Assembly: GCA_963776345.1 (NCBI GenBank)
Contig: CAVZMH010000001.1
Coordinates: 160,001-224,000, forward strand
Length of the DNA: 64,000 nt
Direction: 5' to 3'
Origin: an uncultured delta proteobacterium
Lineage (GTDB): Bacteria; Myxococcota; Myxococcia; Myxococcales; Myxococcaceae
The notes beneath the pieces were generated by a model. The model was not told where the DNA came from and did no database searches. It saw nothing but the letters and a program-made list of their open reading frames with translations. Numbering within the stretch: position 1 is the first letter of the stretch; every line of letters begins with the position of its first letter. Positions 1 to 64,000 of the stretch are shown one piece after another. Both the position numbers and the translations under genes were made by a program.

Positions 1-639
1 GTCTACCCGACCCGGACCTGGCATGGCACCAAGGAGGACCCGTTCAGCCTGATCCTCGACGTGGGGGCGACGGTGGACGCCACCGCCGAAGATCTAGTGA
101 CCTTCGCGGTGATGGGGTCGGCCTACGCCCGCATCATCAGCCAGAACCACAATCCGTCGGTCGCCCTGCTCTCCAACGGCACCGAGGCCACCAAGGGGCC
201 GCCGCGCGTCGTCGAGGCGCACGCCAGGCTGGCCCAGCTCCCGGGCATCCGCTTCGTGGGGAACGTCGAGGGCGTGGACATCCCGAAGGGCACGGCGGAC
301 GTCATCTGCTGCGACGGCTTCGTCGGCAACGTGTGCCTGAAGATGCTGGAGGGCGTGGCCGAGACGGTGGTCGAGCTGGCCAACTACGCCTACCACTCGG
401 CGCTGCGCTGGAAGATCGGCCTTGCCTTGCTCAGCAACGGGCTGAGACAGCTCAAGGACGTGACCGACTGGCAGCAGTACGGCGGAGCGCCCGTGCTCGG
501 CTTCGACCGGCTGTTCATCAAGGCCCACGGCCGCTCGAAGGCCCGGGCCATCGCCAACGCCGGAAAGGTCGCCGCCAAGGCGGTCACCTCGGATCTGGTC
601 CACGCAATTCGGGAGGGGCTGTCGCCCGGCGGCTCCTGA
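1..639 (+). CDS. plsX: Phosphate acyltransferase PlsX (5' end outside window)
   Basis: Frame open from base 1. Motifs LILDVGA, ALLSNGTEATKG, FVGNVEG, DVICCDGFVGNVCLK and YGGAPVLG..IKAHG are typical of PlsX. Confidence 0.93.
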   Translation, partial: VYPTRTWHGTKEDPFSLILDVGATVDATAEDLVTFAVMGSAYARIISQNHNPSVALLSNGTEATKGPPRVVEAHARLAQLPGIRFVGNVEGVDIPKGTADVICCDGFVGNVCLKMLEGVAETVVELANYAYHSALRWKIGLALLSNGLRQLKDVTDWQQYGGAPVLGFDRLFIKAHGRSKARAIANAGKVAAKAVTSDLVHAIREGLSPGGS

Positions 640-642
640 CCG

Positions 643-1704
643 ATGGCCCTTCCGGACCGCATCGACCCGCGGCCGCCCCGTCGCATCTACCGCTGGGACC
701 TGGACAAGACCTACCTCCAGACGGAGTTCGACACCTTCGCCCAGCTGGTGCGCACGGCCCTGGAGAAGGCGAGCGAGAAGCAGGCGGTGCCCGGCGCGGC
801 GGCGCTGATCCGCGAGCTCCGCGCGCAGGGCGACACCCGGCTGTGCATCATCTCCGGAAGCCCCAAGCAGATGCGGGCGGTGCTCGAGGCCAAGCTGAAG
901 CTCGACGGGGTCGAGTGGGACGAGCTGGTGCTCAAGGACAACGTCCGCAACCTGCTCCGGGGGCGCTTCCGGGCCCTCCGGGGGCAGGTCGGCTACAAGC
1001 TCCCGGTCCTCCTCGAGAGCCGCATCCACGCGCCGGCGGAGGCCGAGGAGGTGCTGTTCGGCGACGACGCCGAGGCCGACGCGTTCGTCTACTCGCTCTA
1101 CGCCGACCTGATCGCCGGGCGCGTGGACGAGGCGGTCCTCGGCCAGGTGCTCGAGACGGCGCAGGTGTACCCCGACGACCGGGCGCGCATCTTCACCGCC
1201 TGGCGCGCGATCCCCCGCGCCGACCCGGTGCGGCGCATCTTCATCCACCTGGACCGGCTCACCCCGCCGGCGTACTTCGGCCGCTACGGCCCGCGGGTGG
1301 TGCCGGTCTTCAACTACTTCCAGGCGGCGCTGGTGCTGCTCGCCGACGGGCACCTCAACCCGGGCCAGGTGGCCCGCGTCGCGGTGGAGATGGTGCAGAC
1401 CGCGGGGCACAACCTCCTGACCCTGAGCAACTCGTTCCAGGACCTGGTGCGGCGAGGGCTGCCGATCCAGGCGGTGGCGGCGCCGCTGCTCCAGGCGCTC
1501 GAGGGTGCTCTGCAGGGCCCGGGTGCCGTGCTCCAGGCGTTCCGCCCGCTGCCGGACATCGTCAAGGCGTTCACCCGCCGGGTCGCCGCGCTCGGCGCTC
1601 CGCCGCCGCCGCAGGCGCCCCGGGCGATCGACTACCTGAGCGTCCTCGACGACGCGCGCCCGAGGACGCACCGCGCGAGGAAGCGCCCGGGCGAGCTGGC
1701 TTGA
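643..1704 (+). CDS. HAD-superfamily phosphatase, App1/DUF2183-like
   Basis: DxDxT motif (WDLDKT), IISGSP and LFGDDAEAD; starts 3 nt after the plsX stop. Confidence 0.7.
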   Translation: MALPDRIDPRPPRRIYRWDLDKTYLQTEFDTFAQLVRTALEKASEKQAVPGAAALIRELRAQGDTRLCIISGSPKQMRAVLEAKLKLDGVEWDELVLKDNVRNLLRGRFRALRGQVGYKLPVLLESRIHAPAEAEEVLFGDDAEADAFVYSLYADLIAGRVDEAVLGQVLETAQVYPDDRARIFTAWRAIPRADPVRRIFIHLDRLTPPAYFGRYGPRVVPVFNYFQAALVLLADGHLNPGQVARVAVEMVQTAGHNLLTLSNSFQDLVRRGLPIQAVAAPLLQALEGALQGPGAVLQAFRPLPDIVKAFTRRVAALGAPPPPQAPRAIDYLSVLDDARPRTHRARKRPGELA

Positions 1705-1709
1705 GCACC

Positions 1710-3587
1710 ATGCGCTCGAACACCCCGTCCCGTCGTCGCCGTCTCTGGCCGTGGCTCGTCGCCCTGCTCGCGCTGGTCGGCCTGGCGCTCTTCCTCATTC
1801 GAGACAGGGAGCGTCCTGCGGACGACGGCGGCTCCGCGACCCGCGGCCCGGCGACCGGGGCGGCGGCTCCGGCCCGACCCGGGGCCGCCGGGACGCCCGG
1901 ACGCGTGGCGGCGCCGGAGCCCGTGGCGCCCGCGCGGGAGGCGCTCCCGCCGTTCACCGGCCGGGTGATCTCCTCTGTCGACGGACAGGCCGTCTCCGGC
2001 GCCGAGGTGACCTTCTTCGCCCCCGAGGGAGCGACCTCGGTCCGCTCGGGGCCCGACGGCCGCTTCCGCCTCGTGCCGTCGCGCGCCGGTCCACACCAGC
2101 TCGCGGCGGTGCTCGCCGAGGGCTACGTGCCGTTCGGCCCGGAGTGGGGACAGAGCCCCATCCGGCTCGTCGCGCCCGCGCCCCCCGGGACTCCCGAGCT
2201 GCTCGTGTGGCTCGACCCCGAGGTGCGGCTGAAGGGCCGCGTCGAGGCCACCGAGGGAGGCGCTCCCATCGCCGGCGCGACGGTGACCTTGCGCGTCCCG
2301 GGGGGCCGGCCGGGCCTGCTCGGTCCGGAGCGCCAGTGGACGACGGACGCTCGGGGAGAGTTTTCCGGCACGGCCCCTCCCGAGGCCATGCTGGTGGCGC
2401 GTGCCGCCGGCTTTGCGCCGGCGGTCGAGGCGCTGCGCGGCGGGGGGCGCTCGCAGACCGTGACCCTCCGGCTCAGGCCCGCACCGGAGGATGCGGCCCC
2501 GGACCAGCCCATCGCCGGACGGGTGGTGGAGGCGAGCGGAGCGCCCGTGCCCGACGCGGTGGTGACGCTCGGCGCCGCCCGGCGGGGGCCGCGGGGAGGG
2601 GGCTCGCCGCTCCCCGCTCCGGTCACCACGGATGCCCAGGGCCGGTTCCGGTTCGAGGCGGTGCCGGCGCAGGCGGGCTGGGCCCAGGCCTCGTCCGGCG
2701 AGCTCCTCTCGGACCGGGTGGTCGTCCAGCCGGGGGACACCGAGGTGGTCCTCACGGTCCGTCCCGGTGGCGTGCTCGCCGGGCGGGTCCTCCACGCCGA
2801 CGGTCGGCCCGCGACCGCGTTCGCGGTGCAGCTGGCGCGGCCGCGGCGGTCGGAGCCGGTCCGGACGCTGTCCATCGTGGATCCGGACGGCCGCTGGGAG
2901 GTGCGCGGGCTGGGGGCGGGGCCGTGGGAGCTGCAGGCGCTCGCCCGGGACAGCGGACCCTCGGAGACCGTCCGGGTGGAGCTTCCCGCCACGCCCGGCG
3001 CCCGCGTGGAGAGGGAGCTCCGGCTCCGCGCGGGCCGGCGGCTGTCGGGGGTGGTCCGGGACGCGAACACCCGCGCGACGGTGGCCGGAGCCCGGGTGGC
3101 GATGGAGGCCTCGCCGGGAGAGGACTCGGTCCTGGTCCGCACCGGAACGTTCACTGGACCCGACGGCCGGTTCGAGCTGGAAGGCGTGCCGGACGCGCCG
3201 GTGAGCATCTCGGTCGAGTCGGAGCGGTACAACCGCCGCATCGTGACCCTCGCCCGGGGCAGGACCGAGGTGGAGGTCTCGCTCCGGCCGCTGGCCACGG
3301 ACCAGGCGCCGACGACCGACCTGGTGGGGATCGGCGCGGTGGTGAGCCGGAGCGAGGAGGGCATCGTGCTCGGAAACTTGATGCCGTCCGGCGGCGCCGC
3401 CGCCGCAGGGCTGCACCCGGGAGACCTGGTGCTGCGCGTGGACGGGCAGCCGGTGGGCGAGCTGGGCTTCGTGGACGCGATCCAGCGGCTCCGGGGCGAG
3501 GAGGGGACGGTGGTCCGGCTCGACATCCGGCGCGCCGACGGGACGACCGCCACGGTGGACGTCGTGCGCCGGCCGATCAGCTTCTGA
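1710..3587 (+). CDS. Membrane-anchored protein with carboxypeptidase-regulatory-like (transthyretin-fold) repeats and a C-terminal PDZ domain
   Basis: ATG at 1710; N-terminal TM (LWPWLVALLALVGLALFLI); repeated GRV...G.PV.GA.V...TD..GRF units; C-terminal GIGAVV...AAAAGLHPGDLVLRVDG PDZ. Confidence 0.85.
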   Translation: MRSNTPSRRRRLWPWLVALLALVGLALFLIRDRERPADDGGSATRGPATGAAAPARPGAAGTPGRVAAPEPVAPAREALPPFTGRVISSVDGQAVSGAEVTFFAPEGATSVRSGPDGRFRLVPSRAGPHQLAAVLAEGYVPFGPEWGQSPIRLVAPAPPGTPELLVWLDPEVRLKGRVEATEGGAPIAGATVTLRVPGGRPGLLGPERQWTTDARGEFSGTAPPEAMLVARAAGFAPAVEALRGGGRSQTVTLRLRPAPEDAAPDQPIAGRVVEASGAPVPDAVVTLGAARRGPRGGGSPLPAPVTTDAQGRFRFEAVPAQAGWAQASSGELLSDRVVVQPGDTEVVLTVRPGGVLAGRVLHADGRPATAFAVQLARPRRSEPVRTLSIVDPDGRWEVRGLGAGPWELQALARDSGPSETVRVELPATPGARVERELRLRAGRRLSGVVRDANTRATVAGARVAMEASPGEDSVLVRTGTFTGPDGRFELEGVPDAPVSISVESERYNRRIVTLARGRTEVEVSLRPLATDQAPTTDLVGIGAVVSRSEEGIVLGNLMPSGGAAAAGLHPGDLVLRVDGQPVGELGFVDAIQRLRGEEGTVVRLDIRRADGTTATVDVVRRPISF

Positions 3588-4596
3588 CCAGCACGCCGCG
3601 CGGGGTGAGCGGGCGGTCCCGCGGCAAGAGCTGCTGCTCCTGGTACCAGCGGAGCGCGTCGCGGATGCCGTGCCGCACCGGGCGTGGCCGGTAGTCGAGC
3701 GTGCGCTGGGCCAGCGCCGAGCTCACGTACGCCGGCTCGAAGAGCTGGCGCAGGAAGGGCGTGTTCACCCAGCCGAGCCGGGCCGAGGAGAGGGCCCCGA
3801 GGACGTCACCGGTGCGCCCCAGCGCCCGGGCCGCCCAGCCGGGGAGAGCGACCAGGGGTGCGCGCTGTCCGCACTCCTCGGCGATCTGGGCGAGGAACGC
3901 GTGGTGGGTGAGGTTCTCGCCTCCGAGGATGTAGCGGGTGCGCGGTAGGCCGGCGCGCATCGCCAGCACCAGCCCACCGGCGACGTCGTCGGCGTTCACG
4001 AAGTTCGCCCCCCCGGGGGGGTAGGCCAGGAGGAGCCCCGAGGCCACCAGCCGGACCACCTCGGCGCTGGTGGCCCCGGTCCCGTATGCGCCGACGACGA
4101 AGGTGGGGTTGCAGACGATGACTTGAAGACCTCCCCAGTCGCCGAGGGCGAGCTCCTCGGCGGCGCGCTTGCTCTCGGCGTAGGGCGTGCTCCGCTCGGG
4201 TCGGGGGGCGTCCTCGGTCGCCGGCTGGTCGAGGGTGCCGTGTCCGACGGTGACGCTGGACGAGACGTGCACCAGCCTGCGCACGCCCGCGCTGCGCGCC
4301 GCCTGGAGCACCTGCCGGGTCCCCTCGACGTTGATGGTCCACAGCAGGAGCCGTCCCGCGTCGTCGAAGCGCACGTGCCCTGCGGCGTGGAACACCCGCT
4401 GGACGCCGTTCATCGCCTTGGCCAGCGAGTGCGCATCGCGCACGTCGCCCGACACCCGCTCCACCTCCAGCCCGCCGAGGGAACGGGCGTCGGAGCCGGG
4501 GGTGAGCAGCACGCGCGGCCGCTCGCCGGCCCGGAGCAGGGTACGGACGAGATTTGCTCCGATGAGTCCGGTGGCGCCCGTCAGGAGCGTTCGCAT
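3577..4596 (-). CDS. NAD-dependent epimerase/dehydratase (HpnA/dihydroflavonol reductase-like)
   Basis: TGATGLIG Rossmann motif, YAESK catalytic motif, YILGGENL. Confidence 0.88.
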   Translation of the reverse strand: MRTLLTGATGLIGANLVRTLLRAGERPRVLLTPGSDARSLGGLEVERVSGDVRDAHSLAKAMNGVQRVFHAAGHVRFDDAGRLLLWTINVEGTRQVLQAARSAGVRRLVHVSSSVTVGHGTLDQPATEDAPRPERSTPYAESKRAAEELALGDWGGLQVIVCNPTFVVGAYGTGATSAEVVRLVASGLLLAYPPGGANFVNADDVAGGLVLAMRAGLPRTRYILGGENLTHHAFLAQIAEECGQRAPLVALPGWAARALGRTGDVLGALSSARLGWVNTPFLRQLFEPAYVSSALAQRTLDYRPRPVRHGIRDALRWYQEQQLLPRDRPLTPRGVLVRS

Positions 4597-4649
4597 GGTA
4601 TAGACGCGTGCCCTTCAAAGCCCGCTCCGACCCGGGGCGTCAATCGCTG

Positions 4650-6266
4650 ATGACGGACGATCCCACCGAGCCCGAACCCACCGTCGCTGCCACCCGGCCC
4701 GCGGAAGCACTGCCCGGGGGTTCCGATGACCCGGGGGCCGAGCCCGCGCTGGACGGCGAGGCTCCGGAGCTCGAGGCCGCCGAGGACGACGACGAGGCGG
4801 AGGACGAGCCGGATCCGCTCGCCGGGCCGGTGCCGGAGCCACCGCCGCCGCACGACGAGAAGGAGCCGGAGCCGGTCCCGCCCGCGCTGTGGGAGAGCGA
4901 CGCCGACCATCTCGATCCCACCGCCCCGGTCCCGCGGGACCACGCGCCGGACATCGATCCGGAGAAGCTCGATCCGGACGCGCTCAAGGTGGTGAACCGG
5001 CTGCTGCAGTACGGGCACCAGGCGTACCTGGTCGGCGGCTGCGTCCGGGATCTGCTGGTCGGTCGGACCCCCAAGGACTTCGACGTCGCCACCAGCGCGG
5101 TGCCCAGCGAGGTGCGCGGCATCTTCCGCAACTGCCGGCTCATCGGGCGGCGGTTCCGGCTCGCGCACGTCTACTTCAAGGGCGGGAAGATCGTGGAGGT
5201 CTCCACCTTCCGCGCCAACCCCAGCGAGCTGGAAGACACCCCGGCCGAGGCTGGCGAGGGCGGTGAGGAGAAGGACGACCTCCTGATCAGCGACGACAAC
5301 GTCTTCGGCACCGCCGAGCAGGACGCGCGCCGCCGGGACTTCACCATCAACGGCCTCTTCTACGACGTCGCCGGGGGGCGGGTGATCGACTTCGTGGGGG
5401 GGCTGCGGGACCTGCGCGCGCGCGAGGTGCGCACCATCGGCGACCCGGAGATCCGCCTCCGGGAGGATCCGGTCCGCATCCTGCGCGCGGTGCGCTTCGC
5501 CTGCCGGCTGGAGTTCGACATCGAGTCGCGGACCTATGCGGCGATGGAGGGCACGGTGGAGGACCTGCCGCGCTGTGCCCCGCCCCGGTTGCTCGAGGAC
5601 ACGTTCCGGATCCTCCGCGGCGGGGTGAGCGCCGGAGGCCTACAGCTGCTCGCCGCGCTCGATGCGCTGCGCTTCCTGCTGCCGCCGGTGGATGGGTGGC
5701 TCAAGGAGCGGGGCCCGGAGGGCGCCGCGCTGCTGCGGGCGCATGCCGAGCGGCTCGATACCCGCGTCCGCTCGGGCGTGGTGCCGGAGGACGCGGTGCT
5801 CCTGGCGACGCTGCTGCTGCCGCTGGTGCGCTCGGCGCCCGCTCCGGCGGAGGCTCCGGCCGGTGGCCTCGAGTCGGAGGAGGTGGGACCTTCGGTGCCG
5901 CCCGCCGTGGAGGACCTCCTCCAGGAGCTCGTCCGCACCGCGCGGCTCCCCCGGCGCATCGCCGAGCGGTGCCGGATGATCCTCCTCGCGCAGGCGACCC
6001 TCTCCGGGCAGCGGCGGCGACGGGGCGGCCCGGCCAGCTTCCGGCGGCACCCCCTGTTCCAGGAAGCGCTGACCGTCTTCGAGCTCTCGGTGGAAGCCAC
6101 GGGGGAACACCGGGAGGCGCTCGAGGCCTGGAAGGCGGGTGGCGCGCCCGCGCCTCCGACCGGAGGTCCGGGGTCCGAGGGGGGCCGGCGTCGGCGGCGG
6201 CGTCGCAGGCGGGGCCCGCGTTCCGGCCCGCCCTCCGGGGAAGGGGGGGGCGGACCCGCGGCCTGA
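4650..6266 (+). CDS. pcnB: Poly(A) polymerase I
   Basis: YLVGGCVRD, KDFDVAT, PAP-I signature LIGRRFRLAHV, DARRRDFTIN, EDPVRILRAVRF. ATG 4650 preferred over GTG 4608. Confidence 0.92.
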   Translation: MTDDPTEPEPTVAATRPAEALPGGSDDPGAEPALDGEAPELEAAEDDDEAEDEPDPLAGPVPEPPPPHDEKEPEPVPPALWESDADHLDPTAPVPRDHAPDIDPEKLDPDALKVVNRLLQYGHQAYLVGGCVRDLLVGRTPKDFDVATSAVPSEVRGIFRNCRLIGRRFRLAHVYFKGGKIVEVSTFRANPSELEDTPAEAGEGGEEKDDLLISDDNVFGTAEQDARRRDFTINGLFYDVAGGRVIDFVGGLRDLRAREVRTIGDPEIRLREDPVRILRAVRFACRLEFDIESRTYAAMEGTVEDLPRCAPPRLLEDTFRILRGGVSAGGLQLLAALDALRFLLPPVDGWLKERGPEGAALLRAHAERLDTRVRSGVVPEDAVLLATLLLPLVRSAPAPAEAPAGGLESEEVGPSVPPAVEDLLQELVRTARLPRRIAERCRMILLAQATLSGQRRRRGGPASFRRHPLFQEALTVFELSVEATGEHREALEAWKAGGAPAPPTGGPGSEGGRRRRRRRRRGPRSGPPSGEGGGGPAA

Positions 6267-6329
6267 CGCCGCGAGTCATCGCCTTGATGTTGCGCAGAGG
6301 CCCGTTCCGCGCCAATTGGAGCCCGTCCG

Positions 6330-7178
6330 GTGCTGAATCCCTCCTTACTCGACGCCCCGCCCAGGCCTTATCCGGTCGCGCTGGAGCGTCCGTCCGTGCC
6401 GATCGAGCTGGGCGAGGCCGAGCTCGGGGCGTTCCTCGACCTGCTCGCGGTGCGCCGCGAGCGCCCGTCGCTCCCCTACCTCCGGCGCCTCCAGCGGCGG
6501 TGCCTGACCACGGTGGCCTTCGAAAACCTCGACATCCACTGGCGGGTGCCGATCCAGCTCGACGTCCGTCACGCCTGGGAGAAGGTCGTCCGGCGCCGGC
6601 GCGGCGGCTTCTGTTACGAGCTCAACGGTCTGTTCAGCTGGGCGCTGGAGCGGCTGGGATTCGATGTCGCGTTGCTCTCGGGGAAGGTGTGGCGCAAGCC
6701 GACCCGGGCCTGGGGTCCGGAGTACGACCACCTCGCGCTCCACGTCAGGGTCGACGGCGGGGACTACCTGGTCGACGTGGGGTACGGCGACTCGTTCCGG
6801 ACGCCGTTGCCGCTGCCCTCGGGAGCGAGGAGCGACGTGAGCGGGTCGTACCGGTTGTTCCCGGATGGCGGTGAGCTCCAGCTGGAGCACGCCACGGTGC
6901 TGGGGCACTCCAGGCCGCTGTACCGGGTGTCGTTGCGGCCGCGGGTGATGGCGGAGTTCGCCGGGATGTTCCACTGGCACCAGACCAGTCCCGAGTCGCC
7001 CTTCACCAACCACACCATCTTCACCCTGGCGCGGCCGTGGGGGCGGACCACGCTCACCGAGCGGTACCGGATGGAGACGCGGGGCGCGCACACCACCCGT
7101 CAACGCTACCAACGCCCGGACGCGTGGCTGCAGGAGCTCCGCACCCGCTTCGGGGTGAAGGGCCCGCTCGGCTCCTGA
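6330..7178 (+). CDS. Arylamine N-acetyltransferase
   Basis: FENLDI, RRRGGFCYELN (catalytic Cys), DHLAL (His), LVDVGYG (Asp). Start could be GTG 6396. Confidence 0.92.
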   Translation: MLNPSLLDAPPRPYPVALERPSVPIELGEAELGAFLDLLAVRRERPSLPYLRRLQRRCLTTVAFENLDIHWRVPIQLDVRHAWEKVVRRRRGGFCYELNGLFSWALERLGFDVALLSGKVWRKPTRAWGPEYDHLALHVRVDGGDYLVDVGYGDSFRTPLPLPSGARSDVSGSYRLFPDGGELQLEHATVLGHSRPLYRVSLRPRVMAEFAGMFHWHQTSPESPFTNHTIFTLARPWGRTTLTERYRMETRGAHTTRQRYQRPDAWLQELRTRFGVKGPLGS

Positions 7179-7186
7179 AGGGCCCG

Positions 7187-8404
7187 TCAGTCGGGGACGT
7201 CGAGACGCGATGCGCCCGCCCGGGCGCGGACCTCGTCCAGAGGGTCGTCCTCGTCCAGCGAGAGGACGTCGGCCGGAGCGACGGCGCCCTGGCCGAAGCG
7301 GACCGCGATCGCGTCGAGCGCCCGGTTCAGCGCCTCCGAGCGTCCGGGTCGCTCGCCGAAGAGCGCGAGCTGCCCCTCCGCGCCGTCGTGCAGCTCCTGC
7401 GCGGAGACGCCGGTCAGACGCACCGGTCGGGTGACCGGCGCGCGCTCGAGGAGCTCCAGCGCATACCGGTAGATCTCCTGCCCGTCGTCGGTGGGACGCT
7501 CCAGGGTGCGGCGCCGGGTCTGCACCGTGAAGTCGTCCAGCTTGAGCTTCAGCTGAACCACGCGCGTCCGCAGGCCCGCCCTCCGCAGCCGCCGCGCCAC
7601 CCGGAGCGCCTGCGCATGAAGCCTCGGGCGCAGGAGCGATGGGTCCGAGACGTCCTCCTCGAAGGTGTCCTCCGCCCCGATGCTCTTGTTGCCCCTGTCG
7701 GGCACGACCGGTCGGTCGTCCTCTCCGCGGGCCAGCGCGCCGAGGTGCCTCCCGAGCTCGCCCAGACGCGAGGTGAGCCAGTCCGGATCGCGGGCCGCGA
7801 GATCACCCACCCGCCGGAGCCCGAGCCCATGCAGCCGCGCCTCCAGCTTCGGCCCCACGCCCCACAGCCGCGACACGGGAAGTCCCGCGAGAAATGAGCG
7901 ACTGTCCTCCGGCCGGACCTCGCGCTGCCCGTTCGGCTTGGCGAGATCGGAGGCGATCTTCGCCACGAACTTGCACCAGGCGATCCCCGCCGACGCGGGA
8001 AGCCCCACCTCCTCGGCGATCTCCCGCCTCAGCCTCCGCGCGATCTCCGCCGGCGTCCCGAAGAGCGTCTGCGATGCGGTCACGTCCAGGAACGCCTCGT
8101 CGAGCGAGAGAGGCTCGATGAGCGGGGTGACCCGTTCGAGGATCGAGAACACCTGCTCGCTCGCCTCGGCGTAGGCCGCGAAGCGCGGCGGCACCACCAC
8201 CGCACCCGGTGCGAGCACCAGCGCCCTGGCCATCGGGATGGCGCTGCGGACCCCGAAGGGCCGCACCTCGTAGCTCGCGGCCAGGACCACGCCGCGCCGC
8301 GGATGCCCGCCCACGATGACCGGCCGGCCCCGCAGCTCGGGCTGGTCTCGCTGCTCGACGGACGCATAGAAGGCGTCCATGTCCACGTGGAGGATGGCTC
8401 GCAT
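7187..8404 (-). CDS. dinB: DNA polymerase IV
   Basis: ILHVDMDAFYASVEQ, SLDEAFLD, AKIASDLAKPNG. Confidence 0.96.
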   Translation of the reverse strand: MRAILHVDMDAFYASVEQRDQPELRGRPVIVGGHPRRGVVLAASYEVRPFGVRSAIPMARALVLAPGAVVVPPRFAAYAEASEQVFSILERVTPLIEPLSLDEAFLDVTASQTLFGTPAEIARRLRREIAEEVGLPASAGIAWCKFVAKIASDLAKPNGQREVRPEDSRSFLAGLPVSRLWGVGPKLEARLHGLGLRRVGDLAARDPDWLTSRLGELGRHLGALARGEDDRPVVPDRGNKSIGAEDTFEEDVSDPSLLRPRLHAQALRVARRLRRAGLRTRVVQLKLKLDDFTVQTRRRTLERPTDDGQEIYRYALELLERAPVTRPVRLTGVSAQELHDGAEGQLALFGERPGRSEALNRALDAIAVRFGQGAVAPADVLSLDEDDPLDEVRARAGASRLDVPD

Positions 8405-8474
8405 GCCGGGGGGTCCGGAGCGGCGGACACGCTAACCCGGGGGACCCATCCGCCGCCCGACCGGGGGAGGCCCG

Positions 8475-9392
8475 TCAGTCCACGGCGGCGAGCCCGAGCT
8501 CGCCCAGCGCCGTCCGGAGCTCCAGCGGCAACGGGGCCGCCAGCTCCAGCGGCCGCCCGGTGGCCGGGTGCGCCAGGCCGAGGCGCGACGCGTGGAGGAA
8601 GAAGCGGCCCAGCCCCGGGTGCGCCCGTCCGCCGTAGCTGGTGTCGCCGAGCACCGGCGCGCCGATCGCCGCCAGATGCGCGCGGATCTGGTGCAGGACG
8701 CCGGTGTGGATCCGCACCTCGAGCAGCGCCGCATCGCCCGACCGGGAGAGGACCCGGAACTCGCTCAGCGCCTCCCGCCCCGAGCCGTCCAGTGCCGGCT
8801 CGACGTGGTCCCCGCGGTGACGGAGCGGCAGGTCGATCTCGCCAGCGTCGGCCACGGGCCCGGTCACCACCGCGAGGTACCGCTTGTCGACCCGCCGCTC
8901 GGAGAAGGCGTCCCGCAGCGCGCGCCAGGCCTCCGGGGTCCGGGCGGCGAGCAGCACCCCCGAGGTCAGCGTGTCCAGGCGATGCACCAGCCCGCCCTCG
9001 CGCGGGTCCGCCGAGGCGTCCGCGCACTCCGGATGCCGCGCCACCAGCGCGTTCACCACCGTCCCGCGCTCGCCCGGCGCCAGCGGATGGCTCGGAATCC
9101 CCGCCGGCTTGTCGACGGCGACCAGCTGCGGGTCGAGGTGGAGGAGGTGGAGGGGCAGCTCGGGCTGGGGCACCGGGCGCGGGTCCTCGGTCGGCAGGGT
9201 CACCTCGACCCGTGCCCCGGCGACGGTCCGGTCGCCCTTGCGCGGAGGCCGTCCGCCGATCCGCACCGCCCCCAGCTCCAGCAGCTCCTTCACCCGCGCC
9301 CGGGGCAGCTCCAGCGCTCCGGCCAGCCACACGTCGACCCGCATCCCGGCGGCGTCGGGCGGGACCTCGAGGCTTCTCCGCCCATCGCTCAT
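8475..9392 (-). CDS. RluA/RluD-family pseudouridine synthase with S4 domain
   Basis: ATG 9392 overlaps the kinase stop; [38 protein letters not shown]. Confidence 0.93.
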
Positions 9393-10507
9393 TCGGCGAG
9401 CGCCTCGGCGACCTCCTCCGCGGTCTGGAAGCGCTCCGCCGGCTCCTTCCGCAGCAGCCGGTGCGCGATGCGGGCCAGGGCGGCATCGGCGCCGGGGTTG
9501 ATCGACGTCACCGTGGCCGCCTCCGTCTCCAGCACCTTCTGCCAGAGCTCGTGCGGGGTACGGGCGTCGAACGGCGTCCGGCCGGTGAGCATCTCGTAGA
9601 GGATGACCCCCAGCGAGTACAGGTCCGCGCGCGCGTCGAGCCCCTCTCCGAGGATTTGCTCCGGCGCCATGTAGCGGAAGGTGCCCACCAGCCGGCCATC
9701 GGCCGTCACCGCGCCGTCGTCGGCGAGGAACTTGGCCAGGCCGAAGTCCATCAGGCGCACCAGCCGGTCCTCGTCCACCATGACGTTGGTCGGCTTGAGA
9801 TCGCGGTGCACCAGGCCGTGGCCGTGGATGTAGCTCAGGGCGCTGGCCAGCTGGGTCATCGCGTCCTTCAGTCGCCCGGTTCGCTCGGGCCGGTTCAGCG
9901 CCGGCAGGTCCGGAGCGCGGTGCAGGTGCTCGGGGGCGGGCTGCTCGACGGGCGGCGCATCCGGGGCCTCGCTCACGCTCACCTCGCGCGACTCCTGGGT
10001 GTCCGGCTCGTCGGCCGCGTCCGCCAGGGCCCGCACGCTCTCCGGGCCGGTGGAGTACGAGACCTCCTCGCTCGGCGGCTCCTCGGCGAAGCTGCTCAGG
10101 GTGAAGGTCGGCGTCCCCCACTCCCCGGTGTCGGTGTCGTTCCAGGGCACGCTCGGCTCGTCGCGCTTCCGGATCGGGGGCCGGGCGTCCGGCGAGCCGC
10201 TCAGGTCCAGCTCGAGGTAGTTCCGGAGGGTCAGGCCCTCCACCAGCTCCATTGCGAGATACGGGTAGCCGTGGTGCACCCCGGTGTCGAACACCTTCAC
10301 CACGTTGGGATGGGAGAGCTCGGCCAGGGTCTCGAACTCCCGGGCCAGCCGCCGCGCCGCACGGGGGTCCAGCGCCGGCCCGGTGGAGAGGAGCTTCAAC
10401 GCCACGGGCTCACCCGTTCGGCGGTCGAGCGCGCGGTACACCGTCCCCGCGCCTCCACTGCCCAGCGTGTCGAGGACGCGGTAGGGGCCGATGACCTTGG
10501 GTGGCAT
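9389..10507 (-). CDS. Cytoplasmic Ser/Thr protein kinase with a long acidic insert
   Basis: [37 protein letters not shown] 10507 with GGAG upstream. Confidence 0.93.
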
Positions 10508-10588
10508 GAGCGAAGCTCCAGAATTGTAAGAAGCGCGCGACACAGGGGTCAACGAATTGGGGGACCTCGCCGTAGACTGAGGGGGCCC

Positions 10589-11326
10589 ATGGCCCGTGCC
10601 CTGCCCGAGGTCCCCGGACCGCACATCCCCCGGACCCTGTGCATCGACGTCGGCGGGACGGGCCTGAAGGCCCTGGTGCTCGACTCCGCAGCCGAGCCGT
10701 TGACCGAGCGGGTGAGGGTGGAGACCCCACGCCCGGCCACTCCCCGGCGGGTCCTCCAGGCGCTCTGGTCCCTCGTCGAGCCGCTGGGCTCCTTCGAGCG
10801 CATCTCGGTGGGTTTTCCCGGGGTGGTGGTGGAGGGCGTCACCCGGACGGCGCCCAACCTTCATCCGGACTGGGCCGGCTACCCGCTCGCGCGCACCCTG
10901 GAGGATCGCTTCCGCCGCCCGGCCCGGGTCCTCAATGACGCGGGCATCCAGGGCTACGGCGTGGTGGAGGGGCGGGGGGTGGAGATGCTCCTGACCCTCG
11001 GCACCGGCATGGGCTGCGCGCTGTTCAACGACGGGGTGTACGTGCCCAACCTCGAGCTCGCCCACCACCCGTTCCGGAAGAAGAAAACCTACGAGGACTA
11101 CGTAGGCGCGCGCGCACTCGCCGCGGTGGGGAAGAAGCAGTGGAACCGCCGGGTCGCCCGGGTGGTGGCCCAGCTGCTGCCCATCTTCAACCCGCGCCGG
11201 CTGTACCTGGGCGGTGGGAACGCCAAGCACCTCGAGGTCGAGCTGCCGCCGGAGGTGCACCTGGTGGCGAACGTCGCCGGGCTGCTCGGCGGCATCGCGC
11301 TCTGGAGAGGGCACGGCGGAGCATGA
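10589..11326 (+). CDS. ppgK: ROK-family polyphosphate glucokinase-like sugar kinase
   Basis: [38 protein letters not shown]. Confidence 0.82.
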
Positions 11327-11375
11327 CGCTGCGCGTGGACGCTCCGGCCCCGCTCGCCTAGGGTGCGCCGCTGTG

Positions 11376-12140
11376 ATGGTGACGGCCGTGGAGCGCGACC
11401 CGCTGGAGCTGCAGATCCGGGAGCGACCGGTGCCCGCGCACGTGGGCATCATCATGGACGGCAACGGCCGGTGGGCCGAGGAGCGCGGCCTCCCGCGGCT
11501 CGAGGGCCACCGCGAGGGGAGCAACAGCGTGCGCGAGGTGACCCGCACCGCGCGCCGCATCGGCGTGCAGGCGCTCACCCTCTACGCGTTCTCGGCGCAG
11601 AACTGGTCGCGGCCGGCGGAGGAGGTCGCGGGGCTGATGGACCTGCTGCGGGAGTACCTCGAGTCGGAACGGCAGGAGATCCTCGAGAACGGGATCCGGC
11701 TGGACGCGGTGGGCGAGCTGGATCGGTTGCCGCGCTTCGTCCGCGCCCCGCTGGAGGCGGTGCGGGAGGCCTCGGCGCGCAACCGGGGCATGGTGCTCAC
11801 CTTGGCGCTCAGCTATGGCGGCCAGGAGGAGATCGCCGCGGCGGCGGACCTCCTGGTCGGGCGGGCCCGCGCCGGCACGCTCCCCCCGGGGCCGGTGGAC
11901 GTGGAGACGTTCGCCTCGGCGCTGTGGACCGGACGGCTCCCCCCCGTGGACCTGGTCATTCGCACCAGCGGCGAGACGCGGGTGAGCAACTTCATGCTCT
12001 GGCAGTCGGCCTACGCCGAGTTCATCTTCGTGGACACGCTGTGGCCCGAGTTCCGCGCTCGGCAATTCCTCGAGGCCGTGCTGGAGTACCAGCACCGCGA
12101 GCGCCGGTTCGGGCTCACCTCGGCGCAGCTCCCCAAGTGA
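11376..12140 (+). CDS. uppS: Undecaprenyl diphosphate synthase
   Basis: [40 protein letters not shown]. Alternative start GTG 11373. Confidence 0.96.
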
Positions 12141-12985
12141 ACGAGAAGAACCGAAACCTGGTGGTCCGCATCGCCACCGCGTTCCTGCTCCTTCCGGCGG
12201 TGCTCGCGCTGCTGGTGCTGGGCGGGTGGTGGTGGGCGGCGCTGGTCTCGGCCGCGGCCGGGATCTGCGCGCGGGAGTACGAGTGGATCACCCAGCGGCA
12301 GCTCGGGCCGGCGCAGGCGCTGGCGGTGTTCGGGGCGGCGCTGATGCCGCTGGCCGCGGCCGCCCGCCCGCTCGGCTTCGCCGCGATCGCGCTCTGGATT
12401 CTCGCCGGGGTGTTCGTCGCCTCGTCGGTCGAGGGGCTGTTCGCCGGCGACCGCGAGCGTGAGCCCACACGCACCGCGCACGCCGTCACCGGTTGCCTGT
12501 ACGCCGGGCTGGGCCTGGCACCCATCGCCGCGCTGCGGGTGGGCCCCGCGGGGCTGCAGTGGGTGATCTCGACGCTGGTCATCACCTGGGGCAACGACAC
12601 CTGCGCCTACTTCGCCGGACGGCTGCTCGGGCGCCACAAGCTCCACCCGGCGGTGAGCCCCAACAAGACCTGGGAGGGGTTTGCGGGCGGCGCGGTGGGG
12701 TCGGTGGCCGGGATGTTCATCGCCCGCGGGGTGGCGTTCCCCGCGCTGAGCACGACGGACTGCTGGGCCCTCGGGCTCCTGGGCGCCGCGCTCGGGCCGC
12801 TGGGAGACCTCTGCGAGTCCATGCTCAAGCGCGCGCACGGGGTGAAGGACTCGGGCAACATCATCCCGGGGCACGGGGGGCTGCTCGACCGGGTGGACGC
12901 CCTGCTCTTCAATGCGCCGGCGGTGTACCTGTACGTGGTCGCCCTCCGCGGACTTCTGGGCGCACCCCTCCCGGGCGCGTTGTGA
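12137..12985 (+). CDS. cdsA: Phosphatidate cytidylyltransferase
   Basis: GTG overlaps the uppS stop; DTCAYFAG, SPNKTWEG, KDSGNIIPGHGGLLDRVD. Confidence 0.96.
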   Translation: MNEKNRNLVVRIATAFLLLPAVLALLVLGGWWWAALVSAAAGICAREYEWITQRQLGPAQALAVFGAALMPLAAAARPLGFAAIALWILAGVFVASSVEGLFAGDREREPTRTAHAVTGCLYAGLGLAPIAALRVGPAGLQWVISTLVITWGNDTCAYFAGRLLGRHKLHPAVSPNKTWEGFAGGAVGSVAGMFIARGVAFPALSTTDCWALGLLGAALGPLGDLCESMLKRAHGVKDSGNIIPGHGGLLDRVDALLFNAPAVYLYVVALRGLLGAPLPGAL

Positions 12986-13019
12986 CCGGGCCGAGCGGCG
13001 GTTAACTTCGGGCCAACGG

Positions 13020-14639
13020 ATGGACCTCCAGAACCTGGCCGCCTTCGTCCTGCTGCTCGGGGCGCTCGTCTTCGTCCATGAGCTCGGGCATTTCCTCTTC
13101 GCGAAGGCCGTGGGGGTGAAGGTCCTGCGCTTCTCGATCGGGTTCGGGCCGCCGCTGGTCAGCTTCACCCGGGGCGAGACCGAGTACCGCATCGCCGCGC
13201 TCCCGCTCGGCGGCTACGTGAAGATGGCCGGCGAGGTGCCCGGCGAGGACGCCACGCCGGAGGACGAGGCCCGCAGCTACCTCGCCCAGTCGCCCTGGAA
13301 GCGGATGCTGATCGTCGTCGCCGGGCCGGCGTTCAACCTCATCTTCCCGCTGCTCATCTTCTTCGGGGTCATCGTCAGCTACCCGCAGCCGTCGACGGCG
13401 GTGCTGCGGGTGGTCCCGGGGATGCCGGCGTCCGAGGCGGGGATCCGGGTGGGCGACGTGGTGAGCGAGGTGGACGGGCGTCCGGTCCGCTCGCTCGAGG
13501 AGATGCAGTGGTCCCTGGTGGGCCGGGCCGGGCAGCGGATCCCCATCGTGGTGCAGCGCGACGGTCGGCCGGTCAGGCTCATGGTGACGCCGTCGGGTGA
13601 GGGAGCGAGCCGCGGCCGCGGGCTGGTCGGCATCGCGCCGAACCGTGCGCCCCCGGTGGTCGGGGTGCAGGCGGGAGGTCCGGCCGACCGCGCCGGGCTG
13701 CGCACGCTCGACCGGGTGATCTCGGTGGACAGCCGGCCGGTGGGAGACCTGCCGTCGCTCGAGCGCGAGGTCGCGGGCGCGAGCGGCCCCGAGCTGACGC
13801 TCCAGATCGTCCGGCAGATGCCGGCCGAGGTCCCGGGCCTGGGGGCCACCGTGCCGGTGCTGGAGACGGTCCGGGTGCCACGGCAGGACGGCGCGGGCAT
13901 GGCCGCGTTCGGGCTCTCGCCCGCGGACATCTACTCGCTCCTCTACGTCGGACGCGTCCTTCCGGGGAGCGCCGCGGCCGATGCGGGGCTGGTGCGCGGC
14001 GACCGGGTGGAGGCCATCGACGGCAACCCGGTCCGCTCGCGCGAGCAGCTGCTCCGGCGCCTCGGCGAGCTGAAGGACCGGCCCTTCCGGCTCTCCTGGG
14101 TGCACGAGGGCGCCGCGCGCGAGGCCGAGCTTCGGCTGCGGCCAGGGAAGGCCGGAGACGCGGTCGGCGGTGAAGGCGAGGGGTTCGACCTCGGCATCCG
14201 CCTCGAGTCGGGCATCCCAGGCGAGAGGCCCTCGGACGCCAAGGTCCGGGTCGGTCCCGGGCTCGCGCTGGTCACGGCGGCGCACCGGCTGGGGGAGACC
14301 GTCGCGGCCACCGCGGCTGGACTGGCGAAGCTGGTGACCGGTCAGGTCTCGCTCAAGAACGTGGGCGGGCCCATCATGATCTACGGCATCGCCGGGAGGG
14401 CGGCGCAGGCCGGGCTGGACAACTTCCTGAATCTCATGGCCCTCATCTCGGTGAACCTGGGGTTGATCAACCTCGTCCCCATCCCCGCACTGGACGGGTT
14501 CCAGCTGCTGTCGGCGGGCTGGGAGGCGGTGCGCCGCCGTCCCATCCCGATGCGTGCGCGGGAGATCGCCAACGCGGTGGGCATCGTGGCCCTCATCGTC
14601 CTGATGGTCCTGGTCTGCGTGAACGACCTGACGCGCTGA
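13020..14639 (+). CDS. rseP: RIP metalloprotease RseP with multiple PDZ domains
   Basis: HELGH, FSIGFG, PLGGYVKM, NLVPIPALDG; follows cdsA. Confidence 0.94.
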   Translation: MDLQNLAAFVLLLGALVFVHELGHFLFAKAVGVKVLRFSIGFGPPLVSFTRGETEYRIAALPLGGYVKMAGEVPGEDATPEDEARSYLAQSPWKRMLIVVAGPAFNLIFPLLIFFGVIVSYPQPSTAVLRVVPGMPASEAGIRVGDVVSEVDGRPVRSLEEMQWSLVGRAGQRIPIVVQRDGRPVRLMVTPSGEGASRGRGLVGIAPNRAPPVVGVQAGGPADRAGLRTLDRVISVDSRPVGDLPSLEREVAGASGPELTLQIVRQMPAEVPGLGATVPVLETVRVPRQDGAGMAAFGLSPADIYSLLYVGRVLPGSAAADAGLVRGDRVEAIDGNPVRSREQLLRRLGELKDRPFRLSWVHEGAAREAELRLRPGKAGDAVGGEGEGFDLGIRLESGIPGERPSDAKVRVGPGLALVTAAHRLGETVAATAAGLAKLVTGQVSLKNVGGPIMIYGIAGRAAQAGLDNFLNLMALISVNLGLINLVPIPALDGFQLLSAGWEAVRRRPIPMRAREIANAVGIVALIVLMVLVCVNDLTR

Positions 14640-15145
14640 CCCGGTGGCGGTCGGGCCGGGCGCTGCGGGCCTGCGTCCTGCTGCTGCTGGTCGCGGGCTG
14701 CGCGCGGAACCTGAGGCCGGACGGAGCGGGAGAGGAGGGCGAGGCGTCCTGGTACGGCCCCGGCCTCTACGGGCGCAAGACGGCGAGCGGCGAGGTGCTG
14801 CGGCCGGGCACGCTCACCGCGGCGCACCGGACGCTGCCCTTTGGCAGCTGCCTCCGGGTGACCAACCTCGAGAACGGGCGGGTGGTGGAGGTCCGGGTCA
14901 ACGACCGGGGGCCGTACGCGGGCGGGCGGATCGTGGACGTGTCCGAGGCGGCTGCCCGCGCGCTGGGGATGCTCGGGAAGGGGGTCACCCGCGTCCGGCT
15001 CGACCGGTGTGGCGGGAGCGCGGAGCTGGGCGGCGCCCGGCCCGGGGAGGTGTCCGGGCCCGCATCCCCCGTCGCAAGTGCCCCCCGGGGCAATCCAGGG
15101 TTGCGTCCACCGGGCAGACCGCGCAAAGCACCCGCCCCGGGATGA
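14636..15145 (+). CDS. rlpA: Septal ring lytic transglycosylase RlpA-family lipoprotein (probable CTG start)
   Basis: Frame upstream of GTG 14795 reads LTRWRSGRALRACVLLLLVAGC...GEASWYG...KTASGE, then TAAHRTLPFG and VNDRGPY..RIVDVS. Confidence 0.88.
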   Translation: MTRWRSGRALRACVLLLLVAGCARNLRPDGAGEEGEASWYGPGLYGRKTASGEVLRPGTLTAAHRTLPFGSCLRVTNLENGRVVEVRVNDRGPYAGGRIVDVSEAAARALGMLGKGVTRVRLDRCGGSAELGGARPGEVSGPASPVASAPRGNPGLRPPGRPRKAPAPG

Positions 15146-15876
15146 TCGTCGCGCTCGACAGCTCCACCCTGACGCTCTCGCTGGCCGTGGGCCGCCCCGG
15201 GGCGCCCGCGCCTCTGGCGGCCGCGCGGCACGGGCCGCCGGCGAAGATGAGCGATCTCCTGCCGGGGGCGCTCCTGGACCTGCTCGCCGGGGCCGGGCTG
15301 TCGCTGGCGGACGTCCGCGGCTTCGCCGTCGGCCTCGGGCCCGGGAGCTTCACCGGGCTCCGCATCGGCCTGGCGACGGTGAAGGGCCTCGCGTACGCCC
15401 GCCGCCTCCCGGTCGCCGGCGCGTCGTCCCTCGCCGCGCTCGCGCTCGAAGGACCCGAGGACACCCCGCTCGCCGCCGTCGCGGTCGCCCGCCGCGGAGA
15501 GCTGTACCTCGGTCGCTACCGCCGCTCCGGCTCGAAGGTGGAGGCGCTGGCTCCCGAGGAAGCCTGCACCGAGGCGGACCTCGCGCGCTGGCTCGTCTCC
15601 GAGCCCGCCGCCCGCGTGCTCGGGCCCGCGGTGCACGAGGTCCACGCTGCGCTCCTCGCCGCGGGCGTTCCCGAGTCCTGCCTCCTCGCGACGCCCGACA
15701 TCCCCTCTGCCTGGGCGGTGGCGAGCCTCGCCGGCGAGCCGTCCGGGTTCGACGTCCAGGCGCTGGCGGCGCTCGAGCCGCACTACGTCCGGGCCTCCGA
15801 GGCCGAGCGAAACCCAAAGTTCCCTCCGCTGCCCGGCCCGGCGCCGGCGGCACGCATCCGAGGCGAGGAGAGCTGA
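15142..15876 (+). CDS. tsaB: tRNA t6A biosynthesis protein TsaB
   Basis: ALDSST, GLGPGSFTGLRIG, LEPHYVRASEAE. Confidence 0.93.
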   Translation: MIVALDSSTLTLSLAVGRPGAPAPLAAARHGPPAKMSDLLPGALLDLLAGAGLSLADVRGFAVGLGPGSFTGLRIGLATVKGLAYARRLPVAGASSLAALALEGPEDTPLAAVAVARRGELYLGRYRRSGSKVEALAPEEACTEADLARWLVSEPAARVLGPAVHEVHAALLAAGVPESCLLATPDIPSAWAVASLAGEPSGFDVQALAALEPHYVRASEAERNPKFPPLPGPAPAARIRGEES

Positions 15877-15879
15877 GGC

Positions 15880-16905
15880 ATGGACCGGAGCTGGGAGGTG
15901 GCGGTGGTGGGCGCCACGGGGGTGGTGGGACGGGAGCTGGTGGGAGCGCTCGCCCAGTCCGGGCATCCGGCGGACCGGGTGCGGCTCCTGGCGTCGGAGC
16001 GCTCCGCCAGCGAGGAGCTGCCGTACGGCGACGGCACGCTGGAGGTCGAGGTCGCCACCGCGGAGGCGCTGCGCGGGACCCGGCTGGCGCTCCTCGCCAC
16101 CCCGGCCGACGTCTCCCGCACGCTGGCCCACGTCGCCGAGGCGGGCGGGGCGCTGGTGGTGGACGCGAGCCGCGCCTTCGTCTCGGACCTCAGGACCCCG
16201 GTGGTCTTCCCGCGCGTGCCAGGCGCTGGGCTGGGCCGCGTGCCGGGCGCCCGCCGCTTCCGCGTGCCGGGGCCGGTGAGCCAGGCGCTCCTCACCTGTC
16301 TCGAGCCGCTCCGGGCCGCCGCGGGTCTGCGGGAGGTGCACTGCTCGGCCTTCATCTCCTCCTCGGCCGCGGGGCGGGACGGGGTGGCCGAGCTCGAGCA
16401 GCAGACCGCGGGCCTCCTCACCTCGCGGGAGCTCGAGGCCACCCAGTTTCCCCACCGGCTGGGCTTCAACCTCGTCCCCCAGGTGGGCCCGTTCAGCGAG
16501 GGCAGTGGCTCGACGCTGGAGGAGCTGTCGTGGCGCGCCGAGACCGGGCTCCTCTGGGGCCGCGCGGCGCCGGCACTCGACGGCACGGCGGTGTGGGTCC
16601 CGACGTTCTACGGGGACCTGGTGCTGATGCACGTGCGCCTGGGGCGGCCGATGACGCCGGCCGAGGCGCGCCAGCTGCTCCAGGCCGCACCGGGGCTCAA
16701 GGTGCTCGACGTCCCGGCCGAGCGCGTCTACCCGATGCCGATGCTGGTCACCGCCGACGACGCCATCCACGTGGGCCGGATCCGCGCCTTCGCCGGGAGC
16801 CCCGACGCCCTGGAGCTGGTCGCGGCCATCGACAACGCCGGCGCCACGGCCCGGCTCTGCCTGGAGGTCGCCGAGCTGGTGACCCGGACGCCCGTGACAA
16901 ATTGA
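15880..16905 (+). CDS. Aspartate-semialdehyde dehydrogenase-like protein (Usg-like; catalytic residues missing)
   Basis: VAVVGATGVVG, LASERS, FNLVPQVG, VGRIR, AIDN; the NPNC segment reads VPGP and the FYGH segment reads FYGD. Confidence 0.85.
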   Translation: MDRSWEVAVVGATGVVGRELVGALAQSGHPADRVRLLASERSASEELPYGDGTLEVEVATAEALRGTRLALLATPADVSRTLAHVAEAGGALVVDASRAFVSDLRTPVVFPRVPGAGLGRVPGARRFRVPGPVSQALLTCLEPLRAAAGLREVHCSAFISSSAAGRDGVAELEQQTAGLLTSRELEATQFPHRLGFNLVPQVGPFSEGSGSTLEELSWRAETGLLWGRAAPALDGTAVWVPTFYGDLVLMHVRLGRPMTPAEARQLLQAAPGLKVLDVPAERVYPMPMLVTADDAIHVGRIRAFAGSPDALELVAAIDNAGATARLCLEVAELVTRTPVTN

Positions 16906-17009
16906 CACAGGCCGCCCCGGCCGGCTGTCGTGTTGACCGTCCCGGGCCCCTCGTTTCCCCTCGGTACGGGGCGCGACAGCTGGCCTCACCCTTGCTATCC
17001 CTCGGACGG

Positions 17010-17936
17010 ATGCCCCCACCCCTTCGCGCGGGACTCCTGGTTCTCGTGCTCGCGAGCCCGGCCGCGTTCGCCCAGACCGTCACCCTGGGGTTCGCCGGGA
17101 GCAGCGTCACCACGAACAGCATCAACCAGGCGGACTGCAACAACGGCAACTCGGTGCGGGTGACCTGGACGGTGGACAGCGCCGTCGTGGGGGACGTCTG
17201 CAACAACATGCAGGTCTTCGTGACCAACAGCAGCAGCTGCCCGGACACGCCGAGCACGGGTTCGACCGATGGGGGGACGGCGGATCAGATCATCGGGACG
17301 GTCAGCATCACCGACCTCGCGGCCGGGACCGGCACGCTGGATGCCTACCGGATCGCCGACATGCCCGGGCTCGGGGGCAGCTGCCCCGATGGGATCGACA
17401 TCAGCAACGCCGTCTGCGCCTCGGTCAACTTCCGGACCGTCGGAGCGACGACCTGCAGCCCGCTCACCAGCTCGACCAACCTCACGCTCCGCTACGACGC
17501 CAAGCCGCCCGTCCCACCGACGGTGAGCCTGCTCGGGCAGGACTCGAAGATCGTCGTGCAGCTGGGCAACAACGGAGAGTCGAGCGTCGCCTACTACCGG
17601 GTCGAGTACGCGCCGCTGCTCTCGACGAGCGACGCCGGCCCCGCGTGGCTCCAGGTGATTCCCGACCTGTCAGCGACGAAGAACAGCCAGACGATCACCG
17701 ACCTGACCAACGACCAGCCCTACGTGGTCCGGGCCTACTCGCTCGACGAGGTCCTCAACCTGTCCCCGCCCTCCGCGGAGCAGACCGCGACGCCCCTGGC
17801 GTCCAACGGGTTCTGGGCCGAGTACAAGTCCGCCGGGGGACACGAGCTCGGAGGCTGCAGCGCCGCCGACGCGACGGTGCCCTCCCTCGTCGGCGCGCTG
17901 GTGGTGCTCGCCACGCTCCTCTGGAGGCGGCGATGA
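17010..17936 (+). CDS. Secreted Cys-containing protein with an FN3-like domain and a MYXO-CTERM-type sorting signal (MXAN_2561-like)
   Basis: Signal peptide (..ASPAAFA|Q); C-terminus GGCS..-hydrophobic helix-WRRR. Confidence 0.8.
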   Translation: MPPPLRAGLLVLVLASPAAFAQTVTLGFAGSSVTTNSINQADCNNGNSVRVTWTVDSAVVGDVCNNMQVFVTNSSSCPDTPSTGSTDGGTADQIIGTVSITDLAAGTGTLDAYRIADMPGLGGSCPDGIDISNAVCASVNFRTVGATTCSPLTSSTNLTLRYDAKPPVPPTVSLLGQDSKIVVQLGNNGESSVAYYRVEYAPLLSTSDAGPAWLQVIPDLSATKNSQTITDLTNDQPYVVRAYSLDEVLNLSPPSAEQTATPLASNGFWAEYKSAGGHELGGCSAADATVPSLVGALVVLATLLWRRR

Positions 17937-18655
17937 GGGCGCTGGCGATGCTGGCTCTCCTCGGCGCGGCGGGGGCGTCCGCCCAGACCGTCGTCCAGGT
18001 CAAGCAGGACGTGGTCCCGGAACCAAAACTGGGCTTCTTCCTCGAGCTGAAGCTCGGCACGCTGATCCCCCGCGTGGGGGACGAGCAGGGGCTCTCCTCC
18101 AACCCCTACCAGACGATCTTCCAGAACAAGAGCATGCTGTACGGGGGCGGGGAGTTCGGCTTCATCGCCTGGCACGGGTACGGAGCGGTGAGCGTCGGGT
18201 TCGCCGCAGGCTACGCGGAGAAGTACGCCCCGGCGCTGCTGGTGAGCAACGGGCAGCCGTCCACCGAGAAGACGGCGCTCATCCTCTTCCCCCTCCGCGT
18301 CCCCGTGTCCTACCGCTTCGACGTCACCTGGTCGCGGTGGCGCATCCCGTTCGTGCCCTACGTCAAGCTGGCGCTGCTGGCGACGCCGTGGAAGGTCACC
18401 AAGGGTGGCAGCACCGAGGTGGTAAACGGCCAGAGCGGGGCAGGCATCAAGTGGGGCTACGGGTTCACCGGGGGCATGGCGTTCGTCCTCGACGTGCTGT
18501 CCAGGCAGATGGCCAAGGATCTGACCAACGACACCGGCATCCGCCACAGCTACATCTTCGCGGAGTACAACCTCGACCAGCTCTCGGACTTCGGGAAGGT
18601 CGGCCTCAACCTGTCGGCCCGCTACTTCACCTTCGGGCTCGGCTTCGAGTTCTGA
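17933..18655 (+). CDS. Outer-membrane beta-barrel protein (MXAN_2562-like)
   Basis: ATG overlaps the upstream stop; signal peptide, amphipathic strands, C-terminal FTFGLGFEF. Confidence 0.78.
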   Translation: MRALAMLALLGAAGASAQTVVQVKQDVVPEPKLGFFLELKLGTLIPRVGDEQGLSSNPYQTIFQNKSMLYGGGEFGFIAWHGYGAVSVGFAAGYAEKYAPALLVSNGQPSTEKTALILFPLRVPVSYRFDVTWSRWRIPFVPYVKLALLATPWKVTKGGSTEVVNGQSGAGIKWGYGFTGGMAFVLDVLSRQMAKDLTNDTGIRHSYIFAEYNLDQLSDFGKVGLNLSARYFTFGLGFEF

Positions 18656-18657
18656 GC

Positions 18658-19314
18658 GTGGCGGTCACCGTCCTCTACTTCGCGGCGGCGCGCGAACGCG
18701 CGGGCACGGCGCAGGAGACGGTGGAGTGGGCCGGTGGACCGGTCCGGCAGCTCCTCGAGCAGCTCGCGTCGCGGCACCCCGACCTCCGCCCGCTGCTCCC
18801 GCACCTCCGGGTCGCGGTGAACCAGGAGTTCCAGCCGCTGGACGCCCCGGTCCCCGACCGGGCCGAGGTGGCGCTGGTGCCTCCCGTCGCGGGCGGCTCG
18901 GGCTGCTTCCGTCTCTCGGAGGCGCCGCTCGCGCTCGAGGAGGTGGTGCGCGCGGTCGGCGGACCGGAGCGCGGGGGCCTGGTGACCTTCACCGGCACGG
19001 TGCGCTCCGAGACGAAGGGCCGCCGGGTCCAGGTGCTGAGCTACGAGGCCTACCCCGGGATGGCCGAGCGCTCCATGGCCGCCATCGGCCGGGAGATCGA
19101 GGAGCGATGGCCGGGCAGCCGGGCGGCCATCGTCCACCGGGTGGGAACGCTCGTTCCGGGGGAGGCGGCGGTGGTCATCGCCGTCTCCGCGCCGCACCGC
19201 GCCGCGGCCTTCGAGGGCTGCCGCCACGCCATCGAGCGGCTGAAGGCGGACGTGCCCATCTGGAAGAAGGAGCGCTTCGAGGACGGCGAGGAGTGGGTCG
19301 GCCTGGGCCCGTAG
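18658..19314 (+). CDS. moaE: Fused molybdopterin synthase MoaD-MoaE
   Basis: VLYFAAARE...VAVNQE...VPPVAGG (MoaD) then FTGTVR, YEAYPGMA, HRVG, SAPHR, VPIWKKE (MoaE). Confidence 0.93.
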   Translation: MAVTVLYFAAARERAGTAQETVEWAGGPVRQLLEQLASRHPDLRPLLPHLRVAVNQEFQPLDAPVPDRAEVALVPPVAGGSGCFRLSEAPLALEEVVRAVGGPERGGLVTFTGTVRSETKGRRVQVLSYEAYPGMAERSMAAIGREIEERWPGSRAAIVHRVGTLVPGEAAVVIAVSAPHRAAAFEGCRHAIERLKADVPIWKKERFEDGEEWVGLGP

Positions 19315-19428
19315 CACCTCGTCCGCGGTGTCCGTCCCGGCGAGTGGTCTCGACACGGGCCATCGCCACGCGCCGAGACCTCGAGCTCCGTCATGCTGTG
19401 CTCCGCGCGCTCTGCCGCGCGCCGCCGG

Positions 19429-20006
19429 TCACTTCTTCGGCGGAGCAGGAGCGGGCGCCGGCGCGGGGGCGGGCGCCGCGGGCGCGGGGGTCGCCGCAGC
19501 CGGAGCGGGCGCGGCCGCAGCTGGAGCAGCCGCCGGAGCCGCGGCCTTCGGAGCCGCCGCAGCCTTCACCTGCGAGGACAGCGCCTTGCACGCCTCGCTC
19601 AGCTCGTCGTGGTGCTGGGTCAGGCAGTCCGCGAGCTTGCCCTTGGTGTGGGGGACCTCGGCGCAGAACTTCGCGATGTCCTCCTTGCACTCGCCGCCGG
19701 TGGACCGGATCTCGGTGAGCCGTGCCCGGCAGCTGTTGGACAGCTCGCCCTCGTGCTCGTTCAGGCAGCGGATACAGCGCGGCCCCCCCCGGGCTGAACT
19801 TCTGCGCAGAACGCCTCGGCGTCCTGCTTGCACGGCGAGCTCGACTTCACCGCGACCACCGGCGGGACGGCCGCCGCAGGGGCCGGCGCTGCCTGCGCGG
19901 CGGCCGGGGCAGCGGGGGCTGGAGTGGGAGCCGGGGGCTTCGTTTGTGCCGCCACCACGCTGACCGCCAGACAGGCACCGAGGACGACGCTTCGTCGCAA
20001 GCTCAT
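19429..20006 (-). CDS. Secreted cysteine-rich repeat protein (GLG1/Cys_rich_FGFR-like) with Ala/Pro tails; frameshift ~19765-19790
   Basis: Two units C-K-x-D-x3-FC...CL-x-H...LS-x2-C split between ORF 19761..20006 and the 19429 frame; signal peptide. Confidence 0.78.
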
Positions 20007-20136
20007 TGGACCCTCTCTTGCAGACCTGGTTCAGGGAACAGCCAAACCTCCCAGGAGCCCCCGACCCGGGCCATCGGACCAAGGTCTCATGGCCTGACTC
20101 GAGCCCCGGAGGAGGAAATGGCTGCTCGACCCAGCG

Positions 20137-20832
20137 ATGACGCCCCCGCCGACATCCGCTCCCGCGATGAGCCCGAAGCCCCCGCGGCCGCTGCTCCGCG
20201 GAGTGCTGAGCCCATTCGAGCGGGCCTCCGAGGTCCTCTTCGGCCTGATCATGGCCCTGACCATCACCGGGGCGCTGAGCGTGGCGCACGCCACCGAGCA
20301 GGAGACCCGGGCGCTGTTCGTCAGCACCCTGGCCTGCAACATCGCCTGGGGACTGGTGGACGGGGTGATGTACGTCCTCAACGCGCTCTTCGAGCGGGGA
20401 CGGCGCTCGCTCGTCGTCCGCGCGCTGCGCGCGAGCCCGGACACCGCGGACGCCACCCAGCTGCTCACCGAGGTCCTCCCGGAGCCGTTCGTGGGCACCC
20501 TGAGCGGAGGAGAGGTCCGGGCGCTGCGGGAGAAGATCGCCGGACACCCCGAGCTGCCCGCCCGTCCGAGTCTGCACCGCGACGACCTGATCGGCGCGGT
20601 GGGCGTGTTCCTCCTGGTCGTGGCGAGCACCTTCCCGGTGGCGCTGCCCTTCTTGCTGATCGGCGATCCCGCGCTGGCGAAGGACATCTCGCGGGCACTG
20701 TCACTGGTGCTCCTCTTCCTCAGCGGCTTCGCCGTGGGCTGGTACGCGGGACTTCGCCCGGTGGTCGTCGGCCTGGCGATGGTCGGCATCGGCGTGGTGC
20801 TGGTGGGGCTCGTCTCGGCGCTGGGCGGATGA
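20137..20832 (+). CDS. VIT1/CCC1-like integral membrane protein
   Basis: EVLFGLIMALT, CNIAWGLVDG, STFPVALPF; 5 hydrophobic segments. Confidence 0.72.
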   Translation: MTPPPTSAPAMSPKPPRPLLRGVLSPFERASEVLFGLIMALTITGALSVAHATEQETRALFVSTLACNIAWGLVDGVMYVLNALFERGRRSLVVRALRASPDTADATQLLTEVLPEPFVGTLSGGEVRALREKIAGHPELPARPSLHRDDLIGAVGVFLLVVASTFPVALPFLLIGDPALAKDISRALSLVLLFLSGFAVGWYAGLRPVVVGLAMVGIGVVLVGLVSALGG

Positions 20833-21461
20833 GACGCCGGCGCGCCACGGGGCTGCTGGCCTTGCTGCTCCCGGCGGTATCCCTCGCCCAGGGCGCTCCC
20901 GCGGCGGAGGAGGCGGAGAAGGCCTGGTCCTTCGGAGCCGCGCTGACCTGGTACTTCGTCCCCGACCAGGGGAATCACGGGGTGCCCACGGTCACCGCGG
21001 ACCACGGGCCGTTGCACCTCGAGCTCCGCTACAACTACGAGGCGCTCCGGACCGCCTCGGTCTGGGTGGGGTGGAACTTCGAGTTCGGCGAGACCGTCAC
21101 CTTCGGCCTCACGCCCATGGCCGGATGCATGCTGGGGGAGGCCGGGGGACCCGCCCTGGGCGTCCTGGTCTCCGTCGGCTGGGGCCCGGTCTCGTTCAGC
21201 TCGCAGGACGAGTGGGTCTCGGACCTGAAGGGAGGGACCGGCGGCTTCTTCTACGCCTGGACCGAGCTCGACGTGCGCCCGTGGGAGTGGCTCCGGGCGG
21301 GCGTGGTCGCGGAGCGCACGCGCGTGTTTCACACCGCCCGGGAGGTCGTCTTCGGGCCGCTCCTCGGAGTGACCGTGTGGAAGGTCGGTCTCTCCGCGTA
21401 CTGGTTCCAGCCCGGAGGCATCGACCAGTACTTCGTCGCCTCCGTCGGGGTGAGCTTCTGA
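20829..21461 (+). CDS. Putative small outer-membrane beta-barrel protein
   Basis: ATG overlaps the upstream stop; signal peptide, aromatic alternating strands, ends VGVSF. Confidence 0.68.
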   Translation: MRRRRATGLLALLLPAVSLAQGAPAAEEAEKAWSFGAALTWYFVPDQGNHGVPTVTADHGPLHLELRYNYEALRTASVWVGWNFEFGETVTFGLTPMAGCMLGEAGGPALGVLVSVGWGPVSFSSQDEWVSDLKGGTGGFFYAWTELDVRPWEWLRAGVVAERTRVFHTAREVVFGPLLGVTVWKVGLSAYWFQPGGIDQYFVASVGVSF

Positions 21462-21515
21462 GAGGGGTCGCCGATGAAAGCGGCCCTGATGGCTTCGATG
21501 AACCCCGTGACGTGC

Positions 21516-22556
21516 TCAGCGCCCGAGCGTCATCGAGAGCACCTGCCGGACCTCGCCGTACGCGAGCCAGGCCACCGCGGCGACGCCGGCCAGCAGGCTC
21601 AGCGTCTGCAGCAGCGTCTGGACCCGCCCATCGACCGGACGTCCAGCGAAGGCTTCCCACAGGGTGAGCAGCATCCGTCCGCCGTCCAGCGCGGGGAGCG
21701 GCAGGAGGAAGAAGAGGCCCAGCGCGAGCGAGAGGGCCGCCAGCGTCCGGACGAGGGCGTCCACGCTCCTGCCGGCCGCCTCCGCAGCGCCCCAGACCAG
21801 CGCGCCGGCGGTGTGGTTCCGGGCCGCGCCGCCCCAGGGCTGGGCGAGCAGCTGGCCGGCCTCGTGGAGGATCCTCCGGAGCACCACCCCGGTGTGGCGC
21901 ACCGCTTCCACGAGGGCCCGGCCCGGCCGGAGCCGCTCGAAGGCGTAGAGCTGTCGAAGCCCGATGCGTGCCCGCCCATCGGCATCGAGCCCGGGCTCGA
22001 CCTCCAGGGAGAGCGTGTCCGGCCCGCGAGCGAGGCCCACCACGGTCGCGGTCTCCGAGGGCCGGCCGAGCGCCGCGACCAGCTCGGACCATCGATGGAC
22101 GGGCGCGCCGTCCACCGAGACGATGCGGTCGCCCGGGTGGAAGCCGGCGCGCGCGGCCACCGAGCCCGGCTCGACCGCACCGACCACCGTTCCCACCGGG
22201 TGGTGGGTCCCGGCGGCGAACAGCCCCGCCAGCAGCAGCACCGCCACCACCCAGCTCCCCAGCGGGCCCGCGGCGAAGATGGCCAGCCTCCGTCCGACGG
22301 ACAGGGTGGCGAAGGGGACGCCCGAGGCGCGGGTGGCATCGTGGGGATTCTCCCCCTCGAGCCGGAGCCACCCTCCGAAGGGGATGGCCCCCACCGCCCA
22401 GCGCTGGCCGAGCGCCCGGACGCTGAACAGCGGGGGGCCAATCCCGAAGGAGAAGACGATCGCCCGGGTGCCGAAGACGCGCGCGGCGAGCAGGTGCGCC
22501 AGCTCGTGCACGGCCAGGAGCACACCGAGGGCGAGCAGCGCGAGGAGGGCTCGCAT
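21516..22556 (-). CDS. Second site-2 (M50) protease with one PDZ domain
   Basis: HELAH, FSFGIGP, PFGGW, AAGP, GDRIVSVDG, LPLPALDGGR. Confidence 0.88.
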   Translation of the reverse strand: MRALLALLALGVLLAVHELAHLLAARVFGTRAIVFSFGIGPPLFSVRALGQRWAVGAIPFGGWLRLEGENPHDATRASGVPFATLSVGRRLAIFAAGPLGSWVVAVLLLAGLFAAGTHHPVGTVVGAVEPGSVAARAGFHPGDRIVSVDGAPVHRWSELVAALGRPSETATVVGLARGPDTLSLEVEPGLDADGRARIGLRQLYAFERLRPGRALVEAVRHTGVVLRRILHEAGQLLAQPWGGAARNHTAGALVWGAAEAAGRSVDALVRTLAALSLALGLFFLLPLPALDGGRMLLTLWEAFAGRPVDGRVQTLLQTLSLLAGVAAVAWLAYGEVRQVLSMTLGR

Positions 22557-22651
22557 GCGGTCCGTCCGGGAGCGTATCAGTGGTCCGCAGCCCGGGGGGA
22601 CGGCGATTGAAGCCCCGGGGCGTGGTCTCTAGACTCGCCCGTCCGCTCGTG

Positions 22652-23165
22652 ATGAACGCACGGATGGCACTCGTGATCCTCGCCACCTCCCTGGCCGGCT
22701 GCGGCGGAAGAACCCACGCCCAGGAGGAAGGGTGCTATGCCTTGCTGCCCGTGCGGCCCACCGGAATTCTTCGCGACGAGTGCCAGCTGCTGGCGGACGC
22801 CGCCGCGAATCTCGGCGCGCGGCTCACGCGGTCAGGCGACGTGGTGGAGCTCGACTTCCGGTTCACCAGCCCGAGCCAGGGTGCGCTGCTCGACGTGTCG
22901 ATGGCCGGCCAGTTCTCCTACGACCAGGAGACGTTCAGCGCCGACGGAACGGCCTCGAACGTCCTCCTGCCCATCGAGGGGCAGGCCTGCCAGATCGATC
23001 TGGTCGACGTCCACCTGGACGCGACCTCGGACGCGGCGGATCGCTTCGAGGTTCTCGGGGGTGATCCGGATCAGCACCTTTACTTTTCGACCCGAGACCT
23101 GTGTGTGCCAGGCCTGGTTCGAGTACCAGGCCTCGCTGAGCAATTCTGGAAGCGCCTGTCCCTAG
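22652..23165 (+). CDS. Hypothetical lipoprotein; frameshift ~23040
   Basis: Lipobox LAGC; the beta-rich product continues in the 22737..23165 frame ([10 protein letters not shown]...CVCQAWFEY). Confidence 0.65.
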
Positions 23166-23175
23166 GAGCGTCGCC

Positions 23176-25134
<1,959 letters not shown>

Positions 25135-25186
25135 CCCGGCCCGACCGGAGGGCGCTCGTCGAGGGGCTCGATGCCTCGCTCGGGCG

Positions 25187-25703
25187 CTAGTGCTCGTCCG
25201 CCGTGCAGTCCTTCGCCACGCGGAACGCCGTCGAGGAACCGGTCGACGTCCGGTGCCGGTCCTCGCCACATGGCCATCAGCGTGTAGATGCACTGGCCGG
25301 CGGCCACGACCTGGATGCGGATCTCGAGCCCCTGGGCGTGGAAGGCGCAGGTCTGGGCAGGGCGGCCGTCGCGGCGCTTGCCTCGCGCGTCGGTGGTGAT
25401 GTCGTACCCCCGCGCGCGGGCGAACTCGGCGCAGAAGCCGTCGAGCACGCCCTCCGGGTCGAGCCGGCGCCCCGGGCCGGGCCGGCGCCGCTGCACCAGG
25501 AACGCCTGGTCCTCGGTCCCGCGCGACTCGACCGAGAGCAGGCGCTGGTTGCCCTCGGTCCGCTCGGCCTCGGTCCGCAGGGGCGGCGGGAGCTCGGCGC
25601 TGAACGTCCCGTCCGGCGCCTCGTACCGCGGCCAGGCCGGCTTGCAGCCCCCCGCGGCGAGGAGGAGCGCCAGCACCACCGCCTCTCTCCGGCGTTCAGC
25701 CAT
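25187..25703 (-). CDS. Hypothetical lipoprotein (PsbP/DcrB-like alpha/beta fold possible); frameshift ~25229
   Basis: Lipobox AGGC; removing one G gives the end FLDAFRVAKDCTADEH* (stop 25187) instead of read-through antisense into acs. Confidence 0.62.
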
Positions 25704-26331
25704 GGCGTGAGAGGTGGACGACCGCGGCCTCGAGCAGCGCGGCGATCCCCCGCTTCGAGGTGTGGACCAGCTTGCGCCGCAGCGGCGGAGGCCCGCCGGT
25801 GTAGAGCGTGCTCACGCGGTGATCGAGCTCCGAGCCGCCCCAGAGCAAGACGAGATCTGCCCAGTCCAGGTCCAGCCGGGCCTGGGCGAGCGTCCTTCGC
25901 TCGGTGCCGTCGACCAGGCGAAGCTCGAGCCGCCCGCCGAGGGCATCGCGCAGCTCCTCCCGCACCGACGGCGAGCCGCCGACGATGGTCAGGCGACGGA
26001 TGCCCGAGCGCTGGCAGGCGGCGACCAGCGCCTCCTCGGCCCGGCGATTGTCGGAGCCGCCGCACGAGGCGCACGCGGTGCGATGGGCGGTGCGCACCGG
26101 CGTCCTGCCGGAGCGCTCCGCGGCCGCGGCGCAGGCCGGCGTCGCGCAGTGCTTGAAGAATCGCCCGTCGAGCGCCAATCGGGCGCGGTCCTCCTTCGCC
26201 GCGCTCATCCGCGCCTTGCCCGGCCGGGTGAGCCCCGCGGCCTCCAGCGCCTCGCGGGCGCGGGTCCGCACCTCCGGGAGGTCGAAGCCCTCGGCCGAGA
26301 GCCAGGAGTCGATGTCGACGTCATGGCTCAC
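25696..26331 (-). CDS. Hypothetical protein: Cys/His cluster plus DUF2325-like C-terminal domain
   Basis: GTG overlaps the rnhB stop; HCATPAC...[14 protein letters not shown]...[14 protein letters not shown]. Confidence 0.68.
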
Positions 26332-27186
26332 GGACCGGCCGGTTCCGGCGGAACCGGCGGCAGCTCGAAGAGCAGCTCCTGGATGGGCTCGAGCCCGAGC
26401 GCCTGGCGTACCGGCGCGAAGCTCCGCCGGTGGATGGGGCAGGCGCCGAGCGAGCGCAGCGCAGCCTCGTGCTGAGGAGTGGGGTATCCCTTGTGCGCGG
26501 CGAACCCGTAGCCCGGGTACGTCGCGTCCATCTCGGCCATGTGGGCGTCCCGGGTGGTCTTCGCCAGCACCGAGGCGGCGGCGATGGTGAGCGAGAGCGC
26601 GTCGCCGTGCACGATGCCCCGCTGCGGCACCGGGCACTCGGGGATGCGGCGGGCGTCCACCAGCACGAAGCTCGGGGGCAGCGGCAGGCCGAGGAGCGCG
26701 CGGCGCATCGCGAGGAGCCCGGCGTGGTAGATGTTCAGCCGGTCGATCTCCCCCACCTCGGCCACGCCCACCGCCCAGGCGACCGCGTCCCGCTTCAGCT
26801 CGCCGGCCATTCGCTCGCGGGTCTCGGCGTCGAGCACCTTGCTGTCGTCGAGCCCGCGCAGCTTGTAGTGCCGCGGGAGGATGACGGCCGCCGCGACCAC
26901 CGGACCGGCGAGGGGCGCCATCCCCGCCTCGTCCACCCCCGCGACGTGCAGGTGGCCCGCCTCCCACAGGTCGACCTCGTAGCGGAGGAGGTTCCGGAGC
27001 CGCTGGCCCTCGGAGCGGTTCTTCTCCCGGCGGGCCGCGGATGGCGCGGGCCAGCTCCCGGGCCGCGCGCCGCGGGTCCTGCTCCAGGGCCTCCACGAGG
27101 CCCTCGGGGACCGGCCGCCCCCGCGTGAGGAACCGCTCGCGGAGCTGACCGATGGGCTGGGCGAGGAACCGCTCGAGGTCGGACAT
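26328..27186 (-). CDS. rnhB: Ribonuclease HII with N-terminal extension; frameshift ~27036
   Basis: [50 protein letters not shown]-terminus MSDLERF... lies in another frame. Confidence 0.92.
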
Positions 27187-27244
27187 CGTGGCGGCCCGGA
27201 ACGCTACACGCGTGGACCGACAGCGCGGAAGTGTCTCCAGACGC

Positions 27245-27634
27245 TCACTCGCCGGGCGCAGGAGCCTGGAGCAGCCCCCAGGCGTCCAGGTCGATCGCCG
27301 CCAGAACCGTCCGGTGTGCCAGGCAGCCGCAACGCGGTGTCCGGGGCGAGGGGCAGGAGCGCATCCAGGACTCGAGCCGGGAGAGCGGCCCTGGCCCGAC
27401 CGGGTGCGCACGGACGTGCACCGACTCCGAGGAAAGGTCTCCGTGGCGCGACTCGGTCACCTCGGTGAGGCCCTCGAACCTGCAGCCGCCGCAGCGGGCG
27501 ACCGCGAGCATCCGTTCGTCGGCCTCTTCCGGCGGCAGCTCCAGCACCAGCGGCGGATGCACCAGCGCGGCGCCGCACCGAGGACACCGGCCGGCGCCGC
27601 CGCCCGGGTGGCCCGGGATCCATCCAGGGCTCAC
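27245..27634 (-). CDS. Small Cys-rich putative zinc-binding protein
   Basis: GTG overlaps the M61 stop; CPRC, CGGC, C-x6-CGC-x2-H. Confidence 0.6.
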   Translation of the reverse strand: MSPGWIPGHPGGGAGRCPRCGAALVHPPLVLELPPEEADERMLAVARCGGCRFEGLTEVTESRHGDLSSESVHVRAHPVGPGPLSRLESWMRSCPSPRTPRCGCLAHRTVLAAIDLDAWGLLQAPAPGE

Positions 27635-29388
27635 CCGGCGCCGTCCAGCGGTGCGCCCGCCCAGCGCTCGAACGCCGCGCGCTGCGCGTCGGTGGGCGAC
27701 TCGACCGGCGCGAGCCACACCGCATCCTCGGGACGGCGCTCGAGCGTCACCGGGACCTCGACCAGGAGATCACGCCGGAACACCGACACCCGGAGCACCT
27801 CTCCCGGGCTCCGGTCGTCGGCGCGCGAGACCAGCGCCGCGGCGTCGCCCTTCACCCCGTCCACCGCGATGACCTCGTCGTCGGGGTAGAGACCCGCCGC
27901 CTGTGCGGGGGAGCCCTCGAGGACGCTGGCGATGGCGTTGCCGCGCGCCACGATGCCGGTCCAGCCGCGCGCCCGCGTGTCGCCTTCCTTGAGCCGGGGC
28001 GGCGTCCCACCCTTGTCGCCCACCGACTCGCGGATGCGGGTGCGCACCCGGAGTCCCACGTGCTCGAGCGCCGAGGTGTCCAGCTCGTCGGTGCTGCGGA
28101 GCGCCCGGTCGAAGAAGGACCTGAGATCCGCGCCGGCCACCTCGGAGGCCGCCGCCTCCACTCCGTCCTCCGGCACGCCCTTCCCGTCGCCGTGGCGGCT
28201 CCAGAGGAGGCGCATCACGTCGTCGAGGCTCTTCGCGTCGCGGGTGCGGCGGCGGATCTCGAGGTCGAGGCACAGTGCCACCAGCTCGCCCTTCAGGTAG
28301 TACGAGACGGCGCTGTTGGGCGTGTGCTCGTCCTGCCGGTAGTACTTCACCCAGGCGGTGAGCGAGCCCTCCTCCAGCGTCTGCACCCGTCGGCCCGGCG
28401 TCGTGGCGAGCGTGGAGAACGCCTCGCCGAGCCGGATCAGGTAGCGCGCCGGGCTCATCCGTCCCGCGCGCCGCACCAAGAGATTGTCGTAGTACGAGGT
28501 GATGCCCTCGAACGCCCAGAGCAGGCGGGTGTAGCTCTCGCCCGAGTAGTCGAAGGGGACGAAGGCCCGCGGCTTCAGGCGCTTCACGTTCCAGAGGTGG
28601 AAGTACTCGTGCGAGGCGAGGGTGAGGAAGTCCTCCCAGCCCTTGGGGGTGGAGATCTGCGCCCGGGGGTAGACCAGCGCGGTGGAGGCGGCGTGCTCGA
28701 GCCCGCCGCGCCCCTTGTCCACCAGGTAGAGCAGGAAGAGGTAGCGGGGCATGGGGAGCCCGCCCCACAGCGCCGCCTCGGCGTCGCACACCGCGGCGAG
28801 GTCGGCCGCGAGCTTGCTCGCGTCCACCGTCCCGCCCCAGACCACCACCTCGTGCGGCACGCCGCCGGCCTCGAACCGGATGGGGCGGTGCGGGCCGATC
28901 TCCACCGGGCTGTCGACCAGCACGTCGTAGCTCGGGGCCTGCCAGCCGCCGTCGGTGCGCTCCAGCGCGGTGAAGACGGTCCACCCCGGAGGCGCGTCGA
29001 CCGCCAGGTGGTACGGCGCGTCCCGGAGCGCCTCGGTGTAGAGGAAGAGCGTCGCCCCGTTGAAGAAGCCATGCGTCCCGTCGAGGTGGCTGGTCCTCAC
29101 CGTGAGCTCGTTGGCGTAGACGCAGTAGCGCACCCGCGCCGGGCGGCCCTGCGGGCGGAGGCGCCAGGTCCGCTTGTCCACCCGCTCGGCCGTCACGCGC
29201 TCGCCGCGGTCGTCGGAGGCGGAGAGCTCCTGGACGTGACGGGCGAACTCGCGGACCAGGTAGCTGCCCGGCGTCCAGACCGGCAGCACGAGGTCGAGCA
29301 CGTCGGCGGCGGGGAACTGGGCCTCCACCTCGAAGAGGTGCGAGTGGGGCCGGGGCATCGAGACGCGGTAGCGGACCGCTTCGGTCAT
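27631..29388 (-). CDS. M61-family glycyl aminopeptidase with PDZ
   Basis: PVWTPGSY, GGLEH, HEYFHLWNVKR, LWAFEGITSYY, YYLKG. Confidence 0.94.
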   Translation of the reverse strand: MTEAVRYRVSMPRPHSHLFEVEAQFPAADVLDLVLPVWTPGSYLVREFARHVQELSASDDRGERVTAERVDKRTWRLRPQGRPARVRYCVYANELTVRTSHLDGTHGFFNGATLFLYTEALRDAPYHLAVDAPPGWTVFTALERTDGGWQAPSYDVLVDSPVEIGPHRPIRFEAGGVPHEVVVWGGTVDASKLAADLAAVCDAEAALWGGLPMPRYLFLLYLVDKGRGGLEHAASTALVYPRAQISTPKGWEDFLTLASHEYFHLWNVKRLKPRAFVPFDYSGESYTRLLWAFEGITSYYDNLLVRRAGRMSPARYLIRLGEAFSTLATTPGRRVQTLEEGSLTAWVKYYRQDEHTPNSAVSYYLKGELVALCLDLEIRRRTRDAKSLDDVMRLLWSRHGDGKGVPEDGVEAAASEVAGADLRSFFDRALRSTDELDTSALEHVGLRVRTRIRESVGDKGGTPPRLKEGDTRARGWTGIVARGNAIASVLEGSPAQAAGLYPDDEVIAVDGVKGDAAALVSRADDRSPGEVLRVSVFRRDLLVEVPVTLERRPEDAVWLAPVESPTDAQRAAFERWAGAPLDGAG

Positions 29389-29417
29389 GCGCCCCACGTC
29401 TAGCACCCGGGGGCAGC

Positions 29418-30865
29418 TCAGCGCGCGCGCAGGAGGATGGCGCCGAAGAACCCGTCGGTTCCATGGCGTCCGGGCGAGAGCCGGAGGAAGTCGCCGGTGC
29501 TGACCCTGGCGCCCAGCTCGGGGCCGAGCCGGTCGGCGGGCGGGACGGTGTGGAACCCCGGGTGACGCTCGAGGAACCAGGCCACCACCGCCTCGTTCTC
29601 CTCCTCGAGCACGCTGCACGTTCCGTAGACCAGGCGGCCGCCCGGGCGCACCAGCGGCGCGAACTGGGCGAGGAGGGTGCGCTGGCGCTCCACGTGCTGC
29701 CCGAGCATCGCCTCGGTCAGGCGGTAGCGGGCGTCGGGCTTGCGGCGGAAGGTGCCGGTGCCGCTGCATGGTGCGTCGACCAGCACCCGGTCGGCCTTCT
29801 CCGCGAGGTCGGCGAGCGCCGGCCCGACCTCGGGGCCCGAGGCGGGGATGGCGCGGATGCGGACGTTGTGCACGCCGGCGCGGCGGGCCCGGCGCTTGAG
29901 CTCCTCGAGGCGCCGGGCGTCGATGTCGAGCGCGAACAGCTCGCCTCGGTTCCGCATCTGGGCCGCGAGCTGGAGCGTCTTGCCGCCGGCGCCGGCGCAG
30001 GCGTCCACCACGCGGGTGGGGGGCGCGTCGACGAGGAGCCCCAGGAGCTGGCTCCCCTCGTCCTGGAGCTCGAAGAGCCCTTCGCGGAAGCTGGGGAGCG
30101 CGAAGACGTTCTGCCTCGTCTCGAGGAAGAGCCCGAGCGGCGAGAGCGGCGTCTCGCGCGTCTCCACGCCCTCGGCACGGAGCCGGTCCCGGAGCGCGTC
30201 GCGGGTCGTCCGGAGGAGGTTCACCCGGGCGGTGAGCGGGGCCCGCTCGTTCATCGCCGCGGCCTCGAGCTCGGCGCGATCGCCGAACTCCCGGAGGAAG
30301 CGCTCGGCGAGGAAGTCCGGGAGCGAGGCGTCGAGCGCGAAGCGCTGGGGGCGAGGAAGGGCCTGGAGGGCGGCGGCGGCGGCGGGGAGCGCCTCGAGGA
30401 CCTGCGACTCGTCCGGCCGGAGGCCGCTGGTCCTGGCCACGCGCTCGGCGGTCTCGCCGTGCAGCACCTGCGAGGCGGCGAGCCGCAGGAGGTCCTGCTG
30501 GGTGGTGGGGCGCCGCTCGAGGGTGGCGCCCGCGCGATCGAGGAGCGCGTCGACGGTTCGCTGCCGGCGGAGCAGGGCGTAGACGCGCTCGGCCACCGCC
30601 CGCCGCTCGTTCGAGTAGAGATGCCGCTTGGTCCGGAGCACGTGGTCGAGCGCGCGGTCGGCGAGCCAGCCCTCGTGGCGAACCGCGCCGTAGGCCTCCA
30701 GCGCCGCCTGCGTCACCAGGTCTTCCCGGAGGGGGCGCTCCGGCCGCTCCGCCCCGTCGTGGCGCTCGCGCCCCCGGAGGTGGCACGCCCGGAGGTGTCA
30801 GACACCTCGGACGAGGCCTGACGCGGGCGGCGGTCGCGCCGGCGGCCAGAGGACGGGCGAGTCAC
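29418..30865 (-). CDS. RsmB/NOP-family RNA m5C methyltransferase; probable frameshift in G run ~30771-30776
   Basis: QDEGSQ, DACAGAGGKT, DAPCSGTG, YGTCS, TDGFF. The upstream part (RPLREDLV) lacks an in-frame start; GTG 30865 is in another frame. Confidence 0.88.
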
Positions 30866-30870
30866 GGGCC

Positions 30871-31203
30871 TCAGTACCTCGGCATGCGCGGGTCCACGTC
30901 CACCGCCCACGCCTCGATGCCGCCGCGCAGGGACGCCGCGGGGATGCCCACCGAGTCCAGGAAGGCGGCCGCGTGGTAGCTGCGTACCCCGAGGTGACAG
31001 AGGACGACCAGCGGCCGGTCCGCCACCTCGCGGACCTCGTCCAGCCGCGCCGGCAGCTCGTGCATCGGCACGTGCAGCGAGCCGGGGAGGGACGCGACGC
31101 GGACCTCGTCCGGGTTCCGGACGTCGAGGATGAGGGGCCGCTCCACCTCGGGTCCCTCCAGGGCCCGGGCCAGCTCGCGCGCGCTCACCTCACGCACGGG
31201 CAC
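30871..31203 (-). CDS. Single-domain rhodanese
   Basis: LDVRNPDE, LCHLGVRS, SLRGGIEAW. Confidence 0.9.
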   Translation of the reverse strand: MPVREVSARELARALEGPEVERPLILDVRNPDEVRVASLPGSLHVPMHELPARLDEVREVADRPLVVLCHLGVRSYHAAAFLDSVGIPAASLRGGIEAWAVDVDPRMPRY

Positions 31204-32356
31204 CGGGCACCTCGCAGGTGGGCGGCTCGTCGGAGAGGGTGATGGTCGCGCCCGGACGGCAGGTGGGGCAGGCCGGATCGCGCCGCAGCGCCAGCTCGGA
31301 GAACCGCGTCCCCAGCGCGTCGAAGGTGAGCAGCCGCCCGACGAGCGGGGTGCCGATGCCCAGCAGCAGCTTCAGCACCTCGTTGGCCTGGACCAACCCG
31401 ATGAGCCCGGGCAGCACCCCGAGCACCCCGGCCTCGGCGCAGGACGGCGCGAGCTCCGGCGGGGGCGGCGACGGGTACAGGCAGCGGTAGCACGGCCCCA
31501 CGCCGGGGAGCAGCGTCGTCGCCTGGCCCTCGAAGCGGTACACGCTCCCGTGCACCAGCGGGATGCCCTCCTTCACGCAGGCGTCGTTGAGCAGGTAGCG
31601 GGTGGGGAAGTTGTCGCCTCCGTCCACCACCACCTCGAACCCGCGCACGATGCGCAGGACGTTCGCCGCGGTGAGGCGCTCGGGGAAGGTGACGACCTTG
31701 AGCTCGGGGTTGAGCGCGGTCAGCGCGTCCCGCGCGCTGTCGGTCTTGGGCCGCCCTGCGTCCGAGCTCCGGTGGAGCACCTGCCGCTGGAGGTTGCTCA
31801 CCTCCACCACGTCCGAGTCGACGATGCCCAGGGTCCCCACGCCCGCCGCGGCCAGGTACAGCGCCGCGGGCGAGCCGAGCCCCCCGGCGCCGAGCAGGAG
31901 CACCCGAGACTCGAACAGCTTCGTCTGTCCGGCCTCGCCGACCTCGGGCAAGGAGAGGTGCCGCCGGTAGCGCGCCTTCTGGTCGGCGCGCAGCTGGGTG
32001 GGCCGCACCCGCGGCAGCCCGAGGTCGCTCCAGCGACCGAACCCGCCCGCGAGCGACGAGACCCGGGCGTACCCGAGCTCCTGGAGCGTGCGGCCGGCGA
32101 GGAGCGACCGGACCCCGCTCGCGCAATAGAGGACGATCTCCCGCTCGCGCGGCACCAGCCGTTCGATGCCGAGCTCGAGGTTCCCCCGGGGGAGGAGGAG
32201 CGCGCCGGGGAGGTGCCCCTCCGCGGTCTCGTCCGGCTCGCGCACGTCCAGCAGCAGGGGCGCGTCCGCCGAGTCGAGCCGCCCGGCCACCGCCTCCGGG
32301 CCGACTTCGGGGACGGCGGCGCGGGCCTGCTCCAGGACTTGACGGAAGGTGGGCAT
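31190..32356 (-). CDS. moeB: Molybdopterin-synthase adenylyltransferase with N-terminal rhodanese
   Basis: YCASGVRS; RYRRH, GAGGLGSP, SNLQRQ, PCYRC, CPTC. Confidence 0.93.
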   Translation of the reverse strand: MPTFRQVLEQARAAVPEVGPEAVAGRLDSADAPLLLDVREPDETAEGHLPGALLLPRGNLELGIERLVPREREIVLYCASGVRSLLAGRTLQELGYARVSSLAGGFGRWSDLGLPRVRPTQLRADQKARYRRHLSLPEVGEAGQTKLFESRVLLLGAGGLGSPAALYLAAAGVGTLGIVDSDVVEVSNLQRQVLHRSSDAGRPKTDSARDALTALNPELKVVTFPERLTAANVLRIVRGFEVVVDGGDNFPTRYLLNDACVKEGIPLVHGSVYRFEGQATTLLPGVGPCYRCLYPSPPPPELAPSCAEAGVLGVLPGLIGLVQANEVLKLLLGIGTPLVGRLLTFDALGTRFSELALRRDPACPTCRPGATITLSDEPPTCEVPGARA

Positions 32357-32412
32357 CGGCGGCCGCCTGCGTATAACAGACGCGGGCCGGACGGCCAGGA
32401 GGCCTCACGGGG

Positions 32413-33156
32413 ATGACGCTCGACGGACGGGTGGCGCTGGTGACCGGAGGAGGCATCCGGCTGGGCCGGGCCATCGTGCAGGCGCTGGCCGGCGACGGCG
32501 CCACGGTGGCGGTGCACCACCACGGCTCCGGGGAGGCGGCGCAGGGGCTGGTGGCCGAGCTCCGGAAGGCCGGACGCCGCGCCGAGGCGTTCCGGGCCGA
32601 CCTCACCGACGACGCCGAGCTCGTCGCGCTGGTCCCGGAGGTCGAGCGCTCCCTCGGGCCGGTCTCGGTGCTGGTCAACAGCGCGGCGCGCTTCACCCGG
32701 GCCACCTTCCTCGACACCGACGCGGCGACGCTCGACGCCGAGTGGCGCCTCAACGCCCGTGCGCCGTTCCTCCTCACCCGCGCGGTGGCCCGGGGCATGG
32801 TGGAGCGGAAGGACGGGGTGGTGGTGAACGTGCTGGACATCGGCGGCGCGCTGGTTCCTTGGCGCAACTACTCCGCGTACTGCATGACCAAGGCGGCGCT
32901 GCACATGCTGACCCAGGTGCTGGCGCTCGAGCTCGCCCCGCACGTCCGGGTGAACGGCGTGGCGCCGGGCACGGTCCTCCCCCCCGAGTCACTTTCACCC
33001 GAGGAGCGGGAACAGCTCCGGTCCCGCATCCCGATGCAGCGCTTCGGCACGCCCGAGGACGTGGCCGAGACGGTGCGCTTCCTGGTGGCCGGGCCGGACT
33101 TCATCACCGGCCAGGTGGTCGCCGTGGACGGGGGGCGGCTCCGGGGGAGCCGCTGA
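32413..33156 (+). CDS. SDR oxidoreductase, pteridine reductase (PTR1/FolM)-like
   Basis: TGGGIRLG (Arg-containing pteridine reductase signature), LVNSA, YCMTK, VNGVAPG. Confidence 0.85.
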   Translation: MTLDGRVALVTGGGIRLGRAIVQALAGDGATVAVHHHGSGEAAQGLVAELRKAGRRAEAFRADLTDDAELVALVPEVERSLGPVSVLVNSAARFTRATFLDTDAATLDAEWRLNARAPFLLTRAVARGMVERKDGVVVNVLDIGGALVPWRNYSAYCMTKAALHMLTQVLALELAPHVRVNGVAPGTVLPPESLSPEEREQLRSRIPMQRFGTPEDVAETVRFLVAGPDFITGQVVAVDGGRLRGSR

Positions 33157-33216
33157 GCCAGGGCGGATGGGGGCCCACCCGTGGAAACCCGGTCCCGCCG
33201 TGGATATACAGGGGCC

Positions 33217-33597
33217 ATGGACACCTCGACCGCCACCCCCGCGGCTCCCGCCCCCGCTGCCACGCCGGCGTTCCCGTTGAAGCTCACCGCCCGTGCGGTC
33301 GAGCAGGTCAAGGCGGTGCAGAAGGCGCAGGGCTTCGAGGGGTACTACCTCTCGATTCGGGTCGCCCCGGCAGGCTGCAGCGGGTTCGGCTACGACCTCG
33401 ATCTGGTCAAGGACATCTCGGCCAACGACGTCGTCGGCGAGCAGGACGGGATCCGCCTGGTCACCGACGCGCTCAGCCAGCAGTACCTGGCGGGGACCGA
33501 GGTCGACTACGTGGTGGGCACCACCACGGCGGGGTTCAAGTTCGAGAACCCGAACGCGAAGAGCACCTGTGGTTGCGGTACCTCGTTCTCCACCTGA
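33217..33597 (+). CDS. iscA: A-type Fe-S carrier protein (HesB/IscA family)
   Basis: AGCSGFGY, FKFENPNA, CGCGTSF. Confidence 0.93.
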   Translation: MDTSTATPAAPAPAATPAFPLKLTARAVEQVKAVQKAQGFEGYYLSIRVAPAGCSGFGYDLDLVKDISANDVVGEQDGIRLVTDALSQQYLAGTEVDYVVGTTTAGFKFENPNAKSTCGCGTSFST

Positions 33598-33607
33598 CCT
33601 CCCGGGC

Positions 33608-34105
33608 TCAGGGCTCGAGCAGGCGCTGCCACTCGCGCACGCTGTCCCTCCGGCCGAGCCGCTCCTTCCGGCGCAGGTGAGCGGCCTCGAACGCTGCCCG
33701 CTCGTCGGCGGTGTCCAGCCTGAGCGGCGGCACCTCCGCCCGGCTGCCGTCCGGGTTCAGCGCGACGAAGGTGATGAGGGCGGTGGTGGTGAGGTGCTGC
33801 TCACCGGTGAGCGGATTCTCGGCCGTCACCCCCACCCCGATCTCCATCGAGCTGCGGAACGCGGCCAGCACCCGCGCCCGGAGCGTCACCACCCAGCCGA
33901 CGCGGATGGAGGCGTGGAAGTGGAGGTCGTCCATGCTCGCGGTCACCACCGCGTGCCGGCAGTGCCGTCCCGCGGCGATCCCCCCGCACACGTCGATCCA
34001 CTCCAGCACCCGCCCGCCGAACGCCGCGTTGAGCGGGTTGGCGTCGGAGGGGAGGATCATCTGCATCATCACCGCCACGCTCTCGGAAGGGCTCTTGGGC
34101 TCCAT
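33608..34105 (-). CDS. Hotdog-fold acyl-CoA thioesterase (YciA-like)
   Basis: DANPLNAAFGG, WID, VTASMD, SSMEIGV. Confidence 0.92.
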   Translation of the reverse strand: MEPKSPSESVAVMMQMILPSDANPLNAAFGGRVLEWIDVCGGIAAGRHCRHAVVTASMDDLHFHASIRVGWVVTLRARVLAAFRSSMEIGVGVTAENPLTGEQHLTTTALITFVALNPDGSRAEVPPLRLDTADERAAFEAAHLRRKERLGRRDSVREWQRLLEP

Positions 34106-34119
34106 GCTGGGAGTGCTCT

Positions 34120-34914
34120 CTAGCCCAGGACCTCGCGGAGCAGATCAGGTCTGTCGGTCATGATGCCCCCGACGCCGATGCCGACCAGCGCCCGCATCGT
34201 CTCCACGTCGTCGACGGTCCAGACGTTCACCCAGCGGCCCAGGCGGTGAGTGGCCTCGAGGAACGGCCCGTCCACCAGCCGGACCTCGCCGTAGTCCAGC
34301 GGCATGTCCAGGACCTGGAACCTCGGGTCGTCGGGCGCCTCGGCGCCGGACTTGATGGCCAGGACCAGCTGGGTGAGCGCGTCGCGGGGATAGAACGCGC
34401 AGACCTCGGGCGCCGCCTCGACCAGGCGCTCGGCGAGCGGATCCAGCTCGCTCCCGAGGCAGACCCGGCCCACCGCACCTTCGGCCCGGAGCAGGGTGGC
34501 GATCGCCGGCTCGACGCCCGGCGCCTCCGCCTTCACCTCGACGTTCAGCCGGAGCCCGGGGAACGACCGGAGCACCTCCACGAAGGTGGGCACGCGCACG
34601 CCCTGGTCCCGGAACGGGTGGGTGCGTCCGCCGTCCGGTGAGAAGTGAAACCCGGCGTCGAGCCGCTGGAGCTCGGCCAGCGTGTGGTCCGCGATGCGCC
34701 CGTGGCCGTCCGTGCAGCGCTGGAGGGTCGGGTCGTGCGAGACGACGAGCTCGCCGTCGCGCGTGGCGTGCACGTCGAGCTCGAGCATGTCCGTCCGCCA
34801 GCGGTCCACCGCCGCCCGGAACGCGGCCAGCGTGTTCTCCGGGGCGAGCAGCGCCCCGCCGCGATGGGCGATGTGCAGGGTGGGGCGGAGCCCCTCGAGG
34901 AAGGGGTGGCGCAT
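34120..34914 (-). CDS. Glycerophosphodiester phosphodiesterase
   Basis: IAHRGG, PENTLAAF, ELDVH, SHD, NVEVK, WTVDD, IMTDRP. Confidence 0.94.
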   Translation of the reverse strand: MRHPFLEGLRPTLHIAHRGGALLAPENTLAAFRAAVDRWRTDMLELDVHATRDGELVVSHDPTLQRCTDGHGRIADHTLAELQRLDAGFHFSPDGGRTHPFRDQGVRVPTFVEVLRSFPGLRLNVEVKAEAPGVEPAIATLLRAEGAVGRVCLGSELDPLAERLVEAAPEVCAFYPRDALTQLVLAIKSGAEAPDDPRFQVLDMPLDYGEVRLVDGPFLEATHRLGRWVNVWTVDDVETMRALVGIGVGGIMTDRPDLLREVLG

Positions 34915-35046
34915 ACGACCTCAGTGTCCGCTCTTCGGCCGTCCTGTGCTCCTCCGATGTGACGTCCGGGCCCGGTCTCGCAAGCGGCTGGAATTCCAGG
35001 GGCTGGCTCTCCCGGGAGACCGGCACGTACAATTCGAGGGCTGGCC

Positions 35047-35847
35047 ATGGCACGCCCGCGGACGCACAAAAACATCGTCAAGAAGAGGACTTACGCGTCA
35101 GGGCGACTCGCCGTGGTCCGGTCCCGTCTGCCGGAACCGCAGCGGCTGCTCCGGGTGTGGAAGCGCGTCCTCGAGCGGAGGCTGCGGGCCCGCCTCCGGT
35201 CCGAGGTGTTGGTCGAGGTTCACGACAACACCCACACCATGGTGACCTTCGAGCGGGTCCGCGGCGGCTGGCGCCTCCGCCTGCACCACATGTTCCTCGC
35301 CGCGCCCGAGGAGGTGGTGACGGCGCTCGCCGAGTTCGTGCGCTCCGCCGACGCGCGGAGCTCGGCGGTGCTCGACCGGTTCATCGAGCGGAACAAGGCC
35401 TTCATCCGGCGAGTCTCCCCGGCCCAGCTTCGCCGGCGGCTGCGCATCGAGCCGGTGGGCCGCCACCACGACCTCTCGGCCATCTTCGCCGCGCTGAACC
35501 GGCGCTACTTCGCCGGGCGCATCGCCGCGACCATCACCTTCGGCCCGGCGCCGCGCAGCCGGCGTCCACGGAAGAGCATCAAGATGGGGAGCTACTCGGC
35601 GGACTCGCGCGTGATCCGCATCCATCCGGCGCTCGATCAGCCGAAGGTGCCCCGGTACTTCGTGGAGTGGATCGTCTTCCACGAGATGCTCCACCACGTC
35701 TACCGCGCCCGCGTCGGCGACGACGGCCGGCGGTGCGTGCACCCGCCCCAGTTCGTGGAGCACGAGCGCCGCTTCCACGATTTCCACCGCGCCCAGGCCT
35801 GGGAGAACGAGAACCTCGACCTGCTGCTCCGGGCCCGCGTGGGCTAA
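35047..35847 (+). CDS. SprT-like zinc metalloprotease-domain protein
   Basis: LNRRYF, MGSY, IRIHPALD, FHEMLH, HPPQF. Confidence 0.78.
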   Translation: MARPRTHKNIVKKRTYASGRLAVVRSRLPEPQRLLRVWKRVLERRLRARLRSEVLVEVHDNTHTMVTFERVRGGWRLRLHHMFLAAPEEVVTALAEFVRSADARSSAVLDRFIERNKAFIRRVSPAQLRRRLRIEPVGRHHDLSAIFAALNRRYFAGRIAATITFGPAPRSRRPRKSIKMGSYSADSRVIRIHPALDQPKVPRYFVEWIVFHEMLHHVYRARVGDDGRRCVHPPQFVEHERRFHDFHRAQAWENENLDLLLRARVG

Positions 35848-36783
35848 CCGAGCGGACAGGCGTGGCCAGGGATCATCACGGGCTCGCCCGCCCGGGAGCG
35901 GTCCCGAGGGGGCTCGGGTGCTCCCGCGCCTCGAGCCTTCGTGGGTCCTCGCCTGTCCCGTCGAGAGCAGGACCACCCCGGCCACCTCCACCACGAGCCC
36001 GGGGACGAAGCCCGCGGGGACCCGCTCACCGAGGACCCACACCCCGGCGAGCGCCGCCAGGGCGGGCTCGACGGCGCAGAGCGCGGCGACGCGGGTCGCA
36101 CCGAGCCGGACGATGGCCGTGCCCTTGGTGAGGTAGGCGCCGTAGGTGCAGACCAGCGCCAGCAGCGCCAGCGCGCCGAGCGTCCCCGATGGGTGGGCCG
36201 GGATCCGGGCGGAGGGCAGGAGCACCAGCGCGGAGGTGGCCGTGGCCAGGGCGAGCGCCCGCGGCGAGCCGCTCGCCCTCCCCAGCCGCGCGCTCCCCAC
36301 GTAGAACAGCGCGTAGGCCACCGCGGCCAGCGCGGGCGGGAGCAGCGCCGGCCAGGCGACCTCGCCGGGCCGCGGCGCCCCGGTGGCCACCCAGACCCCG
36401 CTGACGCTGACCAGCGCTCCGGCCAGGCGGCGGAAGGTCGGCGGCTCGCCGAGCACCAGCCAGGAGAGCGGAACGACGAAGGCCGGCGCCGCCTCGGCGA
36501 TGGCCGTTCCCAGCGAGACTCCCGCCGTGCGGAGTCCCCACTGGTACGAGGCGGAGAGCCCGGTCAGCAGCACGCCCCCGAGCACCATGGCCCCGCGCCT
36601 CTCGTCCCGCCGGAGTCCCGGTGCGCGCGCCAGGCGGGCGTGCAGGAGGAACACCGGTGCGGCGAGCGCTGCGCGCCAGAACGAGATCTGCAGCGGCCCG
36701 AGGCCGTCGGCGGCGGGCACGGTGCTCAGCAGCCCGAGCGAGGCGGCGAGCACCGCGGAGAGGAGCGCGAGCAGGGTGCCCAC
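35844..36783 (-). CDS. EamA/DMT-family transporter; probable frameshift ~35950
   Basis: About ten hydrophobic helices, FWRA, APAFV, LGEP, AVEPA, LGER. The frame otherwise runs antisense through the SprT gene; an alternate frame stops at 35844. Confidence 0.8.
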
Positions 36784-36791
36784 GGTGCGGC

Positions 36792-37490
36792 TCAGCGCTG
36801 GAGGCGGAGGGTGCGGATCTGCTCGACCTCGAGCACCTCGGCGAAACGGTCCGCCAGCGAGGCCAGCGCGACCTCCTTCACCACTGCGGCATCGACGGGC
36901 GGCCGACCGAGAACCCCGGGGAGGGTCCGGGTGGCGGTCGCATCGGCCGCGACGATGACCTCGTAGCCGAGCACCGCGGCGTCCCGGGCGCTGGTGTCCA
37001 CGGCGAGGTGGGTCATGATCCCGGCGAGCACCACCGTCCGGATCCCGAGCGCCTTCAGCTGTGCGTCGAGGTCGGTCCGGGAGAACGCGCCGGCGACGTG
37101 CTTGACCATCAGCACCTCCCCGGGCCGGGGGCGGAGCGAGGGGAGGAGCTCCACCGTCGGCGATCCGGGGGCGAAGAGCATCGAGCCGGGGCGGGTGACG
37201 TTCTGGACGTGGATGACGTGCACCCCCGAGGCACGGGCCCAGGCGAGGAGGACGCCGGCGCGCTCCACCGCGGCGGCGGCGGTCGGGATGGGCAGCTTCC
37301 CGGAGACGAACTCCTCCTGGAAGTCGACCAGGACCAGCGCGGTGCGGGCCGGGTCGATGGCCTCGGTCGGGGGGACCTTGTACATCGCCCGCAGGGTGGT
37401 GGGTTCGGCGGCGGCTCCCGCGGACGTGCCGAGGGACGCGCCGAGGAGGGACACGGCGACGGGGGAGAGCCAGGAGTGGGTTCGGTTCAT
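36792..37490 (-). CDS. Isochorismatase/cysteine-hydrolase-family protein with signal peptide
   Basis: TALVLVDFQ, VKH..GAF..TDL, LAGIMTHLAVDTSARDA. Confidence 0.86.
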   Translation of the reverse strand: MNRTHSWLSPVAVSLLGASLGTSAGAAAEPTTLRAMYKVPPTEAIDPARTALVLVDFQEEFVSGKLPIPTAAAAVERAGVLLAWARASGVHVIHVQNVTRPGSMLFAPGSPTVELLPSLRPRPGEVLMVKHVAGAFSRTDLDAQLKALGIRTVVLAGIMTHLAVDTSARDAAVLGYEVIVAADATATRTLPGVLGRPPVDAAVVKEVALASLADRFAEVLEVEQIRTLRLQR

Positions 37491-37563
37491 GGCCCCTGGA
37501 TGCCCGCGAGGGCCGCGCCCACGCCAAGGCGATGGCGCCTGGCCGGCATGCATGGCTGCAGGG

Positions 37564-38452
37564 TCAGCGGCCGGCGCGCGACGGGGAGAGTCCGGCCGCC
37601 ACGAGGCAGTCCTGCACCCACGCGGCGACCGCGCGAACCCTTCCCGCTGCCTGGAGCTCGCGGTGAACCACCCAGAAGAGGTCTCGCTGGACGCCGGTGT
37701 CGAAGAGATGGACGAGCCCAGGCTCGCTCCCGGCGTACCAGGTGGGCAGGACCGCGATCCCCACGCCGGCTCGCGCGGCGGCAGCGAGCGAGGGGACGCT
37801 GTTGGTCCGGAACGACGTCTCGCCGGGCGCCGCGGAGAGCCACGCTCCCTCGGGTGTCCCGGCGAGCTCCTGGTCGAACCCCACCAGCTGGTGCGTCGTC
37901 AGCTCGCCGAGGGACCGCGGCGCGGTGCGGTGCGCGAGGTACGTCTCCGAGGCGAAGGCGGCGTAGCCGACGGAGGCCAGCTTCCGGGCCACCAGCCCCG
38001 GCTGGTCCGGGCGGGCGAGCCGGAGCGCCACGTCCGCCTCGCGCCGGGGAAGGCTGAGCGCCCGGTTGTCCACGTGGAGGGAGAGCCGGACTCGCCGGGT
38101 GCGTCTGGAGCAGCTGCGGCAGCCGGGGCGCGAGCAGCCGGCTGGCGATGGACTCCAGCGTGGTCAGGCGCACCGGACCCGAGGCCGCGGCGTCGGTCGC
38201 GTCGATGGCGCGGCCCAGCGCGAGCGCCTCCTCCTCCATCCGCTCGGCCCGGAGCCGCGCCTCCGTACCCGCCGGGGTCAGGACCGGACCGTCACGCCCT
38301 CGCCGGAACAGCCGGGTCCCGAGCGCGGCCTCGAGCGCGCTGACCCGCCGGCCCACGGTGGTCTGGTCCACCCCCAGCGTCCCCGCAGCGGCGGTGAAGC
38401 TCCCCGAGCGGCAGACGGCGAGGAAGACCCGGATGTCGCCCCAGTCGAGCAT
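37564..38452 (-). CDS. LysR-family transcriptional regulator; frameshift ~38093
   Basis: WGDIRVFLAV..SGSFTAAA..LGVDQTTVGRRVSALE HTH; the substrate domain (READVALR) is in the next frame. Confidence 0.9.
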
Positions 38453-38460
38453 CCGGTCGG

Positions 38461-39660
38461 TCAGGGAAGGATGAGACCGCCCGGGCTCCGCCTCTCGCCG
38501 GGCGGAGCCTCGGGGTCGGGCGCGGCGCCGGCGCCCTCCTCGCGCGTGCCACGGGGGGCCTGGGCCGCCCCGCGCGCACCCCGGCGGGTCATCAGCGCCA
38601 GCACCTTGACGAACAGCTGCTCGGCGAACGGGGGGAAGAGCCCCGCCGAGGCGTGGAACAGCCGCCGCGCAGTGGCCCGTGCCACCCTGGCCGGCTGCTC
38701 CGCGCCGCGCCGCTCGAGCGCCGGCGCCACCGCCCAGAGCCGGCGGGCGTAGAGCCGCCGGTGGGGCGCGTCGAAGAACTCCTCGGCCTGGCTGCGGACC
38801 CGCTCCCGGAGCGCCTCGGCCTGCTGCTCGGGGCTGAGGGCCAGCGGGCTGGTGCGCAGCTCGTCGAGGCGGAGCGCGAGCCGCTTCAGCTCGGGCTCGG
38901 GCGGGAGCCAGGCGGCGAGCTCCGGCTCCCGGTGCAGCGCCCCGCTCTCCACGGTCAGCGCCGCGTCGCCCTCGTCGGGGAGGGGGAGAGGGGGAAGCTC
39001 GGCCGCCGCCGCCTCGATGCCGAGGTGCCGGAGCGCCAGGTCGCTGTCGGGAGGGAAGGGCGTCCGGGAGGCCAGGTTGCAGCGCACGGCCTCGGAGAGC
39101 AGCGCCCGGCCCTCCTCGGCCGACAGCGGGAGCAGCCGCTCCATCTCCGGGCTCCGGGTGAGCTTCCGCCAGGCGCTGCGGCCCATCTCGGCGCGGCTGA
39201 GCGAGAGCAGGCCCAGCTCGTCCGAGACAAGCGCCTCGATCACCTCGACCCCCCCGCGCATGGGCCCCGCGAGGAGCAGGGCGCGCTGTCCCGTCCCGTC
39301 CGGGACGCTGGCGAAGCCAGGGAGCGACTCGGCCGGCGGCGGGGGAGCGGGAGCCGGCGCCTCCGGCGGACGGGCGCGCTCGGCGACCGTCACCCCGGCG
39401 GAGCGCAGCCGGTACAGGGCACGGCGCGCCGCCTTCGCCACCTCGCGATCGGCGGAGCCCGAGAGCTGCTCGGCGGGGCCCGACCGACGCATCTCCACCG
39501 CGGCCTCGAGCACGGCGATCGCCAGCTCCGCCGGGAGCGCCCCGGCGTCCGCGGTCTCGCCCGCGAGGGTCCTCCGGGCCAGCTCCCAGTCCTCGCCCAG
39601 CACCCCCTCGGGGGCGGCCTCTCCGGCGCGCAGCGCCTCCGCCAGCTCGTCGGTGTTCAT
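38461..39660 (-). CDS. Conserved hypothetical helical protein
   Basis: ATG overlaps the upstream stop; AKAARRALYRLRSAG, DGTGQR; ends SPGGLILP. Confidence 0.72.
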   Translation of the reverse strand: MNTDELAEALRAGEAAPEGVLGEDWELARRTLAGETADAGALPAELAIAVLEAAVEMRRSGPAEQLSGSADREVAKAARRALYRLRSAGVTVAERARPPEAPAPAPPPPAESLPGFASVPDGTGQRALLLAGPMRGGVEVIEALVSDELGLLSLSRAEMGRSAWRKLTRSPEMERLLPLSAEEGRALLSEAVRCNLASRTPFPPDSDLALRHLGIEAAAAELPPLPLPDEGDAALTVESGALHREPELAAWLPPEPELKRLALRLDELRTSPLALSPEQQAEALRERVRSQAEEFFDAPHRRLYARRLWAVAPALERRGAEQPARVARATARRLFHASAGLFPPFAEQLFVKVLALMTRRGARGAAQAPRGTREEGAGAAPDPEAPPGERRSPGGLILP

Positions 39661-41225
39661 CGGCTCCGGTTCTCCAGCCAGGCCATACCACCCGCGGTGT
39701 CGACGGGGGTCACCTCCGTCCCGAACCGGGCGCCGAAGACCGCCCTCGGGTCGACCCCCCGGACCAGGAAGTGGCTGTACGCCGGGCCCATGGTGTCCCA
39801 GCGGAACCCGTCCGGCCGCCACTCGCTGGGGAAGGTGGGCGGGGGCGTGCCGCGGTAGCGGATGGGCGAGTGCGGCGTCCGGGCGAAGCTGAAGTTGGTG
39901 ATGCCGCCCCGCAGGCGCGCCGGGACCGCCGCCGCGTGGAGGAAGACCGGATGGCGCACCACGCGCGAGCCCGGATCGAACACCAGGCCCATGATGCGGG
40001 GGCCGGGCGGCGTCTCCTCGGCGAAGCGGAGGAGCGGGGCGGCCTCGAGGTCGAACGCCCGGAAGCCCATGCCCAGCGGCACCGCGAGCACCAGCGCCGC
40101 CACCGCGCCCGCGCCGAGGAGCAGCGGGCGGAGCCGCGCGGCGAGGGGCGGCAGCGCGGCCACGGCGAGCGGCGCGGCGAGGTGCGCGTAGCGCGTGTTC
40201 AGGTAGTAGACGGCGCCGCGGATGTCGAAGGGCAGGGCGAGGAACAAGAGCCCCGCGAGCAGGGCGAGGCCTGGGAGCCGCCACCGCTCCACCGGCCCCT
40301 CGCGGGAGCTGGAGCGCTGGCCGGCGATCCACAGCGCGAGCGCGACCACCGCGACCGCGGTCACCGCCCGGAGGCCCCAGCGGTCCGAGCCATCGCGCAG
40401 GAGGTTGGCGAGCACCTCGGGGAACTCCTGGACGTTCTGCCGGAAGGGCTTGAAGGAGAGGTTCCGCGCCGAGAGCAGCGGGCCCCAGGCCTTCCAGGGC
40501 GCACCCTCCTCGACCTCGGCCGGGGCGAGCAGTCGCCCCGCGCCCCACACCAGGAACAGCAGGGCCGCCGGCAACGTGGAGAGCACGGCGGGCAGCCGCG
40601 GGCGCAGCGTGCGCCGGGTCGCGTCCTCGGGCACCCGGGTGGTGAGCAGGAGGAAGGGGAGCGCGAGCGCGAGGAACAGGAACCCCTGCACGTGCATCAG
40701 CACCACGGTGAGCAGCACCCCGGCGTGGGCCGCTGCCCATCGCCGGCGTCGGTCTGCGTCGGCGAGCGCGCGGACGAACAGCCCCGCGGCGAGCAGGGCC
40801 AGGACGAACGAGGCGCTGGAGTTGACGAAGCCCCAGCCGAAGCTGTCGCCGTAGCCGAAGGGCACGGTGAGCACCGCCGGCCAGCGCGGCCGCCCGAGCG
40901 AGCGGAGGAGGAAGGCCATCGCCAGCGGAAGGCCGACGACCATCGCGGAGAGGAAGAATCGGTTCGCCAGCTCGAGCGGTACGAGCCAGGAGAGCGCGGA
41001 CACCGAGACGTAGTAGCCGAGGTACGGCGTCAGCTCGGCGCGCGCGGCGAACAACCGCGGGTAGAGCGTGGTCGGGTCGTCGAGCCGGTGGAGCACCGAG
41101 ATGAGGTGCAGGTGCTGCGGCAGGTCCACCATCGGCAGCTGGCGCGCGCACCAGAGGGGGGCGACGCCGGCCAGCAGGGCCAGGGTGAACGCCGTGCGGG
41201 CCACCCTCGGGTCGCCGGCGGTCAC
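39657..41225 (-). CDS. Polytopic membrane protein, GT-C glycosyltransferase-like
   Basis: First-loop motif LPMVDLPQH, PYLGYY, WGFVN, about 11 TM segments and a soluble C-terminal domain. Confidence 0.65.
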   Translation of the reverse strand: MTAGDPRVARTAFTLALLAGVAPLWCARQLPMVDLPQHLHLISVLHRLDDPTTLYPRLFAARAELTPYLGYYVSVSALSWLVPLELANRFFLSAMVVGLPLAMAFLLRSLGRPRWPAVLTVPFGYGDSFGWGFVNSSASFVLALLAAGLFVRALADADRRRRWAAAHAGVLLTVVLMHVQGFLFLALALPFLLLTTRVPEDATRRTLRPRLPAVLSTLPAALLFLVWGAGRLLAPAEVEEGAPWKAWGPLLSARNLSFKPFRQNVQEFPEVLANLLRDGSDRWGLRAVTAVAVVALALWIAGQRSSSREGPVERWRLPGLALLAGLLFLALPFDIRGAVYYLNTRYAHLAAPLAVAALPPLAARLRPLLLGAGAVAALVLAVPLGMGFRAFDLEAAPLLRFAEETPPGPRIMGLVFDPGSRVVRHPVFLHAAAVPARLRGGITNFSFARTPHSPIRYRGTPPPTFPSEWRPDGFRWDTMGPAYSHFLVRGVDPRAVFGARFGTEVTPVDTAGGMAWLENRSR

Positions 41226-41801
41226 GTCCCCGCTTGCTGCGACACCAGCACCGGCCACCCGCTGGCCATGGACTCGCGGAGGAAGGCCGCCAGCCGCCGC
41301 CGGGTCAGGTTGACCGACGCCTGCATCGGATCCACCAGCGCCTCCTCGCCCGCGCTTCGCTCGCGGCGGAGCGAGACCGGCTCTCCGCACCGCTCGCAGC
41401 GGATGCTCACGTCCCTCACCAGCCCGAGCGGGACGGCGTACCGGGTCGCGCAGCGCTGGCACTTCCAGACCAGGGCCCGCTCCCCCTCCTCGGCGGCGGC
41501 GAGCGACCTCGAGCTGGTCCGCCATGCGGAGGATGGCGGGGAGGTCCTGGGGCGGCTGCGCGAAGACCAGCGAGGGCGAGGCCTGCGGGCCCGGCGCTCC
41601 CATCCGCGGAAGGTTCTCGGAGGCGAACATCTGGGTGAGGCGGTCGCGGACGCGCTGGTCCCGGAACTCGACCCCGGCCACGGCGCGGTCGATCAGTCCC
41701 GCGCTCGCCGGAAGCTCCGGCTCCATGACCGCGTCGGGAGGAAGCAGCTGCGGCGGCGCGACCAGCCGGTGGCTGGGGATGGAGAAGAAGCGGATGCCCA
41801 C
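41222..41801 (-). CDS. Zinc-ribbon hypothetical protein; frameshift ~41505
   Basis: Joined frames give ...ERALVWKCQRCATRYAV...IRCERCGEP...GWPVLV. Confidence 0.7.
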
Positions 41802-41863
41802 GATCAGGAGAAGGGTTTACCCTCGCCCGTCTCCGGGAGCAAAGGTGCAGCGCGGGCCGCCGC

Positions 41864-42802
41864 TCAGGACCAGTCCAGCATCCGCTTCAGCGGCTTGTAG
41901 GCCGCGAGCCGGAGCGCCTCGGGCATCACCAGCTCCGGGGACCGCTCGGCCATGCAGCGCCAGAGCTTCTCCAGGGTGTTCATCTTCATGTACGGGCACT
42001 CGTTGCAGCTGCAGCCGTTGTCCGGAGGCGCGGGGATGAAGGTCTTTTCCGGAGCCCGGGTCTTCATCTGGTGGAGAATTCCCGCCTCGGTGACCACGAT
42101 GAACTCGCGCCTGGGGCTCTTCAGCACGTGTTCGAGGATGCCCTTGGTGGAGCCGATGTAGTCGGCGTGCTGGAGCACCCGCTCCAGGCACTCGGGGTGC
42201 GCCACCACCTCCGCGTCCGGATGTTGCACCTTGAGCTGGACGAGGAGCTTCTCGCTGAAGATCTCGTGGACGATGCAGCTGCCCGGCCAGAGGATCAGCT
42301 CCCGCCCGCTCTGCTTCTGGACCCAGCGCCCGAGGTGCTGGTCGGGGGCGAAGATGATCGGCCGGTCCCTGGGGGCCTTCTCCACCATCTTCACCGCGTT
42401 GGACGAGGTGCAGATGACGTCGCTCATCGCCTTCACCTCGGCGGAGCTGTTGACGTAGGTGACCACGAAGGCGCCGGGGTGCTTGGCCTTGAACGCGGCG
42501 AAGGCTGCCGGAGGCGTCCGATCGGCGAGGCTGCAGCCGGCCTGGAGGTCGGGGAGGAGAACCTGCCGGGTGGGATTGAGGATCTTCGCCGTCTCGGCCA
42601 TGAAGTGCACGCCGCAGAAGACGATGACCCGCGCCTCGGTGCGCGCGGCCTCCTGCGCCAGGGCCAGGCTGTCCCCGATGAAGTCGGCGACGTCCTGGAT
42701 GTCGCTCTCCTGGTAGTAGTGCGCGAGGATGACCGCGTTGAGCTCCTTCTTCAGCGCGCGGATCGCCGAGTCGAGCTCTGTGGGAGCGGGCGTGAAAGGC
42801 AT
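41864..42802 (-). CDS. nadA: Quinolinate synthase
   Basis: [39 protein letters not shown]. Confidence 0.97.
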
Positions 42803-42882
42803 GCCGGCGTGACTCCTTCTGCCGCTCGCTTAACCGCCCCGCGTCGAGACTTCCAGCGCCGGGGAGAGGAGCGGGCCCGAGG

Positions 42883-44250
42883 ATGACCGCGGCGACCGCC
42901 CGGGAGCGGACCGTCCTCGGACATCCGCGGGGGCTGTTCCTGCTCTTCGCCACCGAGGCCTGGGAGCGCGTCCAGTACTACGGGATGCGGGCCTTCCTGG
43001 TCCTGTACCTGGTCGACCGGGTGCACGGGCTCGGATGGAGCGAGGCGCGCGCGCTCACCCTGTACGGCTGGTACACCGGGCTCTGCTACCTCAGCACCGT
43101 CGCCGGTGGCTGGGCGGCGGACCGGGTGCTGGGGCAGCGCCGGGCGGTGGTCATCGGCGGGACGCTGATGATGCTGGGGCAGCTCCTCTGCGCGCTGAAG
43201 CAGGAGCCGCTGCTCTACGCCGGCGGCGCGCTGCTCATCGTCGGAAACGGGCTCTTCAAGGCCAACATCTCCACCATGGTGGGGCAGCTCTACCGCCCCG
43301 GCGACCCGCGGCGGGACGGCGGCTTCACCATCTTCTACGTGGGCATCAACCTTGGCGCGGCGGTGGGCCCGCTCCTCTGCGGCACGCTGGCGGAGAAGGT
43401 GGACTGGTCGCTCGGCTTCGCCAGCGCCGGGCTGGGCATGGCGGTGGGCGTGGGCGTGTTCCTGCTCCTTCGCGGGCGACTTCTCGGGGAGGGCGTGGGC
43501 GCGCCGCCCCGCGAGCGACCGAGGACGGCGGCGGGACTCCGCGCAGGTGGCCCTCTCACCCGCGAGGAGCGCGACCGGATCGTCGTCATCTTCGTCCTCA
43601 CCTTCTTCGTCGCCATCTTCTGGGCAGGCTACGAGCAGGGTGGTGGGCTGATGAACCTCTTCACCGACCGCTCCACCGACCGGATGCTTCTCGGCCACGA
43701 GATCCCGACCACCTGGTTCCAGGCGGTGAACTCGGGGTTCATCTTCCTGCTCGCTCCGGTCCTCGCCGCGCTGTGGCCGCGCCTGGCCCGGGTCGAGAAG
43801 GAACCGTCCACCGGGCGGAAGATGGCGATGGGGCTCCTGGCGGTGGCCGCGAGCTTCGTCCTGCTCTTCGTCGCGGCGCAGCGGGCCGAGGCGGCGGGGA
43901 AGGCAGGGATGCTGTGGATGGTGGGCGCTTACTTCCTGCAGACGGTCGGGGAGCTGATGCTGTCCCCCGTCGGGCTCTCGATGGTGACCAAGCTCGCCCC
44001 GGAGCGGTACGCCTCGGCCCTGATGGGGGTGTGGTTCCTCTCCAACGCGGCGGGGAACAAGCTCGCGGGCAGCATCGGGGCCCTGGCGGAGGGACACGGC
44101 GACGCGGCGGTGTTCCTGGGCATCGCGGTGGTCTGCGCGGCGGCCGGGGCGATCCTGTTCGTGCTCGGCCCGGCGCTCCACCGGATGACCCACGGGGCGG
44201 AGGACACGTCGCCAGAGCCCGCGCCGGCCTCGGCGCCCGTCATCTCCTGA
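42883..44250 (+). CDS. POT/PTR-family peptide:H+ symporter
   Basis: EAWERVQYYGMRA, GNGLFKAN, FYVGINLG, GELMLSPVGLS. Confidence 0.95.
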   Translation: MTAATARERTVLGHPRGLFLLFATEAWERVQYYGMRAFLVLYLVDRVHGLGWSEARALTLYGWYTGLCYLSTVAGGWAADRVLGQRRAVVIGGTLMMLGQLLCALKQEPLLYAGGALLIVGNGLFKANISTMVGQLYRPGDPRRDGGFTIFYVGINLGAAVGPLLCGTLAEKVDWSLGFASAGLGMAVGVGVFLLLRGRLLGEGVGAPPRERPRTAAGLRAGGPLTREERDRIVVIFVLTFFVAIFWAGYEQGGGLMNLFTDRSTDRMLLGHEIPTTWFQAVNSGFIFLLAPVLAALWPRLARVEKEPSTGRKMAMGLLAVAASFVLLFVAAQRAEAAGKAGMLWMVGAYFLQTVGELMLSPVGLSMVTKLAPERYASALMGVWFLSNAAGNKLAGSIGALAEGHGDAAVFLGIAVVCAAAGAILFVLGPALHRMTHGAEDTSPEPAPASAPVIS

Positions 44251-44322
44251 AGCCTCAAAGCCGGGTGTCGGGGAAACGCCGCGCCGGCCAGCCCTCGACC
44301 TCTTCGGGATGGTAGTTGAACG

Positions 44323-44655
44323 TCACTTCTTGAGAGTCTTGCAGTAGGCGAGGACGTCCCGGATCTGGGCGTCGGTCAGCTTCGTCTGGAAGCTCTTCAT
44401 GCCGTTCGATTTTCCGGCCGCCTTGGAGCCGAACTTGATCGCCGTGAACCACTCTTCGTCGTTCGGCGTCGCGGTCATGAAGCTGGTGGGCTTGGGGTCG
44501 AGAAATGTCGAGGAGGGTCCATCGCCCTTGCCCTTGGGCCCGTGGCAGATGACGCAGTGATCCGAATAGATCAGCTGCCCCGCGTGGAGATCCTGAGCCT
44601 GCGCCGTCGAGGCTCCGACCAGTGCTGCCACGAGCCACCATGTCTTTCGAGACAT
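44323..44655 (-). CDS. Monoheme class I cytochrome c
   Basis: GGAGG RBS, signal peptide, CVICH, distal Met (GMKSF). Confidence 0.9.
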   Translation of the reverse strand: MSRKTWWLVAALVGASTAQAQDLHAGQLIYSDHCVICHGPKGKGDGPSSTFLDPKPTSFMTATPNDEEWFTAIKFGSKAAGKSNGMKSFQTKLTDAQIRDVLAYCKTLKK

Positions 44656-44809
44656 CAACCCTCCTCGAGCGCCCGCGGTTCCACCGCAGGACCGTTGAGA
44701 CTTGCTGGCGACGCTACATTCCCAGCTCGGCGCACGGCCAGCGCAACGGTCCGTGGAGCCATCGCCAGGGGCGGCTGATGCACCCCCCTGGCAACAGCGG
44801 ACCTGGACG

Positions 44810-44989
44810 CTAGACCCTCGCCGACGAGACAGCGGGAACTTGCGCCGAGGCGGTCTGAACGTAGCTGCCATAGAGCGCGCCGGACCCACCGACACCGAGC
44901 AGGAAGAGGATGACGCCGGCGACGATGAGGCCGAGGCCCTGGTTCTTGACCGACGAGGAGAAGAGCGTCGAAGCGGCGGTGGCGGACAT
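44810..44989 (-). CDS. 59-aa single-TM small protein (absent from the ORF track)
   Basis: AAAGGAAG RBS; MSATAASTLFSSSVKNQGLGLIVAGVILFLLGVGGSGALYGSYVQTASAQVPAVSSARV*; GC-rich third positions. Confidence 0.65.
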   Translation of the reverse strand: MSATAASTLFSSSVKNQGLGLIVAGVILFLLGVGGSGALYGSYVQTASAQVPAVSSARV

Positions 44990-45141
44990 GGCGGGCTTCC
45001 TTTCGAAGTGGATCCGGGAGAGGACCTCGTTGCCCGGTACGCCCGGTCCTCACTGCATCGGTGGGGCCACTCTCAAGTCACCGGAAACGCTGAGGAGCCC
45101 TCGCCCCGTGTCGCCAGCTGCGCAACACGCTGTCCGGAAAC

Positions 45142-45492
45142 GTGTCGCGCCGTGCTGCGGAGCGAGGTGAGTCGCAGTGTGCCCGCCGCGGCGGGAAGGA
45201 ATGGCATCGGCCCCGGCCCACGGCGGCGTGGACGGGCCTTCGGTGCTATGAGTCCAGCACGACGGCGACCGCGCACCTGGCAGAGTTGCTGGCGAACGCG
45301 ATCCCGGGGTGGCGCGTGCTGGCGCGCCGCGTGTGGTGCACGAAGCAGCGGAGTCGTCTGCGCGCGCTCGATCGAAAGACCGTGTGGGTGCAGGACGGGT
45401 CGAAGCTGCCATGGGCACGCTGGGGCGCCGACCACGGCTTCTTCGCGCTGGACTGGGCGGGTCGGCTGCCCTACCTGCGCGCGGCGGCGTGA
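45142..45492 (+). CDS. Hypothetical protein or gene fragment
   Basis: C-terminal part is protein-like (Trp-rich); start unclear. Confidence 0.3.
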   Translation: MSRRAAERGESQCARRGGKEWHRPRPTAAWTGLRCYESSTTATAHLAELLANAIPGWRVLARRVWCTKQRSRLRALDRKTVWVQDGSKLPWARWGADHGFFALDWAGRLPYLRAAA

Positions 45493-45615
45493 CGCGGCCT
45501 CGTCTCCAGCCGACGCCCCGCGCTTCGACGCAGCGAGAGCAATCACCCGAATACCGCGCGACGACCGCGGGCGCACGAGCCCGCTCCACCCGTCCGCACC
45601 GAAAGGAACCACCGA

Positions 45616-46035
45616 ATGGGCAACCGATTCAACGTGAAGCTCTCCTGGAGTGAGGACCCCGACCGCAAGGAGGTCGTGACCCATCACGTGAAGGAGCTCG
45701 CCGAGAAGGACTACGAGACGGAGGTCGTCGGGACGACGCTGCCCGTGGTGCTCGACTTCTATGCCCTGGAGTCGAAGGCGTGCGCCGACCTTGCCCCCCG
45801 GTATGCGGCGGTCGCGGAGAAGTTCGCCGGGAAGGTTCGCTTCCTGAAGGTCTCACGCCAGGCGAACTCGGCCCTCGCCGCCCGGCTCGGCGTCACCGCG
45901 AGCCCGACGCTGGTCTTTCTCCAGGGGGGCACGGAGAAGGTGGAGCGGCTGAGCGGCGACGACATCAAGCGCACCGAGCTCAAGGCGCGGGTGGAGGCGA
46001 TGCTCGGACCGCCCGTCGCGACCCCGGCGACCTGA
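45616..46035 (+). CDS. Thioredoxin-fold protein with an SxxC motif
   Basis: AAAGGA RBS; PVVLDFYALESKAC, FLKV, cis-Pro motif ASPTLVF. Confidence 0.82.
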   Translation: MGNRFNVKLSWSEDPDRKEVVTHHVKELAEKDYETEVVGTTLPVVLDFYALESKACADLAPRYAAVAEKFAGKVRFLKVSRQANSALAARLGVTASPTLVFLQGGTEKVERLSGDDIKRTELKARVEAMLGPPVATPAT

Positions 46036-46106
46036 CGCGGCGTCGGGCGCTGCCACGTAAGAGCGAATCCCTGCCCCCCTTCCCGCGACTGTGGTGACCT
46101 CGGGCC

Positions 46107-46853
46107 GTGCCCCCGTTCGCCATTCCCCTGGCCATTGCGGGAGTCGTCATCGGAGTCCTGATCGGGAGCACCGGCGTGGGAGGCGTGCTGCTGGTTCCCC
46201 TCCTCATCTACGCGTTCGGATTCCCGGTTCAGGGGGCGGTGGCGGCCGCGCTGTGGAGCTACCTCTGGAGCGGCCTCCTGGCGATCGCGCTCTACTGGCG
46301 CCGCGGCTCGATTCCCGGGCGCCCCGCGGCATGGCTCTGCTGTGCCGCGGTGCCGGGCGCGTTTCTCGGGGCGCGAGCACTGGGAATCGTTCCGGGGGTC
46401 GTGGTCCAGGGGCTGATCGCCGCGGTCCTGCTCCTGGGCGGCCTGTACACGGTGCGGCCACTGCACGGATCGAGCGAGCGGCGTCCACTGAACTGGGGCA
46501 CCCTGGTCGGCCTCGGCGCAGTCACGGGCTTCGCCTCCGCGCTGCTCGGAGCCGGGGGAGCGTTCCTGCTCGTTCCTCTCCTGGTGGCGCTCGGGGAACC
46601 GGTGCTGCTGGCCGTCGGCCTGGGACAGGCGATCCAGGTGCCCATCTCGGCGGTCGCTTCGGCCGCGAACCTCGCGGCGGGTCGAATCGACTGGGTCGCT
46701 GGCTGGACGCTCGCCGCGGCGCTGGCCGCCGGAATCGCCATCGGCACGCCTCTCGCCCACGGGCTCTCCCAGCGCGCGCTGCGCTGGCTCGTCGCGGTGG
46801 CGATGCTGGTCGCGGGCGGGGTGACGCTGGGCCGGGTGATTCGGGTCCTCTGA
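46107..46853 (+). CDS. TauE/SafE sulfite-exporter-family protein
   Basis: GSTGVGGVLLVP and its internal repeat LGAGGAFLLVP. Confidence 0.88.
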   Translation: MPPFAIPLAIAGVVIGVLIGSTGVGGVLLVPLLIYAFGFPVQGAVAAALWSYLWSGLLAIALYWRRGSIPGRPAAWLCCAAVPGAFLGARALGIVPGVVVQGLIAAVLLLGGLYTVRPLHGSSERRPLNWGTLVGLGAVTGFASALLGAGGAFLLVPLLVALGEPVLLAVGLGQAIQVPISAVASAANLAAGRIDWVAGWTLAAALAAGIAIGTPLAHGLSQRALRWLVAVAMLVAGGVTLGRVIRVL

Positions 46854-46879
46854 GATTCGCCACCGCGCTCCGCAGTCGA

Positions 46880-47113
46880 TCAGACGGTGCCCGCCCGTTC
46901 CTTGCGAATGCTGGCCCGGGCGATGAACATCGCGAGCACCGCACCGAAGGCGGCGATGGCCAGGGCCAGTCCCGTGAAGAGCGTTCCGGAGGGGAGGACG
47001 GTCCGACCGATCAGTCCGCCCACCACGCCGCCGACCCCGCCCGCCGCGACCCCCCAGGCCAGGGTGAGTCCACGGATCTTCCACATCGCCGCGAACACTG
47101 CGCCGAGCACCAT
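46880..47113 (-). CDS. Small Gly-rich membrane protein (possibly 5'-truncated)
   Basis: Gly-zipper helices GGVGGVVGGLIG. Confidence 0.5.
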   Translation of the reverse strand: MVLGAVFAAMWKIRGLTLAWGVAAGGVGGVVGGLIGRTVLPSGTLFTGLALAIAAFGAVLAMFIARASIRKERAGTV

Positions 47114-47142
47114 CCCGACGGGCCAGAGCTGTCCGCTCCCTG

Positions 47143-48207
47143 CTAGCCTCCGGACCCGCCAAGTGATGCCCCGTTGAGCACGAGCACGATCTTGCCTGTC
47201 ACGCCTCCCTTCGCGAGCAACTCCTGCACGGTCTTGCCTCGGCAAGAGGAAATCGCTGCGCGATGAGCGGCTTGATCTTTTGCTGTTGAAGGAGCTCAAG
47301 CAGGGCGATCAAATCCTGTCGAAACAATTCTGGTTTCCGCCGTTTGAGCCACTGGATGCTGTAGGGGACCACCCGTTTGCGGCCCGGGAGAAGCCAGCCG
47401 CCGGCGATGTACAACCCGAAGGTGGCGCTTCCACGAAAGCGTTGACGACGACCTGGACGATCTGAAGCCAATCCCTTCCCACGTATCGAGGAAATAAGGC
47501 CATAACCCACCACCATCCCGCCAGGACGGAGAGCCTTGCGGGAATGCCAGAGGTGGGTGCCACCGATGGGGTCAAAGACGGCGTCCACGCCCTCTCTCGT
47601 GAGGCGGTGAATCTCTTTCACGAAGTCCTGGTGCTGGTAATCAATTGGGATACCGCCCAGATCGGAAACGGTCGACGCCCCTCGCGACGAACAGGTCCCG
47701 TACATCTCCAGCCCGGCGAGGCGCCCAAGCTGCAAGAGCGCCGTGCCGACCCCGCCTGCTGCGCCGTGGATCAGCACGCGCTGGCCCGATCTGACCTTCG
47801 CGGAACGATGCAGCATCTGGTACGCCGTGATGTAGTTCAGCCCGAGGCTGACAGCCTCAGCGGCATCCAACCCAGGTGGCACCGGAACCAGTTCACGCTG
47901 CGGCAGGCAGAGCGAACTCCGCGTACGCACCGCTGATCGGCAGCGCGGCAACCATCTGGCCTGGTTCGATTCCAGAGATGCCGGCGCCGAGACGATCCAC
48001 CACACCAACCAGATCCACCCTGGCGTGAGGGCAGCCGAGGCGTTTCGGGATGAACGCCCTCGCGCGCCATGATGTCGGGCAAGGAGACACCGCGGCCAGT
48101 ACTCTCACCCGCACCTCGCCACCCTTCGGCTCGGGGCACTCTTCTTCAACCGCCCGAAGTGCATCGGGCCCGCCGTAGTGAGTGACGATGATGCGCGTGT
48201 GTCTCAT
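47143..48207 (-). pseudogene. Medium-chain dehydrogenase/reductase (quinone oxidoreductase-like) with ~4 frameshifts
   Basis: YGGPDAL, GEVRVRV, DLVGVV, GAYAE, TAYQML, HGAAGGVG and GKIVL are spread over several frames; visibly lower GC. Confidence 0.8.
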
Positions 48208-48427
48208 GGACCGCTTCCCGCGCTCGAGCTTTTGCGGCGTTACAGGGTCATCTTGCCGACTTCGGCCGCGCCGATTCCACCGTGTCCGGCACCAGTACGC
48301 CGGATGGAAGGCGATGGCGGTCCGAGTCGCGAGGTCACCACCTCAATTGTAGGTGGCGCTGAAGACGAAGCCGCCCCCGAAGGTGGTCCAGGACGTTCCC
48401 GAGGCGATGCCCTGGCCCTCGCTGGTC

Positions 48428-48761
48428 GGCTCCGGAGCCTCGGCACGTCGAAGTAGGTGAGCTCGGGGTCGCAGCCCATCTCCCCGAGCAGCGCCCGGAG
48501 CAACCGTTTGCTCTCCGGATGATGGATGAACTGCGGCTTCACCCGGCCCAGGAGCTCGGCGAAGTCCTTGACCTCCATCTCGTGCTGCGCCGTCTCGGGA
48601 TCACGACTGCCGAAGGCCTCGCGGAGGAGCCCCCGCGTGAACTCGACGAGCGCGTGCGCCGCCGGCCGCGGCGCGTAGACGAACAGCTCTCCATCGAACA
48701 GGCGGCGCCGACGCTCGTCGTCACCAATGCTCGAAGGATCGACGTGGATCGCGTGTGGCAC
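48428..48761 (-). pseudogene. N-terminal fragment of a conserved hypothetical protein
   Basis: DDERRRRLFDGELFVY...KPQFIHHPESK...TYFDVPRLRS, then coding character is lost. Confidence 0.6.
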
Positions 48762-48965
48762 TCGGGAAGTCCCCCCGACGAAAAGGATACGAGGAGTTGA
48801 CCGCGAGATGCGACTCCGTGGGCAACAGAACATCTGTGCCCGCGGTCGGTCCCCTCCCCTCACAAGATCGAGCTTGGCAAGGGAGTCCGACCTCGTACCG
48901 CCGGTGCGCCAGGACGCGAGAGTGGGTCCGCGCTGACGGCGCGCCTCGAGCCCAGGCTGACGGCC

Positions 48966-49884
48966 TCACCGGCGGCGGGGCCAGGGCACCAGGGCAGAGG
49001 TCGACTTCATCTGCACCGCCCACCCGGGGTGGCGGGAGAGCATGCGCCGATCCATCCAGGGGAGGCTGACGAGGATGAAGAGCAGCGTGATGGAGGCGGG
49101 GCCGACGGCCGTCCAGGCCCAGCGAGGTTCGGCGGCGAGACCCGAAGAGCCACAGGCCCCACCAGAAGCTGACCTCGCCGAAGTAGTTCGGGTGGCGGGA
49201 GAGCCGCCAGAGCCCCTCGTCGAGCACCGCCGACGGGTCGCGGCGGGTGCGGACGAAGCGGCGCAGCTGGAGGTCGGAGAGGGCCTCGATGGCGATGGCC
49301 CCCGCGGTCACACCCAGCGCGACCAGGTCCAGCGAGCCGAGGGGCCGCCCTCGGCCCGAGAGGGCCGGCCAGGTGGGCAGCAGGCCCAGGAAGACCCAGG
49401 CGGTGGGCATGAGGTGGATGGAGACCAGGCTCGCTGGCCAGTAGAGCCGCCCGGTCTTGCCGCGGATCTCCGCGTAGCGGAAGTCCTCGTCCCCGAGCCC
49501 TTGCCAGCGGGCCACCCAGTTCGCGGTGAGCCGGACGCCCCAGGCCGCGACGAGGACCAGCACGAGGGCGGCGCGGACGTCGAGGGCGGAGGGCGCGGTG
49601 GTGGCCCAGTAGGCCGCGATGGGAAGGGGCGCCACGCTCCAGTACGGGTCGTAGAGGCTCGAGTTGTCGTGCCGGACGCTGAAGCCGAAGACGACCAGGG
49701 TGGCGACGACGTCGGCGAGCGCGGCGACGAGGATGGGGCTGCGGCCGCGCAGGGCCCAGCCGGTGAAGAGGGCGACGGCCAGGGCCGCCGCGTAGGCGAC
49801 GCTCACCGCAGCGAGCGCCCGGCGGCGGCCGGCCGAGATCCAGCTACCAGCCAGGGGAGGTTCCAGCGTCGCGGGGCCCTGCAT
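48966..49884 (-). CDS. DUF1295 / steroid 5-alpha-reductase-like membrane protein; frameshift ~49141
   Basis: NSSLYDPYWS, WGVRLT, EDFRY, GLWRLSRHPNYFGE. Confidence 0.85.
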
Positions 49885-50466
49885 CCGGCGGCACCGGGAG
49901 CGGGGCGTTCTTCCGCCGGTAGGTGAGCGTGTAGTCGACGGGGTGGGGAAGGTGCTTGCTGGTGATGATCATCTGGACACGGAGCGTCTGGCCGTCCGGC
50001 AGGAGCGTCCAGATCACCTGGCGCGCCCCATCCTCCCCGCGGAAGTTCTGGACGAGCGTCCCCCCGACGAAGCGCTGGCTGAGCTTGCTCTCGTCGCCGA
50101 GCTTCGTCCGGTGGTCCGCCTCCCGGCCATCGTCCGGGCTGACGTCCGTCAGCTGGCACGGTCCGGCGACGGAGATGTTCCCGCTGCCGAATCCGAGCGA
50201 GTAGCTGGAGCAGATCTCGCAGGTCCGGATGAGCCGGTCATAGGCGATGCCCCGTGAGATGAAGAACATCCCGTCCACCGACCGCTCGACCGCCGCCGGG
50301 ACCAGCGCCCGCTCCGCGGCGCCTCCGACGAAACGGTACTCGCCGGCATAGCGTTGCCGGAGCTCGTCGATGGCTGGACCGTCGTCTGCGGCCGAGTCCG
50401 GGGCGTGGAGCGCGCCCAGGGCGGCGACGACCAGCGCCAGCCAGCGAAGCCGCGCGGTCCGTTCAC
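49844..50466 (-). CDS. Secreted hypothetical protein (probable frameshift just after GTG 50466)
   Basis: Signal-like LRWLALVVAALGA, YAGEYRFVGG, C-terminal LTYRR plus a DAG linker. Confidence 0.6.
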
Positions 50467-50557
50467 CGGCGCCGGCAGGTGAGGATGAAGTCGATCGGTG
50501 CCAAGAGCTGGCGACTCTCGATCACCCGGCGCAGGAGGCCTCTTCTGTGCGGCGGGC

Positions 50558-50642
50558 GTGCTCACGCGTCGGAGGGTAGAGCAGTGCCGGGCCCGTCGTC
50601 AGGCCTGGTGAGTCTCGAGGCTCGGACGGCACTCACCAGGCC
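50558..50642 (-). repeat. Dispersed intergenic element, copy A (promoter-like core plus 12-bp inverted repeat)
   Basis: 62/73 nt identical to 59689-59761 by manual alignment; IR ggcctggtgagt 50602-50613 / actcaccaggcc 50631-50642. Confidence 0.85.
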
Positions 50643-50799
50643 AGCCGGACCGAGCGAGGATTGGCCGTGGCTCTCGTCGTCAGGTCGTCGTCGGGGCCTG
50701 AGGCGCGCCCCCTCGAGTCAGTGCGAGCCGGGGTGTAATGAAGTCCGCAGCCGGAGCCGGCGCGGCGCTAGAGTGCCCCAAAACCGGAAGGAGTCATTC

Positions 50800-51012
50800 A
50801 TGGCGGCGCGCAAGAAGCTGACCTCTCGCAAGAAGCTGACCTCCAAGGTCCAGAAAGATGTCGAGAACATCGGGCGAACCCTGCAGCGCCTCGGGAAGAA
50901 GCTTCTCGGCGACGCCAGGGCCGTGGCGTTCGATGCGACCGAGCGCACACTGTCCGCAGCGCAGAAGAAGCTGCAGAAGGTGCGAGCGCAGCTCAGGAAG
51001 CCCACTGCCTAG
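50800..51012 (+). CDS. Small Lys-rich amphipathic protein
   Basis: AAGGAG RBS; MAARKKLTSRKKLTSKVQK...; 18-bp tandem duplication at 50809-50843. Confidence 0.72.
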   Translation: MAARKKLTSRKKLTSKVQKDVENIGRTLQRLGKKLLGDARAVAFDATERTLSAAQKKLQKVRAQLRKPTA

Positions 51013-51267
51013 CGGCCACGCCCACCCGGGGGGGCACCCTCACGGCTTCGCACGCGCCTGTCTAGTGGGTCCCATGCTGGCGGACGTATGAGCCAGGCCT
51101 TCTTCGCTCGGCCCGCGGGGGTGAGCGCAGATTCAGCGCAAGCGGCTTCGCCGGCTGAGCCTCGAGCGTCTCGCGAGGCCGGCAGAGCGAAAGACACACC
51201 TCGAGGCTCTGCTGATGTATAGCGAGTTCCTCATCGATCCTCGGTCGCCCTGCTGCGGAGCCCGACA

Positions 51268-51651
51268 ATGAACGCAGCCCACAGGAAGACCCTCGAGGAA
51301 GAATTCGCGCTGGCAAATCTCTTGATGCGGCAGCGGAGAGACGAGGAAGCATTTGCTCACCTCGAGCGCGCGCACGTCCTCGGTCAGGAGTATGTCCGTC
51401 CACATCTCCGCTCCCACTGGCTCATGCTCAAGATCGCGGCTCGTCGTCGAGATCCCGTCGCCGTCTTCGGCCAAGGTCTCCGCATCGTGCTCGGTGGACT
51501 CGGATCCGCGATCGGAAGGGTGCCCACCGGGAACACGGGCGGCACCGAGATCAGCATGTTCAAGCGGATGCCGATTGCGCCAGACCTCCTGGACGTCATG
51601 CAGGACCGGGGCTCCACGAGGGCCGGCGAGCCTGGCCGGCCCGGGCTCTAG
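51268..51651 (+). CDS. DUF3703-family protein
   Basis: AFAHLERAHVLGQ, HLRSHWLML, PTGNTGG. Confidence 0.88.
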   Translation: MNAAHRKTLEEEFALANLLMRQRRDEEAFAHLERAHVLGQEYVRPHLRSHWLMLKIAARRRDPVAVFGQGLRIVLGGLGSAIGRVPTGNTGGTEISMFKRMPIAPDLLDVMQDRGSTRAGEPGRPGL

Positions 51652-51654
51652 CGA

Positions 51655-52107
51655 ATGGCCTACTTGATAGGGATATGTCTGGCTTTGGGCGTCTCGGTCC
51701 TCGCCGCACTCGTCGGATTTGATCGTGATCGGGCCTTCTATCCCGTGGTCATGATCGTCATTGCCTCCTACTACGGCCTCTTCGCGATCATGGGTGGCTC
51801 GGCCCGGGCGCTGGGAATCGAGTCCTTGTTCATGGCGGGATTCGTAGTCCTCTCGATCGCCGGGTTTCGAATCAACCTCTGGCTCGTTGCCGCTGCCCTG
51901 GCGACGCACGGCATCCTGGATTTCTTCCACGCTCACCTGGTGGCGAATCCAGGTGTGCCCCCGTGGTGGCCATCGTTTTGCCTGACCTTCGACGTCACCG
52001 CGGCAGGGTATCTGGCTTGGCTCTTGAGCCGTTCCGGAGTTGCTGCCCGGCCTCCCACGTCGTTGGCCCATCAAGCACGAGCGGGAGGCTACCGGACGCA
52101 GGTGTAA
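51655..52107 (+). CDS. Hypothetical membrane protein
   Basis: DRAFYPV..IASYY, HGILDFFH, VPPWWPSFCLTFD. Confidence 0.78.
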   Translation: MAYLIGICLALGVSVLAALVGFDRDRAFYPVVMIVIASYYGLFAIMGGSARALGIESLFMAGFVVLSIAGFRINLWLVAAALATHGILDFFHAHLVANPGVPPWWPSFCLTFDVTAAGYLAWLLSRSGVAARPPTSLAHQARAGGYRTQV

Positions 52108-52155
52108 GGCGCGGGATGGGCTCGGGTCCCACCGAGCATGGTCTGGGTGCGACTT

Positions 52156-52404
52156 CTAACGTCCTGCGGCGAAACGCTCGAGAGCCTCGGTTTGAGACGG
52201 GTGCTCCGGGAAACGCATTCGCGCGTACTCAGGGATGTACTCTTCGCGAACGTGCGAGATTGCTTGCGCCGGTGAGAGCCCAGGATCCTGGCGAAGAAGC
52301 CACGCGGCCAGGACTGTGCCGGTACGGCCAATGCCAGCGAAGCAATGAACCGCGAGGAGCGGGCGGATCGAGGCGTCCCTCGCCGCGCGGTGAGCAGGTG
52401 CCAC
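52156..52404 (-). pseudogene. C-terminal fragment of a dual-specificity/protein-tyrosine phosphatase
   Basis: P-loop VHCFAGIGRTG, AISHVR and Q-loop present; N-terminal half absent. Confidence 0.72.
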
Positions 52405-52407
52405 GCC

Positions 52408-53025
52408 TCAGCTCGAAAGGACGATGAGCGCGGCGAGGCAGGCGTCCTTCTGGTCCTTGCTCCACGGCGGACCCGCCTCGCGGCCGGTGTGGGCCAGCAG
52501 CTCGCCCAGGCGCGAGTCGGAGATCCCGAGCCTTCGGGCTGCGCGCGCGACGAGCTCCTTCGACGCGACCTCGGTGACCGGCAAGCCCAGGGCCTCGCTC
52601 GCGGCCCGGACGGCGCCGCGGAAGAGTGCGCCCTCGGCGGAGTGCAAGAGCGAGTGGTTGCGGAGGATCGCCTCGAGCGGCACGGCCGGCTGTGCCTTCG
52701 CCCCGACGATCACGCCGGCGACCAGCTCGTGACCGCCAGACTGGAGCTGGTCGACGGCTGCCTCGATCGCTTTGCTCGCGTTTCGCCGGGCCCGCGCCGA
52801 GGCCTCCTGAACCCGGGCCCCGGCCTCTCCGAGCGAGAGCTCACGTGCGGCGTGATAGACGAAGCGCGGCCGCTCCCGATCGGTCGCCGGGATCATCTCG
52901 ATCCGGCGCCGGTCCAGGAGCGTGATCTCACTCGACCCCTTCAGCGACACCGCGACCAGCGCGGCCCAGCCGGTGTGAACCGAGAAGCCCAGCGCTGCCC
53001 GACCGCTTGTTCGCGGTGCCCGCAC
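52408..53025 (-). CDS. Hypothetical protein (possibly RNase H-like/ASKHA fold)
   Basis: ALGFSVHTGWAALV, HSLLHSAEG, GPPWSKDQK; TAGGCT 7 nt before GTG. Confidence 0.72.
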   Translation of the reverse strand: MRAPRTSGRAALGFSVHTGWAALVAVSLKGSSEITLLDRRRIEMIPATDRERPRFVYHAARELSLGEAGARVQEASARARRNASKAIEAAVDQLQSGGHELVAGVIVGAKAQPAVPLEAILRNHSLLHSAEGALFRGAVRAASEALGLPVTEVASKELVARAARRLGISDSRLGELLAHTGREAGPPWSKDQKDACLAALIVLSS

Positions 53026-53171
53026 GCAACGGAGCCTAGACGGGTCCGGCCCCTCATGCCGATCTGCCGCGCCGCTGGGAACAGCGCGTCGCCTCGGCGG
53101 GCACGGTGCTCAGTGCGTCGAGCCGACGAACCAGATCTCACTCACCGGCGTGACCCGCATCGTCCGCTGCA

Positions 53172-56100
53172 CTACATCGAATCGGATCTTGCCTTCGCCG
53201 GAAGCGTCTTCACCATCGGTGAAAGGTCCGGCCCCACCCAAGGCCAGGCCGTCCCGCTCGGCCACCACGCAGGCGCACCTGACAAATAGAGCGAAGATGG
53301 GATCGTGACCACCGTGCTCCCGTCCCATTGGGTCGAGTTGTGGAAGTAGTCGTAGTTGCCGGTGCGGAACAGACTCGTCGCCGCGATGTCGTTCTGTCCC
53401 CCGCCGCCGTTGCCAAGCTCGTAGATCGCGCCAGGCGAGCCGTTTGAGAAGTGGTCGTACTGCTGAGTGATTCCGGCCGCCCCGAGCACATTGCCGACGA
53501 CGTTCATGCCGACCGCACCTGCCTCCAGGTCGAGCGCGGTGATGTTTCCAGTGCGGGCCAGGTTGGTGTCGGCGACCGAGGGGTCAGCGAAGTGGGTGGA
53601 GGAATAGTTGCGAAAAAAGGTGAAGTAGCCCGCATTGCCGTGCGTCGAGGTCGCCCCCATGTGCGGAGCAAGATTTCCCTCCATCAACTCCATGTGACTG
53701 AAGGAACAATGACTGTCGATGTTCACTTCCTGCCAGGTGCCGTCGGCCCAAGAATTGTCGGCGTAGTTGTAGCCGATGACGTTTCCGCCACCACTGATCT
53801 GAAACATGATCGGCTTGTTCATGTAGCGAACGATGTTGTTCTCGACCAGCGTCTCGGCAACACCACAGCCCAAGACGATTCCGTAGCAATCGTGCGCAAA
53901 ACCGTAGCTGGCCGAATGATGAAAATAGGAGTCACGAACGACGCAGCGATAGGTGCCACCCAGCCGCACGTGCATTCCGTCATTGGTCGCGTCAGTCTGA
54001 ACGTCTTTGACCCAGCAATATGCGGCATTCGAGATGTCGATTCCGCCGGCTGACTGGCCCAAGTACGAACCTCTGGTGCCGCCCTGGAGGTGGAGATGCT
54101 CGATACCGGCCCATTTGACGGTGGGCGCGCTCGTAACTCGAACCACTTCGGCTTTGGTCGATCCGCCGGCCTGGAACGTCCAATGGAGCGGAGAACCAAG
54201 CGTGAGCGTCCCTGAACCTGCGTTGACCGCTACGACCTCATCGACCTGGCTGAGCGAGCGCCAACCGTCTCCGTTGTTCCGCTTGAGGTTGTTGTAAGAG
54301 CAATCGCCAAGGACAACCGGGCTGACGTCAATCTGGTCGACAAGAACCAGGTCGCCAACGGCAAAGTTCGACGCCGCACTCCCGATCGTGAGTGTGTTCG
54401 TCTCTTTTGCCCCATCGGCGGTGAGCGCCACGCCTTGCCCGTTGCCCGCTGCACAGATTCGGTCACGTTGTGTTCCAATTGCCATCACCGTGCCACCGTT
54501 GCTCTTCACAATCGTCGTGCCGCCGGTGCCAGAACCGGCGCCGCGCAGCACCACGTTGCTCTTGAGCTGAATCGTGGAGGTGATGGTAAAGGTGCCCGCG
54601 CCCAGCTGCACAACTTGGTTTGCTGGACACCCGTTGATTGCGGCTTGAATGTTGCCCCCCGGGTTGACGGTTGCACAGACCGTCGTTCGCTGCGGAAGCC
54701 CGTCGGTTCCCAGCGCCAGCCCGAGCGGCTGGTCGGCAAGAATTCCTGGGCTCCACGTCGTGCGGCGGTTGGCCGGGATGATGCTCACTGTGGCGACGCT
54801 GATGGTGGCGGTCGCCTTCTTCGAGGTGTCGGCGACGCTGGTCGCCACCACATGGTAGGTCCCGGCGGTTGCGGGGGCAGTGTAATGACCACTGGCGTCG
54901 ACGCTACCGCCGCCAGCGCCTTCCTGGACCGACCACGTCACTGCGGTCGACTGTGCACCGGTCGTTCCAGTGACCGTCGCGGTGAAGGTGGCGGTGCTGC
55001 TCGGGGCGACGGTTGCGGACGAAGGCGAGATGGTCACCGATATGACGGGTGGCGGAGTCACGGTGACGGTCGCCGTTGCCTTCTTCGAGGCATCGGCAAC
55101 GCTGGTCGCGACCACGTGGTAGATGCCCGCTGTATTGGGAGCGGTGTAGTGACCAGAAGCATCGACGGTGCCTCCGCTGGCTCCCTCCTGGACTGACCAG
55201 GTGACGGCGGTGGACTGGCCGGCGGTGGTTCCAGTGACGGTGGCGGAGAAGGTCACCGTTCCGCCGACGGTCGTGGATGCGGTGGGGGGACTGAGGGAGA
55301 CGGCGATGTTCGGAGTCACCGTGACGGTGGCGGTGGCCTTCTTGGAGGTGTCGGCCACGCTGGTGGCCACCACATGGAAGGTCCCTGGCGTCCCCGGGGC
55401 GGTGTACTGACCGGAGCTGTTCACCGTGCCCCCTCCGGACTCCTGGACCGACCAGGTGACGGCGGTGGACTGGCCGGCGGTGGTTCCAGTGACGGTGGCG
55501 GTGAAGGTTGCCGTCCCTCCCACCCGGATGGTGGCCGTGCCGGGGGACACCGAAACCGCCACCACCGGCGTGGCGGTCACCGAGATGGTGGCCGTCGCGG
55601 TCTTCGACGGATCGGCCACGCTGGTGGCAAGGACATGGAACGTCCCCGTCGTGCTGGGAGCCAGGTAGTGGCCGGAGGAGTCAATGGTTCCCCCGCCACC
55701 TTCCTGGACCGACCAGGTGACCGCAGTGGATTGGCCGGCGGTGGTCCCGGTGACCGTGGCGGTGAAGGTCAGGGAGCCACCGGTCGTGGTGGAGGCATTG
55801 GACGGAACGATGTTGACCGCGATGACCGGGGCGGCTCCCACCACCACGCTGGCTGTGTCGGCCCGCGAGGGATCGGCCACGCTGGTGGCAACCACGTGGA
55901 AGGTGCCGGTCGCTCCCGGGGCGACGTAGGTCCCCGACCCATCGATGGTCCCGCCCCCTTGCTCCTCGACCGACCAGGTCACTGCCGTGGAATCGCCGGG
56001 GTTGGTCCCGGTGACGGTGGCGGTGAACGAGGACGACGCCCCGACGATGACGTTCGCACTCTTCGGACTGACCGAGACCACGACCGAGGACTGGACCGTC

Positions 56101-56432
56101 ACCGAGGCCCTGGCCCGCTTGGTCGGGTCAGCCTTGCTGGCCGCCACCACGTGGAAGGTCCCGCTCGACTGGGGAGCGGTGTACCGGCCGGAGGAGTCGA
56201 CAGCCCCACCGTCCGGCTCCTCGACGGACCAGCTGAAGCCTGCCGCCTGGATGGAACTATCCCCGGAGATGGAGGCCTGGAACTGCACCTCCCCTCCCCG
56301 AGAGGTGGTGGCCGTTGGCGGAACGACGGAGACGTCGGAGGTGACTGACCCGACTTGCCCGACTTCTCCACTACATCCCTGGGCCAGAACTGCCGTGAGG
56401 GTCAGGACGAGGAGGCTGATCGGGAGGCGCAC
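53172..56432 (-). CDS. Large surface lipoprotein: six Ig-like (Big_2-type) repeats plus a parallel beta-helix (pectate-lyase-like) domain
   Basis: Lipobox AQGC; six ~85-aa units with VTWSV/G.Y.AP/TFHVVATS; C-terminal IQAAINGC..VVQLGAGTF..VVLRGAG, LVENN, NVIGYNY. Confidence 0.88.
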   Translation of the reverse strand: MRLPISLLVLTLTAVLAQGCSGEVGQVGSVTSDVSVVPPTATTSRGGEVQFQASISGDSSIQAAGFSWSVEEPDGGAVDSSGRYTAPQSSGTFHVVAASKADPTKRARASVTVQSSVVVSVSPKSANVIVGASSSFTATVTGTNPGDSTAVTWSVEEQGGGTIDGSGTYVAPGATGTFHVVATSVADPSRADTASVVVGAAPVIAVNIVPSNASTTTGGSLTFTATVTGTTAGQSTAVTWSVQEGGGGTIDSSGHYLAPSTTGTFHVLATSVADPSKTATATISVTATPVVAVSVSPGTATIRVGGTATFTATVTGTTAGQSTAVTWSVQESGGGTVNSSGQYTAPGTPGTFHVVATSVADTSKKATATVTVTPNIAVSLSPPTASTTVGGTVTFSATVTGTTAGQSTAVTWSVQEGASGGTVDASGHYTAPNTAGIYHVVATSVADASKKATATVTVTPPPVISVTISPSSATVAPSSTATFTATVTGTTGAQSTAVTWSVQEGAGGGSVDASGHYTAPATAGTYHVVATSVADTSKKATATISVATVSIIPANRRTTWSPGILADQPLGLALGTDGLPQRTTVCATVNPGGNIQAAINGCPANQVVQLGAGTFTITSTIQLKSNVVLRGAGSGTGGTTIVKSNGGTVMAIGTQRDRICAAGNGQGVALTADGAKETNTLTIGSAASNFAVGDLVLVDQIDVSPVVLGDCSYNNLKRNNGDGWRSLSQVDEVVAVNAGSGTLTLGSPLHWTFQAGGSTKAEVVRVTSAPTVKWAGIEHLHLQGGTRGSYLGQSAGGIDISNAAYCWVKDVQTDATNDGMHVRLGGTYRCVVRDSYFHHSASYGFAHDCYGIVLGCGVAETLVENNIVRYMNKPIMFQISGGGNVIGYNYADNSWADGTWQEVNIDSHCSFSHMELMEGNLAPHMGATSTHGNAGYFTFFRNYSSTHFADPSVADTNLARTGNITALDLEAGAVGMNVVGNVLGAAGITQQYDHFSNGSPGAIYELGNGGGGQNDIAATSLFRTGNYDYFHNSTQWDGSTVVTIPSSLYLSGAPAWWPSGTAWPWVGPDLSPMVKTLPAKARSDSM
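54790..56335 (-). repeat. Coding tandem repeat, ~255-260 bp period (Ig units)
   Basis: A 52-bp block is identical at 55195-55246 and 55450-55501. Confidence 0.9.
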
Positions 56433-56566
56433 TCAGCGCATATGCGCTCGATCCCTCGCTGGACAAAGTGCCAAATCCGAATGCCTACCTTGCCTACCCT
56501 TAGAAAGCGTTCTCCGACAAAGGAGTACTCAAGGGCAAGAACTGGTCTCCTGCTCGTAGTCGACGG

Positions 56567-57019
56567 TCAGTGCTTCGTCCAGGCCCAACCCGTGATGCGC
56601 CAGCCAGTCGGCCACTTCCGCAGGGTCACGGTAAAGATGGAGCCCGTCTCGGACGCCGGCTTCCCCTTCACCTTGAACTTGAAGTTGGCTGGTATCACCA
56701 GATAGGCGCGGTCGACGTCGACGTCGACATGCCTGGGCTTGCCCAGCGTGACGACCGGATCGGTGATTCCATTCTTCTTGGCGTTGGCGGCGAGGTCGTC
56801 CGCCCAGTCCGAGCACGCTGACGCGCCCTGCCAGACGTACGGGGAGAACTCGTCGATGATGGCGACCTCAGCGGCGCACGTCGCAAGCACCACCTTGGTG
56901 TCCCCCTTGTTGAAGCCGTCCATGAACTGATTCACCACCGCCACCACGTCCGTCCTGTCGGATGCGGAGGCCGATCCCGTCATCCCGATGATGGCAAGTG
57001 CGGCAAGAGTCCTGCGCAT
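56567..57019 (-). CDS. Secreted NTF2-like (SnoaL/DUF4440) protein
   Basis: GGGAGA RBS, signal peptide, FMDGFNKGD, IIDEFSPY, GWRITGWAW. Confidence 0.85.
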   Translation of the reverse strand: MRRTLAALAIIGMTGSASASDRTDVVAVVNQFMDGFNKGDTKVVLATCAAEVAIIDEFSPYVWQGASACSDWADDLAANAKKNGITDPVVTLGKPRHVDVDVDRAYLVIPANFKFKVKGKPASETGSIFTVTLRKWPTGWRITGWAWTKH

Positions 57020-57113
57020 GCTCTTCTCCCCTCGGCGTGGCTTCACGGCGCACTCTGGCACGACTGCACCTACCGGCGCCGCCGCGGACGATGGTTCACA
57101 CAGGGGACTCTCC

Positions 57114-58181
57114 CTGGCGACCCCTCGCGCTCCCGGGTACGCTTCCTCCTTTCCCCGGACCCCGCCCCTGCAGGACCGCGCCGAACACTTCGCGAACCTC
57201 GACCTGCTCCGCGCCTGTGCGGTTCTCGCCGTCTACGTCGGGCACCTCGCGCAGCTCTTCGAGGTGGACCGGCTCGGACCGCTGTCCTTCCGGCTCCTGG
57301 CGCAAGGCGGGGTGGCCATCTTCTTCGTCCACACCAGCTACGTGCTGATGCGCGCGCTCGGCCGGCTCCCCGCGCAGGATCGCGCGCTCCGCTTCTATGT
57401 CCGGCGCGTGTTCCGCATCTATCCGCTGAGCATCCTCGTCGTCTCGGCCGTGGTGCTGCTGCGCATCCCCTCGTTCCCGACGCGCGTGTACCAGTGGCCG
57501 GGGTGGCCGGACGTCGTGGCCAACCTGATGCTGGTGCAGAACCTCACTCTGACCCCGTCGGTGCTCGACCCGCTCTGGAGCCTCCCGTACGAGGTTCAGA
57601 TGTACCTGCTGCTCCCCCCGCTCTTTTTCTGGGTGACCCACCCTCGGGCGCCGGCGCCGGTCCTCATCTGGCTCCTGGCGGTGGTGCTGGCGCTCGTCCA
57701 GGAAGGGACCACCGCCGCCCGGCTCGACCTGGCGCGCTACGCGCCCTGCTTCGTCGCCGGGGTGGTGGCCTTCGCGCAGGAACGCAGGACCGGGGCGCGG
57801 CTCCATTGGCTCGGCTGGCCGGTGGTCATCGCCATGGCCTTCGCGCTCCGGCAGCTCGGGCTCGAGGTGGGGTGGCTCGGGTGCCTGCTGCTCGGGATGT
57901 CGGTGGGCCGCTTCCGCCAGGTCGACGTGGGGTGGATCCGCCGCTGCGCAGAATGGATCGCCCGCTACTCGTATGGCATCTACCTCGCCCACCTCGTCGT
58001 CTTCTGGGTCGCCTTCGTCGTGCTGGCGAGCGCCCCGCTCGCGTTCCGGGTGGCAGCCTGCGCGGCACTGTCGGTGCTGCTGCCCGTGGTGCTCTACCAC
58101 GCGGTGGAGGCGCCGATGATCGCCCGGGGGGTGGCGCTCACCGGGCAGCGGCGCGGCGTCGAGCTCACCGCATCGTCCTGA
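57114..58181 (+). CDS. Acyltransferase-3 (OafA-like) membrane O-acyltransferase; start uncertain
   Basis: LDLLRACAVLAVYVGH, GVAIFF, RRVFRIYP, LWSLPYEVQMY, SYGIYLAH, VEAP. Confidence 0.88.
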   Translation: MATPRAPGYASSFPRTPPLQDRAEHFANLDLLRACAVLAVYVGHLAQLFEVDRLGPLSFRLLAQGGVAIFFVHTSYVLMRALGRLPAQDRALRFYVRRVFRIYPLSILVVSAVVLLRIPSFPTRVYQWPGWPDVVANLMLVQNLTLTPSVLDPLWSLPYEVQMYLLLPPLFFWVTHPRAPAPVLIWLLAVVLALVQEGTTAARLDLARYAPCFVAGVVAFAQERRTGARLHWLGWPVVIAMAFALRQLGLEVGWLGCLLLGMSVGRFRQVDVGWIRRCAEWIARYSYGIYLAHLVVFWVAFVVLASAPLAFRVAACAALSVLLPVVLYHAVEAPMIARGVALTGQRRGVELTASS

Positions 58182-58280
58182 CCCAAGCCCACCGGCACCT
58201 TTCACCCGCCGAAACCACAGGTGCGGCCCGGGTCACGCCGACCCAGGGCGGCCCTGGAGTGGTGCGCTACGATGACGCCG

Positions 58281-59684
58281 ATGGAGCACGCGCTTCGCCC
58301 CACATGTCCGGCCTGTGGTGGGGGACTGCTCGCCCTTTCACGCTGTGCCTCGTGCGGGGTTGCGGCACGGGTGAACGGGTATGTCGTCGAGGCGGTTCTC
58401 GCCGAGCACGCGCACGCGCGGGTCTACGCGGCCCGGTCATCTGACGGCGCCCGGGTGGCGGTCAAGGAGCTCCTCTTCGCCCTGGTCCCGAGCGTCGCGC
58501 AGGTCGATGCCTTCACCCGCGAGGTCGCCTTTCTCCGGGGCCTCACCCACCGGCACACGCCTCGTTTCATCGACGCATTCAGCGTTGGCGACGGGGTCGA
58601 GACACGCTTCTACCTGGTCCAGGAATTCATCGAGGGCGAATCGCTCCTGGCCCGACTCCAGCGCGAACCGCTCATCGGGTCGGCCTTCGACGACGTCGCG
58701 ATCCAGGTGCTGGAGACGCTGGTCGCGCTGCACGGACGGACACCCCGCATCGTTCACCGGGACATCAAGCCCGCCAATCTCGTGTTTCGCGAGAACGGCG
58801 AGCTGGTGCTGGTGGATTTCGGGTCGGCGCGCCACCTGGAACGTGGCGCCACCTTCGGTTCGACGCTGGTGGGGACGGTGGGGTACATGCCTCCCGAACA
58901 GCTCGGTGGCACGGTCGACGAATCGAGTGATCTGTATGCGCTCGGCGCCTCGTTGCTGCATGCGGCCACCGGGCAGAGCCCCGCGACCTTTCTGGTCGAC
59001 GGCATGCACCTGACGTTTCCTCCGGTGCCCGGTCTGTCCCCGAAGCAGAACGCATTCCTGGCACGACTGACGGCACCGAGGCGGGGCGCCCGGTTCTCCA
59101 CGGCATCCGAGGCCCTGGAGTGGCTGCGCTCGCCGTACCGGGTCGGACGCCGTCGCGGCGCGCTGCTGGTCGCCGCGGTGACCGCTGGCCTCGCCCTGGT
59201 CGCGTTCGGCGCCAGCCACGGGGTCCGCAGAGTCGGCACGGGTGCTCCGCCGACAGTCGTGCCCGGATCCGGAGGGCCGGCGTCGGGGGATCCCAGCCCA
59301 GCGAGCCTCCTCGCCGAGGCGCAGGCAGGCACGCGCGCGCTGTGGACCGCAGAAGCCAGCTACTTCGCCGAGCGCGACCGCTACACCGACAACCTTCCAG
59401 CCGCTGGATTCGCTCCCGACGTCTGGTGCCCCGATGGTGCCCGTACCCGTCATGGCGAGCGGGCGCTCCCCGGTGAGGCGGTGGGCTGCCATTTCCTCTT
59501 CGGCGTCATCATCGAGGGAACGCCGCCGGCGCAGCGGCTCGCCGTCTACGCACGCGGCGCGGTCGCACCGGTCCAGGGGAGGGCCTGGGTGACTTCATTC
59601 CAGGGGCCGAGGGCCGGGATCCCCGAGGAATGGACGAACGAGAAGCTTCTCTCCGTCCTCGCCTCCCGGCCTGCCGCGCCCTGA
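58281..59684 (+). CDS. Transmembrane Ser/Thr kinase with an N-terminal zinc ribbon and a pilin-like extracytoplasmic domain
   Basis: CPAC..CASC; VAVKE, HRDIKPAN, DFG, GTVGYMPPE; TM ALLVAAVTAGLALVAFG; TACGAT 7 nt before ATG 58281. Confidence 0.88.
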   Translation: MEHALRPTCPACGGGLLALSRCASCGVAARVNGYVVEAVLAEHAHARVYAARSSDGARVAVKELLFALVPSVAQVDAFTREVAFLRGLTHRHTPRFIDAFSVGDGVETRFYLVQEFIEGESLLARLQREPLIGSAFDDVAIQVLETLVALHGRTPRIVHRDIKPANLVFRENGELVLVDFGSARHLERGATFGSTLVGTVGYMPPEQLGGTVDESSDLYALGASLLHAATGQSPATFLVDGMHLTFPPVPGLSPKQNAFLARLTAPRRGARFSTASEALEWLRSPYRVGRRRGALLVAAVTAGLALVAFGASHGVRRVGTGAPPTVVPGSGGPASGDPSPASLLAEAQAGTRALWTAEASYFAERDRYTDNLPAAGFAPDVWCPDGARTRHGERALPGEAVGCHFLFGVIIEGTPPAQRLAVYARGAVAPVQGRAWVTSFQGPRAGIPEEWTNEKLLSVLASRPAAP

Positions 59685-59688
59685 AGGG

Positions 59689-59767
59689 GTGCTCACCCCT
59701 CGGAGGATAGAGCAGTCCCGGGCCGGTCGTCAGGCAGGGGAAGTCTCGGGGCTCGGACTGCTACTGC
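59689..59767 (-). repeat. Dispersed intergenic element, copy B
   Basis: Aligns to 50558-50630; begins 4 nt after the kinase stop; imperfect hairpin gcaggggaagtc/gactgctactgc. Confidence 0.85.
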
Positions 59768-59853
59768 GCTGCTGCGCTCACCAGACGAGCTGGGGCGGGG
59801 AGGTGGCCGGGGCGAGGGGGAGCGGCCTGGAGGGGAGCCGCAGGTGCTCGAGG

Positions 59854-60129
59854 ATGGGCCCGCCTCCTCCGGCTCCGCCAAGCCTCAAACCGTTAACCGG
59901 GGTCTGGCAAGGGCCGATCGACGCGGGAAGTAGGACGGCAATCCTGCGACTCACAATCACGGAGGACGCCGGTGCTGTGGCGGGGTGGAAGTACATCAAC
60001 GACCCAAACGATCGGGCGGAGTTTCACATGTGCAGACATTTTCCGGCACGAGGAACGGGAACTCAGTCTCACTCGTCACCCCGACCGAGACGATTATGGC
60101 CACGCACTTCGCCCGCGGAGCCGCCGTGA
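59854..60129 (+). pseudogene. Fragment of a beta-rich secreted/lipoprotein gene
   Basis: Pro linker then LTGVWQG..LRLTITEDAGAVAG; apparent continuation TFSGTRNGNSVSL in another frame; no signal peptide. Confidence 0.4.
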
Positions 60130-60265
60130 ATGCGTCCACGCCAATGAGATCCAAGGAAGAACAAAGCGGGATTTCGCTCCCGAGGCCGAGGCGTGGACGA
60201 GTAGCGGGCCGCGCCGCTCGGCCGGAACGGGGTCGCGAGAGTCGGGCCGGAGGCGCTCGGCGGAG

Positions 60266-60311
60266 GTACTCACCGCTGCCGAGGGTAGAGCAGTCCCGAG
60301 CCTGGCGTCAG
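60266..60311 (-). repeat. Dispersed intergenic element, copy C (core only)
   Basis: gtactcac...gagggtagagcagtcccgagcctggcgtcag matches the first ~46 nt of copies A and B. Confidence 0.78.
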
Positions 60312-60369
60312 CACGGCGGAGATGCTTCGCCCAGCCCGTTTCCCGCTGGACGCCGCGAGCGCGCCGGGC

Positions 60370-61224
60370 TCAGGGAAAGGGAACGCGTCCCTCGGCGGTC
60401 TCGATCGGGAGCGCGTCCCGGAGCATCAACGAGTACCGCACTCCACGGTCGATCACGGGGACGTCGAGCCTGGTATGCGACAGCTCAGGCCGGGCGAGGA
60501 ACTCCGTCCGCAGCCAGCGCAGAAGCGCGGCCTGCTTCGGGGTCGAGGTGAGAACGCCATTCCCGAACTGGTCCGTCCGCGGGTCCGTCGGCTCGAGCGC
60601 CACCGCGGAGGCGCGCGGATCGGCGAGCGGCCACGGGAGCGGCTCGCGCCAGTCGGTCCCGGCCTCCTGCCGGATGAGCATGAAGCGGACGTGGCCGGCA
60701 TAGGCGGGTGCCTCCGCGGCGAAGCGGATTCGCTCGGTTCGGTAGCTCTCGGCGAGGTTGGAGATCGCGGTGGGAACCGAAGCACCCTGGCAGGCACCAC
60801 TGCAGAGGATCGTCAGTCCGGAGGTCTGACCGTTCCAGAACAGATACGGGCTCCCGTCGAACGCATCCCCCTGGTAGACGCCACCGAGCGTGGCCCAGGT
60901 TTCCAACCCCACGCTGGCCTGGAGCGCGGCTCTCTCCTCCGGCCCGAGTCGCCGGGCATGGACCGGCTCCCACACGCTGCCCGAGCGCGCCCACACGCAT
61001 CCGTCGCGGGCGAAGAGGAGGTAATCCGAGTTCTCGTAGAGAAGGGCGGACCAGCCGACACGTCCCGCGGACGCCTGCTGGAGGATCCCGGCCGCCAGCT
61101 GCTCGTTCGCAGTACAGTCGCTGAAGGTCGTGTTGACGGCGATGTCAGGAGGGGGTGCCTCTCCGCATCCGGTGATGACGATCGCCGCCAGCACCGGCAA
61201 TCCTTTGCGAACACCCATGCTCAT
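60370..61224 (-). CDS. Hypothetical lipoprotein
   Basis: Lipobox ITGC after a hydrophobic stretch. Confidence 0.75.
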   Translation of the reverse strand: MSMGVRKGLPVLAAIVITGCGEAPPPDIAVNTTFSDCTANEQLAAGILQQASAGRVGWSALLYENSDYLLFARDGCVWARSGSVWEPVHARRLGPEERAALQASVGLETWATLGGVYQGDAFDGSPYLFWNGQTSGLTILCSGACQGASVPTAISNLAESYRTERIRFAAEAPAYAGHVRFMLIRQEAGTDWREPLPWPLADPRASAVALEPTDPRTDQFGNGVLTSTPKQAALLRWLRTEFLARPELSHTRLDVPVIDRGVRYSLMLRDALPIETAEGRVPFP

Positions 61225-61265
61225 GAAGATCCCATGCCACAGGCTCGAGGGCCATGGCTGCGCAC

Positions 61266-61895
61266 TCAGTCATCCCTCAGCAGGTCGAGAAGGTCTGCGG
61301 GTGCGACGGTCTCGACCCTGGGCTCCGGGATGACTTCTGTGGGAGGAGGACCCGCGCGGTCCGTCCCGCCGTGCGGCGAGAGGCAAAACGCCCGCATGTC
61401 TCCGTTTCCTCGGAGGTCCGGCGAGTATCCGGACAGAACGCACAGCTCGTCGGCCTGGCAGTCCTTTCGGCTGCGGCATTGGATAGCGCGGTCCGGAACG
61501 CAGTGCTGGAGAACGCATCCTTCGCCGGGACCGCACTCCGAGTCGCGGACACATGAGAGGCAGCGTCCTTCGACGCAAGCCCGGGCGACGGAACAGCTCG
61601 CGGAGCGCTCACAGGGTGGCCCGATGGAGTCGTCGATTCGCATCGCTTCCCACTCGCCCAAGGGCCGCGGCTGCCGCTGAACGTTCGCGGGCGGTGCGGG
61701 GGAACTGGACGCCGGACGGATATGGTCCTCGAACAGCGGCGCCGTCGCTGGGACCGACGGGTCCACGCTCCCAGGGCGGACGGGGGCCGTCGAGGCCTGC
61801 TCCTCAGGACGAGCCCGCAGCTGACCCAGGCCGAGCCCGGTCAGCGCAGCGACCACGACGAGCAGGAGGCTCGCGCTCCTCGAAGGCAGCTCCAT
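61266..61895 (-). CDS. Membrane-anchored/secreted Cys-rich protein
   Basis: N-terminal TM; three C-x4-C-x4-C-x4/5-C-like units; starts 3 nt after the upstream stop. Confidence 0.75.
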   Translation of the reverse strand: MELPSRSASLLLVVVAALTGLGLGQLRARPEEQASTAPVRPGSVDPSVPATAPLFEDHIRPASSSPAPPANVQRQPRPLGEWEAMRIDDSIGPPCERSASCSVARACVEGRCLSCVRDSECGPGEGCVLQHCVPDRAIQCRSRKDCQADELCVLSGYSPDLRGNGDMRAFCLSPHGGTDRAGPPPTEVIPEPRVETVAPADLLDLLRDD

Positions 61896-61898
61896 GGC

Positions 61899-63743
61899 TC
61901 AATCACCGATGGTGATGCAGTTGTTGACCTTCAGGGTAGGGTCGAGCGAGTCGCCGATGTTGAAGGCGTAGTCGAGCGGAGCCCGCCCATCCGGCTCGCA
62001 CAGCGACCCCGCACAGGACCAGGGCTCCTCGAGCTGGTGATTGCCTGTTCCATGCATGAAGCTGGTGATGGCATCGATGAAGTACGAGTACGGGAAGCTG
62101 CGGGTCTCGCCCGCGTAGTCCTGGTGGGTGTCGTAGAGATCCCAGAGGTAACGAGTGAAGTTGAAGGGCCACCGCGGGCGAGTGTCGGCACAGGGACTCT
62201 GAGGAAGCTCCTCGTCCTGCCGCGTGTCCGAGTTGGAGCACGGAGCGGCAGCCGTCCAGCAGGAGCGCGGCCGCGTCATGCTTCGTCCGTTGACCGCGAG
62301 GTCACCGAGGAAAGTGGCGTACCCCTCGGTCATCTGCGCCATCCCGTGCTCGGGACCCTCGTAGGTCCAGACGCAATGGGGATAGCCGATCTCATTAAAG
62401 CAGTACTGCTCGTTGCCCCCGAAGTCGAAGCTCCGGTCGAACACGGCCTTGACCGTCGCAACGTGACCCATCTCGTGCATGATCCGCGCCTGAGGAGCGA
62501 ATGCGGCACCCGGGTCGAGGCGGATGAGTCCCTCCGGATAAGCACACGAAGTCGGGCACACGTTCTGCTGGTCGAAGGCCTGGATGCGGACGCCGCTGAA
62601 ATAGGCCTGCATCCGGGAGGACTGCTCGAGCGAATCTTCCATCCGGAAGGCAGCGTCGTAGACGTTGGCGTACGGATTCGCGTTCGCGCCGCTGCTGCCC
62701 CACTGGAAGCTCCCGAGCTGCTGGGGATTCGCGGTGGTGGTGTTCGGGTACAGCATGAAGGCTGAGGTCGAGAGCTCGATCCGGTTCAGATTCGAATCGA
62801 GGACCACGAAACGGGACTGGTCTTGCTCCATCCACCAGTACAGCCGTGCCTGGATCGAGGTGACGTCGGTCGTGGTGTTCCAGGTGATGTAAAGCGAGCC
62901 GTCCGCGGCCGTGTTTCCCTGAGCAAGCACCGCACCGTTGGAGGTGGCCCGGATCTGGTACTTGACTCGCCGCACCGGGAGCACGGCCCTGAACTGGCTC
63001 TCCGGATAGAGTGAGCCCACACAGTCCTGCAGCACCTCGGGGTGGCAGTAGTTCCCGTTGTTGTTGAAGAAGACGAGCTTCCCTCTCACCACGCCGGTGC
63101 GCCCGGGCGTTGGCGGTGGCGGAGGTGGCTCCGGGTCCGGACCTGGACAGCCAGTCACCGGGCAGAGATTCGGAATGGGCCCCGGTGCGAGGAGGCCGGT
63201 GCTGCCAGCTCCGGAGGAGGCGGTCTGCGTGCCGCGTGCGCCCGGAGCATCCCGGTAGTACTCCTCCGCGCCGATGATGCCCGGGGTCCCCTGCGTCACC
63301 TTGAGATGCAGATCGGCGGTCGCGGTCGACTGACGGTCGCCGTCGACTGCGGCCGAGGTGAGCCGGACGAGGTAGTAGCCGTCCGGAAGGTCGCCGCCGA
63401 GATCGAATGCGTGCGTTGCTGATTGGTCGCGGCCGGCGCTCCGAAGAACGGCGGAGCGACTCCGGTGGACGATCTTGCCGGCGTCGTCCGTCGCCTCCAC
63501 TGCGTGGACGAGCGATGCGCGCTCCCAGCTGTGACGCGTGGTCGCGCGCAGCCGCAGCGTGGACTTTCCGCGCTGCTTCAGCGCGGCGACGGGCTCGAGT
63601 TCTGCACGGATCTCAGGCTCGATGCCGAGGGTCGGTCCGCGGGATTGGAGCTCGCGACCGCGACCGGTGTCTGCCGGCCCCAGACGTGGACTCACCAGCA
63701 GGGCCGCGGTGAACGCAACGAGACACGCGACGATCGTCTTCAT
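61899..63743 (-). CDS. Secreted zinc metalloprotease (gluzincin-like) with N-terminal domain and Pro-rich linker
   Basis: Signal peptide, PDPEPPPPPPTP linker, IMHEMGH, MTEGYATF, LWDLYD. Confidence 0.82.
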   Translation of the reverse strand: MKTIVACLVAFTAALLVSPRLGPADTGRGRELQSRGPTLGIEPEIRAELEPVAALKQRGKSTLRLRATTRHSWERASLVHAVEATDDAGKIVHRSRSAVLRSAGRDQSATHAFDLGGDLPDGYYLVRLTSAAVDGDRQSTATADLHLKVTQGTPGIIGAEEYYRDAPGARGTQTASSGAGSTGLLAPGPIPNLCPVTGCPGPDPEPPPPPPTPGRTGVVRGKLVFFNNNGNYCHPEVLQDCVGSLYPESQFRAVLPVRRVKYQIRATSNGAVLAQGNTAADGSLYITWNTTTDVTSIQARLYWWMEQDQSRFVVLDSNLNRIELSTSAFMLYPNTTTANPQQLGSFQWGSSGANANPYANVYDAAFRMEDSLEQSSRMQAYFSGVRIQAFDQQNVCPTSCAYPEGLIRLDPGAAFAPQARIMHEMGHVATVKAVFDRSFDFGGNEQYCFNEIGYPHCVWTYEGPEHGMAQMTEGYATFLGDLAVNGRSMTRPRSCWTAAAPCSNSDTRQDEELPQSPCADTRPRWPFNFTRYLWDLYDTHQDYAGETRSFPYSYFIDAITSFMHGTGNHQLEEPWSCAGSLCEPDGRAPLDYAFNIGDSLDPTLKVNNCITIGD

Positions 63744-64000
63744 CGCCCCCCCCGTCCGGTCTCACGACTGCCGGACGGCGGCACCGTACGAGCGGCCTCC
63801 ATTCGGAGTCAACAGGGTTGCATCGTCGTCCGGCGGACTAGATGAGGCGCAGGCACAAGGTTGCCGCGACCGCTGAACCGTCCGAACTTCGAGACGGATC
63901 CGCGACCTTTCCCGGATTGACCACCAAGTTGCATGAGCGTAGGACGCATGCCGCGAGTAAGCGGAGCGGGCGTCACTCGCGAGCGGGTCAGCACCCGCTG

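Follow-up and report, generated by a model that had tools for sequence, protein, structure and literature searches.

A predicted pilin-head module at the C-terminus of a putative single-pass Ser/Thr kinase of myxobacteria

Pilin heads are known as parts of type IV filaments and as tip adhesins, and single-pass Hanks kinases activate by clustering. A pilin family, Pilin_GH, may also be annotated on cyanobacterial kinases, as a possible parallel to the protein described here. Periplasmic sensor domains on single-pass bacterial Hanks kinases have been described (PMC11032199), in a source whose available text does not contain the word "pilin". As regards the pilin head itself, the accessible part of PMC12691611 reports that the soluble PilA head (residues 32-208) binds chitosan and EPS, and that a Trp is critical for this glycan binding. 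A fusion of a pilin head with a kinase, or the module discussed below, was not found described in the literature that we searched, the scope of which was light on subscription papers and on which supplementary kinome domain tables could bear. Here, we analyzed such a fusion in a 64,000-nucleotide stretch of DNA (the window; positions 160,001 to 224,000 of contig CAVZMH010000001.1) from an uncultured member of the Myxococcaceae.

Kinase domain, transmembrane helix, and linker

The gene (58281..59684, plus strand, as are all features below unless stated) encodes a predicted single-pass Ser/Thr kinase of 467 aa with a pilin-head module at its C-terminus. From the N- to the C-terminus, the product comprises a zinc ribbon, a Hanks kinase domain, one TM helix, a Pro/Gly linker, and a tail of ∼120 residues, and its start Met is the same Met that is found in the homologues. 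The zinc ribbon named in the initial annotation is recognizable as a CxxC-x9-CxxC pattern at residues 9-25 (58305..58355), which recurs in 9 of the 12 fusion kinases inspected; matches to Zn_ribbon_3/DZR are weak in one distant fusion kinase (P0017).

The Hanks-type kinase domain (58371..59135) matches PF00069 with an E-value of 2.7e-31 (109 bits vs a cut-off of 31.7) and contains K62, E81, HRD 159-161, N166, DFG 179-181, E206, D217, and R271. Moreover, the VAxK motif, the αC Glu, the HRD, DFG, and APE-like motifs, the subdomain IX Asp, and the subdomain XI Arg are invariant in 13/13 aligned homologues. The earlier description of the kinase as intact holds for these catalytic motifs, but not for the glycine-rich loop, where AEHAHA (58401..58418) replaces GxGxxG. 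The canonical loop is absent in 12/12 fusion kinases inspected, and the non-fusion siblings are equally degenerate. Because this loop is missing, we regard the kinase activity as putative, although the catalytic residues are kept. Throughout the zinc-ribbon kinase subfamily (L148-L177, L207-L226), GxGxxG is lacking and all catalytic residues are retained.

The one hydrophobic segment of the protein, residues 293-311 (59157..59213; hydropathy 2.17), agrees with the TM helix claimed previously and carries a basic cluster on its kinase side, with five K/R before it and two after; the K/R count before the helix exceeds that after it in 13 of 14 fusion proteins, with one tie. Hydropathy, K/R asymmetry, and the Cys-pair pattern described below together predict a single TM, with the kinase inside and the pilin-head domain outside. 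The Pro/Gly-rich linker expected between the helix and the tail is present (59214..59294) and varies in both sequence and length, with an identity of 11-63% for the TM plus linker and a distance of 21-57 residues from the end of the TM to E346 (14 proteins).

Likeness of the tail to type IV pilins

The ungapped match of about 17/35 to PilA given in the initial annotation was reproduced, with 17 identities over 35 positions, by alignment of residues 345-379 (59313..59417) with residues 34-68 of M. xanthus PilA (8TJ2), and both sequence and profile alignments equate this segment with the α1-C/αβ segment of Myxococcota PilA. 8TJ2 is the sole significant PDB sequence match of the tail (E 4.1e-5 among 177,635 sequences; next match, E 0.095), and the module profile matches it with an E-value of 6.9e-10. 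The matches to family models are weaker: the NCBIfam model typeIV_PilA_Myxo (NF041775) gave E 4.8e-5 (23.4 bits, cut-off 400), whereas PF14245, the HMM proposed earlier as a check, gave E 0.18 (12.5 bits, below its cut-off of 28.5) and is weakly matched by 48 of 122 modules, with a best E-value of 5.5e-7. An hhalign comparison of the module with 35 pilins reached a probability of 98.7 over only 47 columns, beyond which a forced global alignment was uninformative, and sequence alone thus ties ∼45 tail residues to PilA. A second stretch, in which an ARG motif of the module aligns with PilA 147-170, is non-significant. The module probably descended from Myxococcota PilA. Judged by its sequence, the domain is itself not a pilin, as it has neither a class III signal peptide nor a G↓FxxxE motif nor an α1-N, and scores below the HMM cut-offs. 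The prepilin cleavage motif is, as claimed, absent from the whole ORF (no N_methyl or GFxxxE match), which bears out the view that pilin processing of the tail is impossible. It is implausible that a domain behind a cytoplasmic kinase would be incorporated into a pilus.

An AF2 model of the stalkless type IV pilin-head module (residues 339-461; 59295..59663), computed from an alignment of 122 module sequences that included no true pilins, reached a pLDDT of 94.4 and a pTM of 0.89. It has a long helix and four strands (residues 405-412, 419-426, 434-439, and 449-452; 59493..59636), together with a loop region, and α1-C packs on the predicted antiparallel β-sheet. The AlphaFold and structure-search check suggested at the outset came out in favor of a pilin fold: pilins or pseudopilins were the top 17 among 48,161 chains, and the top 15 in a second look. 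The best match was PilE (4NOA; Z 9.3, rmsd 2.2, 87 residues aligned), and 8TJ2 aligned over its residues 28-199 (Z 7.1, rmsd 3.1, 104 residues aligned) with 26% identity, the highest among the solved pilins listed; most Z-scores were <8, and the first non-pilin match had a Z of 5.8. Foldseek also ranked 8TJ2 first (E 0.13, TM 0.52), with no match at E≤0.001, and the Atlas look-alikes of the model were ComP_DUS and Pilin_GH clusters. Pilin alignments to the model mostly begin at pilin residue 28, and the long variable insert between strands 1 and 2 of PilA is missing from the modelled module. The tail is therefore predicted, on the basis of this model, to be a compact whole pilin head from pilin residue ∼28, lacking α1-N and the variable insert. 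It superseded an initial AF2 model (pLDDT 72) that was built on 12 closely related sequences and yielded no pilin (best Z 4.1) and no Foldseek match.

We examined the PilA filament contacts given in the accessible part of PMC11046646 by comparing 35 myxobacterial pilins with the 122 modules. Positions R30, K37, and E69 hold K/R or E in 35/35 pilins and R70 is conserved in 29/35, whereas all four are unconserved in the modules; the K48 position is K/R in 54/122 modules. E35, E53, D55, Y57, G65, F66, and P68, on the other hand, are retained in 94-121 of 122 modules (E53 in 112, D55 in 107). The same portion of PMC11046646 names E53 and D55 as intersubunit partners in the PilA filament and reports that E53 variants destabilize PilA, so the retention of E53 may be structural.

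These residues bear on the earlier suggestion that the tail reports on the inner-membrane pilin pool. In that case, the conserved α1-C face of the head would contact PilA in the membrane, minor pilins, or the assembly platform, and the head would report pilin inventory or assembly state. The retained PilA-like stretch, including the two intersubunit partners, would suit such a role, and the host does possess a pilB-T-C-sensor kinase-pilA-pilA2 cluster; further, according to the available text of PMC3546991, the M. xanthus kinase complex MasABK contacts PilA, whereas MasK itself showed no PilA interaction. Against this stand (i) the loss of R30, K37, E69, and R70, and a conservation of E53 that fold stability can explain; (ii) a TM that is unconserved and unlike α1-N (no motif with E5 and P22 is shared by the TM segments of 14 fusions), whereas PilS, in the part of PMC6058289 accessible, senses pilin through TM segments; (iii) the absence of any recognized pil gene near the fusions examined, the host cluster lying on another contig and its sensor being a histidine kinase; (iv) the restriction of the fusion to 8/208 family genomes; and (v) cytoplasmic versions of the module, which could not meet pilin heads. 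We therefore consider a monitor of pilin or pilus assembly quite improbable. The two tandem PilA-type genes inside the host pil cluster (L001:8578-10321, G000:C19) are 66% identical in the head.

The two Cys noted initially after the PilA-like stretch were found at 59427-59429 and 59487-59489; as Cys383 and Cys403, they close a module-specific loop (59427..59489) that is a candidate binding site. Both are present in 121/122 locus-derived modules and in 71/77 representative domains, the six exceptions being four KAP proteins, one TIR protein, and one Tat protein; the losses in the KAP proteins are probably one event. The loop has a near-invariant C, D/N, G, R, G, C motif that is unique to the module, and its identity among the eight fusion genes is 71-95%. 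Cys conservation predicts a Cys383-Cys403 disulfide, and the loss of the pair in predicted cytoplasmic forms fits both the disulfide and an extracytoplasmic location of the kinase-fused module. Further, a crude count over 28 non-independent pairs of the eight fusion genes, some near saturation, gave dN/dS values of 0.09-0.24 for the module, 0.11-0.18 for the kinase, and 0.44-1.53 for the TM plus linker, which indicates that the module is under purifying selection, with no diversifying selection.

Distribution of the fusion and reuse of the module

As proposed in the initial annotation, we searched Myxococcota genomes for the same architecture and found it in 3/13 genomes of the host's own genus and in 5/8 of one other genus. 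With the tail as query, 12 other 90% clusters were retrieved, all with kinase domains; P0017, P0018, P0048-P0050, and P0059 are distant kinase fusions. Contigs of two other studies (four runs examined) bridge the kinase to the tail, one of them spanning the whole gene. An artefact, be it a chimeric assembly or chance similarity, could be suspected from the weak single-sequence Pfam match and the pilin-free first model, but the further clusters, the eight genomes, the bridging contigs, the profile match to 8TJ2 (E 7e-10), and the fold matches leave it a vanishingly small chance. The fusion of a kinase and the module is real and is also carried by related myxobacteria.

The zinc-ribbon kinase subfamily to which the fusion belongs is present in 73/208 family genomes, and the module was absent from 42/42 non-fusion siblings read (22 top matches, 20 hand-picked). 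Among 19 sibling tails scanned, 10 match TPR (5), LamG (3), SH3 (1), or Ig (1), and many siblings end in short Pro-rich tails only. To judge from these sequences, the module sits in the interchangeable sensor position of a kinase chassis that is common among myxobacteria. In a quick tree (13 near-duplicate non-fusion rows left out), 15 of 16 kinase fusions fell in one clade (SH-aLRT 96), and another tree, which carried a long-branch warning, placed 14 of 15 together at 99/95. The data do not demonstrate that the kinase fusion arose twice, as a single clade of all 16 is compatible with them (p-AU 0.50).

The initial annotation overlooked that the pilin-head domain is a mobile module, present on many other proteins. 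A profile search (11-23 candidates scored per genome) found it in 51/208 family genomes, in 0/160 genomes of nine other families in the class, and in 0/229 other genomes of the phylum; 63 representatives among 1.84 billion matched the module profile at E≤1e-10. There was no match among 50,697 phage records, a word-based search for stand-alone forms returned only one fragment, and Pfam has no model of its own for the module. The module occurs (i) in two or three copies in tandem, preceded by signals that by eye are of the Sec or lipoprotein type; (ii) singly behind twin-arginine signals, one with a TAT_signal match; (iii) at the N-terminus of large secreted proteins; (iv) together with LamG; (v) as a half-module with TonB_C; and (vi) on KAP NTPases (four proteins) and a TIR protein, with no TM between. 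Tandem-head secreted proteins and lipoproteins (L059-L076, L128-L142) amount to as many as nine module matches in one genome (G045), and single copies of their modules matched no Pfam family above the cut-off.

Such tandem repeats show that close packing of modules is tolerated, as would be needed if the head self-associated and held the kinase in dimers or clusters, or if the protein were a low-activity kinase scaffold that takes its input via the cytoplasmic zinc ribbon. The many siblings with only short Pro-rich tails and the degenerate glycine-rich loop would suit such a scaffold, whereas a strongly conserved, module-unique loop and the presence of the module in secreted, soluble proteins are more in keeping with ligand binding, and all catalytic residues are invariant. 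We thus hold a scaffolding role to be rather unlikely.

Unrelated proteins (P0079, P0090, P0105, P0122) likewise carry tandem heads of the Pilin_GH/ComP type that lack the stalk, so this module family is not the only case in which pilin heads have been reused. Repeated Pilin_GH/ComP_DUS-like heads were seen in P0066, P0071, P0079, P0090, P0099, P0105, and P0122, some of which carry dockerin, cohesin, or peptidoglycan-binding domains, and appear to be a parallel reuse of stalkless pilin heads. Large exported proteins (L014:301-1968; P0134, P0135, P0150, P0165) end in a near-complete PilA-type domain that matches PF14245 at up to E 2.7e-22; the L014 protein keeps part of the hydrophobic helix and has no cleavage motif. 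These proteins represent a separate, second reuse of PilA. In apparent chimeric assemblies (among L035:174-1169, P0111, and P0073), the module is joined to a POR_N fragment or, in a record with the title Chitinophagia, a BNR/sialidase-like region is joined to a myxobacterial pilin N-terminus.

The KAP and TIR proteins are candidate single-gene defence or signalling systems. In P0042, P0058, P0060, P0091, and P0062, a module lacking the Cys pair is followed by an unassigned C-terminal domain of ∼140 aa; we suspected that the TIR fusion and the KAP fusions share this C-terminal domain, but the similarity was not significant. In one KAP gene (L194:10152-12800), GC3 is 0.74, compared with ∼0.9-0.98 in its surroundings, and a tRNA-Gly gene and a DrmC-like PLD gene are found ∼3 kb away.

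The window has a GC of 0.66-0.70 from 42 kb on, including the fusion gene, vs 0.70-0.78 before. Across 12 fusion loci, at which neighbor genes were called by a GC heuristic, no conserved neighborhood was found except between two close relatives, and in two near-identical strains the flank of the fusion gene differs directly past the stop codon. A perfect 7-bp inverted repeat, seen by eye, directly follows the stop codon at this switch point (59685-59700). Scans for tRNA genes, which covered the window and the flanks of a set of kinase fusions, were negative. On the minus strand, 53172-56432 encodes a lipoprotein-like protein of 1086 aa, in which Big_2 Ig domains are repeated and the C-terminal region, which has no Pfam match, is β-helix-like by eye. 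Also on the minus strand, 60370-63743 holds three exported-looking genes (284, 209, and 614 aa), of which the 209-aa product is Cys-rich (weak DUF7107) and the 614-aa product has an HExxH motif and no Pfam match.

These contexts matter for the suggestion that the head is a decoy for pilus-binding phage. The module would mimic pilin for a phage protein that recognizes pili or pilin, and binding would activate the kinase, TIR, or KAP output and halt infection, with the secreted repeats acting as soluble decoys. This idea stays alive because of (i) the TIR and KAP forms; (ii) the patchy presence, even within the host's own genus; and (iii) the accessory location, with its lower GC, variable neighbors, flank switch at the stop codon, and, for one KAP fusion, the nearby tRNA-Gly and DrmC-like PLD genes. 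However, the pilin core is kept while the large variable insert, the exposed filament surface to be copied, is deleted, and selection is purifying rather than diversifying. In addition, PADLOC matched only 1/23 hand-picked neighbors of kinase fusions, a generic AAA activator. Its PD-T4-6 match to the fusion kinase itself (E 8e-43) is uninformative, since higher scores were obtained for 8/8 ordinary kinases from that genome. On balance, an immune decoy is unlikely. We are similarly doubtful of a broader version, in which the head is a general "pilin bait" wired to kinase, TIR, and KAP outputs and to multivalent soluble decoys, and detects phage or rival proteins that grab type IV pilin; if true, integrated decoys would have an analogue in bacteria. 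The sensor-or-decoy proposal of the initial annotation thus stands insofar as the fusion is real, conserved, and placed in the sensor-domain slot of its siblings, whereas a specific connection with either the pilin pool or pilus phage is unsupported.

Proposed function and comparison with known systems

The loss of filament contacts, the gain of a conserved Cys loop, and purifying selection favor a general ligand sensor over the pilin-pool and phage-decoy readings. We tentatively propose, with a probability of roughly 45%, a receptor kinase of the inner membrane with a periplasmic head for an envelope ligand other than a pilus subunit, the ligand being of glycan type and activation occurring by clustering. 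The PilA-derived module would have spread to many proteins by shuffling, with the zinc-ribbon kinase chassis acquiring it at least once. The periplasmic pilin-fold head would bind a constant envelope ligand via its conserved Cys-closed loop; a constant ligand is suggested by the dN/dS of the module, which is near that of the kinase. The favored ligand class would be a repetitive envelope polymer, e.g., an amino-sugar glycan, to which binding would be weak and would involve avidity. We prefer a glycan because the PilA head binds chitosan and EPS, and because the repeats and LamG partners of the module suit weak multivalent binding. Ligand binding may then cluster the receptors, so that the kinase domains could undergo mutual phosphorylation of the activation loop (T191/S194/T195) before they act on cytoplasmic targets. 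The glycan-critical Trp in the accessible part of PMC12691611 maps, after renumbering, to the insert that is missing in the module, and an envelope-glycan ligand leaves the cytoplasmic KAP and TIR versions unexplained.

The fusion would thus work as a single-pass sensor kinase built on an undescribed mobile domain family, in which a pilin head, cut loose from its stalk, appears to have been reused in about a quarter of the genomes of one myxobacterial family. The myxobacterial kinome, most of which is orphan, thereby gains a sensor class, and since the module is a small, soluble, well-modelled domain with a candidate binding loop, pilin-head sensing becomes directly testable.

Among known systems, M. 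xanthus PilA (8TJ2; NF041775; PF14245) resembles the module in the α1-C/αβ segment and across the head, whereas the module lacks the prepilin signal and α1-N, the variable insert, and the filament salt-bridge residues, carries a Cys pair in a new αβ loop, and is located behind a kinase and a TM. The compact minor pilins PilE, ComP (5HZ7), and PilV (5V23) are the best structural matches (the latter two with Z 8.0 and 7.8), and PF16732 ComP_DUS and PF16734 Pilin_GH are the families of the Atlas look-alikes; PilE, ComP, and PilV are genuine pilins, and their identity of 4-13% to the module points to a likeness in size and fold rather than to close descent. PilS/PilR and MasABK resemble the fusion as membrane kinases linked to pilin, and neither PilS nor MasABK is described as a pilin-domain protein in the available portions of PMC6058289 and PMC3546991. 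PilS, according to the former, is a six-TM histidine kinase, whereas the fusion is a Ser/Thr kinase with one TM, encoded off the pil contig. The anti-phage kinase PD-T4-6 is, like the fusion, a stand-alone Ser/Thr kinase gene. Finally, receptor kinases of the PknB/Stk1 type, as well as those of myxobacteria and planctomycetes, share with the fusion the order of kinase, TM, and extracytoplasmic domain. The fusion kinase, which scores 104 bits against the PknB model (cut-off 450), differs from the PknB/Stk1 type by its N-terminal zinc ribbon, its degenerate glycine-rich loop, and a sensor that is a pilin head.
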